From positions 7,784,984 through 7,848,983 of the forward strand of contig NC_092401.1 in assembly GCF_030028105.1 (NCBI RefSeq): a DNA stretch of 64,000 nucleotides, given 5' to 3'. Positions within the stretch are counted from its first letter, which is position 1; the number at the start of each line of letters is the position of its first letter. The translations under genes were made by a program, and so were the position numbers. The stretch is from Mobula birostris (taxonomy: Eukaryota). The notes below the pieces were generated by a model, which worked only from the letters and a program-made list of their open reading frames with translations, did not search any database and had not been told where the DNA came from. Shown piece after piece: positions 1 to 64,000 of the stretch.

Positions 1-902
1 ATCCACAGTTTTACGCTCAGACGGGGAGTCGGAATGGATCACCGAGAGGCACGTGGTCTGCAACATATCAGCCCGTGTCCAGTCCTCAATACTGAACATG
101 GGAGTAGACAGCAGTAACCGTGAAACAAAATGTCACACTACCCACATCATGGGCAAAATGACATATAAAATTCACAGTGTGAAACTGTTTGAAAGCCCGT
201 CCGTGAATTGTGTAAATAATTTACCAGGCGCCCATTTTTTATCTCTCTAGCCATCCTGCATTTGAAGTACGAATCAATGTGAAATTTAGCTTTTTGTTCT
301 GCCAAGCCAAAGACAACGAGGAAAACCGAGAAATAAGAAACGGTCCGCAGAATAAAGCACACAACGCAAAAATGCACAGTTACTTACACGAGAATATCTG
401 CAGACGCTGGAAATCCAAGCAACACGTACAACATGCTGGAGGAGCTCAGCAGGTGAGCCAGCATCTACAGAAAAGAGTCAACAGTTGACGTTTCGGGCCG
501 AGACCCTTCATCGGGACTTGTGCTTTGTGTGTGTGGCACAGATACTAAGTACAGTTATCGGATTCTGTGTAGTCCGCGTAAATACATGTATATTGAATGT
601 TTTTAAATCACTTTACCTACCTGTTACTATAAAGAGTAAAGTGAAAAAGAAAATTGATTCGCTCAGTGAAATCGGTTGAAATTCAAAACGTCGGCAGGAT
701 ATGTTGTTTTGCCAAAACCCTGTCTTTGATAAACTTCAGAAAGCTCCCGAAGAGAAATCTGTTTCTCACGACTAACAGCGTCTCTGTGGTCTCAGTGACT
801 ACAACAAGCTCCAATGCTCAAGGAAGTTCATTCAAGCGATAACAGACGGAAATGCCGGGAGCTGACTGTCTCACAGTCATCTGCAGATCTCCAGCTCACA
901 CT
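1..902 (-). pseudogene. Inverted paralogous copy of the ICAM-like gene 5' end (promoter/5'UTR, signal-peptide exon ending at 621, start of intron 1); no in-frame ATG visible
   Basis: Minus strand reads ATT TTC TTT TTC ACT TTA CTC TTT ATA GTA ACA G|gtaggtaaagtgatttaaaaacattcaatata (IFFFTLLFIVTG), versus ATT TCC CTT TTT GCT TTA CTC TTG GTG GCA ACA G|gtaagtaaattggttttaaatataatcaatata at 27016-27080. Intronic similarity (aactgtgcattt, gataaaaa..ggc.cc, gggctga, gtaaaactg) continues to the window start. Confidence 0.7.
420..520 (-). mobile_element. Penelope-type 3' tail with a degenerate hammerhead motif, inserted in the paralog's intron 1
   Basis: Matches the tail at 50258-50356; minus strand AGTC-CCGATGA-AGGGTCTCGGCCC-GAAACGTC-AACT at 483-518 (core U4 changed to C). 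Confidence 0.8.
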
Positions 903-1392
903 CGCGTTAACGCTCTAATCCAGGCAGGGAGTCAAAAGCCGGATTCTTTGTTAGATTTATTGAATTTTCTGATTGAGAAGACCAGCAATTTTTGTCCATC
1001 CTTAATTTGCCTTGAGAGCGTGGTGGTCAGGCAGCTCTTTGAGCTGCTGCAATCCTCTGTTGAAGATCCCCTCACAGTTCTTTGCAGCAGCTTCTCACAG
1101 TGATGACGGACAATGGCAGTGGGTTCCCGTATCAAGATGGTCTCTGACATGGGGGTGGGGAGAATCTGAAGGACGTGATATTCCAATGTACCTACTTGTA
1201 GAACTCAGTCTTTGATAAACGTCAGAAAGCTCCCGAAGGGAAATCTGTTTCTCACGACTGACATAGCATCTCTATGTTCGCAGTGAGCGCCCGAAGCTCC
1301 AACGCTTCAAGGAAGTTTGGTCAATTGATAACATACAGAAATGCCTGGAGCTGACTGTCTTACAAGCACCTGCAGTTCTCCAGCTCACACTC
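726..1392 (-). repeat. Pair of ~180-bp direct repeats (726-902 and 1211-1392) homologous to the ICAM-like 5'UTR/promoter
   Basis: Both start tttgataaac.tcagaaagctcccgaag.gaaatctgtttctcacgact and end ctccagctcacactc. The minus strand shares ttcggga(g)cttt...agtt.atcaaa and aacttcc with 26860-26968. Confidence 0.85.
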
Positions 1393-1654
1393 ACACTGTC
1401 GTTGTTAAAGTTCTGTGAACTCGGACAATTCCCACAAGGTCTTCAGCTTTCTTCCGAAACCTCAGCTCTCGGACTCTCCCAAATCATCGGCGCTGCTTCA
1501 GTTTGTCGGGGAGCTTTCCTCCCGCTTTGCTTCTTCATCCCCGTCGCTGAACCGAGTCCAGCCCAAAGGCAGAAGCTATTGAGCTCACGTAATGCGTGGT
1601 CTGATCCACCTCAGTTCCTAACCCTCCTCACAATGAGCGGGTGTTCGTGCCGGA

Positions 1655-2265
1655 TCCATAGGACCATAACACATAGGAACAGAATGAAACCATTTGGCCC
1701 GTCGAATGTGCTCCGCCATTCCATCATGGCTAATAAATTTCCCTCTCACCCTCATTCTCTTGCCTTCCTCCCGGGACTTTTCACGCCTTGACTCAACAAG
1801 ACCCTATCAATCTCTGCCTTAACTCTCCCCAGTGACTTCACTTCTATCGTCACCTATGGCAGCGAATATATACATATTGTCCACGCTCTGGCTAAAGAAA
1901 TACTTCCTCATCTCCGTTCTAAATGGACGTCCCTCTATTATGAGGTTGTATCCTCTGATCTTAGGCTCCCCCACCATAGGAAACATTCTCTGCACATTCC
2001 CCCTCCAATGCCTTTCAACATTCGATAATTTTCAATGAGCACTCCTCGAAGACAGACCAGTAGAACACAGAGACAGGCCTCCTGGGATTGGCAATACGCT
2101 CCAATCTAGGCATCATCCTGGTAAACCTGTTCTGTGCCCTCTCCAAAGCCTTCAAATCCTTCCTTTAAGGTGGAAACCAGAAATGCACACCAGAACTAAC
2201 CCAGTTGTGGCCAAGGCAAAGTTTAATACAGCTGCAACATAATTTCCCAATCTTTATACTCAATG
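1655..2265 (-). mobile_element. CR1 LINE 3' fragment, degenerate
   Basis: Similar to the 3' end of the CR1 at 22034-22700 (cata-gaa tail; ctggtaaacctgttctgtgccctctccaaagc). Confidence 0.75.
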
Positions 2266-2289
2266 CCCTAAACAATGGCAGCAATAGGA

Positions 2290-3890
2290 GACTCTCAAGG
2301 CGTTTTACAAGTGTATTGGGAGCAAGATGGTAGGAGTCAAACAAAATTATGTGACATCATGGACAATGGAGGGAATTTGGTCACAAAGGCAGACGAAGCA
2401 GGTGAGATACTTAAGGAGAACTTTTCATTGGTGTTCACCAGAGAGAAGATCATAGGTGATGGTAAGAATAATGGGGAGTATGTTGATTTGGTAAAGGATA
2501 AACTTATTAGTAATGGACAGTCTGGCTTTTTCATGGGGACGTTCACTCCCACAAGCTTGACTGGAATTTCTGAGGGAGTGATGCAGATAATTTGTGATGG
2601 TTGGACAGTGAATGTTGTCTACATGAACATCAGTAAAGTATTTGACAAGGTAACTCATGGTGGGGTGGTCCAGAACACAAGGGGTCTGCGGATGCTGGAA
2701 ATCTTGAGCAACTCAGCAAGTAAGGCAGCATCTATGGCAGAGAATACACAGTCAACATTTTGGGCCAAGACCCTGATCTGTTATAGGGTCTCCTCTAAAA
2801 TATAGTCTGGTCCAAAGGGTTTCTTTACCACCCTGACCATTTGTTCTGCTGCCTTTAGCAAGCTGTGGACTCAGTAGATCCATGTTCCCAAGGATCCTGC
2901 CATTGACTGTAGGCTTTCCCACAGTATTTGACCCTTACTCGTGTCCAGATGAAACCCCAGCTACTATTTCTCTGGTTGAATTTACAACAAATCTGTACAC
3001 TGCTCCAACAACTCCACTAATTTTCATCTCATCTATACACTTCCTGATCAGAGCACATAAAATTTTCATAAAATCCATGAGCATATATTACAGAAAAGAA
3101 ACCCCAGCACTGAGAGTTGCAGAACATCAGTGGTTACTGTCCTCTCATCATGAACAACCTGCTACTACTACCCTCTGTCTTCTAAGACAAAGCTAAATTT
3201 GCTCCAATTTATCAACTCACCGGTGATCCAATTTTGACTAAATCCTCTGGATCAGCCAATATTTAGTGCAGAGACAGTGCAAGAGACGAGTTTCTTAGGC
3301 TGAAATGTCGACTGTGTATTCTCTGCCATAGATGCTGCCTGTTTTGCTGAGCTGGTCCAGCTAAAGCATGTTGCTCAATATTTCCAGCATCCACAGATCC
3401 CCACTAGACCATGAGGTACTTTGTCAAACACTGTACTGATGTTCCTGTAGATGACATCTACTGCCCAACCAAAACAAATTCTTTGCACCACTCGCTCAAA
3501 AAATCCAGTCTAGCTTGCGAGAGCTCACCTCCCCATGAGAAAGCCAGGCTAACTATTGCTAATGAGTCCATTCATTACCAAATCAACAGACTCACCCTTA
3601 ATCTTACCATCATCTATGATCTTCTCTCTGGTGAGCACCAATGCAAAGTTTTCATTAAGGACCTCACCCACTTCCTCTGGTTTTGTGACCAAATGCCCTC
3701 TATTGTCTAGAATTGGACCTACACTTTTGATTCACAATGCATTTATAAAATGCCTTGAGATTCTTTTTAATCCTACTTAGCAAGGATATTTCTTGGCCCT
3801 TTGTAATTCTCGAAATTTCTGGTCAAATTTCTTTCCTGCTTCTTTTATATTCTCAAGGGATTTGTCTGATTTCAGCTTCCTACATAACAC
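2290..3890. mobile_element. Patchwork of CR1 ORF2 fragments on both strands with two Penelope-tail remnants (~2685-2790, ~3295-3390)
   Basis: Translations VVYMNISKVFDKVTHG and ILKENFSLVFTREK resemble CR1 RT (VIYMDFSKAFDKVPH; NEYFSSVFT). Confidence 0.7.
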
Positions 3891-3939
3891 AGAGTAACCA
3901 ACATCTGCATTAAATATTTTCAACTTTTAAAAGTTCCTC

Positions 3940-5135
3940 AGAGAAACTTATCAAAAAGCACAGATGTCACAAAAAACATGTAAGCCTGAGGACTGGAAGC
4001 AGCTTAGGAAGCAGAGATATTGACCAAGATAAGATAAAGAGAGAATATTTAGAACAAAGATAAAGGTACAAGAAACGCGATATTGATGTTAAGGATATCA
4101 TCAGAATGAGCTATTCCAGTGCAAAAAGATTTGTCTGTTTTATTGTCTACACAAAAACATTTGATAAAGTGAAGCACAATAAGTTATTTGAAATATTACA
4201 GGAAACTCTAGATCTGGATTTGAAAGGCCTCCGCCTAATCAGAAATCTGTACTGGGAACAAACTGCCTCTGTAAAAATAGATGGAGAAGTGAGTCATTTT
4301 ACAAAAATCAAGAGAGGCATTAGACAAGGGTGTGTTTTCTCCCCTGATTTGTTTAATGTGTACAGCGAAGCAATATTACAAGAAATAAGAGACATCTTGG
4401 GAATCAAAGATGACAGTGAAAACAACAATAACTTCAGATATGCGGATGACACTGTGTTAATTGCAAGTACGGAGGAAGGACTACAAAACTTAATTGATAT
4501 AGTTGTTGAAGAAAGTGCAAAAATGCATCTATCTATCAATGCAAAAAGAGAAAATGTATGGTGATATCCAAAAAGAAGGAGAATCATTTCTGTAGGCTGA
4601 GAATAAACGGGGAAGACATAAAACAAGTACAGAACTTTTACTATTTAGTAAGCTGGGTGCCATCAGATGGCAGGTGCGTCTTGGACACGAAAAGAAGAAT
4701 AGGGATGGCAAAAAGACATTCATTTCGGTGAATGAAGAATATACTGAACAACACTAAACTAGGCATGACAACCCGCCTCAGAGTACTGAAATGTTACGTT
4801 TATCCAGTTATGTTATATGGTTCAGAATGTTGGATAATATTTAGTAACACGAGAAAATGAATTGATGCAGCAGAGATGTGGTTTTTGAGGAGGATGCAAA
4901 GAATATCATGGACAAAACGAATATCTAACGAGGATGTCATGAACAGAGCAAACACAGAAAGATAAATAATGTATGAGATCATGAAAAGGCAATGCAACTT
5001 CATTGGACATGTGATTAAGAAAGAGGAGTTAGAATGCATGGTAATTATGGGAAAGATTGAAGGGAAGAAAGCAAGAGGAAGACAAAGACAAATGATGATG
5101 GAAACAGCAGCCAGAGAACTGGAAATGAATACCAA
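3940..5135 (+). mobile_element. RTE-clade LINE, RT and 3' region, frameshifted
   Basis: FDKVKH, IRNLYWEQTASVKIDGE, KRGIRQGCVFSPDLFNVYSE, RYADDTVLIA and [13 protein letters not shown] motifs. Confidence 0.85.
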
Positions 5136-5731
5136 GGCCTCTGTGACAGGATAAAAGACGAATTGGCGGCTAGGGATGACACAAACAGCTTCGACTCTTT
5201 GGTCTCTCTAGCCACCAGACTAGGTAATCGACTCCGAGAACGTCAGAGAGAGAAAACCGGTCGCTCCACTCCTCGGGTCACCCCATGGCCTGTTTTACCA
5301 TCTTCCACCAGCTCTAACCTCTCTCTCCATTTCGCTCCTAGCATAGCTCCCGCTCCGACCGTTCCCACTACCCTGGTGAGCCAGACGACACTCCCTTCAG
5401 TCCCCCAAACCAGGATGCAGATCCGAGCTACTGTGAACTAATACCAACCGTCCCTGTCTCTATCCGCCTTGGTGGACTCCGGTGCCGAGGGAAATCTGTT
5501 GGATGAGGATATAGCATCCCGGACCAGAGTTTCTCGGGAACCGTTAAGTACCCCTCTGGAAACCCGGGCGCTGGACGGCAGACTGCTGGCCCGTGTCACC
5601 ACTGTACGCCACCCCTGACTTTGATTCTGTCTGGAAACCATTGGGAGCAGGTACAATTTAATCTAATCCATTCTCCTCAAGCCCCTATAGTTCCTGGATA
5701 CCCCTGGTTGAGCCACCATAATCCCCACATC

Positions 5732-6026
5732 CGAGGGGTGATCGATAAGTTCGTGGCCTAAGGTAGATGGAGTCAATTTTAGTAAACCTTGCGCATTTAT
5801 TTTTCAACATAGTCCCCTCCTTCGTCCAGCGGTCGCGGACATATGGATCTTGGACCTCCAGAAAGTGTCCACAGCAGGGGTGATTGATAAGTGCGTGGCC
5901 TACGGTAGAAGGAAATGGGTTATACAGCTCTTCTTACATGCACGTGCAGTTCAACTCTTTGAGTGATTATGCAGAAAGTTTGACGTTAATAACTCATCTC
6001 CTTCTACCTCAGGCCACAATCATCCC
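5732..6026. mobile_element. Mariner-derived MITE inserted into the Gypsy pol region
   Basis: Imperfect TIRs cgaggggtgatcgataagttcgtggcctaaggtaga / ctacctcaggccacaatcatccc; internal second copy of the TIR at ~5876; interrupts Gypsy HNPHI|DWST. Confidence 0.7.
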
Positions 6027-8996
6027 TGGTAGACTGGTCTACTGCGAGGACGGCCAGCTGGAGCCCGTTTTGTCACTTCACCTGTCTTCAGTCGGCCCTG
6101 TCCCCCGGGGAGGTCACCGCGACCTCGCCTGTCATGGAACCCCCCGACTTGTCCAGGGTTTCAGCAGAGTACCACGACCTGGGACAGGTACTTAGTAAAC
6201 AACAGGCTCTTTCCCTGCCTCCACACTGACCACACAATTGTGCTACCGACCTTCTCCCCGGGGCCTTGTTACCCACCAGTCGGTTGTATAACTTGTCCCG
6301 GCCTGAGAGAGAAGCCATGGAGAAGTACATCAGTGAGTCTCTCGCGGCGGGCATTATTCGGCCCTCATCCTCCCCGGCGGGTGCAGGGTTCTCCTTTGTG
6401 GGGAAGAAGGATGGATCACTACGTCCCTGCATCGATTAACGAGGCCTTAACAACATAACCGTTAAAAACAAGTACCCACTGCTGCTCATAAATTCGGTGT
6501 TTGAACCGCTTCACGGAGCCACCATCTTCTGGACCTACGAAGCGCCTACCATCTGGTCAGAATAAGGGAGGGGGACGAGTGGAAGCTGGCATTTAATACC
6601 TCTGTAGCCCACTTCGAATACCTGGTCACGCCGTTTGGCCTCACCAACGCCCCCGCCGTTTCTCAAGCCCAGATCAAGGATGTGCTGACAGACTTTATTA
6701 ACGGCTTTGTGTCTGTCTATCTGGGTGACATCCTGATCTTCTCCAGCAGTCTCCAGAACCACATTCATCACGCCTGTCAAGTCCTAAGAGGCTGTGGGAG
6801 AACAAATTGTTCGTGAGGGCTGAGAACTGTGAATTCCACGTTCCCTCGGTCAGCTTCTTAGGTTACATCATTGAGAGCGGAACCCGAGAAGATTCGGGCG
6901 GTGGCGGAGTGGCCAGGAGTGAGAGCGGATCCCGAGAAGATTTGGGTGGTAGCGGAGTGGCCCAGACCGACGACCCACAAGCAACTCCAGCGATTTCAGG
7001 GGTTTGCGAACTCCTATTGCCGGTTCATCACGGATTATAGTCGGGTGGCGGCGCCCCTTACCCGATTTACCTCACCTTCAACACCTTTTCTTTGGGACTC
7101 CGAGGCTGACTCAGCATTCGCTAAACTGCAGAGGCGTTTCACGTCCGCTCCCCATCCTAGTCCACCCGGACCCTTCCTGTCAATTCATTGTGGAGGTCGA
7201 CGCCTCCGACTCCGGGGTGGGAGCGGACCTGTTCAAACGTTCTGGACCTAATCAGAAATTTCATCCCTGTGCTTTCTTTTCTCGCCGGCTGTCCCCCCGC
7301 TAAACGAAATTAGGACATGGGGAACCGGAAGCTACTGGCAGTCAAACTAGCATTGGAAGAATGGAGGCACTGGCTGGAGGGAGTGGAACACCCGTTTATC
7401 GTCTGGACCGATCACAAGAACTTTGCATATATCCGAGCCGCCAAACGCCTGAACTTCTGCCAGTCCCGTTGGGCATTATATTTTTGTCGGTTCAAATTTA
7501 CACTCACCTATCGTCCGGGGTACAGGAACGGGAAACCTGACGCGCTCTCGAGGAGGACTTTTCCAGCCCGGAGACCGTCCTCCCACCATCCATTGTGGTG
7601 GCCGCCCTCACCTGGGAAATCGAGGCCAGAGTAACAGAGGCCCAACGGGCTGAACCTGACCCCGGCAGCGGACCCGCCAGTCGCCTTTTTGTGCCCGATT
7701 CCGTTCGATCTCAGGCTCTCCAGTGGGGGCACACGTCTCGTTTCGCCTGCCATCCCGGGAGTGATCGGACACTGTCTCTTCTGAAAAGACACTTTTGGTG
7801 GCCTTCCATGGACGCCGATACCTGTTCCTTTGCCTCTGCATGTTCCGTCTGTTCCCGTGGAAAAGCCTCCCACCGGCCACATGCTGGATTACTTCACCCC
7901 TACCTGTCCCCACTAGTCGTTGGTCTCACATAGCACTGGATTTTGTCACGGGATTACCCCCTTCACATGGGAACACCGCCGTACTCACCGTGGTGGGCCG
8001 TTTTCCCAAGACTGTGCACTTTGTATCCCTCACTAAACGCCCTTGTGTTCAGGAGACCGTAGACCTTCTCGACCACCACGTTTCCCGCATTCACGGAATT
8101 CCTTCGGACATTATCTCCGACCGGGGTACCAATTCGTTTCGCAAGTCTGGAGATCCTTTTGTCGAACCCTGAGTGCCTCAGTTAGCCTGTCATCCGGCTT
8201 TCATCCACAGGAGAATGGGCAAACGGAACGGGTCAACCAGGACTTGGAGGCGGTGCTACGCTGCATAACAGCCAACAACCCATCTACCTCACGTGGGTAG
8301 AGTACACCCACAACTCTCTGGTTAGCACCGCCATCAGAAGATCTCCTTTTGAATGCTCTCTTGGTTACCAGCCCCCGCTGTTTCCCACTCAGGAAGAGGA
8401 TATTGCGGTGCCTCCTGTTCAGGCCCATCTCCGCCGGTGCCACAAGGTCTGGGAAGACACACGCACGGCCCTGCTCCGCTCAGCCGACCGCAACCGGAGG
8501 ATTGCCGTTCGCCATCGGACACCTGCACCAGAGTATCGACCTGGGCAGAAGGTGTGGCTCTCGTCTAAAGACATTCCTCTCAAGAACGACCCAAGAAGAT
8601 CGCTCCTCGCTTCCTGGGACCTTTCGAGATTGAGAGTATTATCAACCCTCGGCGGTTCGACTCAGACTGCCTAAATCTATGCATGTCCATCCTACATGTC
8701 ACGTTTCCCAATTAAAACTGCTTTCCGTCAGCTCCTTGTGCCCTCCGACTGAACCCCCTCCACCCATTCGGATCATCGACAACCACCCGGCGTACACCAT
8801 CCGGCGGTTTCTGGATGTGCATCATCGGGCAGGGGCCTCCAATATCTGGTTGACTGGGAAGGATACGGCCCGGAGGAACGTTCCTGGATTCCCCGCTCCT
8901 TCATCCTAGACCCTTCCCTCATCCGTGACTTCCATCGTGACCATCCAGACAAGCCTGGAGGATCGCCTGGAGGATTCCGTTGGGGGGTCGGGGTAC

Positions 8997-9412
8997 TGTC
9001 ATGGTCCTGTCTCGCTGTCCACCATCTCCCTCCTATTTCCTTGATTATGCCTTAATTCCAGTCGTTAGATTCCCAGTTGCTGCTAGTTCACTTAATTACA
9101 ACACATCTGGTTTCCATCAGAGACTGCAGGATAAGAACTCTGCCATCATATCCACGGGTCGCCAGTTCATTGGTTTATTCCAGTGTGATAATTTCATTTC
9201 CCGACCACTTAGCACCATGAGTTCTAAGTTCAGTTCTATTTTCAAGTTATTCCATGAAAACCCCCGTCTCCGTATCAAGACTCTATATCAGAGCTCCGTG
9301 TCAAGGTTCCTCCTGATTATCTCTTCCACGTTCGCGTCGGTGCAAGCACCTCTCAACCCTATCTCCATGCCTGTGTCCTGCACTTGGGTTCACTTCAGTT
9401 GCTCCTCGTAAC
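8997..9412 (+). repeat. 3' LTR of the Gypsy element at 5140-9412
   Basis: Begins TGTCA directly after PPT+tac and ends GTAACA (TG...CA). Confidence 0.65.
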
Positions 9413-9509
9413 AATGGCGTACTGTCTGTTATCTTGTGGTACTGATTTGTAACAGGGTGACACATCACGCAGCATCCACACAAACAGGAGGTTTTGCATC
9501 TCAATCTCA

Positions 9510-11400
9510 TATGTTTGGCACAACTGATGTTATCCACCTTCCGGCCTCCGATTGGAATACCTGTCTCCTGACGGTCGCATTCCCGAAAAATCCATTTTCC
9601 GTAGAGGTTGTACAAATCCGGCGAGCCAACACAGCCTTGCCTTACACCTCGTTTAATACATGCCCATGGTGATAATTCATTTTCTACCCTGACCACTGCT
9701 TTCTGTTTCCAATACAAGTTCCTTATTATCTGCACATTCTCCCATCTCAGATCGTAATTGTTCAGCACCTCTATTACTTTCTCGTGTCTTCCTTAATCAA
9801 AAGCCTTTTTCATCAATACAGCATTAGATGGTCTTTTGTGCCTCAATGCATCTCTCCATGATGTTTCTCATCGCAAATATTCCTTCCCTTGTTCCTGAGC
9901 CTTTACGAAAACCAAACGGTGTTTCTCCAATTTCATCGCTGATTGTACCTTTCATTCTGCTGAACACTATTTTCAACAGTAGCTTGACACAGTGAGACAT
10001 TATGCTTATCGTCCTGTGTTCGTTACATTTTATCGTCCTTGGCTTTTTTGGTAAAGCAATAAATACTGACTTGAGAAAGTCCTCCAGAAGGTTTCCTGTT
10101 CCATAACTGTTGTTTAACATCGCTGAAAGGTTTGTTTCTCCCTTCGGACCAAGTGATTTCAGAATTTCAGTTGGAACCTTATCTTCAGCGGCTGCCTTTC
10201 TAACTTTTAGACTCCGAATCGCACTTTCCATCTCTGACATCAATATTTTAGGTTGATTAGTCATTTGATTTAATTATGGTAAATCCTCAATCCTGCTATC
10301 GTCAATGATTCTGAGATGTACTCAACCCATCTGTCCATGATCTCTTCTTTTTCATATCATGGATTACCACTACCATCATCGATACACCCAGTTTATGGCA
10401 CGGTCCTCTTTAATTTCATTATATCCTTCTCTTTTTGGTGAAGGCCTCTATAATCATGACTTCGTTCATACTGCTCAATTTCTTCGCTCTGTTCATTCAT
10501 CCAATTCTCCTTCGCTTCCTTACATTTTCTTTGAATCAAGCGGTGTAGGGCTTTGTAGTGTTCATTATCCCGATGTTTTACCTTTTGTCTTTCTTCAGTT
10601 AACGTTCTCAACTCATCGGTGAACCAAGGGTTATGTCTTTTGCTCTTTTTCCCATAACCCAAAGTCTTTTCCGCAATTTCGGTCACTGTTGTTTTAAACT
10701 CTTCCCAATGTTCTCTACTGCCATGTTGCTACCCTCGTCATCTAAGACTGAAAGTCTATTCTCTATTTCGACCAAATATTCGATCTTTTTTGCTTCATCC
10801 GTAATGAGTAAATCAAAGTCTATCTTATTGGATGGTTTGGCCTTTCTCATCTTCTTCAAACACACACTCATGTCCAATACCACAGGGCTGTGATCTATAT
10901 AACAGTCAGCACCAGGGTACGTTTTCACCTGCTTCACTCCATTCGATTGGGTACTAAAATATAGTCAATTTCGTTTTTTACTAAACCATCAGGACTGGTC
11001 CACGTGTACAGTCTCTGTTTTCGCAGACTGTACCAGGTGTTCGCAATCATTAGTTTGTTAGCTTTTGCAAATTCAACGTCTTTCTCCTTGGTCGTTTCTT
11101 TCCCCAAGCCCAAAGGGTCTTACAGTCAAAACTTCTCTTGCGCTGCCAACTTTGGCAGTAAAATCACCAAGAATCACAATTACTTCATTATTTTTTAGTC
11201 TTTTTCATTAGCTTTTCAACTTCTCCGTAGACCATATCGACATGGTCATCGTCATAGTCCGTGGTTGACATATAGACCTGTATGACATTAATGTCAAATG
11301 GTTTAGCCGAGATTTTAATCATCATCACTCTTTCATTAATGGTTACACTGTCTTTGATAGTTCTCGCTGTTTCCTTGTCTACCAAGATTCCAACTCGAAC
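9510..11400 (-). mobile_element. RTE-clade LINE (APE endonuclease to start of RT), internally deleted
   Basis: PFDINVIQVYMSTT, TYPGADCYIDHSPV, HRTISIMSHCVKLLLKI, FGFRKGSGTREGIF, KRGVRQGCVGSPDL. Confidence 0.85.
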
Positions 11401-11846
11401 AGTACTCTAGATACATTGTTAACTGTACCTTGGTACATATGACAACAATGAACCTATTAACCAATTCATTTGGAACATAAGCTAATTAGTCATAGCTTTC
11501 TGAAACAAAAATTATGTTTGAATAATCAGGAGGTTTTTGAGGACATATCTCATAAATTTGAAAGGAGGATCAAATGGATGTGGTGAAATCTGATTTTCAA
11601 TAACTTTCTACTTTGACAATATGCTATAATTTTAATATAATCATTTAGCTGCCACATTGTTACCCTTTCTGGCTCTGGCAGTGCCTGGCTAAAATTTATT
11701 TCTAAGACCCAAATACTGGCATCAGTAAATTTAGTACTAGTCATTTTTATTGGTTTCTGAATCTGTTTAGTAGCTGTTTGGAGTCTCTGTGATCTATTAT
11801 TTACAATTTATACTAAGAAAGAGGATAACTTTTTTTTTGTTTCCAG

Positions 11847-11935
11847 ATAAGGTTCTAGATTCTCAAAATACAACATACATTCTCCAGGACAGCGGTGACA
11901 TGAACAAATTTGGCCCCTGGATAGCTATTCAATTG
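11847..11935 (+). pseudogene. Possible collapsed relic of an ICAM-like Ig exon
   Basis: Strong acceptor ttttttttgtttccag, then phase-1 DKVLDSQNTTYILQDSGDMNKFG, echoing exon 6 (DKPQNTTI...QGIYKCRASNKFG) but lacking the Cys-bearing core. Confidence 0.2.
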
Positions 11936-12053
11936 TACTTCTTTATTCGGGTACTTTTTAATTTTGCGGACATTAGAGTCACTAATAATTAGTGTAGGTT
12001 TAAAGGGCCTTAATTTCTAAGTTATATCACAATTAGAGTGCCTAATTATTTAG

Positions 12054-12604
12054 ATTAGATTAGATTATGAGGACACTTAGTCCTCGTATATTGTCATTTA
12101 GAAATGCATACATTAAAAAATGATACAATGTTCCTCCAGAATGATATCACAAAAAAAGCAGGACAAACCAAGACTAAAACTGACAAAACTACATAATTAT
12201 AACATATAGTTACAACAGTGCAAAGCAATACCATAATTTGATAAAGAGCAGACCAGGGGAACAGTAAAAAAAAGTCTCAAAGTCCTGATCGACTCCCGAT
12301 AGTCCTGATAGCAGGCAGCAGAAGGGAGAAACTCTCCCTGCCATGAACCTCCAAGCGCCGACAACTTGCCGATGCGTTGGAAGCACCGGACCGCAGCCGA
12401 CTCTGAGTCCGTCCGAAAACTTCGAGCCTCCGACCAGCCCTCCGAGCACCATCCTCTGCCGAGCGCTTCGACCCCGCCCCGGCCACTGAGCAACAAGCAA
12501 AGCTGAGGACTCGGGGCCTTCTCCTCCGGAGATGCTGTACCACACAGTAGCAGCGGCAGCGAAAAAGGCATTTCAGAAGTTTCTCCAGATGTTCCTCCGT
12601 GCTC
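12054..12604 (-). mobile_element. Non-autonomous retroposon (SINE-like) with a (TCTAA)n tail, unclassified
   Basis: tagattagattagatt microsatellite terminus, then an AT-rich segment and a GC/CpG-rich head; no coding signature. Confidence 0.55.
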
Positions 12605-12884
12605 ATTTGGCCCTCACTGTGCCTGTTGCTTCACTACTGCATATGGATTTAAAATACCACCAAAGAGCCTCAATAATATACTTTAATTGACTCACAGAAG
12701 TACGACTTCTACCAGTTGTATTGCGCTGGGTTGCAAAGATACCGATGCCACCATTGCTTCTGAGAAACACACTTCCCACTGAGAGGGAATTCAGCTTCTC
12801 CTCCTCTTGACATATGTAGAGGAATAGAATCAACGGTTCTCGGTGGCATCCTTTCAAGGGGGCTTCTCAATAAAAGAACAAACT

Positions 12885-13520
12885 AGTTCCCCTCCATCAT
12901 CACCCTCCTCCATCTGTTCATGAACTGTTCATCACCCTCAACACTTTCTCCTTCAGCTCCTCCCGCTTTCTTCAGAGTCAAGGGATTGCCATGGGCATCC
13001 ACATGGGTGCCAGCTGGGCCTATCCTTTCATTGGCTGCATTGAACAATTCATGTTCCAAGTCTTCCCCAGTAATTCTCACCAAATATTCCATGCTGCATT
13101 GATGACTGCATTGGTGCTGTTTCATGCACCCATGCTGAGCTCGTCAATATTATCAGCTTTGCCTCCAGATCCATCCACACCTCCTTCCTCTTTCTTGATC
13201 TCTACATCTCTATCTCTGGAGACAAACTATTGACCAACCTCTTCTATAAACCTACCAACTTACACAGTTCTCTTGACTATACCTCTTCCCAACTGGCCTC
13301 CGGTAAAAATGCAGTTCCCTTTTCTCTGTTCCTTCATTTCTGCACTACCTGTTCCCTTCCTGGGCATCTGTGATTTTCTCCTCCTTCAAAGAACATGGTT
13401 TCCCTTCCTTTTCCATTGATACTTCCCAGGCACGTACATCTTCCATTTTCCAAACATCCACGCTCACCCTATCCACCCGCCATGTTAACAGTCATAGAGT
13501 TCCACTTGTCCTTACCAACC
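12885..13520 (+). mobile_element. Degenerate Penelope-like RT fragment
   Basis: Aligns to the intact element at 51300-51900 (TLNNFSF, KGVAMGTRMGPSYA, DYSSSH, RVPLVLTYHP equivalents). Confidence 0.8.
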
Positions 13521-14029
13521 ACCCCAGCAGCACAAGCTGAACAAAAGACAGTGTGTCATACAGAGAATTAATTTATTTTACAATCAGCATACTAGATTAA
13601 ACTCTGTTGTCCTACCAGTCTTAACCATGAATAACACTGGCCACTAATCAGCTATCTGAAGAAAAGAGGCTTCAAGAATATTCAGGCCCAGTGTGTGAGT
13701 GGTAAAGACCAGGTCGAAATATTCACTACCATGTTTCGTCCAAAGTGCCAAATGGATTTCACCTTCCTCCTCAGATCCAGATTTACCGAACTTGATTTAG
13801 TCCTTTTTGTACAAAATGTCCAAGAAGACTGGATGTAGCAAAGGTTACGGGACAGTTACCATCCTGATTGTTATGTTGAGTGTTTCATCTCTGGACTAGC
13901 TGTGCCTCCAGTCAAACTGTTCTAGTACAGTTACAACACTGTCCTGTCAGCAAACACTCCAACAAATCCAATCCAGCAAATTACGGTCTAAATTGTAAAA
14001 ATCACTAAGAATTATTTGGAACCAACGTC

Positions 14030-14760
14030 AATAAGACCAAGATTGTGGACTTCAGAAAGGGTCAGATGAGGGAACACAAGCCAGTCTTCACAGAAGGAAT
14101 CTAAATGGAGAGAGTGAGCAATTTCAACTTCCTAGGGCTCGATATCCCTGAAGATCTATCCTGCGCCCAACATATCAATGTGGCAACAAAGAAGACATGA
14201 CAGCTGCTATATTTCATTTGGAGTTTATGGAGATTTAGTATTTCACCAAATACACTCTAAAACTTCTATAGATATACCATGGAGAGCATTCTCACTGGCT
14301 GCATCACCGTCTGGTATGGGGGTTGGGGGAGCGCTTGGCTCCTGCAGAGGATCAATTTGTTGTTAAATTAGTCAGCTCCATCATGAGCACTAGCCTCCGT
14401 AGTATTCAGCACACCCTCTAGGAGCAATGATTCAAAAAAGTAGCGTCCATCATTAAGGACACCATCACCCAGGTCAGGCCTTGTTCTCATTGCTGTCATA
14501 AGGAAAGAGTCACAGAAACCTAAAGTCATACACTGAGCAATTCAGGAACAGCTTCTTCTCCCCTCTCATCTGATTTCTGAATGAATATTGAACCCATGAA
14601 CACTACCTCACTGCCCTTTCTTCCTAATTTTGCACAACTTAATGAAGCTAACTATTTAATATACATACACTTATGTAATGTACAGTTTTTCCCTATTATT
14701 ATATTTTACATTGTACCGCTGCTGCAAAGTCAACAAATTTCATGACAAATGCCGAGTGAT
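14030..14760 (+). mobile_element. L2/Rex1-Babar-type LINE 3' fragment
   Basis: NKTK-IVDFRKG and FNFLG motifs, same family as 36830-37440, 43420-43750 and 55640-56100. Confidence 0.65.
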
Positions 14761-14769
14761 ATTAAACCT

Positions 14770-15000
14770 GAGTAACACACACAAAATGCTGGAGGAACTC
14801 AGCAGGCCAGGCAGCATCAATGGAAAAGAGTAAACGGTTGGTATTTTGGAGTGAGACCCTTCAACAGGACTGGAAAGAAGAGATGAGAAGTCAGAATAAG
14901 AAGGTGGGGGGAGGGGAGGAAGAAGCACCAGGTTAAAGGTGAAACTGGGAGACGGAGAGGTGAAGTAAATAGCTGGGAAGTCAATTGGTGAAAAACAAAA
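14770..15000 (-). mobile_element. Penelope 3' tail remnant
   Basis: acacacacaaaatgctggaggaactcagcaggccaggcagcatc...gagacccttcaacaggact followed by the purine-rich tract seen at 50360-50640. Confidence 0.75.
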
Positions 15001-15574
15001 TAAAGCATTGGAGAACAGGGGATCTGTTCACATTGACTTTTCAAACTTTTGTTAATTGACACACCAAACCCCATCACCATTTCCCATACTCATTTCCCTC
15101 TCTCAACTTATCTACATACCTGCCTGACATTTCCCCCTGGTCCCCTTCTAAATTCCTTTCCTTCCAATGCCTTTTGCCTTCTCCCATCAGATTCCCCTTT
15201 CTCCAGCCTTTATCACTTTGACCGAACCTACCCCTCCCCCACAATGCAAGCAAAAGCCCCCAAAAGAGACCTCAATCTAGAGTCCTTCAAAATCTACAGT
15301 TCATAACCCAGCACCAATATTTAAGATAAGCTCTCTTTTGTCTCCCTCTTTCCCCATCGAAGAAGAAAAAAGTCGCTCTCCTACAACAATGAGAGCAGAG
15401 ACCAGCAACTTACAGTTCTGATGTTACAATCATCTGTGTCGCTTCTTGAGAGAGAGATAGACCTTCCTCTAAAACCATCACATACTGCCTGCTGTCTCAA
15501 TGTTTCAGTTTCGCATGATGCACCATGGCTGATCCTTTTTTCTTCTCCTCCTCAACCCCAGCTCCCGGCCTTCT

Positions 15575-16990
15575 CCCCGTAACCTCTGATGCCATGTCCG
15601 ATCCCTGTCTTAAATACACCCAATGACCTGGCCTCCGCAGCTGCATGTGACAACAAATTCCACAAATTCACCACCTTTTGACTAAAGAAATTTCTCTGAC
15701 TCTCTGTTTTGAAAGGTCACTCCTCTATTCTGAGGCTGTGCCCTCTTGTCCTCGACTCTCCACCATGGGAAACATCCTTTCCACATCTACTCTGTCTAGG
15801 CCTTTCAACATTCAAAAGGTTTCAATGAGACCACCCCTCATCCTTCTGAATTCCAGCGAGTACAGACCCAGAGCCATCAAACATTCCTTGGATGATAACC
15901 CTTTCATTCCGGGATTCAGCCTTGTGAACCTCCTCTGGACCCTCTCCAATGCCAGCACATCTTTTCTAAGATGAGGGGCCCAAAACTGTTCACAATACTC
16001 AAGGTGAGGCCTCACCAGTGCCTTATAAAGCCTCAGTATCACATCCTTGCTCTTGTATTCTAGACCTCTTGAAATGAATGCTAACATGGCATTTGCCTTC
16101 CAACCAACTCAACCTGCAAGTTAACCTTCAGGGTGGTCTGCACAAGGACTCTTGCCCCTCTGCATCTCAGATTCCTGGATTTTCTTCCCATTTAGAAAAT
16201 AGTCCACACAGTTGTTTCTACTACCAAAGTGCATGACCATGCATTTTCCAACATTGTATTTCATTTGCCACTCACTTGCCCATTCTCCTACTCTCCCTAA
16301 GACCTTCTGCATCCTACCTGTTTCCTCAACGTTATCTGCCCCTCCACCAATCTTAGTATCATCTACAAACTTGGCAACAAAGTCATATATTCCATCATCT
16401 AAATCATTAATATACAGCATAAAAATAAGTGGTCCCAACACTGACCACTGCAAAACACCACTAGTCACTGGCAGCCAACCAGAAAAGGATCCTTTTATTC
16501 CCACTTGCTGCCTCCTACCAATCAGCCAATGCTCTAACCATATTAGTAATTTTCCTGTAATACCATGGGCTCTTATCTTGGTAAGCAGCTTCATGTGTGG
16601 CACCTTGTCAAAGGTTTTCTTTAAATCCAAATGTACAACATTCACCACATCTCCTTTATCTATCCTACTTGTAACCTCCTCAAAGAATTCCAACAGGTTC
16701 GTCAGGCAGGATTTTCCCTGAAGGAAACCATGCTGACTTTGTACTATCTTGCCCTGTGTCACCAAGTACTCCATCACCTCATCCTTAACAATTGACTCTA
16801 ACATCTTCCCAACCACTGAGATCAGGCTAACTGGTCAATAATTCCCTTCTGCTGCCTTCCTCTTTTCTTGAGTGGAGTGACATTTGCAATTTTCCAGTTC
16901 TCTGGCACCATGCCAGAGTCCAATAAGGTCTGAAAGATCATTTCTAATGCCACCACAATCTCTACAGCTATCTCCTTCAGAACCCTAGGA
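15575..16990 (-). mobile_element. CR1 LINE, 5'-truncated RT to 3' end
   Basis: ORF 16121-16816: SQHGFLQGKSCLTNLLEFFEE, FDKVPH, SGVLQWSVLGP, KFVDDTKIGG; downstream RPHLEYCEQFWAPH. Confidence 0.9.
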
Positions 16991-17240
16991 TGCAGTTCAT
17001 CTGGTCCAAGTGACCTATGTACCTTAAGGTCCTTCAGCTTTTTGTCACATATTCACCATTCTGTACATTGATACTCTCCCCATCAGTCACAAACCGAACC
17101 ATCTAGAAAATGCCTGAGCTATTCTGTCACCTCCCGACCCTGACTGCTACCAAGCAGATAATGGCGTGAGGCCTTGGGAACACCATCAGCAGGATGATAC
17201 CAAACCCCTCTGTCAAGTCACACTCCATCTGATTTAGAAA

Positions 17241-17790
17241 TACACTCAGTGGCCACTATATTAGGTACAGGAAGTTCCAAATAAAATGGCCACTGAGTGT
17301 ATGTTTGTGGTCTTCTGCTGCAGTAGCCCATCCACTTCAAAGTTCAAAGTGCTGTGCATTCAGAGATACTCTTTTGTACATCACTGTAACGCACTGTCAT
17401 TTGAATTACTGTCGCCTTTCCATCAGCTTGAAACAGTCTGGCCAATCCCCTCCAACCTCTGTCATGAACATGGTGTTTTTTCCAACAGAACTACCACTTA
17501 CTAGATGTTTTTTTTTCTTCTACACCATTCTCTGTAAATTCTAGAGACTGTCGGGCATGAAAACCCAGGAGATTAGCAGTTTCTGAGATATTCAAACCCT
17601 GTCTGGCACCAATAATCATTTTACGGTTAAAGTCACTTAGAACACACTTCTTCCCCATTCTGATATTTGGTCTGAACAACAGCTGAACCTCTTGACCATG
17701 TCTGCATGCTTTTATGCATTGAGTTGCTGCCTCGTGATTGGGTGATTAGATATTTGCATGAACAAAGCAGGTGTACAGGTGTATCTAACA
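17241..17790. mobile_element. Tc1-derived MITE; includes a ~58-bp TIR-TIR mini element at 17241-17300
   Basis: TA-cactcagtggcca ... tggccactgagtg-TA; internal sequence shared with 28130-28455 and 44940-45300. Confidence 0.75.
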
Positions 17791-18034
17791 AAGAGGCCAC
17801 AGAAGAGGTATCATTGTTACTGGGTCAAAGTCCTCGAAACTTTTTCAACAGAATTCTGGGAGTATCTTCACCAGATGGACTTCAGTGGTTCTAGAAGTTG
17901 GCTCAGCACCACATTCGTAAGCACAATTAAAGCTGGCATTGCTGGTCTAGATCTAGAGAAAATTAATACAACAGCTCTTCCACAGATCCAGAAAACTAAA
18001 TGAAATTATTCTTTTTTGTCTTCTTGTTTATCAG

Positions 18035-18200
18035 ACATTCATGATCCAGTTGTTGTGTCATTCATGATTAGTGCTGTCAGCACTAATTCACCTAGACTAC
18101 TTCAATATCATCTTCCAAAAACTGCAACTCCTGTACCAAGATGAAGAAGGGGAGCAAGCATATATAAACACTGCTCTCTTCAACTGTTCCTTCAAGTGAT
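18035..18200 (+). pseudogene. Possible decayed TM/cytoplasmic exon of an ICAM/VCAM-like paralog
   Basis: Acceptor ttttttgtcttcttgtttatcag, phase-1 DIHDPVVVSFMISAVS; frameshifts are needed to reach CTKMKKGS, which resembles VCAM-1 tail KANMKGSY. Confidence 0.2.
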
Positions 18201-18689
18201 CAATCTGAAATGGATGTCAAGGGATGCCTTTATCAGAAAAATCACGGCGGCTTCAGTTGGTGTCTTGTAACACTTTCTCAAGGTTAATTAGAAAAGGGTA
18301 TTAAATTCTGGCCTTTCCAGCAGCACCCAGATCCCAAAAGTTAATAAAAAATAAAGTAAGAAATTCCAATAATATCAGAACAACTCAGTTTGCTAGGTTG
18401 GCACATCATTGTCTGTTGTATAAAATCCTCCGCCTCTGGCATACAGAAATTCCAGTAAATATTCCAATAATTTGGCACTTTCAGGAATTTGGTGCTGGCA
18501 GACGAATAGATTTGCTGGGCTATTGGATATTATTCCTAAAATCCAAACACAGTTTTATTTCACCTTTTTATATATTTACACAATAGTATAATACATTTTC
18601 CAGTGATCTAAATAAGTTTCAGAAATGTGGGAAAATACATAAGCACTCTGGACTCTGGCTCACCAATATTCCAAACCCCAACTATAGAA

Positions 18690-19130
18690 CATTGAGTGTA
18701 GAACAGTACAGCACAGGAACTGGCCCTTCAGCCCACAATGTGCCAAACCAGCTAAAGTGCAAATCAAAAACACCCAAACGCTCATCCCTCCTACCTACAT
18801 AACCCTCAATCTTCTTGACACCCATGTGCCTATCCAAATCTCTCTAAAAGCCTCACATGTATTTGATTCTACCACCATACTAGGCAGCGCATTCCAGACA
18901 TCCAACACACTCTGATCAAAAAACATTCCCTTTGAATCTGCCGTCTCTCATCTTCAATGCATGCCCTCTGGTATTAGACATTTCAACCCTGGGAGAAAGA
19001 TACTCCCTGTCTACTCTGTCTATGGCTCTCATAATCTTATAAACCTCTATCAGGTCTCCCCCCAGCCTCTGCCACTCGAAAGAAATCAACCCAAGTTTAT
19101 CCAGCCTCTCATGATAGCACATGCTCAGCA
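18690..19130 (-). mobile_element. CR1 3' fragment
   Basis: tagaacagtacagcacaggaac tail; RLGGDLIEVYKIMRAIDRVD. Confidence 0.8.
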
Positions 19131-19199
19131 TCAAGGACATCCAGGTTGTGCCAGTACAGGCGTTGCCAGTAACCTCATCTCAGGATAAAAGTCTTATTT

Positions 19200-19450
19200 C
19201 AAAACTCATTATGGTTCATTTATTGAGATACAGTGTGGAATAGGCCCTTCTGGCCCTTCAAGCTACACCACTCAGCAATCCCGATTTAACCCCAGTCTAA
19301 TCACGGGACAATTGACAATGACCAGTTAACCTAACAACCAGAACATCTTTGGACTGTGGGAGGAAACAGGACCAGCTGGAGGAAACCCACACAGCCATGA
19401 GGAGAATGTACGAAGTCCTTCCAGTTAGCAGTGGGAATTGAACCTGGGCC
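19200..19450 (-). mobile_element. V-SINE (HE1-like) fragment
   Basis: gacaattgacaatgacc and ttggactgtgggaggaaac...ggaggaaacccac block shared with 30611-30841 and 39330-39620. Confidence 0.7.
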
Positions 19451-19479
19451 ACCCTGACCTGGCTGTGTACAAGAAGAAC

Positions 19480-20705
19480 AGCATTATAACTTTGAAAATT
19501 TAAACTTGCCATATTTAAATAAGGAGCTGCATACCCTACTCCTTGTGGCAAAAGGGACCACATCTCAAAAGTTGGAATATTGTGAACACTTGAAATTATG
19601 TGTTCAGTTCTGGTCACCACCTTATAAAAATGATGTAGAAGCTTTAGGGAGTGTGCAGAGGAGATTTGCTAGGATGCTGCCTGGATTAGAGAACATGGCT
19701 TATGAGGATAGGTTGAGCGAGCTTTTCTGTTCAGAATGAAGGAGGATGAGGGGCATAGACTGAGTGGATAGCTGGAGACTTTTTCCCCAGGGCAGAAATG
19801 GCTCCTATGAGAGGGCATCATTTTCAGGTATTTGGAGGAAAATAGAGGGGAATGTCAGAGGTAGGTTTTTCAATCAAAGATTGGTGGTGAGTGAAGTGCC
19901 CTGCTGGTGATGGTAGAGGCCGATACATCAGAGAGACTTGAGAAGCTCTTGGATAGGCACATGGATGATAGAAAAATGGAGGGCTATGTGAAAGGGAAGG
20001 GGGAGGTTGATCTTAGAGTAGGTTGAAAGGTCAGCACAACATAGAAACATAGAATACAGGCCCTTCAGCCCACGATACAATACAGGCCCTTCAGCCCACA
20101 AAGCTGTGCCGAACATGTCCCTACCTTAGAACTACCTAGGCTTTACCCATAGCCCTCTATTCTTCTACGCTCCATGTAGCCATCCAGGAGTCTCTTAAAA
20201 GACCCTATCATTTCCACCTCTGCCGCCGGCAGCCCATTCCGCGCACTCACCACTCTCTGCATAAAAAACTTACCCTTGTCATCTCCTCTGTACCTACTTC
20301 TAAGCACCTTAAAACTATGCCCTTTCATGCTAACCATTTCAGCCCTGGGGAAAAGCCTCTGACTATCCACATGATCAATGCCTCTCATCATCTTATACAC
20401 CTCTATGAGATCACCTCTCATCCTCCATCACTCCAAGGAGAAAAGGCCGAGTTCACTCAACCTATTCTCATAAGGTATGCTCCCCAATTCAGGCAACATC
20501 CTTGTAAATCTCCTCTGCATCCTTTCTATGGTTACCACATCCTTCCTGTCGTGAGGCGACCAGAATTGAGCACAGTGCTCCAAGTGGGGTCTGACCAGGG
20601 TCCTATATAGCTGCAACATTACTTCCCAGCTCTTAAACTCAATCCCACAATTGATGAAGGCCAATGCACCATATGCCTTCTTAACCACAGAGTCAACATC
20701 GGGTG
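19480..20705. mobile_element. Two tail-to-tail CR1 3' fragments (+ 19480-20040, - 20040-20705)
   Basis: LCVQFWSPPYKNDVEALGSVQRRFARMLPGL (+) and RPHLEHCAQFWSPHDRKD (-). Confidence 0.8.
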
Positions 20706-21753
20706 TCATGGCCCAAACTGAACCATGGCAGGCATCCATGTAAGGCACTCCAATTAGCTGGAGTATGGCTAGCTGCTGATGTCCCTTTAAGACTCAGGTT
20801 GCCAATTATTACCAACCATATTCCTGTACTCAGAAGCCTTATGCTGAGCACTCAGTGCTGAATCATAGGGTTTCCATCTCTAGTACTACTGTTCGTGATT
20901 TCGCCCTTCAATTTCATCTGAGTCATCTTGATTATTTCAAGTCTGAGTATGAGTTAATTCTCGACCTTACTCTGCACTTGGGTTCTGCACCATCCATCGC
21001 TGTCTTGTTACACTTCACTGTAGTGTTCTAATTTCTGTGTTCTCAGTAAAAGTGCTAATACCAGCAATTCTCAGTATCATGCCTAAAAAGAGGTAATCCT
21101 ACAGTTCTATGCAGTCAACTTTAACAACCACCCCTCTAAGTCTGGCCCCTCCAATAAATAAAGTACAGCATGAACTCAGCAGGTCAAGCAGCATCAGTGG
21201 ATGTAAAGCGATGGTTGGTATCTTGAGCCAAATCTTGCATTAGGGCAGAAAACAGGGTGAAGATAGCCAGTATATAGATATGAAAGGGAAAAGTGAAGTA
21301 TGCATGGTTGAAGCTAAAAGCCCACACTGACAAGAAATCTGAGAAAGAGTGGCACACAGTCACCACACGCCAAACACAGAGTGACCTCTCATTCTATATG
21401 ATGACATTATAGTTATAGCCAACTACAGGTTGAGGACCCCTTATCCGAAATTCCACAAAGTTCCAAGGCAACTCACAGGTCTCAGTGGACCAGTTTTGAA
21501 AACTTACCTCACATATGTAATGAACAGAAGTTAATGAAAAACACTGCATAAAGTGAAAAATGAAGATCTCATTCGTGTATTGAAGGAGTGGATTCATCAG
21601 TGTCAGTGTGAATGTATGCAATTTAACAGGATGCTGATAATGAAACAAGCAAAGCTCCATCAGGATGAACTGCAAATTGAAGGCAATTGTAAATATTCAG
21701 CAAGGTATTTGCAGAAATTTAAGAGAAGGTGCAGCATTAATTTTTTAAAGATT

Positions 21754-22006
21754 AGACTGCAACTAGTGGGGCACTGTCTACACCACCCCGAGCTCCCTGC
21801 CAGCCTAGTCATCATATGGGAGCCCAGGCATGGGAGGATGAACCCTGGGCACCCTCCCAAGACTATGGTCAACATGCTCCGAGAAGAAAGTGGTGCAGCT
21901 AATGTAGATGAACTGAACACACTGATGAGGGAGAGGGAGAAGTGGAGAGTCCATCATCGTGCCTGACGCTGGCCCCCTAGGCCTGAGTCGACATAGTAGT
22001 AGTAGT
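21754..22006 (+). mobile_element. RTE-clade LINE 3' end with a (TAG)n tail
   Basis: RLQLVGHCLHHPE...WEPRHGRMNPGHPPKT...KWR followed by catagtagtagtagt; sits between Tigger codons ATT and TGT. Confidence 0.75.
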
Positions 22007-22092
22007 TGTGGTGATAAAGTGTCTGCTGATCATAGAACATAGAATAGTACAGCACAGTACAGGCCCTTCAGCCCACAATGTTGTGCCGACCC

Positions 22093-24984
22093 TCAAACCC
22101 TGCCTCCCATATAAGCCCCCACCTTAGATTCCTCCATATACCTGTCTAGTAGTCTGTTAAACTTCACTAGTGTATCTGCCTCCACGACTGACTCAGGCAG
22201 TGCATTCCACGCACCAGCCACTCTCTGAGTGAAAAACCTTCCTCTGATATCCCCCTTGAACTTCCCACCCCTTACCTTAAAGCCATGTCCTCTTGTATTG
22301 AGCAGTGGTGCCCTGGGGAAGAGGCACTGGCTATCCACTCTATCTATTCCTCTTATTATCTTGTACACCTCTATCATGTCTCCTCTCATCCTCCTTCTCT
22401 CCAAAGAGTAAAGCCCTAGCTCCCTTAATCTCTGATCATAATGCATACTCTCTAAACCAGGCAGCATCCTGGTAAATCTCCTCTGTACCCTTTCCAATGC
22501 TCCCACATCCTTCCTATAGTGAGGTGACCAGAACTGGACACAATACTCCAAGTGTGGCCTAACCAGAGTTTCATAGATCTGCATCATTACATCGCGACTC
22601 TTAAACTCTATCTCTCGACTTATGAAAGCTAACACCCCATAAGCTTTCTTAACTACCCTATCCACCTGTGAGGCAACTTTCAGGGATCTGTGGACATGTA
22701 CCCCGAGATCCCTCTGCTCCTCCACACTACCAAGTATCCTGCCATTTACTTTGTACTCTGCCTTAGAGTTTGTCCTTCCAAAGTGTACCACCTCACCCTT
22801 CTCCGGGTTGAACTCCATCTGCCACTTCTCAGCCCACTTCTGCATCCTATCAATGTCTCTCTGCAATCTTTGACAATCCTCTACACTATCTACAACACCA
22901 CCAACCTTTGTGTCGTCTGCAAACTTGCCAACCCGCCTTTCTACCCCTACATCCAGGTCGTTAATAAAAATCACGAAAAGTAGAGGTCCCAGAACAGATC
23001 CTTGTGGGACACCACTAGTCACAATCCTCCAATCTGAATGTACTCCCTCCACCACCACCCTCTGCCTTCTGCAGGCAAGCCAATTCTGAATCCACCTGGC
23101 CAAAGTTCCCTGGATCCCATGCCTTCTAACTTTCTGAATAAGCCTACCGTGTGGAACCTTGTCAAATATCTTACTAAAATCCATATAGATCACATCCACT
23201 GCACTACCCTCATCTATATGCCTGGTCACCTCCTCAAAGAACTCTGTCAGGCTTGTTAGACATGATCTGCCCTTCACAAAGCTATGCTGACTGTCCCTGA
23301 TCAGACCATGATTCTCTAAATGCTTATAGATCCTAACTCTAAGAATCTTTTCCAACAGCTTTCCCACCACAGACGTAAGGCTCATTGGTCTATAATTACC
23401 CGGACTATCCCTACTACCTTTTTTGAACAAGGGAACAACATTCGCCTCCCTCCAATCATCCGGTACCATTCCCATGGACAACGAGGACATAAAGATCCTA
23501 GCCAGAGGCTCAGCAATCTCTTCTCTCGCCTCGTGGAGCAGCCTGGGGAATATTCCATCAGGCCTCGGGGACTTATCTGTCCTAATGTATTTTAACAACT
23601 TCAACACCTCCTCTCCCTTAATATCAGCATGCTCCAGAACATCAACCTCACTCTTATTGTCCTCACCATCATCAAGTTCCCTCTCATTGGTGAATACCGA
23701 AGAGAAGTATTCATTGAGGACCTCGCTCACTTCCACAGCCTCCAGGCACATCTTCCCACCTTTATCTCTAATCGGTCCTACCTTCACTCCTGTCATCCTT
23801 CTTTTCTTCACATAATTGAAGAATGCCTTGGGGTTTTCCTTTACCCTATTCGTCAAGGCCTTCTCATGCCCCCTTCTTGCTCTTCTCAGCCCCTTCTTAA
23901 GCTCCTTTCTTGCTTCCCTATATTCCTCAATAGACCCATCTGATCCTTGCTTCCTAAACCTCATGTATGCTGCCTTCTTCCTCCTGACTAGATTTTCCAC
24001 CTCACTTGTCACCCATGGTTCCTTCACCCTACCATTCTTTATCTTCCTCACCAGGACAAATTTATCCCTTACATCCCGCAAGAGATCTCTAAACATCGAC
24101 CACATGTCCATAGTACATTTCCCTGCAAAAAAATCATCCCAATTCACACCCGCAAGTTCTAGCCTTATAGCATCATAATTTGCCCTTCCCCAATTAAAAA
24201 TTTTCCTGTCCTCTTTGATTCTATCCTTTTCCATGATAATTATAAAGGCCAGGGAGCGGTGGTCACCGTCCCCCAGATGCTCACCCACTGAGAGATCTGT
24301 GACCTGACCCGGTTCATTACCTAGTACTAGATCTAGTATGGCATTCCCCCTGGTCGGCCTGTCCACATACTGTGACAGGAATCCATCCTGGACACACTTA
24401 ACAAATTCTGCCCCATCTAAACCCTTGGAACTAATCAGGTGCCAATCAATATTAGGGAAGTTAAAGTCACCCATGATAACAACCCTGTTATTTTTGCACG
24501 TTTCCAAAATCTGCCTTCCAATCTGCTCCTCTGTATCTCTGCTGCTACCAGGGGGCCTATAGAATACTCCCAGTAGAGTAACTGCTCCCTTCCTGTTCCT
24601 GACTTCCACCCATATTGACTCAAAAGAGGATCCTGCTACATTACCCACCCTTTCTGTAGCTGTAATAGTATCTCTGACCAGTAATGCCACCCCTCCTCCC
24701 CTTTTTCCGCCCTCTCTATCCCTTTTAAAGCACTGAAATCCAGGAATATTGAGAATCCATTCCTGCCCTGGTGCCAGCCAAGTCTCTGTAATGGCCACAA
24801 CATCATAATTCCATGTATGCATCCAAGCTCTCAGTTCATCACCTTTGTTCCTGATGCTTCTTGCATTGAGGTACACACATTTCAGCCCTTCTACCTTACT
24901 GTCTTTACACCGTTTATTCTGCTTCTCTTTCCTCAAAGCCTTTCTGTATGTTAGATCTGGCTTTACTCCATGCACTTCTTTCAC
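22093..24984 (-). CDS. CR1 ORF2: APE endonuclease plus reverse transcriptase, 963 aa
   Basis: YLNARSIRNK, VAITETWL, VIMGDFNFP, LDLVLGN, GDGDHR, NYRPMSLTS, SCLTSLTEFFE, GVPQGSVLGP, FADDTK. Confidence 0.95.
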   Translation of the reverse strand: MKEVHGVKPDLTYRKALRKEKQNKRCKDSKVEGLKCVYLNARSIRNKGDELRAWMHTWNYDVVAITETWLAPGQEWILNIPGFQCFKRDREGGKRGGGVALLVRDTITATERVGNVAGSSFESIWVEVRNRKGAVTLLGVFYRPPGSSRDTEEQIGRQILETCKNNRVVIMGDFNFPNIDWHLISSKGLDGAEFVKCVQDGFLSQYVDRPTRGNAILDLVLGNEPGQVTDLSVGEHLGDGDHRSLAFIIIMEKDRIKEDRKIFNWGRANYDAIRLELAGVNWDDFFAGKCTMDMWSMFRDLLRDVRDKFVLVRKIKNGRVKEPWVTSEVENLVRRKKAAYMRFRKQGSDGSIEEYREARKELKKGLRRARRGHEKALTNRVKENPKAFFNYVKKRRMTGVKVGPIRDKGGKMCLEAVEVSEVLNEYFSSVFTNERELDDGEDNKSEVDVLEHADIKGEEVLKLLKYIRTDKSPRPDGIFPRLLHEAREEIAEPLARIFMSSLSMGMVPDDWREANVVPLFKKGSRDSPGNYRPMSLTSVVGKLLEKILRVRIYKHLENHGLIRDSQHSFVKGRSCLTSLTEFFEEVTRHIDEGSAVDVIYMDFSKIFDKVPHGRLIQKVRRHGIQGTLARWIQNWLACRRQRVVVEGVHSDWRIVTSGVPQGSVLGPLLFVIFINDLDVGVERRVGKFADDTKVGGVVDSVEDCQRLQRDIDRMQKWAEKWQMEFNPEKGEVVHFGRTNSKAEYKVNGRILGSVEEQRDLGVHVHRSLKVASQVDRVVKKAYGVLAFISREIEFKSRDVMMQIYETLVRPHLEYCVQFWSPHYRKDVGALERVQRRFTRMLPGLESMHYDQRLRELGLYSLERRRMRGDMIEVYKIIRGIDRVDSQCLFPRAPLLNTRGHGFKVRGGKFKGDIRGRFFTQRVAGAWNALPESVVEADTLVKFNRLLDRYMEESKVGAYMGGRV

Positions 24985-25019
24985 TGCTCTATCGCTCTGG
25001 GTCCCATCCCCCTCTCAAA

Positions 25020-25961
25020 TTAGTTTAAACCCTCCCGAACCATGCTAGCAAACCTACCTGCAAGGATATTGCTCCCCCTCGAGTTCAGGTGCAACCCATC
25101 CAATCTGTACAGATCCCACCTTCCCCAGAAGAGATCCCAATGATCTAAAAATCTAAAACCCTGCTCCCTGCACCAACTCCTCAGCCACGCATTCAACTGC
25201 CATCTCCTCCAATTCTTACCATCTCTATCACGTAGCACTGGCAGCAATCCTGAGAACGTCACCCTTGAGGTCTTGTTCTTCAGCCTTCTGCCTAATTCCC
25301 GAAACTCACACTTCAGGACCTCATCTCTCTTCCTGCCTATGTCGTTGGTCCCAACATGTATCACGACTTCTGGTTGCTTTCCCTCTCGTACCAGGATGTT
25401 GTGCACCCGGTCAGAGACATCCTGGACCCTGGCACCCAGGAGGCAACAAACCATGCGGGTGTCCTTCTCACGTCCACAAAATCTCCTGTCTACTCCCCTG
25501 ACTATAGAGTCTCCAATGACGACAGCTCTCCTCTTCTCCGTCCCACCCTTCTGCACCACAGGGTCAGACTCAGTGCCGGAGGCCCTGCCACTGTGGCTCA
25601 CACCTGGTCGGTCGTCACCGCCAACAGTATCCAGGACGGTAAACTTATTATTCAGGGGAATGGCTACAGGGGTGCTCTGTACTACCTGTCTGCTCACCTT
25701 CGCTTTCCCCTCTCTGACTGTCACCCAACGACCTGCTTCCGACAGCCTAGGTGTCACTACCTCCCTGTAGCTCTCATCTATGACTGCCTCATTCTCCCTT
25801 ATGAGTCGAAGGTCATCCAGCTGCTGCTCCAGATTCCTTACACGGTCTTCCAGATCGCCCAGCCATATGCACTTCTGGCAGATATGACTCTGTGCGAGAG
25901 GGGAGTTCCCCCAATACTGCCACATCTCACATGACAGGCACATCACCATCTCAGGAGACAT
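25020..25961 (-). CDS. CR1 ORF1: Cys-rich finger, coiled coil and SGNH esterase-like domain
   Basis: CLSCEMW...HICQKC; LEDRVRNLEQQLDDL; VVIGDSIVRG, HVGTND, DGLHLN. Start placed at MSPEMVMC (25961) because the track's ATG at 26078 lies in flanking sequence. Confidence 0.9.
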   Translation of the reverse strand: MSPEMVMCLSCEMWQYWGNSPLAQSHICQKCIWLGDLEDRVRNLEQQLDDLRLIRENEAVIDESYREVVTPRLSEAGRWVTVREGKAKVSRQVVQSTPVAIPLNNKFTVLDTVGGDDRPGVSHSGRASGTESDPVVQKGGTEKRRAVVIGDSIVRGVDRRFCGREKDTRMVCCLLGARVQDVSDRVHNILVREGKQPEVVIHVGTNDIGRKRDEVLKCEFRELGRRLKNKTSRVTFSGLLPVLRDRDGKNWRRWQLNAWLRSWCREQGFRFLDHWDLFWGRWDLYRLDGLHLNSRGSNILAGRFASMVREGLN

Positions 25962-26289
25962 TGTAAAAACTAACTGCGAGCTAGCTTGTCCTCCGCCTCT
26001 TCTCATCGAAGCCTCTCGAGTAAAAGCCTCAAAGCTCCACTCCTTCACTGGCCCACTCACGCTCTGGTTGCTTTCCATGAAGCAGCAGAGAAATTCATTG
26101 ATGAGTTTGTCAAGGTTATCCTGATGAAAATCTAACTCACTGAATGGCTACATCAGTAATTCAGAGTTGGAAATAATCGTTTTTCCAAGCTATTTGATTA
26201 CATTATTCCAAATTCTGGAAAAATCCAAAATCCGAAACACTTCTGGCAACAAACATTTCGGACTTCCCTCAATCTGTATTACCTTAACC

Positions 26290-26430
26290 CAGGGGTGGCC
26301 AACCTTTTACATTCCATGAGCCAATTTTTTCACTCACGAGTTCAGATGCGCCATACAACTCTTGCACCCCAATTCAATTCTTGTAAAAATGTTAATATAG
26401 AACTCGTGCATGAAAAAATTGACGCACAGA
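26290..26430. mobile_element. hAT-type MITE fragment
   Basis: caggggtggccaacctttt terminus typical of hAT/Charlie MITEs; no second TIR found. Confidence 0.45.
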
Positions 26431-26799
26431 ATGTAACAGGTTTAGCTGCCTTAACCCGATCCCCCGAATGTTACAGTTGAGGCACCTACACAAACTCTAA
26501 AATTTACTTCTGACTCCCCCGCAATGGGAGAAAGAACACCTCCACTCACGTTGATATTCAAAATAAATTCTACAGTGAAGGTAGGTTAGTTTTAGTGACC
26601 GTGTTGGGGATGCAATGCCAGGAACAAGCTGACGCTGTACCGGAGAATTAAGAGATTCAGAGCTGATGTTGAAAGTTGAACTGTATACATGGTAACAAAC
26701 TGCGCATTTTGCACAATGCACAAACTTGTCATGTTCCAGAAAAGCAAGGTATTCATGAACCGAAGTTTTACTAGTCGATCAGTAGTTATGCAACAACTG

Positions 26800-26997
26800 T
26801 AGATGTCCGAATGTTAAATAAAGAGCCCGAGTTACTGCCCGAAGGGGCGCGGTCCGCGAAACTTCCATCCCGGAGGCGCTGCCACCTCGTCACTGCTCGA
26901 TACCGCCAAGCAGATCAGTACTGGCTCTTCGCGTTGATTTCGGGACTTTTTAAAAAGTTAATCAAAATCGTTCAACATTTTCGTTTGAGATTTGATT
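26800..26997 (+). promoter_or_regulatory. Proximal promoter/5'UTR of the ICAM-like gene
   Basis: Locally CpG-rich; TATA-like ttaaataaa at 26814; ETS core AACTTCC at 26860-26866 conserved in both paralogous repeats (822-828, 1311-1317); kappaB-like gggactttt at 26942. Confidence 0.55.
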
Positions 26998-27049
26998 ATG
27001 ATGTATTTCAGGTTGATTTCCCTTTTTGCTTTACTCTTGGTGGCAACAG
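26998..27049 (+). CDS. ICAM/VCAM-like gene exon 1: signal peptide
   Basis: ATG ATG TAT TTC AGG ... GCA ACA G|gtaagt = MMYFRLISLFALLLVAT(G); hydrophobic core; phase-1 donor. Confidence 0.85.
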
Positions 27050-28129
27050 GTAAGTAAATTGGTTTTAAATATAATCAATATATTTGCACAGAGACACACA
27101 GCGTTAGAGTGTAACTACACACACAAACTGTGCATTTCGGATTGTGCGCTACTGAGTGGTTTATTCAACGTGGACTCTATCTCGTTTCCAATTTCCTTGG
27201 CAATATTTATTTTGGCAAAACAGAAATTTAACGTTAGCTTAAATTCCGCTGAAGAATGGCGAGGAAGATAGAAATAAAAACAAGGCACCGAGCAAAATAG
27301 GTGCACGATTCAGGAATTAAATTTAAATTTAAGAATATATCTCATTATTTTACTCATTACGTCAAAAGCACTTTTAGTCCGTTTCTCAGTCCCTGGTACT
27401 CTGTGTTCTTTCAGTAATCTGTACATTCGATCACTGTTGAGCGCTGGGCTGAGTCTGACCGCGGGTCCGGTTTTGACTCCGTTTACAACCCTGTAACTTT
27501 GTGTAAAACTGCAACAGCCACTAAAGTGCACATAGCCCGAGTTTCTGTACGTCATTCCGATATAACAGTCTGACCAGTCACCATAACGCACCCTAATGCA
27601 AGGTCTCCACTGGGAACTCCGTCAGTTCCTTTTCCCGACACAAAAGCAATCGACCCGCTGAGTTTGTTGTTCCAGAATCCCGCATCTACAGTCACCAGTG
27701 TCTCTATGTGCCCATTCTGCTCTGGCACAAAGCCAACCCTTACAAATTACTTTCCCGGGGTCCCCAAGGGCTTTGGGGCAGCTGGAAGAAACAACATTTT
27801 TCAAAAGCGCCAATGCTGGAAATCCGAAATAAAGGGAGTTATGAAGCAAGTTCTTCAACCAGAAATGTTAACTTTGTTTTTCCTTCCTGGATGCTTCCTA
27901 GTCTACTGGGTGTTTCCAGCATTTTCTGGATCATTTCAGATGGAAGGGGCTGCAAGCAGCTTCTTCTCCCCCAATTTCTTAATTAACAACACCTCCCAAA
28001 GGTGCCACACCAATCACAAAAAAGGACATGGGAGCTGGTGCATGGGATTACCTACACTAGTACATTCCTCATCTGGTTACACATCATTCTGACCCAGAGA
28101 TACACTGGCTTCTTCATTAGGTAACTCTT

Positions 28130-28455
28130 CTACCCGATAAAGTGGGCACTGAGTATGTTTTTAAACACCATTCTCTGTAAACTCCAGAGACTGTTATATG
28201 TGAAAATCCAGGGAGATCGGCAGTTTGAGAGATACTCAAGCCACCCCGTCTAGCACCAATAATCATTCCATGTTCAAAGTCACTTAGATCACATTTCCTA
28301 TTCATTCTGATGTTTGGTCTGAACAACAATTGAACCTCTTGACCATGACTACATGCTTTTATGTTTTGAGTTGCTACCACATGATTTGCTGATTAGATGT
28401 TTGCATTAATGAGCAGCTGTATGGGTTTATCTAATAAACTTGGCCACTGAGTATA
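28130..28455. mobile_element. Tc1-derived MITE
   Basis: aagtgggcactgagta and ctaataaacttggccactgagta termini; same family as 17241-17790. Confidence 0.7.
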
Positions 28456-28929
28456 TTCTGCCATGCCTTCATCATCAATGGGTATAAATCGTGGAACTCT
28501 GACCCCATCTTCACCTGGAGAGCCGAGGCAGGTCAAGAAAACGCCTCAGGGGATATTAGGCATAGTCCATAGTTGAATCACAAACGAGAGAAAATCTGTC
28601 ACTGCTGGAAATCAAAGTAATACACACAAAATGCTGAAGGAATACAGCAGACCAGGCAACATCTATGGAAAAGAGTAAACAGTCAATGTTTTGGGCCAGG
28701 ACTGTTTATCTGGATGGTAGTTATCTGAAACAATAAGTGGAAAAAACAAACAACTTCCTTCCCCTTTTGATATGAAAATTACTCAGTTTCTCATTGTGGC
28801 TGTTCGGAAAATCAACTTCCTGTCCAACATTTAAATCTATGGTCCATTCTGAGAGATAGCCTTGACCTTCAAACACAAGAGGTTGTTTCAAATAGCTAAG
28901 AGAAAATAATCGGCTTCATCACAGAAGAT

Positions 28930-29350
28930 GGATGGTTGTGATGCATTTCTGACTGGAGGACTGTGACCATTGGTGTTCTGCAAGTATCAGCCCAGGGATC
29001 TCTTGTTTGTAATATCAATTAATAACTTGGATGAGCATGTGGATGGTCTGATCAGTAAGGTTGCAGAGAAATTGGTAGAGTACTGGAGAGTGAGGAACTT
29101 TGTCAAAGAATATAGCAGGAGTTACAGGAGATCAGCTGGAAATTTTGGCAGATAAGTGTGACGACATCAAATACTAGAGAAATGTATACAATAAATGGCA
29201 GGACACTTGAGAGTATTGATGTACAGAGGGATCTTGGGGTGGATGTCCATCGCTTCCTTGAAGTAGAAAGGCAGTAAAGACAGTGTGAAATGTGCTCACC
29301 TTCACTGGTGGGAACACTGAGCATGAATGTTGACAAGTATGTTGCAGCTG
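28930..29350 (+). mobile_element. CR1 RT fragment
   Basis: LLFVISINNLDEHVDGLISK; gagagtattgatgtacagagggatcttggggt. Confidence 0.7.
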
Positions 29351-29909
29351 TACAAGACTTTTTTTTTAAAAAATGTTGTGGCATTCTTAGAACTATAATT
29401 ATGCTGAGAAAAAGAAAACCTAAATGTTGGATTTGTATAGAAATAGACAGGGCTGGGTGCTAAATACTAAATCCATTGAATAGGTACCTTATTTCTTCCC
29501 CATATCCCCAGATAAATACAATGGCATCTTTCTTAGCCTTCTGAAATAGATTTATTACCTTGACCTCCATAACCAAGTGTTGAAGATATTCCCAATATCT
29601 CCATCTTGTATCCTAAATCTCCAAACACCTGTTAGAATCCTTAGCTAGAGCAAACATCAATCCTGTTTCAACTTGTCAAAAATATGTTGACATTTCTGTG
29701 CATTTCAGTTCGATTTACTCCAATTCTAGTTTACACCAGTCTGTCAACTTAATCTCCTCTCTTCTGAAAGTCTCCAATATCAGGAATCAGTCTGGTGGAT
29801 CTTCTCTTCACTGCCTAAATAGAAAGTACATCCATCATTAGGTACAGGGATCAAAACTGCACACAGAACTACACTAAATGTTTTCCATTTCCCTGTGTCT
29901 CTCTGGCAG

Positions 29910-30185
29910 GTAAACTGAATGGATTTGAGGTTTCCATCAAAACAAACACCCCAGTGGTGGAATTTGGACACTCCCTGGAGGTGACCTGCAGTACAATGTT
30001 TAACAACCCAACAATGATTATGGAATACAAACCAGGGATGAATCCCAGCAGAACTCATGGTGATAAGTTCATTACAGACCAATTTCTGAGTATCCAGAAA
30101 TGGGATCTGACAGTGCCATGTACTGTAATCTGTTCATCTGCAGGAAAGGCAGTGCAGGAGAGGAAACTGGTGGTTCCAGTGTACA
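29910..30185 (+). CDS. ICAM/VCAM-like gene exon 2: Ig domain 1 (ICAM-N type)
   Basis: ctctggcag|GT AAA CTG ... GTG TAC A|gtaagt; VVEFGHSLEVTCSTMFNNPTMIMEYK...VPCTVICSS...VPVY; 276 nt, phase 1-1. Confidence 0.9.
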
Positions 30186-30610
30186 GTAAGTAACATCTCT
30201 TGTTCTAAGTAAATCCCACAGCAGAGTATAACAGGATGAAAGGAAGCAAAATGAAATTAAGTTTCACCTGAAAATGTTACACAGAATGGTGCTGTCGTGT
30301 ATCAGGTGAGGTAGAGAACAGCCTGCTGGGAAATGGACTTACACCTCACTCCTCCATAATGAGTTCACAGTCTGAAAGGAGTTTAGATATTGACATTGTA
30401 CAGAGATAATTCTGTAGGAATGGAGAAATAACGTTCAGAGTGTATCAGGTCAGGAAACCTATGTTGCTATTTCACAGTCCAAAGTGTTAGGTGTATGAAG
30501 GAACTGGACTTGTTTCACCTGACGTCTGGAAAATAGTAGATGATTAACCTCATTTATAGCTGACCATATGGGAACCTCACTGGGTAGTTCATTTCCACAA
30601 GATGTTTGTG

Positions 30611-30841
30611 GGTGGCATGGTAGTGTAGTAGTAAAGACAACACCCAGTTTCAATTCCCATCACGGCCTGTAAGGAGTTTGTACATTCTCCCTGTGACCAT
30701 GTGGGTTTCCTTCAGGAGCTCCCGTTTCCTCCCACAGTCCAGTGATGTACTGGTTGGTAGGTTAATTGGTCTTTGCTAATTGTCCTCTGATAAGGCACAG
30801 ATTAAATCGGGTCTGCTGGACAGCATGGCTCAAAGGACCAG
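30611..30841 (+). mobile_element. V-SINE (HE1-like); its 3' tail resumes at 35651 after the Gypsy insertion
   Basis: ggtggcatggtagtgtag head; gtgggtttcc...ctcccacagtcc V domain; tail ggaccagaaagg|ccttttccgtgctg. Confidence 0.75.
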
Positions 30842-30846
30842 AAAGG

Positions 30847-33800
30847 TGTCAGGGCGCTGGAGCAGGGATCCAATTGCAGACACAGTGATATTAATTGAGT
30901 AACAAATCCCGAGGTGCAAACAAAGTTGGCGTCAAAACATCCAGAGAAATCTAAAAACCAGAATCGGAAAAGATGCAGAGTCTTATTCACTTGGAGAGAG
31001 TTCAGAAAAATTCACTGACACAATCTGGCCACAAACAGGTGAAAACACAGGACTGAAATACACTGAGCAATAAACAGAGAGGCAGATGATAGGTGGAGCA
31101 CAATGAGACAGGTGGCAGCAATACAGGTAATAATGAGAAACAGATGAGAGACAGAGTACTCAGTAATACAGGGGCTGGAGTAGAGCAGGAGCGGGGACAG
31201 GAGTACATGGCAATACAAAACCACAGACTGCTAGGGGGAAAACACACAAAAAGACAGTTCAACTGGAGGTACTGACCGTACCCCACCCCCACAGATGCCC
31301 CCTGGCATCACAGCAGGTAGAGCTGGGTGCTGGTGATGAAAGTCCCTGAGGAGAGAGGGATTCAAGATGTTACAGGCGGGGACCCAGCCCCTCCTCTCAG
31401 GACTGGAGCCCTCCCAGCCCACAAGGTACTGGGGGGCCACAGCCCTGGCGATAAACATCCAGCAGTCCATGCACCATGAAGGCCTCTGACCCACTGATGA
31501 GCCACGGAGGAGGAGAGGTTTGGACACAGGACACAGGGGGTGGCTCATGAAAGGCTTGATGCGGGACACATGGAAAGTGGGATGAATGCAGCGGAGAGTG
31601 GAGGCTAGCTTGAGGAGGAGGGCAGCAGGGCTGATGGCTTTAGCAATGGGAAAGGGGCTGATGAAGCGAGGGGTGAGTTTGCAGGAATCCACCTTAAGGG
31701 GCAGGTCTCGGGTTGAAAGCCACACCCACTGTTCCTGGCGGTAACGTGTGGCCTTGGAACGATGGCAGTCAGCTTGACACTTGATCCTAGCTGAGGCACG
31801 GAAAAGGGCAGAGTGAGTGCGCCTCCATGTCCGCTGACAACGGCGGATGAATGCCTCGGCAGATGGAACTCCAACCCCCTCCTCCTGGGCAGGAAACAGT
31901 GGAGGTTGGTAGCCAAGGCAGCACTCAAAAGGGGACAGACCGGTGGATGAGGACGGATGAGAGTTTTTGGCATACTCAGCCCAGGGTAGCTGCTGACTAC
32001 ACGCAGAGGGGTTCTGGGAGACCAGACACTGCAATACAGTCTCTAGCTGTTGGTTGCGGATGTCATCTCCTATGGAGGGCCACCAGAACCATCGACTGAT
32101 GAAGGCCCGAGTATGCTTGGCTCCAGGGTGACAGGATAACCGGGAAGAATGACCCCACTGCAAGACCTGTGAGTGGACAGAGCTGGGAACATAAACATGG
32201 TTAGTGGGGCATTGACTAGGGGCTGCCTTGCTCTGTTGAGCAGCTTGCACAATGGATTCAATGTCCCATTGCGCTGCACCCATGAGACAGTGAACAGGGA
32301 GGAGGATGACCTCAGATACCTCGGTTCTCAGGGGAGGGAAATCTTCAGGAGAGGGCATCAGGTTTTCCATTCTTGGAACCAGGGCGGAAGGACAGAGTAA
32401 AATTGAATCTTGAGAAAAACAGGGACCAACGAGCTGGACAGTACAGAAATACTACAGATTCTTGTGATCAGTCCAGACTAAGAATGGCACCTTGGCTGCC
32501 TCCAGCCCTCCAGAGCTAGCTTCACAGCCAGCAGCTCCTGGTTTCTGACATCGTAATTCCGCTCCGTGGGAGTGAGGCAGTGAGAGAAGATGGTGCAGGG
32601 ATGTACATTCTCATCCTTGGCTGAGTACTAAGAGAGCACAGCTCCTACACAAATGTCAGGCGCATCCACCTCCACAATGAACTGCCGGTCGGTGTCGGGT
32701 TGAATCAGGATGAGAGCAGAAGTGAAACATTCCTTCAGGTCAGAGAATGTTTTTTCAGCAGCAGGGGACCAGGAGAATCGACAGCCGATGAGGTAAGAGC
32801 AGTGAATGGTGCAGCCAGTGTGCTGTAATTTGTGATGAAGCGGTGATAGAGGTTAGCAAAGCCCAAGAGGTGTTGCAACTCCCGACGAGTCGAAGATTGG
32901 GGCCATTTGACCACCACCTTGACCTTCTGTTGGTCCATCTGAATGGAACCACCTGAAATTACTTACCCCAGGAAGGAGACTGTGTTGCAATGAATCTCAC
33001 ATTTCTCAGCCTTTACAAAGAGCTGGTTCTCTAGAAGGCACTGGAGAACTCTGTGGACATGACCTGTGTGGTCAGCAAGGGGTTTAGAAAAAAATCAAAA
33101 TGTCATCGAGATATACAAAAACAAATTGGTTCAGCATGTCCCTGAGAATGTCATTTACCAGGGCTTGGAAGATGGCGGGGGCATTGGTGAGACCGAATGG
33201 CATGACCAGATACTCATAATGGCCTAAGGTGGCGTTGAAGACCATCTTCCACCCGTCCCCTTCGCGGATGCAGACAGGATGGTAGGCGTAATGGAGATCA
33301 AGCTTGGTGAAAGCTGAGGCTCCTTGCAGTAGTTCAAATGCCGAGGTAATGAGTGGATGTTAACAGTTCTTAACAGTGACTTTATTCAGTCCCCTTTAAT
33401 CAATACATGGATGCAAGATGCCGTCCTTCTTTTCAAAGGAGAGAAAACCAGCACCAGCAGGGGAGGAAGACGGCCAGATGATAATGAGACTCTTGAATGT
33501 GCTTATTCACGGCTTCTGTTTCAGGTACAGACAGGGAATACATGCGGCCCCTTGGGGGAGATGTGCCAGGCAAGAGGTCAATGGCACAATCATATGGACG
33601 ATGTGGCAGCAGGGAAGTGGCCCAGGACTTGCTAAACACAGCCATGAGGTCCATGTATTCAGGAGGGATGGCACCAAGGTCCTGAAATTCCTCGGGGGAT
33701 CTGGGCTTGGAGACAACGGGATCTGAGCATGGCGGAGGCAGAGGGAGTGACAGAATGGGTTCCAGCCTACAATCTTGCGACTGAGCCAGTCAATTTGGGG

Positions 33801-35650
33801 TTGTGTTTAACTAACGGGGGATGGCCCAGGACAATGGGAGCTTGAGCTGAGTCAATAACATAAAGGGTTAACTGTTCTTGATGGTTGCCGGATAAACTGA
33901 GACTCACTGGGGCCATGACATGGGTGATGTTAGCCAGTCTCTGACCATTCAAGGTGTTGGCCATCAATAGTGACTGGAGAGCAGATGTGGGTAATCCCCA
34001 CCGGGCAGCCAAGCCGGAATCGATAAAACACCCCTCCGCACCAGAATCGACCAAGATGGAGACTGCTCGCCATTGGACGCCCTACTCCAGAAAAGCAGAT
34101 ATGAAAGTGAGTGGCATCAAGGAGGGCTGGACAGGGGTCACCCTCGCCAGTACTCCTTGTCCTACTGGTGAGCACTTGGCTTTTACTGGGCAGGTGGAGG
34201 TGAAGTGGTCTGGTTGGCCACAGTACAGACAGGAGTGGATGCTGATTCTCCTTTGTCTCAGTTGGCATCAGGTGGGTACGGTCAACATGCATAGCCTTCA
34301 GTTCTGGAACAGGAACTGTAAATGGGGGCAAACAGCAAGGCAATGTAGACTGATGAGGAGCTTGGAACTCACCCAGTGGCCCCAGGGGCCCTCTGGAACC
34401 TCTCCTTCTGCAGCGCTGCTGAAGACGAACGTCAATTCAGATGGCCAAATCCACCAGGACTTCAAAGCTGGTAGGAAGGTCCTGGGTGACCAGCTCATCT
34501 TTGATGTTGTCAGAGAGGCCATTCAGGAAGGTGTCATACTGTGCCTCTGAGTTCCAGCCACTAGAAGTGGCTAGGGTCCAGAACTCTGGTGTGACTAGAC
34601 ACAGATCTGCACCCTTGGTGCACATGTAGCATTTCACAGGCACCCACTCCCCTATGTTTGGAGTAATCAAACACTTTTCTCATCTCCTCAGAAAATAACT
34701 GAAAACTGCTGCAGAAAGGGGAGCCTGTCTCCCAGATGGCTGTTCCCCATTCTCTCACCCAACTAGACAGTTGTATAATGACACAGGCTACCCTGGCTCA
34801 ATCAATCAGAAATGTTTTTGGTTGTAATTCAAAAATGAAGGTGCACTGGAAAAGAGAAGATTGGCAGGTACCGGGCTCACCTGAGTACTTTTCTGGAGGA
34901 GGCAGACTGGGCTCTTGGACAGGAGGAGCATGCGAGGACACAGAGATCGAGATGGAAGATGTAGTCACAGAGTGTTGATGGACATTCTGGGGCAGCAGCA
35001 GTGACCAAGTCTGGGCCCCAAGATTAGCTACATCATCAGAAAGCAACTCTGCTGCCCTGAACACAGGCTCCAGCTGGTTCTGGAGTCTCACCAGCATCAC
35101 CCCCATTGTTCCAGGATAGTTCTCAGACAACCAGGGTCTGCTGGATCCATTCTGACCAGATTGTACTGTCACAACACTGAAGCAGGCAGGGACCCAATCA
35201 CAGACTCAGTACTGTGCACACTGTGATATTAATTAAATAACAAATCCCAAGGTGCAAACAAAGTCAGCTCCAAAGTTCAGGCAGAGATCAAAACATCCAG
35301 AGAAATCCAAAAGCCAGAATTGGGGAACAGGCAGAGTCAATATTCAGACAACCAGAGTTCTGATACAAATACTGGAAAGGCTGAGGAAAATTCACTGGCA
35401 CAATCTGGCCACAAACAGGTGAAAACACAGGACTGAAATACACTGACAATAAACAGAGAGGCAGATGATAGGTGGAGCACAATGAGACACAGGTGGCAGC
35501 AATACAGGTAATAATGAGAAACAGATGAGAGACGGAGTACTCAGTAATACAGGGGCCGGAGCAGAGCAGGAGCGGGGACAGGAGCAATACAAAACCACAG
35601 ACTGACAGCTAGGGGGAAAACACACCAGAGTTCAACTGGAGGTACTGACA
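30847..35650 (-). mobile_element. Gypsy chromovirus provirus with both LTRs and a 5-bp TSD (AAAGG), internally deleted and degenerate, antisense in intron 2
   Basis: LTRs 30847-31277 and 35167-35650 (TGTCA..TGACA); AAAGG at 30842-30846 and 35651-35655; gag FLNGLSDNIKDEL; protease LVDSGAEGCFID; [10 protein letters not shown] (~33100); integrase/chromodomain IHPTFHVSRIKP, YLVGWEG; PPT at 31278-31290. Confidence 0.92.
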
Positions 35651-36475
35651 AAAGGCCTTTTCCGTGCTGGATCTGGAGAAGGATAGGTAGATAGATAAAC
35701 AGATTGATTGATTGATTACTTTACATACTTGATCATTAGAAGCTAGCCTGATACTTCACTCTACTGAGGAGGCATTCTCAGAGGTAAACATGATCAGAAG
35801 AGAAGAGTACTTCTGTTATGAAGTGTTTACCTGGGACCATCAATGACCTGTACTATTGATTTTGTGATTATTTTTATCGATTGATCTGGATCTCCAGCTT
35901 GGATATATATGGTAACTATCTTTGCATGCTTATTTTCTATTGGTCTGATATACTACTTTTAGAAGAAAAGAACCCAACAAACTGCAGAAACAAAGCCCAA
36001 CAATAATGGAAATTTCCAATGGACATCCACAAGCCCCTTCTTTAAAGAAAATTAAATCTGAAAGATAACGTACTGTCATCTACAACAATTAAGACAAAAT
36101 TTAAATTTAAAATGGTAAAATAGATAAATTCCAGACCAATATTCCAATGATATTATTGAGCTGCTGAATACAATGCTGCAGCTTAATCACACTCTACCAT
36201 CTCATGCCTTGAATGCTCTGCATCCAGGCCATTACACTGATTCTCACAAACATTGTGTAGCCACCAGAGTGTGGGTATCAGCACTGAAAATCACCGAGCT
36301 CCCGACTTTCCTGTCCGCCAAGTGAACTGAGCGAAGATCAAACTGAATGAAGGACTCTCCCCCAGAATTCATGCCAGTTTTCTGTTCCACAGATACAATG
36401 TGCTGGAGGAACTCAGCAGGTCAGGGAATTAATAATTAATAAATTAATGGAAACAGATATGAAGGGGAAGTCAGT

Positions 36476-36780
36476 AGAGGTTGATTACCCCTTATCTAAA
36501 CTTCCAGAATTTAAAAACATCTGAAATCTGATTATTTGTTTTTTTTTAAATGCTGGCATGACACCGCAAATGGAAAATTCCACAAGTTGCTGTGAAGGTT
36601 CCCAGGCAACACACAGGTCTCTGCGCTTCACAGGGAGTTCTGAGAGTGACCTCATATATAATGAACAGAGTTAACAAAGAACGGAAAAACACTGCATGAA
36701 GTGAAAAATGAAGCTCTCAATCATCTCGAAAGAGTGGATTCATCAGTGGCAGTGAACACGTGCAACTGCACATAAACGGC
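36476..36780 (+). mobile_element. Second Tigger fragment of the same family as 21426
   Basis: aggttgattaccccttatc terminus; gtgaaaaatgaag..ctc...gagtggattcatcagtg. Confidence 0.7.
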
Positions 36781-36829
36781 TCCTCTGTGGATGGAGTTAG
36801 GAGCTCCGAGTTTCTGGGAGTGACATAAT

Positions 36830-37440
36830 GGACAGTCTCACCAACATTTCCTTGGACAATAAAGTACAGCAGCATCTCCATTTCCTGAGAAGATTGGGCA
36901 AGCTCGGCTTTCCATTTCCCACACCCCCACCCTGTCCCGCCGCCCCATGCTAAAATTTTTACAGGAACACCATTGAGAGTGTCCTGACCAGCTGCATATC
37001 TATCTGGTACGGGAATTGCAAGGCACCTGACCATAAGTCTGTACAAAGGATTGTAATGACTGCTGAAAGGGTCATTGGGGTCTCTCTTCCACCCATTAGA
37101 GATATTTATCAGAAGTGCTGTGTATGCAGGGCCCTTAGCATTGTCAATGATCCCTGCCATCCGTCCAACAGTCTCTATGACCCCTACCATCAGGCAGGAG
37201 TTACTGTAGCATTAAAACAGGGATTGTTAGGATGGGAGAGAGCTTCTTCCCCCAGGCCGTAAGATTACTGAACTCCCTGTCACCACCCAGGCCTCATCAG
37301 GTTTGAAGCACCAGTAGCATTGTACTGTTTATGTTTTAACTTGTGCTGTAAATGCACCTTGTTACTTGTGGTAATATTACTTTATGTGTAGTGTGTGAGT
37401 TTACTGTATGTGTACTGTGTTGTGCACCTTGCTCCAGAAG
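36830..37440 (+). mobile_element. L2/Rex1-Babar-type LINE 3' fragment
   Basis: accattgagagtgtcctgaccagctgcata...tggtacgggaattgcaagg and IVNDPCHPSNSLY. Confidence 0.7.
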
Positions 37441-37920
37441 GATGTTGGTTCATTTGGTGGTGTACACGTGTATGGTAAAATAACTTTACACTTGAGCACC
37501 ACTTGTTAGTGACATTCATTAAAGTTTGAAGAATTTTTTAATGAAGTTAGACTTAATATTAAAGAGTATTTCAAAGTTCTGAAGTCACCTGAAATGACAG
37601 TGAATGGAAAGAAAGGTGGGACAAGTACAAAATGCTGGAGGAACTCAGCAGGCCAGGCAGCACCTGTGGAAAAGAGCAAACATTCAACTTTTTGGGCCGA
37701 AATCCTTCTTCAGGACTGAGAAGTCAGAACGAGAAGTTGGGGGAGGGAAGGATGAAGTACAAGGTGGCAGGTGATGGGTGGAACTGGACAGGCAAGGAGA
37801 TCAGGTGAGAGAGGGAAACAAATATTCTATCTGGGTAACTTCCAACCTGATGGCATGACACAAGTATAATCTAGATTTGTAATTTGAATGAATTTTGTTA
37901 ACATGATTCTCCTTTGACAG

Positions 37921-38232
37921 ATCGAAACTTAAGCATTGTTCCACCTCCTGACGTGCTGGAAGTTAACAAACCATATCAGCTGGAGTGTACCGGCCCGAAG
38001 GTCTATCCAAAGAACAAACTCGTACTCACCTGGCTCAGAGGGAGTGAGACTATAGCAAATATTTCCACAGAGAAACCAGGTTTCCCAGATGATGGTCCAC
38101 TGAAGAACGTCCTTCATTTCAATGCAAGTATTTCAGACGATAGACTGGTGTACACCTGCTTGGCAGAGTTGATCTTGGACTCTGACACGACCAAATGGAT
38201 CGCAAATGCATCTGTGACTCTGCAAATGTACT
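37921..38232 (+). CDS. ICAM/VCAM-like gene exon 3: Ig domain 2
   Basis: cctttgacag|AT CGA ... ATG TAC T|gtgagt; YQLECTGPKVYPKNKLVLTWLRG...LVYTCLAEL; VYP motif as in VCAM-1 D2; 312 nt, phase 1-1. Confidence 0.92.
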
Positions 38233-38559
38233 GTGAGTTCCATTTTGAAATCGAACTACTACCCGCACCCCCCCGCCCCCGCTCCCCAACTCACCCCCTC
38301 CGGGTTTTGTTAAGAATAGGCAAAAATAAGCAATGAGTGGTCCTGTTTTAATAGCTTTCACACTTAGTTCTTGTTTTATCTGTTCTTGTTTATCTTGAAC
38401 TAAGGCTGAAAGTTTGCAACTTCAGAGAACCATGGAAGGAGAAGAGATTATTTGGCTGAAGATCATGAAACAATTCCAAACTCCTGCAAATTCTGCACTC
38501 TTACCTGAGACTCCCATGTCCCTCTTGGGGGTCAGTGCAGGCGGTGGTAATAGACAGAG

Positions 38560-39620
38560 TCATAGAAAAGTACAGCCCACCTAGTTTGTGCTGAACCATT
38601 TAATCTACCTGCTCCCATCAATCTGCATCAGCACCACAGCCCTCCATACCCCTACCATCCAGGTACCTACCCTAACTTCTCTTAAATGTTGAAATCGAGC
38701 TCACATGCACTGGCAGCTGGTTCCACATCCTCACAACCACCTGAGTGAAGTTTCCCCTCATGTTCTCCTTAAACTTTTCACCTTTCAACCTTAACCCATG
38801 ACCTCTAGTTGTAGTCCCACCCAACCTCAGTGGGAAAAGCCTGTTTGCATTTAACCTATCTATACCCCTCACAATTTTGTATAACTCTATGAAATCTCCT
38901 CTCAATCTTCACCATTCCAAGGAATTAAGTCCTACCTATTCAGTCTTTCCAGGTAACTCAGGTCCTGCGGTCCAGGGCAAAATCTTTGTAAATTTTATCT
39001 TTACTTTTTCAAGTTTATTTACATATTTCCAATAGGTAGATCATTAGATCATAAGATCATAAGATATAGGAGCAAAGGCAGGCCATTCAGCCCATCAAAT
39101 CTGCTCTACCATTTAATCATGGGCTGATCCAATTCTTCCAGTTACCCCCAAACCCTTGCGTTCACCCGATGACCAGAACTGCACACAATACTCCAAATTA
39201 GGCCTCACCAATGCCTTATAAAACTTCAACATAACAACCCATCTCCTGTACTCAATACTTTGATTTATGAAGGCAAATGTGCCTAAAGCTTTCTTTATGA
39301 CCATTCTTTAGGGATCAGCCCTTCTCTTGGACCAGTATGAGTGGAACAAAGTAGATTCAAAGGCTACAACACGGAATAGGCCCTCCCGACCTTTCGTGTC
39401 ACACTGCCTAGCAATCCACCATTTTAACCCGAGCCTAATCACACTACGATTTACAATGACCAGTTCACCCACAAACCAGTAAATCTTTGGACTGTGGGAG
39501 GAAATCCACATGGTCACAGGAACACGTACAAACTCCTTACAGGCAGCATCGGGAATTGAACATGGATCACCTGCACTGTAAAGCGTTGTGCTAACCACTA
39601 CACTACCGTGCCACTCCAAA
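38560..39620 (-). mobile_element. CR1 3' fragments (38560-39300) and a V-SINE (39330-39620)
   Basis: MRGDFIELYKIVRGIDRL; RPNLEYCVQFWS; SINE head ggcacggtagtgtagtggttagcacaacg on the minus strand. Confidence 0.75.
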
Positions 39621-39904
39621 CTAGCTGCTCACTGAGACCACACTCTTGATAAGTCAGTGAGCGTTTACTCCTGTATCACTGCCCATGGGAGGAACAAAGA
39701 GTTAGGTTTTTGGGATGCCTGAAGAGCAGGAAGAGTTCAGAGAAACAGCAAAGTATGGAACCTGCTGATACTGACATGGGTTTGATGAACTCCTGGTTGT
39801 GTATAGAGGCTTATAAAGATTTGGTCAGTTTTGCATCATTCCATCCGTATCTGAAACAGGCCAAGGCAAACCAATGTGCAGTGAATTTCTTGTGTGTATT
39901 GCAG

Positions 39905-40198
39905 CTTTTCCACAGCCTCCAAGGATCCTTAACAGAGACTCTGTAGAAGTAAATCAGGAGACCACATTGACGTGTGAGGTCTCAAATGTCTACCCTACTG
40001 AGAAGGTGAGATTAAGGTGGTTTCAGGATGGTGAGGAATGGAGTTCAGTTGCCAGTAGATCAAATCCCACCACAGTCCAGACAACAGCTACATGGACACC
40101 ACGAGAGACCGGTGTGACTGAACTCAACTGCATGGCAGATTTTGAGGACTATCCATCAGTTTCATCAAAGAATGATAGCATTACCATTGATGTGTATG
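39905..40198 (+). CDS. ICAM/VCAM-like gene exon 4: Ig domain 3
   Basis: gtattgcag|CT TTT CCA ... GTG TAT G|gtaagt; TTLTCEVSNVYPTEKVRLRWFQDG...ELNCMADF...ITIDVY; 294 nt, phase 1-1. Confidence 0.92.
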
Positions 40199-43100
40199 GT
40201 AAGTATGCTGGATAATTAAGGACTTTGACAAGGCAGTAACCTTTTAGTTTCCTACCTGCTCTGAGACGGCCAATCAGGCAGCAATACGGAACAGATTCTC
40301 AGTCAATCGGTATTTGAAACAAAAATCAATAGGCATATAGGGAAAAAGGAATATAGGCTTTAAGGGAGGGAGTTGGGTGGTCTGATGTTATTGTTCCTGT
40401 TTTTTTCCATGAGGGAGGGTTTGTAGGCAGTAAAGAAAGTTCTCAGTAACTGCAGGGACATCCTGGTTATCTAAGAGAGTGGGCCGAGGGCTGGTCAATG
40501 GTGTTCAATCCTGATCCGTTTGAGGGTGGGGCTCATACAATGAATGGAACCACCCTGGCGAGTGTAGTGGAACAAGTATTGAACAGGCAGGGACTGCCAA
40601 AGAGTCACCTTCATAGACATAGATACGTAGTCACATGTGAGTAGTTGGGTGGTGCAGGCTCGTAGACCCCGAATGGCCTGTAACCATACTATATTTCTAA
40701 ATAAAATAAAATTATATCCTTGAATCATTACAACAGAGGCCATTCTGCCCATCAAGACCTTCCCTGCTCATTTCAAATTAATCCATTTAGCTCCATTAGC
40801 CTTCCAGCCTACTTTCCCTTGAGCCCATCCTTCAGCCTGATTGATTCTGCTCCCTCAGCCTTCAGGAAGAGAGTTCCACCTCACAAACACACTCCACACG
40901 AACGGGTTCTGCTCAACTCCCCACGGTTGCCGGGCACTCTGACTCGAGGGACTTCGAACCATCCACTGACAGGGTCACCTGATCACTATTTGCTCTGTCT
41001 AAACCCGAACCAAGTCAAATCATCTTCAATTCAGTTCAAGTTTAATTGTCATTCAACCATAGATGAATACAGGCAAACGAGAGAGCATTAATAATGGGGT
41101 CAAGGTGCTAAAACACATTACCAACAGTCACACACAAGAACACATTCGCGGAATGAAAGAGTCCAGTTTTGCTTCCCACCTGGAATCACCGCGGTTTGAT
41201 GCCCAGTTCTTGCATATACAGATCAACAAATCCATATAGAACATCACTAAATTACAACGACACAGATTATACACCTGTATAGTCCAGACCCCGAGTCACT
41301 GTGATCATCTCTCAACTGGCCCTGATGCCAAACAGCCGCTCCGCCATATGTGGCACAGAGGCCCAGTCCTCAGAAATACAGGAATATATCGAATAATAAT
41401 AACACAAGCAGACAAATCTATATGCATATAGTCCAGACCCCTCAGTTCAAATGGAATCTTCAGTCAACCACAACAGCGCTGTGCTGCTCACGGTAGAGCA
41501 TGACGGCTCGGACGCCTCACCCCCCCCCCCCCCCGGCGGCGGAAAAGCAAGTGACCCCGCAGCGTGAGGCCCAAGTTCATTCAGTGGCCCCTCTGACTCC
41601 CCGTGACCTCTCTGACACCCTTCCCATGACCCCTGTCTGAACCCCCCGCACTCCTTCTCTGCCTCCCTGTGCCCTCTCTGAATTCCGTCCTGCAACCCCT
41701 CTCTGCCCCATCCTGTGACCCCTCTGTAACCCCCACCTCCAACGACTCCATTTCCTGACCTACCCCCTTCTCCCCTCACCCTTCCCAACTAAAATGTTGC
41801 ATGTCTCATGTTCCCACTCATCAAAGACATGTGCCCTCGTGTTCAAAGTTCAGAGTAAATTTACTATCAGAGTTCATACATGTCACCACATAGAACCCTG
41901 AGATCATTTGCCTCTGGGCATCTTCAGCAAATCCACAGAATAGTAACCATAACAGGATCAATCAGATGTCAATGAACTGTGCAAATACAAATTGAAATAA
42001 ATAGCAATAAGTAACCAGTTCAAGTTCAAAGTACATTTATTAACAAAGAATGTATAAATTATACAACCTTCAGACTGGTTTGCCCACATGCAGCCACACA
42101 GCAAGAAAACCGAAAGAACCCAATTAAAGAAGATAAAAATAAAAGTCCAGCACCTAATGTGCAAGAGAAAGGGGGAGAGAGGGGACACAAATCATGCAAA
42201 CAATTGAAGCAAGCAACAATATTTCCAACTAAATTGAGTCCTTAGACCCAAACCCTGGAGTAGGCTAGAGTGAGCCCAAAGCCTCACTTATCAGATAATG
42301 AGATAAAGAGTCCTTAAAGTGAGATCACTGGTTGTGGAACATCTCAATGGATGGGCAAGTCAGTGTAGTTATCCACTTGGTAGTTAATCCCCAACTCTGG
42401 TGGCGGGGGGGAGGAAATTGAGCACATTTACCCAGCCTATGCCCCTTATGATTTTATACACCTTTATAAGATCAGCTCTCAGTCTCATACACTCCAGATA
42501 ATACAGTCCGAGGCTGTCCATCATGTCCCTGTGACTCAGTTTAACAGGATTTTTCAAGGAGCAAATGAAGAGGTGTGGGTGCACTGGGACACTTCAGAAA
42601 CAAAAAACACAAAATGTTGGCAACACACAAGTCAGTCCAAATTAACAGTTCAGATCGATGACTCTTTGTCAGGCACTTCTGGGGACCTCAGCTTGGCTAT
42701 GCTGGATGTTCCAGAGAACATGGAGTGGGGAGAGGTTCGAGGGAATAAGAGATCCTGAACCAAGTCCAGGATGGGTTCTGATACCTGCCCAAAACTTCTA
42801 GAAGGTGGTATCTGATTTCTAAATGACATTGAACCCATGAACACTACCTCACTACTTTTGGTTCTACACTACTTATTTTAACTATTTAGTAGACATATAA
42901 ATAAATATATATACTTGGTGTAAATCAGCTATGTTCCTTTATAATTATTGGTAATCTGCTTCATTGTTCTGCTGCCGTTAAGGTTAACAAATCGTCATTG
43001 AGCTGTACCGGTGGTATTAAATCTGATCTGTAACTTTTCACCTTTCCTTTCTGTTGCTATTTCCAAGGTGGGAGTATTGGAATTATACAATTTCTACCAA

Positions 43101-43419
43101 TATTGAAATAATAATGCTCATTTTCTCTCCTTTGAGGATCTCAGGGAATGAATGGGCTCAGTGTAGGGAGGTTTAAAAGAGGTGAAGCTCAATATCAAAA
43201 TGCATGATGCACTGCCACCTTGTGGGATCACTATGAACTGCAGGCTTCCTCAGCTCTCCTCAAAAGCACGAAGTTCCCAATGCTCAGCAGGCATTAATGC
43301 TGTAATGCACAACTTTCACTGTTCTAAATGTGAACCACTGCCAACTACAGGCATGAAGCTTACTGTTGTTAACCCCTGACAGAGTTGAGGAAATTATTCA
43401 GTAGATGACAAAGTCATCA

Positions 43420-43750
43420 CCCTAACACAGTGGTGTCAAGGGAACAACCTCTCCCTCAATGTCACAAAAACAAAGGAAACAATTGTGGACTACAGAAGGA
43501 ACGGAGACAGGCTAACCCCTATAGACATCAATGGATCTGGGCTGAGAGGGTGACGAGCTTTAAGTTCCTCGGCATAAAGAGCACAGAGGATCTCACGTGG
43601 TCTGTACATACCAGCTGTGTGGTGAGAAAGACACACGGGCACCGCTTTCATCTCAGACGGTTGAAGAAATTTGGTGTGGACCCCCAAATCATACAAACTT
43701 TCAATAGGGGTACAACTGAGAGCATCCTGACTGGCTGCATCACTACCTGG
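43420..43750 (+). mobile_element. L2/Rex1-Babar-type LINE fragment
   Basis: cagtggtgtcaagggaacaacctctccctcaatgtcacaaaaacaaagg (WC..NNLSLNV.KTK); SFKFLGI..TEDLTWS. Confidence 0.75.
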
Positions 43751-44269
43751 TTTAAGCTGAGAGGGGGGGAGATGAAATAGGAACTTGAGGAGCACCTTTT
43801 TCACCGAGAGGGTATATGGAATAAGCTACTAGATGAAAAAGATTCAAAGGTTTATTTATTATCACAGAATGTACGCACTATATAACTCTGAGACTCATCT
43901 TCTCCAGATAGCCAGGAAACAAAGAAAAATATGGAAGCTATTCAAGCCCCTCCCCCACAAAATAATTCATAAATCATGGCAAATTTCAATGACAATGGCA
44001 ATGAGCATCAAATCTCTCCCCCCACGCAGAAAAACAAATCTATTCATTGTGAGAACATCAAACCCCACCCCTCGTGCAAAGAAAACTTACAAATCCAGCC
44101 AAATTTAAATCGCACAGTGGCAACAAGAGTATCAAACTTCAAAATTAACTCACTCTTATGGCAAAAAGAAAGAATGTGCAAAAACACAGATTGTAAAAGC
44201 CATAAAACTGCAAAAGAGTCCATAAATCACAGTGCTTCGGTAACTAGGTTGATAACATTTAAAAAACCA

Positions 44270-45300
44270 TAGCCATAGGAACAGAATTAGGCCATTTGGC
44301 CCATTTGGCTCCGTCATTTCATCATGGCTGATCCATTTTGCCTCTCAGCCTCAATCTCCTGCCTTCTCCCCGTATCCCTTCATGCCGCAACTAATCAAGA
44401 ATCTATCAACCTTCGCCTTAAGTATACCCAGTGACTTGGCCTCCACAACTGTCTGTGGCAACAAATTCAACAGATTCACCTCTCTCTGGCTGAAGAAGTT
44501 CTTCCTTATCTCCATTCGAAAAGGACACCCCTCTATTCTGTGGCTGTGTCCTCTGGCCCTGGACTCTGCCACTCTCCTCTCCAAATCCACTCTATCGAGA
44601 CTGTTCAACATACGTTGGGTTTCAATGAGATTCCCCTCATCTTACTGAACTCCAGTGAGTTCAGACCCAGACCCATCAAAGCTCCTCATCTGACAAGCCT
44701 TTCAACGCAGGAATCATTTTCGTGAACCTCCTTTGTAACTTCTCCAGTTTCAGTACATCCTTTCTCAGATAAGGGGCCTAAAACTGCTCATAATACTCCG
44801 TGAGGTCTCACCAGTGCTTCGTAAAGCCTTAACATTACCTCTTTGCTTTTATATTTGAGTCCTCTCAAAATGGTCTGAAAGGCACTTGGGCAGGTCCATG
44901 GATAGGAAAGGTTTAATCACATTTAGATCAAACATGAGCATGTAAGTGACATTGACTATGGAATGATTGTTGGTGCCAGACAGTGTGGTTTGAGTATCTC
45001 AAGCTGCCAACCTCCAGAGATTTTCATGCACAAGGAGTTGCAGAGATTGGTGCAAAAAACAAAACCTATCCAGTAGGTGGTGCTTCAGTGGTCAAAATCA
45101 CCTTGTTAACAGGAGAGTGCCAGACTGGTTCAAGCTGACAGGAAAGTGACAGGAACTCAAATAACCAGGTGTTACAACAGTGGTGTGCAGAAGAGCATCT
45201 CTGAATGCACAACATGTTGAAATGTGAAGAGGACGGGCTACAGCAGCAGAATACCATAGAAGGTCTTCAGGTATACCTAATAAAGTGGCCACTGAGTGTG
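44270..45300. mobile_element. CR1 3' fragment (-, 44270-44870) and Tc1-derived MITE (44940-45300)
   Basis: RMEIRKNFFSQREVNL; terminal cctaataaagtggccactgagtg. Confidence 0.7.
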
Positions 45301-45455
45301 TTTGACTTGCTGTGCTTGGTGGTAGCACAGGCTATTAAAGTAAAAGTCTCTCTTACTCTGAGAAGTGGAACTTGGTCAGCACCAAATATCACCAAGAAAT
45401 GATTCTGTGCTCTTAACTTTCAGCTTTTAATTTCTATTTCCAACCAACTTTACAG

Positions 45456-45700
45456 ATTCTCCAAGGAAAGCACAGATCTCGGGAAAGCAGGACTGGATTG
45501 AAGGGAAATCCCAGATTTTAACCTGTCGCGCAGATGCCAACCCAGTTCCGGAGGTGCGCTGGATCAAAGATGGAAAAACAATCAGTAGTGGTGAGACACT
45601 GCACATTCCCTCAGTCCAACTGGGAGACAGTGGTCAGTACATGTGCAGAGTCCGCAATGATATCGGTTCCACCAACTCCTCTCATCGTGCTTTTGAATAA
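45456..45700 (+). CDS. ICAM/VCAM-like gene exon 5: Ig domain 4, ending in a premature TAA with no canonical phase-1 donor
   Basis: aactttacag|AT TCT CCA ... ILTCRADANPVPEVRWIKDG...GDSGQYMCRVRNDIGSTNSS-HRAFE*(45698-45700). Both Ig cysteines and the Trp are intact. Confidence 0.85.
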
Positions 45701-46429
45701 GTATAGGAAGTTTCTTTGTGGAATAGACCATAAGACCATAAGACATGGGAGCAGAATAAGTTGCTTTATTCCCTGTCTGTACAATATCATTACACAGTCA
45801 GATCAAAAACAGAAGCAAAATATGCCCAGGGCACAAGGGTGAATTCTGTTCCTCTTCAGAATGGCAACTCTACAAAATGGAACTTCAGCTTAATGTCTGA
45901 GTTAAAGGACAGCACTGTGCCAATGTGCGACCTCCTGAGAACATCACTGTAAAGTCAGCCGAAATGAGGGGTGACAAACCCTTTTGGGGTCGTCTGTCTA
46001 AACTGGTGATGACCTTCTGAAAAATGTCTGTTGGGTGCCATGGTAATTTTGTGCTGAGATTATCAGGGATCAATTTCATTCACCATATACACAATATGGA
46101 TTTGGAATTTGCTCTGGTGTGTTGGTGAGTGAGTGACTGTGACAAAATACAACAACATTCAACACTACAAGAGAATAATATCAAAGATAAAGTTTAAAGC
46201 ATGAATGTGGAATAAAACATGCATAAATATTTAAATACAATCATGGATTTACAACGTGAACAGCATTATCAAAAATGGCTTAAAGTGTTTTCAGTGCAGT
46301 GACGTGATGGGGTTAATAGATATCATTGATTACTAAATCAGTTAAAATAGTTATGAACTCTACGAAAGAAAAAGGATGAGTCCTATTTTCTAGAGTCAAT
46401 ACCTTTATTTATGACTGGGACTTTATTAC

Positions 46430-47885
46430 TCTGTAGATAGAAGGTTGAGAAGAGATTGTATGGAGGAATCCAAAGTTATGAAGGGTCAATAGGGTAAATG
46501 CAAGCAGGCTTTTTCCACTGAAGTTGGAGTGATTACAACCAGAGGTCATGGGTTAGACGTAAAAGGTGAGGTTTAATGCAAACATGAGGGGAACTTTCTT
46601 CACTTAGAGGGACGTGATGGTGTGGATCAAGCTGCCAGCACAAGTGATGTTTACAAGCTCGACTTCAATGTTTATGCAAAGTTTGGATCAGTTCATGGAT
46701 GGTAGGGATATGGAGGGCTATGGTCCTGGTGCAGGTCAATGGGAGAAGGCTGTTTACAAAGTTTTGGCATGGACTAGATGGACCGAAGGGCCTGTTCCTG
46801 TGCTGTACTTTTCTCTGACTCTATTACAATGTGTAATTGTTATTTACACATAAGTAACAATTTGTGCATTCATTAAGTTACTATTAGTAAAAGTATAACA
46901 GAGACAGATTGAAATAAATGAAAAAACTCAAAGGAATCAAGGGGCATTGCTGCATGCCAACAAAGTTTCTGCCTGTGCCATCCTGGGCACACATGCCATA
47001 GGTTCACCACCACTCCGGCCTCGATATTGTGCTCCAGTCTCTGGCGTACAACTTCAATCCAGAACGGTTTGAAACAAGACTGGTGGTGCTCCCATGAGCC
47101 ACAGTGGACACAGTGAGTTAGTGCTGAGATACTTCACCTCGTGGCATGAATGAGGGTTGGTGTTTCCTGGAGAAAACTGTGGCCTGGTGGTGAATCACAC
47201 CCCCACCCCCTACCAGAGAAGCAGACAGTGGGACTGCTCCCTGCACAAGGCTCTCTTAAAATGCTTCTGGTTAAAAGGAGCTCATGCGGCTCAAAAGAAT
47301 CTGTTGTTTCTCAGCCTGACGACAATGAGAGTTCTGGGCTCATCGCAGAGAGAGATGGTTTGTTTACTGAGAGTGAACTCTGGATTGAAGGCTCTCAGGA
47401 CTTTGACCACAGCTGCTCTGAAGTGAGCTCAGCACACAGTCAAATTCGATTTTCCAGCCTTTTGGAGTCACAGTGTAGTGATGTCCAGTCGCCTCATTAT
47501 AGGAAAGATGAAGAAGTTTTAGAAATGGTGCAGGGGAGATTTACCAGGACGCTGCCTGGATTAGAGAGCATATCTTCTGTGGAAAGGTTGAGTGAGCTCT
47601 TTGGAGCCAAGGAGGATGATTGCGTAAGATTGTAAGAGGCGTAGGAACAGTGGACAGCCAGCGCCTAATTCCCCGGCAGGTAATGGCTGTAGCAGAGGAC
47701 ATCCTTTTATGATGAGCCACGGAGTCAGAGGCAAGTTTTTACATAGGCACGTAAATGAAAGAAGAATGGAGGACGATGGGCTGTGTAGGAGGGAGGGGTT
47801 GGGTTGTCGATGGAATAGGTTTATAAAGGTCGGTACAACATCATGGGACAAAGGGCCCACCCCGTGCTGTACTGTTCTATGTCCT
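46430..47885 (+). mobile_element. Two CR1 3' fragments (46430-46830, 47460-47885)
   Basis: accagaggtcatgggtta; PHYRKDEEVLEMVQGRFTRTLPGLES; tails ending ctgtgctgtact. Confidence 0.7.
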
Positions 47886-47919
47886 ATGGGAGGGGCTGGT
47901 TAATTTCACTCTTTTCCAG

Positions 47920-48201
47920 ATAAACCACAAAACACAACTATATCAGTAAATAACAAAACCACGTCCAGGTTTTCAGTCTTCATCAGAGTAGATGATGAAG
48001 TTACAATCACCTGTCACTCCAGTGGAAACCCCCAGGTAACAATGAAGTTGGAAAGATCCGGTCAGGGAGTCACAGGGGAAACTGACCTTCCTGGGATTCT
48101 CCACATTTCCCAGGCAACATCAGAACATCAAGGAATTTACAAGTGTAGAGCCAGCAATAAATTTGGAACGGATGAGGAGCAAGTGGAAATCAAGATGGAA
48201 G
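47920..48201 (+). CDS. ICAM/VCAM-like gene exon 6: Ig domain 5 (not in the ORF track)
   Basis: cttttccag|AT AAA CCA CAA AAC ACA ... ATG GAA G|gtcagt; DKPQNTTI...VTITCHSSGNP...HQGIYKCRASNKFGTDEEQVEIKME; 282 nt, open, phase 1-1. Confidence 0.9.
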
Positions 48202-48640
48202 GTCAGTAAGTTACCTTTGTCGCAGTGCATGGATGAGAAAATAAATAACCCTTTCAGAGCCGAGATATCATCCCTGTGTGATCACAAGTAAATGCTGAGA
48301 GTTATGACATGCCCACGATAAACAAAGGTGTACGATCTCTCTCTATATCAGACTGTGTGTGGCTTGTCGGATGGTACACCTGCCTCGAGTCGGGAGATTG
48401 GCGGTTCAATCCCTCTTGAGTAATTTGGGCATTAAAACCAGGCTAGTGTCCTGAGCAGTACTGAGAAAGCAGTCTCAGACACACCAGCTGTCATATGGGG
48501 TGTTAAACTGAGCTTCTGTCTGATTCCTGAGATTGACATCCTGTTATTCATTACTTTCCCCTATTTCTCTGCACACTAACAGCAAAGGAGCAAATGGGCA
48601 AACACGAGAAAGTCTGCAGATGCTGGAAATCCAAAGCAAC

Positions 48641-48839
48641 AACACAAAGTGCTGGATGAACCCAGCAGGCCAGGCAGCATCTGTGGAAAAGAATAAGCAG
48701 TCGATGTTTCAGGCTGAGACTCTTCATCAGGTCCCTTCGTGAGTCCTGCTGAAGGGTCTCGGTCCGAAACATCGACTGTTTACTCTTTTCCACAGATTCT
48801 GCCTGGCCTGCTGGGTTCCTCCCGCATTTTGTGTGTGTT
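48641..48839. repeat. Palindromic dimer of Penelope/hammerhead tails (arms 48641-48731 and 48745-48839, 13-nt spacer)
   Basis: Reverse complement of the left arm (cctgatgaagagtctcagcctgaaacatcgactgcttattcttttccacagatgctgcctggcctgctgggttc) closely matches the right arm (cctgctgaagggtctcggtccgaaacatcgactgtttactcttttccacagattctgcctggcctgctgggttc). Confidence 0.9.
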
Positions 48840-49317
48840 GAAATGGGCAAACTACCTTTAAGGGTAATGAAGACAGAAAATGTTGGGATACTCTGCAGGT
48901 ACAGCAGCATCTTGGAAGAGAGGAACAGAGCTTCAAGTTGGATCTAATGAAAGGTCATTGGTCTGAAAGGTTAACCCTGTTTACTGCTAAGTATTCCCAC
49001 TATTGTGTTTTTATTTCACATTTCCAGCATCTGCAGTGTTTTGCTTTGAGATCTCTGCCTCAAACAGTGCTGCTTTGTAAACGGCCTCTTGGCTGTTCAT
49101 ACCAGTGGCCCCAGCAGCTGTTTCTCCAATCCCTCTATGTTTGCTCGGAGTGCCCAGGCAGTTCCTACAGGAGGCGGGTTAAGGTCTGTGGTGCTGACTG
49201 TGGTTTAAGTGCTTTTAAATGTTCTTGATCTGGTGGTTCATTCATTTATAGATTATTGTCTGGGTGAGAGTGTTACTCTTGAGGTTCCTATAAAATCTCT
49301 CCCCTCTCACCGTAGCT

Positions 49318-49450
49318 AGCTGGTGGTGTAGTGGCATCAGCATTGGACTTTGGGACGGAAGGTCCCAAGTTTGAATCCAGCCGGCTCCTGTGCACACTTT
49401 CCATCCTTGCTGGGTTGAATGTTGAGCTAGCAAGTCGGCCTCGTAAAAAA
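49318..49450 (+). mobile_element. tRNA-derived SINE
   Basis: A box tggtgtagtgg, B box gtttgaatcc, non-tRNA body and A-tail. Confidence 0.75.
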
Positions 49451-50317
49451 GAAATTGCCTGCTACAAAAACATCAACAGCACTGACATCCTGGAGAGCCA
49501 CTACCCTCGATAGTCTGACTGATGAAGGTCAGTGTGCCAAAAGCCTTTGTCACCATACTGTCTGCCTGTGACACCACTTTAAGGAAACTGAGGTCCCTCG
49601 ATCTCTCTGTTCCGCAACACACTCCAGAGCTCTGCCGTTCACTGTGAAAAGTCCTACACTAACTTCACTTCCCAAAATGCAACACCTCGCGTTTATTTAT
49701 TGATTGATTGATTTCCAGCACGAAACAGGTTGCCGTTTAGTCCTCTTGCCACCATATCTGAATTAAACTCTATTTGCTATTCCTCTGTCTACTTACGTAG
49801 CTGATCAAGATTTCTCTGTAATTCCCAATAACCATCTTCACTGTCCATAATGCCACCTATTCTTCTTGTCATCTGCAAACTTCCTAAACATGTCCCTGTA
49901 TGTTCTCGACCAAACAGCAATGGGCCTAGCTCTGAACCCTGGGCACACAGCTCATCACGGGCTTCCAACCTGAGGGAGCACTCTCTGAGGTGCTGCCTTC
50001 CAGCTGAGGCATTAAACAGCCTGCTTTCTCAGGCTCGTAGCTAAAACAAAATGACAAACGCAAAGAACAGCAGATGATTTCTAATGGAATCCTGGTCACT
50101 ACTTGCCCCTCAATCAGCATTATTAAAGCAGATGATGGCATTGCCACGTGTTTGTTTCTGGTCTTGCTGGGTGAAATTTGGCCTTCACAGTCATTACTCC
50201 TCAGAAATGATTTTCATTGGTTGTGAAGTACCACGTCAAAATGTTTCTTGTGTAGTAACACACATCAAAGTTGCTGGTGAACACAGCAGGCCAAGCAGCA
50301 TCTGTAGGAAGAGGTGC

Positions 50318-50356
50318 AGTCGACGTTTCAGGCCGAGACCCTTCGTCATCAGGACT
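50318..50356 (-). ncRNA. Minimal type I hammerhead ribozyme motif in the Penelope 3' tail
   Basis: AGUC-CUGAUGA-(CGA)-AGG GUCUCGG CCU-GAAA-CG-UC^GACU: stem I AGUC/GACU, stem II AGG/CCU, core CUGANGA and GAAA, GUC cleavage triplet (predicted cut between 50322 and 50321). Confidence 0.75.
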
Positions 50357-50649
50357 AACTGAAGGAAGAGTGAGTAAGGGATTTGAAAGTTGGAGGGAGA
50401 GGGGGAGATCCAAAATGATAGGAGAAGACAGGAGGGGGAGGGATAGAGCCAAGAGCTGGATAGGTGATAGGCAAAAGGGGATACGAGAGGATCATGGGAC
50501 AGGAGGTCCGGGAAGAAAGACAGGGGGGGGGGGACCCAGAGGATGGGCAAGAGGTATATTCAGAGGGACAGAGGGAGAAAAAGGAGAGTGAGAGAAAGAA
50601 TGTGTGCATAAAAATAAGTAACAGATGGGGTACGAGGGGGAGGTGGGGC

Positions 50650-53600
50650 CTAGCGGAAGTTAGAGAAGTTGATGTTCATGCCATCAGGTTGGAGGCTACC
50701 CAGACGGAATATAAGGTGTTCCTCCAACCTGAGTGTGGCTTCATCTTTACAGTAGAGGAGGCCGTGGATAGACATGTCAGAATGGGAATGGGATGTGGAA
50801 TTAAAATGTGTGGCCACTGGGAGATCCTGCTTTCTCTAGCGGACAGAGCGTAGATGTTCAGCAAAGTGGTCTCCCAGTCTGCGTCGGGTCTCGCCAATAT
50901 ATAAAAGGCCACATCGGGAGCACCAGACGCAGTATATCACCCCAGTGGACTCACAGGTGAAGTGTTCCCTCACCTGGAAGGACTGTTTGGGGCCCTGAAT
51001 GGTGGTAAGGGAGGAAGTGTAAGGGCATGTGTAGCACTTGTTCCGCTTACACGGATAAGTGCCAGGAGGGAGATCAGTGGGGAGGGATGGGGGGGACAAA
51101 TGGACAAGGGAGTTGTGTAGGGAGCGATCCCTGCGGAATGCAGGGGGGGGGGGAGGGAAAGATGTGCTTAGTGGTGGGATCCCGTTGGAGGTGGCGGAAG
51201 TTACGGAAAATAATATGTTGGACCCGGAGGCTGGTGGGGTGGTAGGTGAGGACCAGGGGAACCCTATTCCTAGTGGGGTGGCGGGAGGATGGAGTGAGAG
51301 CAGATGTACGTGAAATGGGGGAGATGCATTTAAGAGCAGAGTTGAAAGTGGAGGAAGGGAAGCCCCTTTCTTTAAAAAAGGAAGACATCTCCCTCGTCCT
51401 AGAATGAAAAGCCTCATCCTGAGAGCAGATGCGGCGGAGACGGAGGAATTGCGAGAAGGGGATGGCGTTTTTGCAAGAGACAGGGTGAGAAGAGGAATAG
51501 TCCAGATAGCTGTGAGAGTCAGTAGGCTTATAGTAGACATCAGTGGATAAGCTGTCTCCAGAGACAGAGACAGAAAGATCTAGAAAGGGGAGGGAGGTGT
51601 CGGAAATGGACCAGGTAAACTTGAGGGCAGGGTGAAAGTTGGAGGCAAAGTTAATAAAGTCAACGAGTTCTGCATGCGTGCAGGAAGCAGCGCCAATGCA
51701 GTCGTCGATGTAGCGAAGGAAAAGTGGGGGACAGATACCAGAATAGGCACGGAACATAGATTGTTCCACAAACCCAACAAAAAGGCAGGCATAGCTAGGA
51801 CCCATACGGGTGCCCATAGCTACACCTTTAGTTTGGAGGAAGTGGGATGAGCCAAAGGAGAAATTATTAAGAGTAAGGACTAATTCCGCTAGACGGAGCA
51901 GAGTGGTGGTACAGGGGAACTGATTAGGTCTGGAATCCAAAAAGAAGCGTAGAGCTTTGAGACCTTCCTGATGGGGGATGGAAGTATATAAGGACTGGAC
52001 ATCCATGGTGAAAATAAAGCGGTGGGGGCCAGGGAACTTAAAATCATCGAAAAGTTTAAGAGCGTGAGAAGTGTCATGAACATAGGTCGGAAGGGATTGA
52101 ACAAGGGGTGATAAAACAGTGTCGAGGTATGCAGAAATGAGTTCGGTGGGGCAGGAGCAAGCTGAGACAATAGATTGGCCAGGACAGGCAGGTTTGTGGA
52201 TCTTGGGTAGGAGGTAGAAACGGGAAGTGTGGGGTGTGGGAACTATAAGGTTGGTAGCAGTGGATGGGAGATCCCCTGAGCGGATCAAGTCGGTGATGGT
52301 GTGGGAGACAATGGCCTGGTGCTCCTTAGTGGGGTCACGATCGAGGGGTAAATAAGAGGAGGTATCCGCGAGTTGTCGCTGTGCCTCGGCAAGGTAGAGG
52401 TTAGTACGCCAGACTACAACAGCACCCCCCTTATCGGCAGGTTTAATAATAAGGTTAGGATTAGTGCGGAAGGAGTGGAGAGCAGAGCGTTCCAAAGAAG
52501 TGAGGTTGGAATGGGGACAAGGTGTGGTAAAGTCGAGATGGTTGATGTCCCGTCGGCAGTTAGCGATAAAGAGATCCAGAGCAGGCAGAAGACCAGAGCA
52601 GGGTGTCCATGAAGAAGAGGAGGGTTGAAGACGGGAGAAGGGGCCATCGGTGGGGGTGGAAGAGTCCTTGCCGAAGAAGTAGGCTCGGAGACGGCGGAAG
52701 AAAAGTTCCGCATCGTGGCGAACACGGAACTCGCTGAGGTGTGGGCGAAGGGGGACAAAGGTGAGGCCCTTACTGAGAACAGAGCGTTCTGCCTCCGACA
52801 GTTGAAGGTCGGAGGGGATGGTAAAGACCCGGCATGGATGAGAGCTGGGATCAGAGGGGGGAGGGGGGAGGCTGGGGGTGTCAACAGAGAGGGGAGGGTT
52901 GGGGTGAGAGGAAGATGGAGCCTCTGAGGGCCCAGGAGTCGACGGTGGGATCTGAGGAAGACGGGGCTGCAGAGTGGTGGTGGGGGAAGGGGAGACAGGA
53001 GTCACAACAGCAGCACATAAAGACCCGGCCTGGAGTTCAAGGCTGGCATCGCAGTTGGTGGTTGCGCAATCGCTGTGAAGGTGTCCATGGTCGTTGCTGG
53101 AGTCCGGGTTTTGAATATGCCCTGAGGTGTTGGAGCCGGTGAGATCAATGGCAGGGGCCGCAATCTGAAGTTCATGCCTGCTAGCATCGGGGCCGGCAGG
53201 CTCTGGAGTCCGTAGATGTAGGATCTTGCGATCTTTGCCTAACATGACAAAGTCAAAAAAATGGCGATTGCAGGCGTGAATCCGACGGAGGATGAAATAA
53301 CGGGTAGGACCATTACAGACGGCGAAGAAAGTGTCCCGAAGGTGTGGAAGGGTCTGGGATAGGGACACCAAGTACCTCCTCATGGCGGAGAGAGTCGCCT
53401 TCAGAGCTTGACGGGAGAAGCGGTGAGAGGCAGAGTCAATAAAATGTGAGTACCTGGGATCCTCAGAAGGTCCAAATTGAGAGGCTTGGAAACGAATCCT
53501 AAAGCCAACTGGAGTAAGTTGGCGACGGAGGAACGTTCCAAGAAAGGATATATGGCTGTGATAGCAAGTCTGAGTCAAAGTGTGGTCGAAAAGTTGAAGA

Positions 53601-53689
53601 GCCGAAGAAATTACAGATGGGGAGCAGTGAGAGATGGTTTCACTGAACTCCCGTCGAAGAGAGGATCTAAACTTCTTCGGTGTAGGCAT
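50650..53689 (-). pseudogene. Penelope ORF (N-terminal extension, RT, GIY-YIG endonuclease) with one frameshift and one stop
   Basis: IKPADKGGAVVV, FYLLPKIHK, MDVQSLYTSIPH, GVAMGTRMGPSYA, RYIDD, VYYKPTD; CKRNKCYTC linker; GVIYCVWCSRCGLLYIGETRR. -1 shift at the G11 run (51143-51153); TAG at 50836-50838; natural end QPDGMNINFSNFR* at 50650. Confidence 0.9.
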
Positions 53690-53861
53690 CATGTGTAGTA
53701 TGTGTTTTTTAGAAAATCTGAGAAAGCATGGTAGATTAAACAGTAAGGTACATGCAATCTACAAGATTCCGGGATTTTCAGAAGGATCAGTAGCTTTACA
53801 ATTGATGTATTTGCCTGAGACGGTTAATGACTGTGTAATGGCTTTTGTGCAAGTTCCCCAG

Positions 53862-54070
53862 GTGATGATTGGAAAATGGTGTTGATGATCTTGCTACCCA
53901 TCCTAACAGTGTTACTCACGCTGGTATTCGCCTGTGTCCTAATGAACAGAGCTCGGAAAACAGGATATCACAATGTCATAAATGCAGTGCCCCACAAAAT
54001 TCAGGAAATCCCTTCTGTAATCTTTTCCTTTAACAGAAGTGAATTCAAACTTCTAAACAATAACTACTAA
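53862..54070 (+). CDS. ICAM/VCAM-like gene exon 7: transmembrane helix and cytoplasmic tail
   Basis: aagttccccag|GT GAT GAT TGG; MVLMILLPILTVLLTLVFACVLM then stop-transfer NRARKTGYHNVINA; stop TAA at 54068-54070. Confidence 0.88.
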
Positions 54071-55639
54071 CGAACTCAGATGTATAGTATTATTCAATTC
54101 TGCACAGATAAAACACTAATTTTATGAATAATGTTATTGAGAGAGACTGCCGATTCCAATACTACAGTCTACCGGCAACATATACTGTGCTAAATGCAAG
54201 GACACTTCATTCCCAACTTGTGTTGAATTCTGGGCTGTTTTGAATCAATTCATCAAAAAGTTGATTTGGATTTCCACAAACACAGAGTCACCACCTGAAC
54301 ATGGGCATCAGGGCTATTTCAGCAGTAAGGGCATCTGAGCCTGACAACTTTCCGTCCCACTCATGGAAATTACTGTTGGATAACAGATTTGTTCACATGT
54401 TGCAATCATCATCTTCTGTGGTAACTATTTGCTTAAATGACACAAATATTGTCTTCATATTATGTTACAAGTGGATAAAATGTGAGGCAACACCTTTCGC
54501 AACATCCTCCTCCTCCGGTTTAAACAGTTGATATCCGATCGCTTTCTATCCCTGTTCCAGTTACACAACTCCCCGAGGACTTTCTGACTGCCCATTGCTG
54601 ATTCATCCCTGCACTAGGGGGAGCTGTGCTTGCAGCTGCCTTCAGAGTTAAACTCTGCAGTTCCCTTCCCAGACCACAAGGTGTCTCTCTCTTGCTTTTT
54701 AATCATCCCCTGGTGTCGATCGGTGTCCGGTCCTCGGAGCGTTATAAATAGAAGTTGGCAGTATTCTGTCCGAGCACCTTCCAAAATAAATGTGTGTTCT
54801 AATCCTACCCGGACCCAATTCCGTTTAATATATTTAGTGATGACGCATCCACAACCTGTGCATGAGGAATCCCATCAATTCACAACTGGAGAAAAGAAAC
54901 TCCTCCCTAATTCAGTCACAAATGACCACCCACTCACCCCGAAACTTTGCCTCCTGTTCCAGCTTTCCATTTTTAGATAGAGCAGCCATCCTGGAAAGGA
55001 ATGGGGAAGACAACAGAATTAAATGTTAGGGTGAGGGGAAGGAGGATAGTTAGAAAATGACGGTGAAGCCAGGTGGGTGGGAAAGGTAAAGGGCTGGAAA
55101 AGGAGGAATCTGATCGGAGAGGAGAGTGGATCAGAGGAGAGAGGGAAAGAGGAGGAGCACCAGGGGGAGGTGAGAAGTGCTAAAGGGTCAGAGTGGGGAA
55201 CAGAAGAAGAGGGGAGGGTGGAGGGAAAATTCTTTATACCTATAGGACAAACCATTATCCATTATAAAGAAATATCATAATAAAGAGAGAATCAATTTTA
55301 TTTGTCATATACAATTAGGAATATTCTGTGTGTGTTGGTGTGACATGCAACAAAAACAACCATAGTATAGACTAATATAAAATTAAAATTCAAAGTAGAA
55401 ATATGGTGTCAAATGTGCATAAATATTGGCATATATTTGTCTAGCTTTGTTAAACACTTGACTACCATTCATGCTCTGCATTTAGAACAAGGTCGGATCT
55501 GGGAGGGAGAGTAACTCAAATAATCTTGCAGCCAGAATAGTTCTGAGAGTCCATTGAAATTGTGGTTACTGCCAGAGGAGCTTGTGCTCTGGAACTGGAA
55601 TTGGAATGAGTGCATTATCGTCGTATGTACAGAGATACA

Positions 55640-56100
55640 GTGAAAAGCTTGTCCTGGTTACTGTACATACAGATCAATTCATCACAATATGCACTGAGGC
55701 AGTACAAGGGAAAACAATATCAGAACACAGAGTAAGGTGTAACAGTGACAGAGGGCGTAGTGCAGGCAGAAAATAAGGTACAAGAGCATAATGAGGCAGG
55801 TTGTGAGGTCAAGAGTCTACTGTACTGAAACAGCAGGGTAGAAGCAGTTCCTGAGCCTGTGCTATGTGCTTTCAGACTCTTGTATCTCCTGCCCATACGG
55901 AGAGGGGTGAAGAGAGAATGTCCGAGGTGGGAGGGGTCTTTGACGATGCAAGTTGCTGTACTCAGGCAGTGAGACGTGTAGACAGAGTCTCTGAACGGGA
56001 CGGGAGGCTGGTTTCCATGATGTGCTGAGCTGTGTCCACATCCTCTGCAATTTCCTGTGATCAGCTCTTTGGTGTTTCCTGCACCGGGAAGGATTGTTGT
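55640..56100 (-). mobile_element. L2/Rex1-Babar-type LINE 3' fragment
   Basis: TCIVKDPSHLGHSLFTPLRMGRRYKSLK. Confidence 0.7.
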
Positions 56101-56103
56101 CGA

Positions 56104-56180
56104 TGTGTCTCCTTCCTGCATACTGACTCAGTTGTTTGTCTGTGTCTCCTTCCTCCATACTGACTCAGTTATTTGCCTAT
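56104..56180. repeat. 37-bp tandem duplication, each copy carrying an AP-1 site (TGACTCA)
   Basis: tgtgtctccttcct(g/c)catactgactcagtt at 56104 and 56141; TGACTCA at 56124 and 56161. Confidence 0.8.
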
Positions 56181-56800
56181 CTGACTCCATCCTGTACACA
56201 GACTCAGTGTGATACGGCTCACTACGCAACCTATCAGTCACGTGTTCCCAACCATTTTGATGCCATGGACCCCTACCATTATCTGAGGGCTAATGGTTAC
56301 ACAATTACATACACTTTCTCACCATTACTGTACCCCAGTGTGATTACATTAACTGTCAGATGTCCATTTTATTCCTCTAACTCCTAATTATTTCTAAATT
56401 ACCTTTCGTGTTAAATTCATCTCATTTCTGCCTCAGTTTTGGACTCACCCAGTCCTGCTTCTGAAATCGAAACAATCAGGCTCACCACTTTTCACTGCCT
56501 TGAGCTTACTGTTTTTACATAACTACATTGTGGACTCAATCGAACTGCAAATACTTTATACTGTATTATAAACCGTTTCTGTTATATCATTACAAGCATA
56601 TCAGTACGTGTTTCACTGTCATATCTTTAAGCTTTTGTTGCAGCCGGTGACTGGATACTTACTGTGTGTTTCATTACATAGACACCAATAAACCATGTCT
56701 TGTGTAGACAATATTTTCAGCACTGCTGTTCATGTTCCTACCACTCAGCAACATTATCGATATTGATATAAAAGGGTGTTTCTAGTCAACATATTTGTAT

Positions 56801-56806
56801 AATAAA
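56801..56806 (+). promoter_or_regulatory. Candidate polyadenylation signal for the ICAM-like gene
   Basis: AATAAA in AT-rich context followed by T/GT-rich sequence; an alternative AATAAA lies at ~56688. Confidence 0.35.
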
Positions 56807-57096
56807 TTTTAATGAAGTGAATGTATATTTTGAAGAAAATGTATTTTGTCGATGAAGCACGATTAAACATCATTGTTGGTAAGAAGAATCTTTTCACACC
56901 ATGGTTGGTGTTGGAAGTAACTGAAGCCATGTCTCACTCCAGTGTGCTTGATCACACATCAGGCACAATGTCCAACACCCACAAGTTTCTGCAGATGTTT
57001 CTCACCATCTATTTTTTATTGTTTTTATTTATTGAGACACAGTACAGAACAGGCTCTTCTAGCCCTTCGAGTCACACCACCCATTTAACCCACCCA

Positions 57097-57270
57097 TTTA
57101 ATCCTAGACTCATCACGGGACAGTTCACAAAGAACAATTAACCTCATAACCAGCAACCCACGGATTTAATCCTAGCCTCATCACGGGACAGTTTACAAAG
57201 AACAATTAACCTCATAACCAGCAACCCACCGATTTAATCCTAGACTCATCACGGGACAGTTTACAAAGAA
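57097..57270. repeat. 68-bp tandem repeat (~2.6 copies) derived from a V-SINE segment
   Basis: tttaatcctag(a/c)ctcatcacgggacagtt(c/t)acaaagaac starts at 57097, 57165 and 57233. Confidence 0.9.
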
Positions 57271-57580
57271 CTAGCGGGCGAGGGGGGTCCCATCAAACCG
57301 CCATCGGGCTCGAGCCCACCCCGCGTTTGAAATTGAAAAGCCGGCACGCGCGCCTTCCCAACCGCCGCTTCCTTCACGGAAACCGCGTTAATATTTTTTT
57401 ACTTCAAATACATTCTTATGAACTTACGGCGTTGCTTCTACGATGTTTCTCCGTGGGTCGAAACGGAGCTCGCCACCATCACGCCGCTCGCATGGCGCCC
57501 GCCTTCACACCTTCTCCGCACCAAGATCCGGCGAAACCGGAGGTGACGTCATCGCATGCGCGCTACACCACAGGCAACGA
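57270..57580 (-). promoter_or_regulatory. CpG-island promoter with a probable minus-strand first exon ending at donor 57428
   Basis: Dense CpG in an otherwise CpG-poor window; CRE TGACGTCA at 57544-57551; NRF1-like GCATGCGCGC at 57554-57563; minus strand GCAACGCC|GTAAGT. Confidence 0.65.
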
Positions 57581-59332
57581 ATTTACCTTTGTTAGACTGT
57601 AACATAGTTATCAACCTTCAACTTTAACTAGAAAATATTTACAAACAAATCATTTAAAACGTAGACCCAACAAAGTCAAATAAGGGCAACACAGGATTTA
57701 TATACATAACCTGTAATTAATTATTTAAATGAAGAAGAATCCCTAATTAAACAACATGTATGCATATTTACTCAAATATTATTGAAATAGCACATACACA
57801 ACAGAAGTAAGTTCAAAACTTTGTTGATAGGAGCACAGCAGAGGGGTGAGGAAGCACCGAAGTCTCAAACTTGGCTGCAATCTAGAACCTGCAGACCGGA
57901 GAAGAGGAGCAACTCACTGTTGGTGGGGAGGAGAATTGCTGAAACTGTGGAAGTACTGTGTGTAAATTGTGTACAAGGACTGCTGTGTAGATTGTGCAAG
58001 ATGTTCAGAAGTGGGAGGGTGCATCTTGTGGTCTTTCAGTTTCTGTTTGCTGGTTGTGAGGACTGGGATTTTTAACCAATAACTAACGGTGAGACTGTGC
58101 TTTATTCCGAGACATGAGCACTGGGACTGAAATGCTATTCCTGATAAGGAGTGTGATGCTCAGTTTGTTTTTATACAGGACACTTCTGCACTGGGGCTAA
58201 TAGTAAATAGTTTTCTGATAGTAAACTCAAAGTGGTAATATATTTTGGACTTTATTGTGATTGTGGGGATCGCCTCTGATCTGAACTGCATATATGCACA
58301 ACTGGACAATGAATGAACCCATGAATAATATCTCACTTTTTTTTGCCCTCTTTTTGCACTAAATTCAACTTTTTACATATACGACTATTTCTTATTGTAA
58401 TTTATAGTTTTTTTATTTATTGCCACAAAACACCAAACTTCATGACGCACTATATAGCAGTGATATTGAATTCAGATTCTGATTCTAAAGTGGAAGATCT
58501 GAATTCAGTCTGTGATTGAGTTTGGGCTTCTATCATGGGAGAGGCTGTTTAATCTCATCCTTTGCCAGATGCACCACAAAACATAACTACGTGGTAAATA
58601 CAGAAACTGGATCTGACTTTCCAAGAAGTCAATAAAAACACTTTGTGCATTAGAGGAGATGATCTCAATCAAGACATTCATCCTTCGGGACTTCTCCCCA
58701 TTTTTCTTTGCTAAAAACTTGGATGAAAGCAAAAATGAAGGGTTATGCTCTGTGTAGGAGGGAAGGGTTAGATTGATCGGGGAGTAGGTTAAAAGTCGGC
58801 ACAACATTGTGGGCCAAAGGTGTACTGTTCTATGTTTCCTGAGCAACATCAGAACATGAAGGAATTGATACTCATGGAGCTGGAAACAGACATTGAACTG
58901 ATGAGAAGGAACTGGAAACTCAGGATTAAAAGTCAGCTATTTTTTCTTATTCACAATTCACATTAGGGATACAGTATACAATTAGCGTTTCCTTCACTCC
59001 AAGTAAATCTCGAGAGCTGAGTTGCTTTACAAAGTTCTATTAACTGTAATCCATATTTCACCCTCTTCTTTATAAGCCTCTTCCATCCATGTGACTGAAA
59101 GCAGAACAAACAGAAAATAGTGCCTGTCTTTGACACCCTGCTCTGTAACCACTCTCCACGCTCATTCATATCAGAGCTCAAGCAGCCTCCCATCCGGTCA
59201 TTTCTCATGTGCTGAAGAAGCTGTTCACCGCCACTCTGTTTTCCCAGACTGTAGGGACAATAATTCTGGAAGAGGAGAGTGGACTCCATGAATCCACACG
59301 CTGCCAGACTGTGGGCAGTTCACTCATCTGTA

Positions 59333-59556
59333 TCACACAACTGGCCTTCCAGTCCAGGGCAAGTTCAGTCCAAAACAAAAACAGAAACTGCTGCAAACAC
59401 CGAGTAGCTTGACCTTGGAAATGTCGAGAGGAAGGAGAGACCTGACATGCACTGGAGTTGTGAGAAAAGAGATCAACAAGAACTTCCCAAGAATTAGAAG
59501 CAAAATACCCAGTGAATCAATAGAGGCGAAGCCTCTGATCACGTGATTTGTTCCTG
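59333..59556 (-). CDS. Candidate terminal TM exon of a minus-strand receptor, with Lys in the membrane span
   Basis: Strong acceptor tttcctcctctttcttttcag, phase 1, GTNHVIRGFASID-SLGILLLILGKFLLISFL-TTPVHVR...*; no upstream exons seen in the window. Confidence 0.35.
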
Positions 59557-59599
59557 CTGAAAAGAAAGAGGAGGAAATGGTTGATGACAAATAGCCATT

Positions 59600-61380
59600 G
59601 AGCACTACAGCACAGAAACAGGCCCTTTGGCCCTTCTAGTCCATGTTGGCCTGTTTTGGTGCCTTATCCCATCTACCCCCAGCCAGATCATAGCCCTCCA
59701 CACCCCTCCAATACCTATCTAAACTTCTCTTAAACTTTGCAATTGAACCTGCATCTGCTATTTCCACTGGCAGCTTGTTGCACATTTCCAACACCCTCTG
59801 AGTGAAGAAGTTCTCCCTCAGGTGGATCTTTCACTCGGTGACATGGGTTCCCAACCATTTTCATGCCATGGACCAATACCATTAGGCAAGGAGTCTGTGG
59901 ACCCAGGCTGTGAACCCCTGATGTATGACCTCCAGTCTTAGAAAAAGTCTGTGTGCATTCACACTATCTGTATCTCTCATTGTTTTATTTACTTCTATAA
60001 GATCTCCCCTCATTCTCCCTCATTCCAAAAAATAAAGTCTGAACCCATTCAACCTTTCCCTATAAATCAGGTCCTCAAGTCCTGCATAGTCCTTGAATAT
60101 TTTCTCTGAACTCTTCCAAGCTTATTGCTATCTTTCCATGGGTAGGTGTCCAGAACTGCATACAATACTCCAAATTTGACCTCACCAAAATCCTGATGAA
60201 GGTAGAGCAGTGGATGTCATATATATGGATTTCAGTAAGGCATTTGATAAACTTCCCCATATGAGATTCATTCAGAAAGTAAGCAGGCATGGGATCCAAG
60301 GAGACCTTGCTTTGTGGAGCAAGATTGGCTTGCCAACAGAAAGCAGAGTGGTTGTAGATGGTACAAATTCTGCATGAAGGTCGATGGTCAGAGGTGTTTT
60401 GCAGGGATCTGTTCTGGGTCCCCTCCTCTTTGTGATTTTTTTAATAAATGACCTGGATGAGAGAGTAGAAAGGTGTGCTAGTAAGTTTGCTGATGACTCA
60501 AAGGTTGGGGTGTTGTGGATAGTCTGGAGGGTTGTCAGAGGTAACAGTGGGGTATCGATAGAATGCAGACCTAGGCTGAGAAGTTGCAGATGGGGTTCAA
60601 TCTTGATAAGTGTGAAGTGGTTCATTTTGGTAGGTCAAATTTGAAGACAGAATATAATATTAATGGTAATACTTTTGGCATTGTAGAGGATCAGCAAGAT
60701 CTTGGGATTGTGTCCATAGAACAATCAAAGCTGCTGCGCAAGTTGACAGTGTTGTTAAGAAAGCAAATGGTGTGTTGGCCTTCATCAACCATGGGATTGA
60801 GTTCACGAGCTATGAGGTAATGTTACAGCTATATAGGACCTTAATTAGACCCCATTTGGAGTATTGTGTTCAGTACTGGTCACCTCACTGCAGGAAGGTA
60901 TGTGGATACTATAGAGAAGGGTCAGAGGAAATTTACAAGGATGTTGCCTGAATTGGAGAGCATGCCTTATGAGAATAGATTGAATGAACTTGGCCCTTTC
61001 TCCTTGGAGCAACAGAGGATGAGAGGTGATCTAATAAGAGGCATTGATCATGTGGACAGCTAGATGCTTTTTCGCAGGGCTGAAGGGCTAACCCAGGGGG
61101 GCGTAGTTTCAAGGTACATGGAAGTAGGTGCAGAGGGGTGTCAGAGGTAGATTTTTCAACAGAGAGTGGTGGGTGCGTGGAATGCACTGCCGTTGGCAGT
61201 GGTGGAAGTGGATACAATAGGGTATTTTAAGAGACTCTTAAGTAGGTACATGGAGCTTAGAAAAGTAGAGGGCTTTGTGGTAGGAAATTCTAAGCAGTTT
61301 CTAGAGGAGGTTACGTGGTCTGCACAACATTGTGGGCCGAAGGGCCTGTAATGTGCTGTAAATTCCTATGTTCTATGTTC
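59600..61380. mobile_element. Two CR1 fragments back to back (- 59600-60190, + 60190-61380)
   Basis: VRSNLEYCMQFW (-); GVLQGSVLGPLLFVI, KFADDSKVG, tail ctatgttctatgttc (+). Confidence 0.85.
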
Positions 61381-61769
61381 TTCTACAACTTTAATATTAC
61401 ATCCTAACTACTATACTCAGTGCTCTGATTTATGAGGGCCATTGAGCTAAAAGCTCACTTTATGACCCCATGTACTTGTGACGCCACTTTCAAGGATTAT
61501 CAATCTGATAATTTGCTGATCCCTTTGTTGTACACTCCTCACTATGTAAGTCCTATTCTGGTTTGTCCTCCCAAAGTGCAACACCTCACACTTGTCTACA
61601 TTAAATTCCATCTGCCGCTTCTCAGTCTATTTTTCCAACAGGTCCAGATCACACTGCATACTTTGATGTCCAGCATCTTGGGATGTCATCCACAAATTTT
61701 GATCCACTTTACCACATTATCATCTAAATGTTTAATATGTATATATATTTATTGATTGAGATACAGTGT

Positions 61770-63130
61770 GGAGTAGTCTCTTAAGGCCCTTCGAGCCACA
61801 CCATCCAGCAACCCCCAATTTAACCCCAGGCTAATCACGGGAAAATTTACAATGACCAAATACCCCACCAACAGTGTGCGTTTGAACAATTTACAATGAC
61901 CCTACCACCAGTGTGTTTGGACAATTTACAATGACCCTACCACCAGTGTGTTTGGACAATTTACAATGACTCTACCACCGGTGTGTGTTTGGACAATTTA
62001 CGTAGAAACATAGAAAATAGATGCAGGAGTACATTCGGCCCTTCGAGCCTGCACCACCATTCAGTATGATCATGGCTAATCATCCAACTCAGAACCCTGT
62101 ACCAGCCTTCCATCCATACCCCCTGATCCCTTTAGCCACAAGGACCATATCTAACTCCCTCTTAAATATAGCCAATGAACTGGCCTCAATTGTTTCCTGT
62201 GGCAGAGAATTCCACAGATTCACCACTCACTGTGTGAAGAAGTTTTTCCTAATCTCAGTCCTAAAAGGCTTCCCCTTTATCCTCAAACTGTAACCCCTTG
62301 TTCTGGACTTCCCCAACATCAGGAACAATCTTCCTGCATCTAGCCTGTCCAATCTCTTTAGGATTTTATAGGATTCGATAAGATCCCCCCTCAATCTTCT
62401 AAATTCCAACGATTATAAGCCTAGTCGATCCAGTCTTTCATCATATGAAAGTCCTGCTATCCCAGGAATCAATCTGGTGAACCTTCTTTGTACTCCCTCT
62501 ATGGCAAGGATGTCTTTCCTCAGATTAGGGGACCAAAAGTGCACACAATACTCCAGGTGTGGTCTCACCAAGGCCTTGTACAGCTGCAGTAGTACCTCCC
62601 TGATCCTGTACTCGAATCCTCTTGCTATGAATGCCAGCATACCATTGGCCTTTTTCACTGCCTGCTGTACCCGCATGCCCACTTTCAATGACTGGTGTAT
62701 AATGACACCCAGGTCTCGTTGCACCTCCCCTTTTCCTAATCAGCCACCATTCAAATAATAATCTGTTTTCCTGTTTTTGCCACCAAAGTGGGATAACCTC
62801 ACATTTATCCACATTAAATTGCATCTGCCATGAATTTGCCCACACCTAACCTATCCAAGTCACCCTGCATACTCTTAGCATCCTCCTCACAGCTAACACT
62901 GCCGCCCAGCTTCGTGTCATCTGCAAACTTGGAGATGCTGCATTTAATTCCCTCATCTAAGTCATTAATATATATTTAAACAACTGTGGTCCCAGCACTG
63001 AACCTTGCGGTGCCCCACTAGTCACTGCTTACAATGACTCTACCACTGGTGTGTGTTTGTACAATTTACAATGACTCTACCACCGGTATGTGTTTGGACT
63101 GTGGAAGGAAACCAAAGCGCCTGGAAAAAC
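61770..63130 (-). repeat. V-SINE whose internal segment expanded into a 35-37-bp minisatellite (~6 copies), split by a CR1
   Basis: Unit acaatttacaatgac(c/t)ctaccacc(a/g)gtgtgtttgg at 61885-62001 and 63029-63100; SINE V domain resumes at ttggactgtggaaggaaacc. Confidence 0.85.
62002..63028 (-). mobile_element. 5'-truncated CR1 with a 4-bp TSD (TTAC)
   Basis: [38 protein letters not shown]; TTAC at 61998-62001 and 63029-63032. Confidence 0.9.
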
Positions 63131-63499
63131 AAGAATAGTGCAGAAGCGACTAACTGGGCCAGTCAAGGTGAAAAAGTTGAGCAAAGTTCAAAGTAAAATT
63201 TATTATCAAGGTACATATATGACAATATGTACAACCCAGAGATCCATTTCCTTGTGGGCATGCTCAATACATCTTTAGAATAATAACCAAAACAGAATCA
63301 ATGAAGACTACACCAACTTGGGAGTTGAATAAGTGTGCAAAAGACAACAAACTGCAAATACAAAAAGAAAAATAAATAATAATAATAAAAAAATATGTAA
63401 GCAGTAAGTATTGAGAACAAGAGATGAAGAGTCTTTGAAAGTGAGTCCATTGGTTGTGGGAAGATTTCAATGATGGGGCAAGTGAAGTTATTCCCTCTG

Positions 63500-63834
63500 T
63501 GTCAGTACGCCCAGTTGAAATTGGTCTTTTTGTATGTTTTCCCCCATAGCCGTCAGTCTGTGGTTTTGTATTGCCATGTGCCCTTGTTTGTTTTCATGCC
63601 CCATGTGCTCCTGTCCCCACTCCTTCTCTACTCCAGCCCCTGTATTACTGAGTACTCTGCCTCTCACTGTTTCTCATTATTACCTGTTTTGCTTTCACTT
63701 CTATCTCATTGTGCTCCACCTATCATCTGCCTCTCTGTTTATTGCTCAGTGTATTTCAGTCCTGTGTTTTCACCTGTTTGTTGCCAGATTGTGCCAGTGA
63801 GTTTTCCTGAGCCTTTCCAGCATTCGATTCTGAA
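63500..63834 (+). mobile_element. Truncated solo LTR of the same family as 30847-31277 / 35167-35650
   Basis: Starts TGTCAGTAC; ORF-track translations (APVLLSTL..., LHLSSASLFIAQCISVLCFHLFVARLCQ) match those from the intron-2 LTRs. Confidence 0.85.
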
Positions 63835-63939
63835 CGGAGGCAAAGACAAGACAGATCCCCCTGTGGGGCAATGGCAAAACAGCCTGACTTACCCCACAGA
63901 GGCAAGGACAAGAAGAGAAAAACACCAAAGAATGACAAC

Positions 63940-64000
63940 AACAGGAATTCTGCAGATGCTGGAAATTCAAGCAACACACATAAAAGTTGCTGGTGAACGC
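63940..64000 (-). mobile_element. 3' terminus of another Penelope copy, running off the window
   Basis: acacacataaaagttgctggtgaacgc matches acacacatcaaagttgctggtgaacac at 50258-50284. Confidence 0.8.

What the first reader, a model, noticed from the sequence alone, without database searches (positions are those of the whole stretch)
45456..45710. Fourth Ig exon disabled only at its 3' end: soluble ICAM-like decoy, or domain loss by skipping
Seen: the exon has a good acceptor and an intact Ig core, then reads GSTNSS-CAT CGT GCT TTT GAA TAA. Aligned to exon 6 (GTDEEQVEIKME-G|gt), the ancestral end looks like ...TCT nnnnnC ATC GTG CTT TTG A|gtaagt; observed is TCT C ATC GTG CTT TTG A ataagt. That implies a ~5-nt deletion plus a G-to-A change at donor +1, two separate lesions. 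Because all exons are phase 1-1, skipping yields a clean 474-aa four-Ig membrane protein. Inclusion yields a 392-aa signal + 4-Ig protein with no TM. Inference: a genetically encoded secreted adhesion-molecule decoy, or domain-number evolution caught in progress.
Basis: partly seen in the sequence, partly recalled or inferred. Interest (0 to 1): 0.7.

Follow-up and report, generated by a model that had tools for sequence, protein, structure and literature searches.

The report
Broken Ig exon in ray ICAM-like gene
One copy of a multi-copy ICAM-like adhesion gene of a ray has recently lost five bases and the splice signal at the end of its fourth antibody-like exon, while sister copies still use that exon intact; this is ordinary gene-family turnover, and nothing supports a purpose-built secreted decoy.

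Summary
Exon 45456-45700 has a good acceptor, an intact I-set Ig core, an in-frame TAA at 45698, and ATAAGT where a donor should be.

New evidence: contigs from two RNA-like runs of the same species carry a near-copy of this exon, joined exactly to the next exon. Its tail reads ...CAC CAT GCA GAG ATT TTG T|. So the window lacks 5 nt (AGAGA) and the donor. Its ancestral frame (IVLL) is wrong; the tail is AEIL-Y.

Those transcripts are not from this copy. They differ at 7/229 and 9-11/136 positions, and no window-type exon contig was seen.

The four listed window-only substitutions in the exon are all synonymous, and the other six exons are intact. The damage is therefore recent.

Unchecked earlier scan notes place the window in a large tandem ICAM-like array with 4-, 6- and 8-Ig members and decayed ones.

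Best reading: a young pseudo-exon in one paralogue. It is either skipped, giving a four-Ig protein, or the copy is silent. The secreted-decoy idea has no support.

The parts
26998..27049 (+). Coding part of the signal-peptide exon (MMYFRLISLFALLLVAT-G), with donor CAG|GTAAGT, phase 1
Evidence: A scan for ATG plus a hydrophobic core plus a phase-1 donor.
29910..30185 (+). Ig1 exon, ICAM N-terminal type
   Evidence: Pfam ICAM_N 23 bits against a cut-off of 21. AG/GT borders.
37921..38232 (+). Ig2 exon
   Evidence: Weak Ig_3/Ig_2 matches. AG/GT borders, phase 1.
39905..40198 (+). Ig3 exon, ICAM D2-type C2 domain; donor ATG|GTAAGT
   Evidence: Pfam ICAM1_3_5_D2 36.6 bits against a cut-off of 27.5. 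Donor score 6.5.
45456..45696 (+). Fourth Ig exon (I-set), now a pseudo-exon: acceptor and core intact, 3' end damaged
   Evidence: A sister-copy transcript covers 45456-45684 with 7 differences and then diverges.
45690..45691 (+). Site of the 5-nt loss: AGAGA is present in the expressed sister copy between these two bases
   Evidence: Letters between the joint sides (table 5c). Pairwise alignment.
45697..45702 (+). ATAAGT, a relic of the exon's donor with A instead of G at +1
   Evidence: The sister copy splices from the homologous position to 47920. The sister copy's own intron letters were not seen, so G-to-A is an inference.
45698..45700 (+). In-frame TAA created by the frame shift
47920..48201 (+). 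Fifth Ig exon (I-set); acceptor used by the sister-copy transcripts; donor AAG|GTCAGT
   Evidence: Joint 45684(+17 letters)->47920.
53862..54070 (+). Transmembrane and cytoplasmic exon with the stop codon
   Evidence: Hydrophobic stretch MVLMILLPILTVLLTLVFACVL in the joined protein.

Best explanation
The window holds one member of a tandem family of ICAM-like adhesion genes in a ray. In this copy alone, a recent small mutation cluster at the 3' end of the fourth Ig exon did three things. It removed five bases (AGAGA), which shifted the frame into a TAA. It changed the last exon base. It left ATAAGT where the GT donor should be. The acceptor is good but no usable donor remains, so the exon cannot be defined as an internal exon. 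By established knowledge, 5' splice-site loss in vertebrates mostly causes exon skipping. Any mature mRNA of this copy should therefore join 40198 to 47920 and encode the 474-aa four-Ig membrane protein. The exon is then a young pseudo-exon left in the intron. Shown: the lesions, the intact state in expressed sister copies, the intact rest of the gene, and past purifying selection on the exon. Inferred: that this copy is transcribed at all, and that it skips the exon.
For: 1) establish the TAA, the lack of a usable in-frame donor, and the phase-1 architecture (392 aa included, 474 aa skipped). 2): in two RNA-like runs of the same species (X5, X10), one contig each (depth 312 and 156) runs from a few letters before 45456 (8 in X5's) through a 97%-identical exon. 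It then carries 17 letters, CCATGCAGAGATTTTGT, and enters the next exon exactly at 47920. Exon depth is 150-600 against about 10 in the intron. Translation gives ...GSTNSSHHAEILYKPQNTT, in frame. 3) Those contigs differ from the window at 7/229 positions (exon 5) and 9-11/136 (exon 6). At diagnostic positions such as 45580 and 47961/47962 every contig differs from the window. The intact tail occurs nowhere in the window. The transcripts therefore come from other copies. 4) At four exon-5 sites the window alone differs from the species' own transcripts and from two other species. All four are synonymous; the chance of that under neutrality is 0.003-0.006. The exon was thus constrained until recently. 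5) The other 1,425 coding bases and all 12 splice sites are intact. If the gene had drifted neutrally for the whole 1.7% of window-specific divergence, about 4 disabling lesions would be expected, with P(0)=0.015. Both visible lesions fall in the one exon that skipping makes dispensable. 6) The other species' contig (X6, record 24) is 608 letters on 604 window positions with 6 gap letters. That means 5 inserted and 1 deleted, which fits that species still having the 5 nt. 7) Precedent: functional mouse ICAM-1 isoforms arise by skipping whole Ig exons, including one lacking D4 (PMC10215618). 8) Unchecked scan notes describe 4-, 6- and 8-Ig ICAM-like genes and decayed paralogues on both sides of the window.
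Against: No contig of the window's own exon 5 or exon 6 was seen in either RNA-like run, so expression of this copy, skipped or not, is not shown. Contigs drop rare variants, so this is weak evidence of absence. The 40198->47920 junction could not be examined because the stretch limit kept exon 4 out of the one read-laying run. X5 and X10 are not on record as RNA, and the tool marked X10 'probably DNA'; I call them RNA from the exon/intron depth contrast and the exact exon-exon joint. The letters at 45685-45700 were not checked against genomic reads of this species. The state of the other two species at that spot was not printed. Paralogue and divergent allele cannot be told apart with the data I have.
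Confidence: 0.5

Rival explanations
1. The whole copy is a very young pseudogene or a silent gene. The exon-5 lesion is simply the first hit in a paralogue that is no longer used, and no four-Ig protein is made.
For: No window-type exon contig appears in two RNA-like runs in which sister copies reach depth 150-490. Unchecked scan notes describe decayed paralogues in the same array. A decayed relic of an Ig5-type exon lies at 58835-58926 in this window. Exon 6 carries window-only non-synonymous changes (47961/47962 T vs V, 48096 I vs V).
Against: Six other exons and all splice sites are intact. The disabling lesions are confined to one exon; for a dead gene the second hit had about a 15% chance of falling there. 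Only two libraries of unknown tissue were examined, and as contigs.
Confidence: 0.27
2. The lesion is not fixed, or not real. Either the assembly is wrong at 45685-45700, or the window is one haplotype (a null allele) of a locus whose other allele is the expressed, intact form.
For: Transcripts of the same species restore the frame. Low-depth intron contigs of the RNA-like runs are 99-100% like the window and share its lack of the 9-nt TTTCACTCT that the other two species have behind 47903. The expressed copy is therefore very close. Genomic reads over the site were not examined.
Against: The transcripts differ from the window at many other positions (3% in exon 5, 7-8% in exon 6). The window-only differences are all synonymous, which sequencing errors would not be. 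X10 shows two expressed variants, neither equal to the window; X10 shares its sample code with the best DNA holders, though whether that sample is the assembly's source is not established. A 5-nt loss plus three nearby substitutions outside any homopolymer is not a typical consensus error. DNA runs of the species hold 87% of the stretch's sampled words.
Confidence: 0.15
3. The exon is used as an alternative last exon. Transcripts run on past 45700 to an intronic poly(A) site and encode a 392-aa secreted four-Ig decoy.
For: The acceptor is intact, and the open frame ends right after the Ig core. Soluble ICAM-1 from a frame-shifted transcript is known in humans (PMC10215618). An RNA-like contig covers 45733-46515 at low depth.
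Against: There is no AATAAA or ATTAAA before 46211, which is 511 nt past the stop. That contig does not adjoin a window-type exon 5 contig (none was found) and runs on past 46211. The product loses the last four G-strand residues (EILY becomes FE-stop), which carry the core hydrophobics of an I-set domain by my knowledge of the fold; Pfam's match stops at profile position 85 of 90. The lesion looks like damage to a former internal exon (relic donor), not a designed terminal exon. Sister copies use the exon internally.
Confidence: 0.05
4. A cryptic in-frame donor, C|GTGCTT at 45687 or G|GTCAGT at 45633, rescues the exon.
For: Both leave phase 1.
Against: The 45687 donor scores -5.7 against 3.2-6.5 for the gene's real donors. 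The 45633 donor would remove the second cysteine. No joint from either site appears among the 15 best-supported joints that one search printed (401 others were not shown). The one joint near there carries 17 extra letters, which shows it belongs to another copy.
Confidence: 0.03

Closest known systems
Mouse ICAM-1 membrane isoforms made by skipping whole Ig exons (review PMC10215618)
   Same: An ICAM-type gene with one Ig domain per exon, so omitting an exon keeps the frame. A D4-less membrane isoform exists and is functional.
   Different: In the mouse the skipped exons are intact and skipping is regulated. Here the exon is genetically broken, so skipping would be obligatory, and it has not been observed.
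Human soluble ICAM-1 transcript with a partial exon-6 deletion that shifts the frame and stops before the transmembrane region (PMC10215618)
   Same: A small deletion near the end of an Ig-coding exon causes a frame shift and an early stop upstream of the membrane anchor.
   Different: That is a transcript-level variant of a gene with intact splice sites and normal polyadenylation. Here the deletion is genomic, the donor is gone, and no poly(A) signal is near.
Birth-and-death evolution of tandem immune-type Ig-superfamily gene arrays, with pseudo-exons and a variable number of domains (general knowledge; unchecked scan notes s1-146087, s1-146404, s1-145368)
   Same: A tandem array with members of 4, 5, 6 and 8 Ig domains and decayed copies. 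This copy carries a young disabling lesion while sister copies are expressed.
   Different: Nothing essential. This is one more instance, caught early, with only one exon hit.
VCAM-1 six- and seven-domain forms produced by alternative use of the domain-4 exon (from my own knowledge, not checked here)
   Same: An Ig adhesion molecule in which one Ig exon is optional, with I-set-like membrane-proximal domains.
   Different: The N-terminal domain here matches Pfam's ICAM_N. No VCAM-specific test was possible. In VCAM-1 the optional exon is intact.

Membership tests
ICAM family (ICAM-like adhesion receptors) | N-terminal ICAM-type Ig domain | tested here: met
   Pfam PF03921 ICAM_N, 23 bits against a curated cut-off of 21, on exon 29910-30185. 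The match is marginal and partial (profile positions 4-35). No PDB chain matched by sequence at E<=1.
ICAM family (ICAM-like adhesion receptors) | ICAM D2-type C2 domain after the first domain | tested here: inconclusive
   PF21146 ICAM1_3_5_D2 scores 36.6 bits against a cut-off of 27.5, but on the third Ig exon (39905-40198). The second Ig exon has only weak generic Ig matches.
ICAM family (ICAM-like adhesion receptors) | Type I membrane protein: signal peptide, tandem Ig domains, one transmembrane helix, short tail; one Ig domain per phase-1 exon | tested here: met
   Joined model; signal exon found.
ICAM family (ICAM-like adhesion receptors) | Integrin binding through an acidic residue of domain 1 | not testable with these tools
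   Domain 1 has a Glu in ...TMIMEYKP... at about the place of ICAM-1's IETP, by eye and from memory only. No binding data exist.
Pseudo-exon (disabled exon of an otherwise intact gene) | In-frame stop or frame shift relative to intact homologues | tested here: met
   A 5-nt gap against the expressed sister copy, with TAA at 45698.
Pseudo-exon (disabled exon of an otherwise intact gene) | Loss of a splice site | tested here: met
   ATAAGT at the homologous exon end; no usable in-frame GT. The sister copy's genomic donor was not seen.
Pseudo-exon (disabled exon of an otherwise intact gene) | Rest of the gene intact | tested here: met
   A 474-aa open frame over six exons with canonical AG/GT borders.
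Pseudo-exon (disabled exon of an otherwise intact gene) | Absent from the mature mRNA of that gene | tested here: inconclusive
   No window-type exon-5 contig in X5 or X10, but no window-type exon-6 contig either. The expression of this copy is unknown.
Secreted isoform through an alternative terminal exon | Poly(A) signal shortly downstream of the stop | tested here: not met
   The first AATAAA is at 46211, 511 nt after the stop, and there is no ATTAAA.
Secreted isoform through an alternative terminal exon | Transcripts that end after the exon | not testable with these tools
   All the runs are kept as contigs, which cannot show RNA ends.

The most novel reading that the evidence does not exclude
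Domain-number evolution caught in the act. This copy is still a working gene that has just turned from a five-Ig into a four-Ig ICAM-like receptor by losing the splice donor of one exon. The dead exon, still 96-97% like its living sisters, remains in the intron. This would be a dated example of how the 4-, 5-, 6- and 8-Ig members of the ray array arise.
Probability: 0.35. Interest if true: 0.4.

Novelty: new member of a known kind. Interest (0 to 1): 0.25.

Why it matters
The main value is as a check on method. A reader working from sequence alone predicted a 5-nt deletion and a lost donor, and transcripts of sister copies bear that out. Biologically it adds one dated data point to how Ig-domain number changes in tandem adhesion or immune receptor families of cartilaginous fish. 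A phase-1 exon can be lost by a single small lesion without breaking the gene. It does not reveal a new mechanism. Both exon-skipped membrane isoforms and frame-shifted soluble forms are already known for mammalian ICAM-1.

Tried and rejected
1) The search of protein representatives with the exon peptide. The ranking sums over Ig repeats, so the best 150 were all giant multi-Ig proteins and no orthologue surfaced. 2) search for homologous proteins with the 89-aa open stretch found nothing; the length window excludes full-length relatives. 3) Two attempts to widen the length window by aligning the exon peptides under a long first row. With a fish CD22-like protein as first row (A1), only teleost CD22-like proteins came back. 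With a 510-aa transposon ORF from the window (A2), only three transposon proteins of sharks and rays came back. So no RefSeq model of this gene or its orthologues was obtained. The joined 474-aa protein has no reference and I did not type it in. 4) A PDB sequence search of domain 1 found nothing. The same search for the exon-5 domain gave only generic I-set matches (DSCAM, contactins, titin). 6) Cryptic donors at 45633 and 45687 are rejected on score and for lack of a joint among those printed. 7) There is no other copy of these exons, or of the intact 17-letter tail, in the window. 8) The joints 45299->45729-45733 seen in the other species' DNA contigs link a Tc1-like transposon end to a high-copy repeat. 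Their anchors are only 25-26 letters, so I treated them as repeat noise. 9) The first two calls to the look-up of sequencing runs failed as busy.

Full report
**What is in the sequence**

The window is vertebrate DNA, rich in retroelements. On the + strand lies a seven-exon gene:
- a signal exon at 26998-27049, with donor CAG|GTAAGT
- five Ig exons at 29910-30185, 37921-38232, 39905-40198, 45456-45700 and 47920-48201
- a transmembrane and tail exon at 53862-54070

All internal exons are phase 1.

Pfam places ICAM_N on the first Ig exon (23 bits against a cut-off of 21). It places the ICAM D2 domain on the third (36.6 against 27.5) and I-set on the fourth and fifth.

The exon in question starts behind a good acceptor (ttacag|AT). 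It has an intact I-set core. It ends ...TCC TCT CAT CGT GCT TTT GAA TAA, followed by gtatagg. At the position that would give phase 1, the intron side reads ATAAGT.

A rough donor matrix, with frequencies taken from my own knowledge, scores the gene's real donors at 3.2-6.5. Only two in-frame GTs lie inside the exon, and both are unsuitable:
- 45633 scores 1.6 but would delete the second cysteine.
- 45687 scores -5.7.

**Evidence from sequencing runs**

The look-up of sequencing runs listed four kinds of run:
- four DNA runs of the same coded species (organism A, up to 87% of the sampled words)
- four small runs of organism A whose kind is only guessed as RNA
- DNA runs of a close relative (organism B, 36% of words, about 3% divergence)
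- DNA runs of more distant relatives

All are held as contigs.

X5 and X10 behave as RNA. Depth is 150-600 over the two exons against about 10 in the unique intron. One contig in each run (depth 312 and 156) starts a few letters before 45456 (8 in X5's). It follows the exon to 45684, carries 17 letters that lie on neither side (CCATGCAGAGATTTTGT), and continues exactly at 47920, the acceptor of the next exon.

Put in frame, this reads ...GSTNSSHHAEILYKPQNTT. Aligned with the window, the tail is CCATGC AGAGA TTTTG T against TCGTGC ----- TTTTG A|ATAAGT.

So an expressed version of this exon exists in the same species. It has five more bases, stays in the present frame and splices normally. Its reconstruction of the lost tail in the +2 frame (IVLL) is not: the G strand is AEIL-Y, and the deletion lies between 45690 and 45691.

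**These transcripts are not from the window's copy**

- The exon-5 contig differs from the window at 7 of 229 positions.
- The exon-6 contigs, two variants in each run, differ at 9 and 11 of 136 positions.
- At diagnostic positions (45580; 47961 and 47962; 48072, 48083 and 48096) every contig in X5 and X10 differs from the window.
- X10 shares its sample code with the best DNA holders. Whether that sample is the one the assembly was made from is not established. It shows two exon-5 variants (5 and 11 differences in 182), and neither equals the window.
- The intact 17-letter tail, and any second copy of these exons, are absent from the window.

Hence at least two expressed near-copies lie elsewhere. 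Earlier first-stage notes of this scan are unchecked by me. They describe ICAM-like genes with four, six and eight Ig domains and decayed paralogues, from about 130 kb before the window to more than 100 kb beyond it. That would supply such copies.

Other scan notes call the genome a manta-type ray. My only test of this is indirect. The named relatives of a transposon ORF in intron 6 are from Mobula hypostoma (84% identity), Hemitrygon and Chiloscyllium.

**How old is the damage?**

At four exon-5 positions (45481, 45580, 45607, 45664) the window alone differs from X5, X10, organism B and organism C. All four differences are synonymous third-position changes. Only 22-28% of random changes in this exon would be synonymous, so the probability of four out of four is 0.003-0.006. 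One caveat applies: the tool prints only the best-supported differences.

The exon was therefore under purifying selection along the window's own lineage for most of its separate history.

The remaining 1,425 coding bases and all splice sites are intact. If the gene had drifted neutrally for the whole 1.7% of window-specific divergence, about four disabling lesions would be expected, with P(0) about 0.015 (assuming indels at 12% of substitutions).

The disabling changes sit in a 13-nt cluster: substitutions at 45685, 45687 and 45696, the 5-nt loss, and the donor. They may be one complex event rather than two independent hits.

Organism B's contig across the exon is 608 letters on 604 window positions with six gap letters. 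That means five inserted and one deleted. This fits organism B still having the five bases, but the table did not print the place, so it is suggestive only.

**Mechanism**

With a good acceptor and no donor, the exon cannot be defined as an internal exon. The usual outcome of 5' splice-site loss in vertebrates is skipping (established knowledge). Here skipping is in frame and gives a signal peptide, four Ig domains, a transmembrane helix and a tail.

Any inclusion through downstream GTs (45701, 45797) would carry the TAA upstream of two further junctions, and so should be subject to nonsense-mediated decay (inference).

Use as a terminal exon is unlikely for three reasons:
- The first AATAAA is 511 nt past the stop, and there is no ATTAAA.
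- The product would lose the last four G-strand residues.
- The relic ATAAGT shows that the exon was formerly internal.

I therefore favour a young pseudo-exon in an otherwise intact paralogue that either skips it or is no longer expressed. The data cannot separate these two, because no contig of this copy's own exon 5 or exon 6 was seen, and contigs drop rare variants.

A null allele or an assembly error remains possible. The synonymous pattern of the window-only differences and the many other differences from the transcripts argue against a simple error.

**Comparison with known cases**

Mouse ICAM-1 makes functional membrane isoforms by skipping whole Ig exons, including one without D4. A human soluble ICAM-1 transcript arises from a partial exon-6 deletion that shifts the frame. 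The present case differs in being a genomic lesion in one member of a tandem array. That is ordinary birth-and-death evolution with a change in domain number.

**What led nowhere**

All four large protein searches failed to retrieve the public model of this gene or its orthologues. The reasons were repeat-summed ranking and the length window. The joined protein has no reference, and I did not type it in.

The exon 4 to exon 6 junction could not be examined, because the 6,000-letter limit kept exon 4 out of the single read-laying run.

**Verdict**

The lesion reconstruction is largely confirmed. The decoy reading is unsupported. The skipping reading is plausible but unproven. Interest is low to moderate.

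Noticed in passing
window 58835-58926 (+): A decayed relic of the 3' half of an Ig5-type exon, 73% identical in DNA to 48110-48201. It reads ATSEHEGID..TDEKELE with stops, and lies 4.8 kb downstream of the gene's stop codon. It looks like a leftover of a further paralogue or an old duplication.
   Followed up: partly
window 47903 (17 nt upstream of the exon-6 acceptor): Organisms B and C both carry 9 extra letters (TTTCACTCT, a tandem copy of the preceding letters) in the polypyrimidine region. The window and the low-depth intron contig of X5 lack them.
   Followed up: no
window 45200-45299 and 45720-45823: The exon is flanked on the left by the end of a Tc1-like transposon (...CCTAATAAAGTGGCCACTGAGTGT, ending at 45299). 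A very high-copy repeat starts 20 nt after the stop. DNA contigs of other species join 45299 to about 45730 with short 25-26-letter anchors, probably from other repeat copies.
   Followed up: partly
window 51077-53758 (-): An 894-aa open frame on the opposite strand inside intron 6. Its first 510 residues match 'uncharacterized' proteins carrying PF28514 from Mobula hypostoma (84% identity), Hemitrygon akajei and Chiloscyllium punctatum. This is presumably a retroelement ORF; a first-stage note places a Penelope element's 3' end at 50318-50356.
   Followed up: partly
window 27841-27909 (+): A second signal-peptide-like open stretch (MKQVLQPEMLTLFFLPGCFLVYW) with a GT behind it lies 800 nt after the real signal exon. 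It ends in phase 0, so it cannot join the phase-1 Ig1 exon. It may be a relic or an alternative first exon.
   Followed up: no
window 47961-47962: The window's exon 6 has a codon changed at two adjacent bases (ACG Thr). Both RNA-like runs and both other species read GTG Val. Together with 48096 (Ile vs Val), this shows window-specific amino-acid change in the exon that would follow the skipped one.
   Followed up: partly
window 1-902 versus 26000-28000: A first-stage note (s1-145974) an inverted copy of an ICAM-like promoter, exon 1 and intron 1. A blastn of this gene's 26000-28000 against the window found no match there at E<1e-5. If the copy is real, it is of another gene's 5' module or is too diverged for blastn.
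   Followed up: partly
window 45456-45637 and 47930-48065, in runs X5 and X10: Two expressed variants of exon 6 occur at a depth ratio of about 1.8:1 in both libraries (X5 313:173, X10 162:84). In X10 the two exon-5 variants show the same ratio (148:80). This fits either two alleles or two co-regulated paralogues. In X5 only one exon-5 variant was laid.
   Followed up: no
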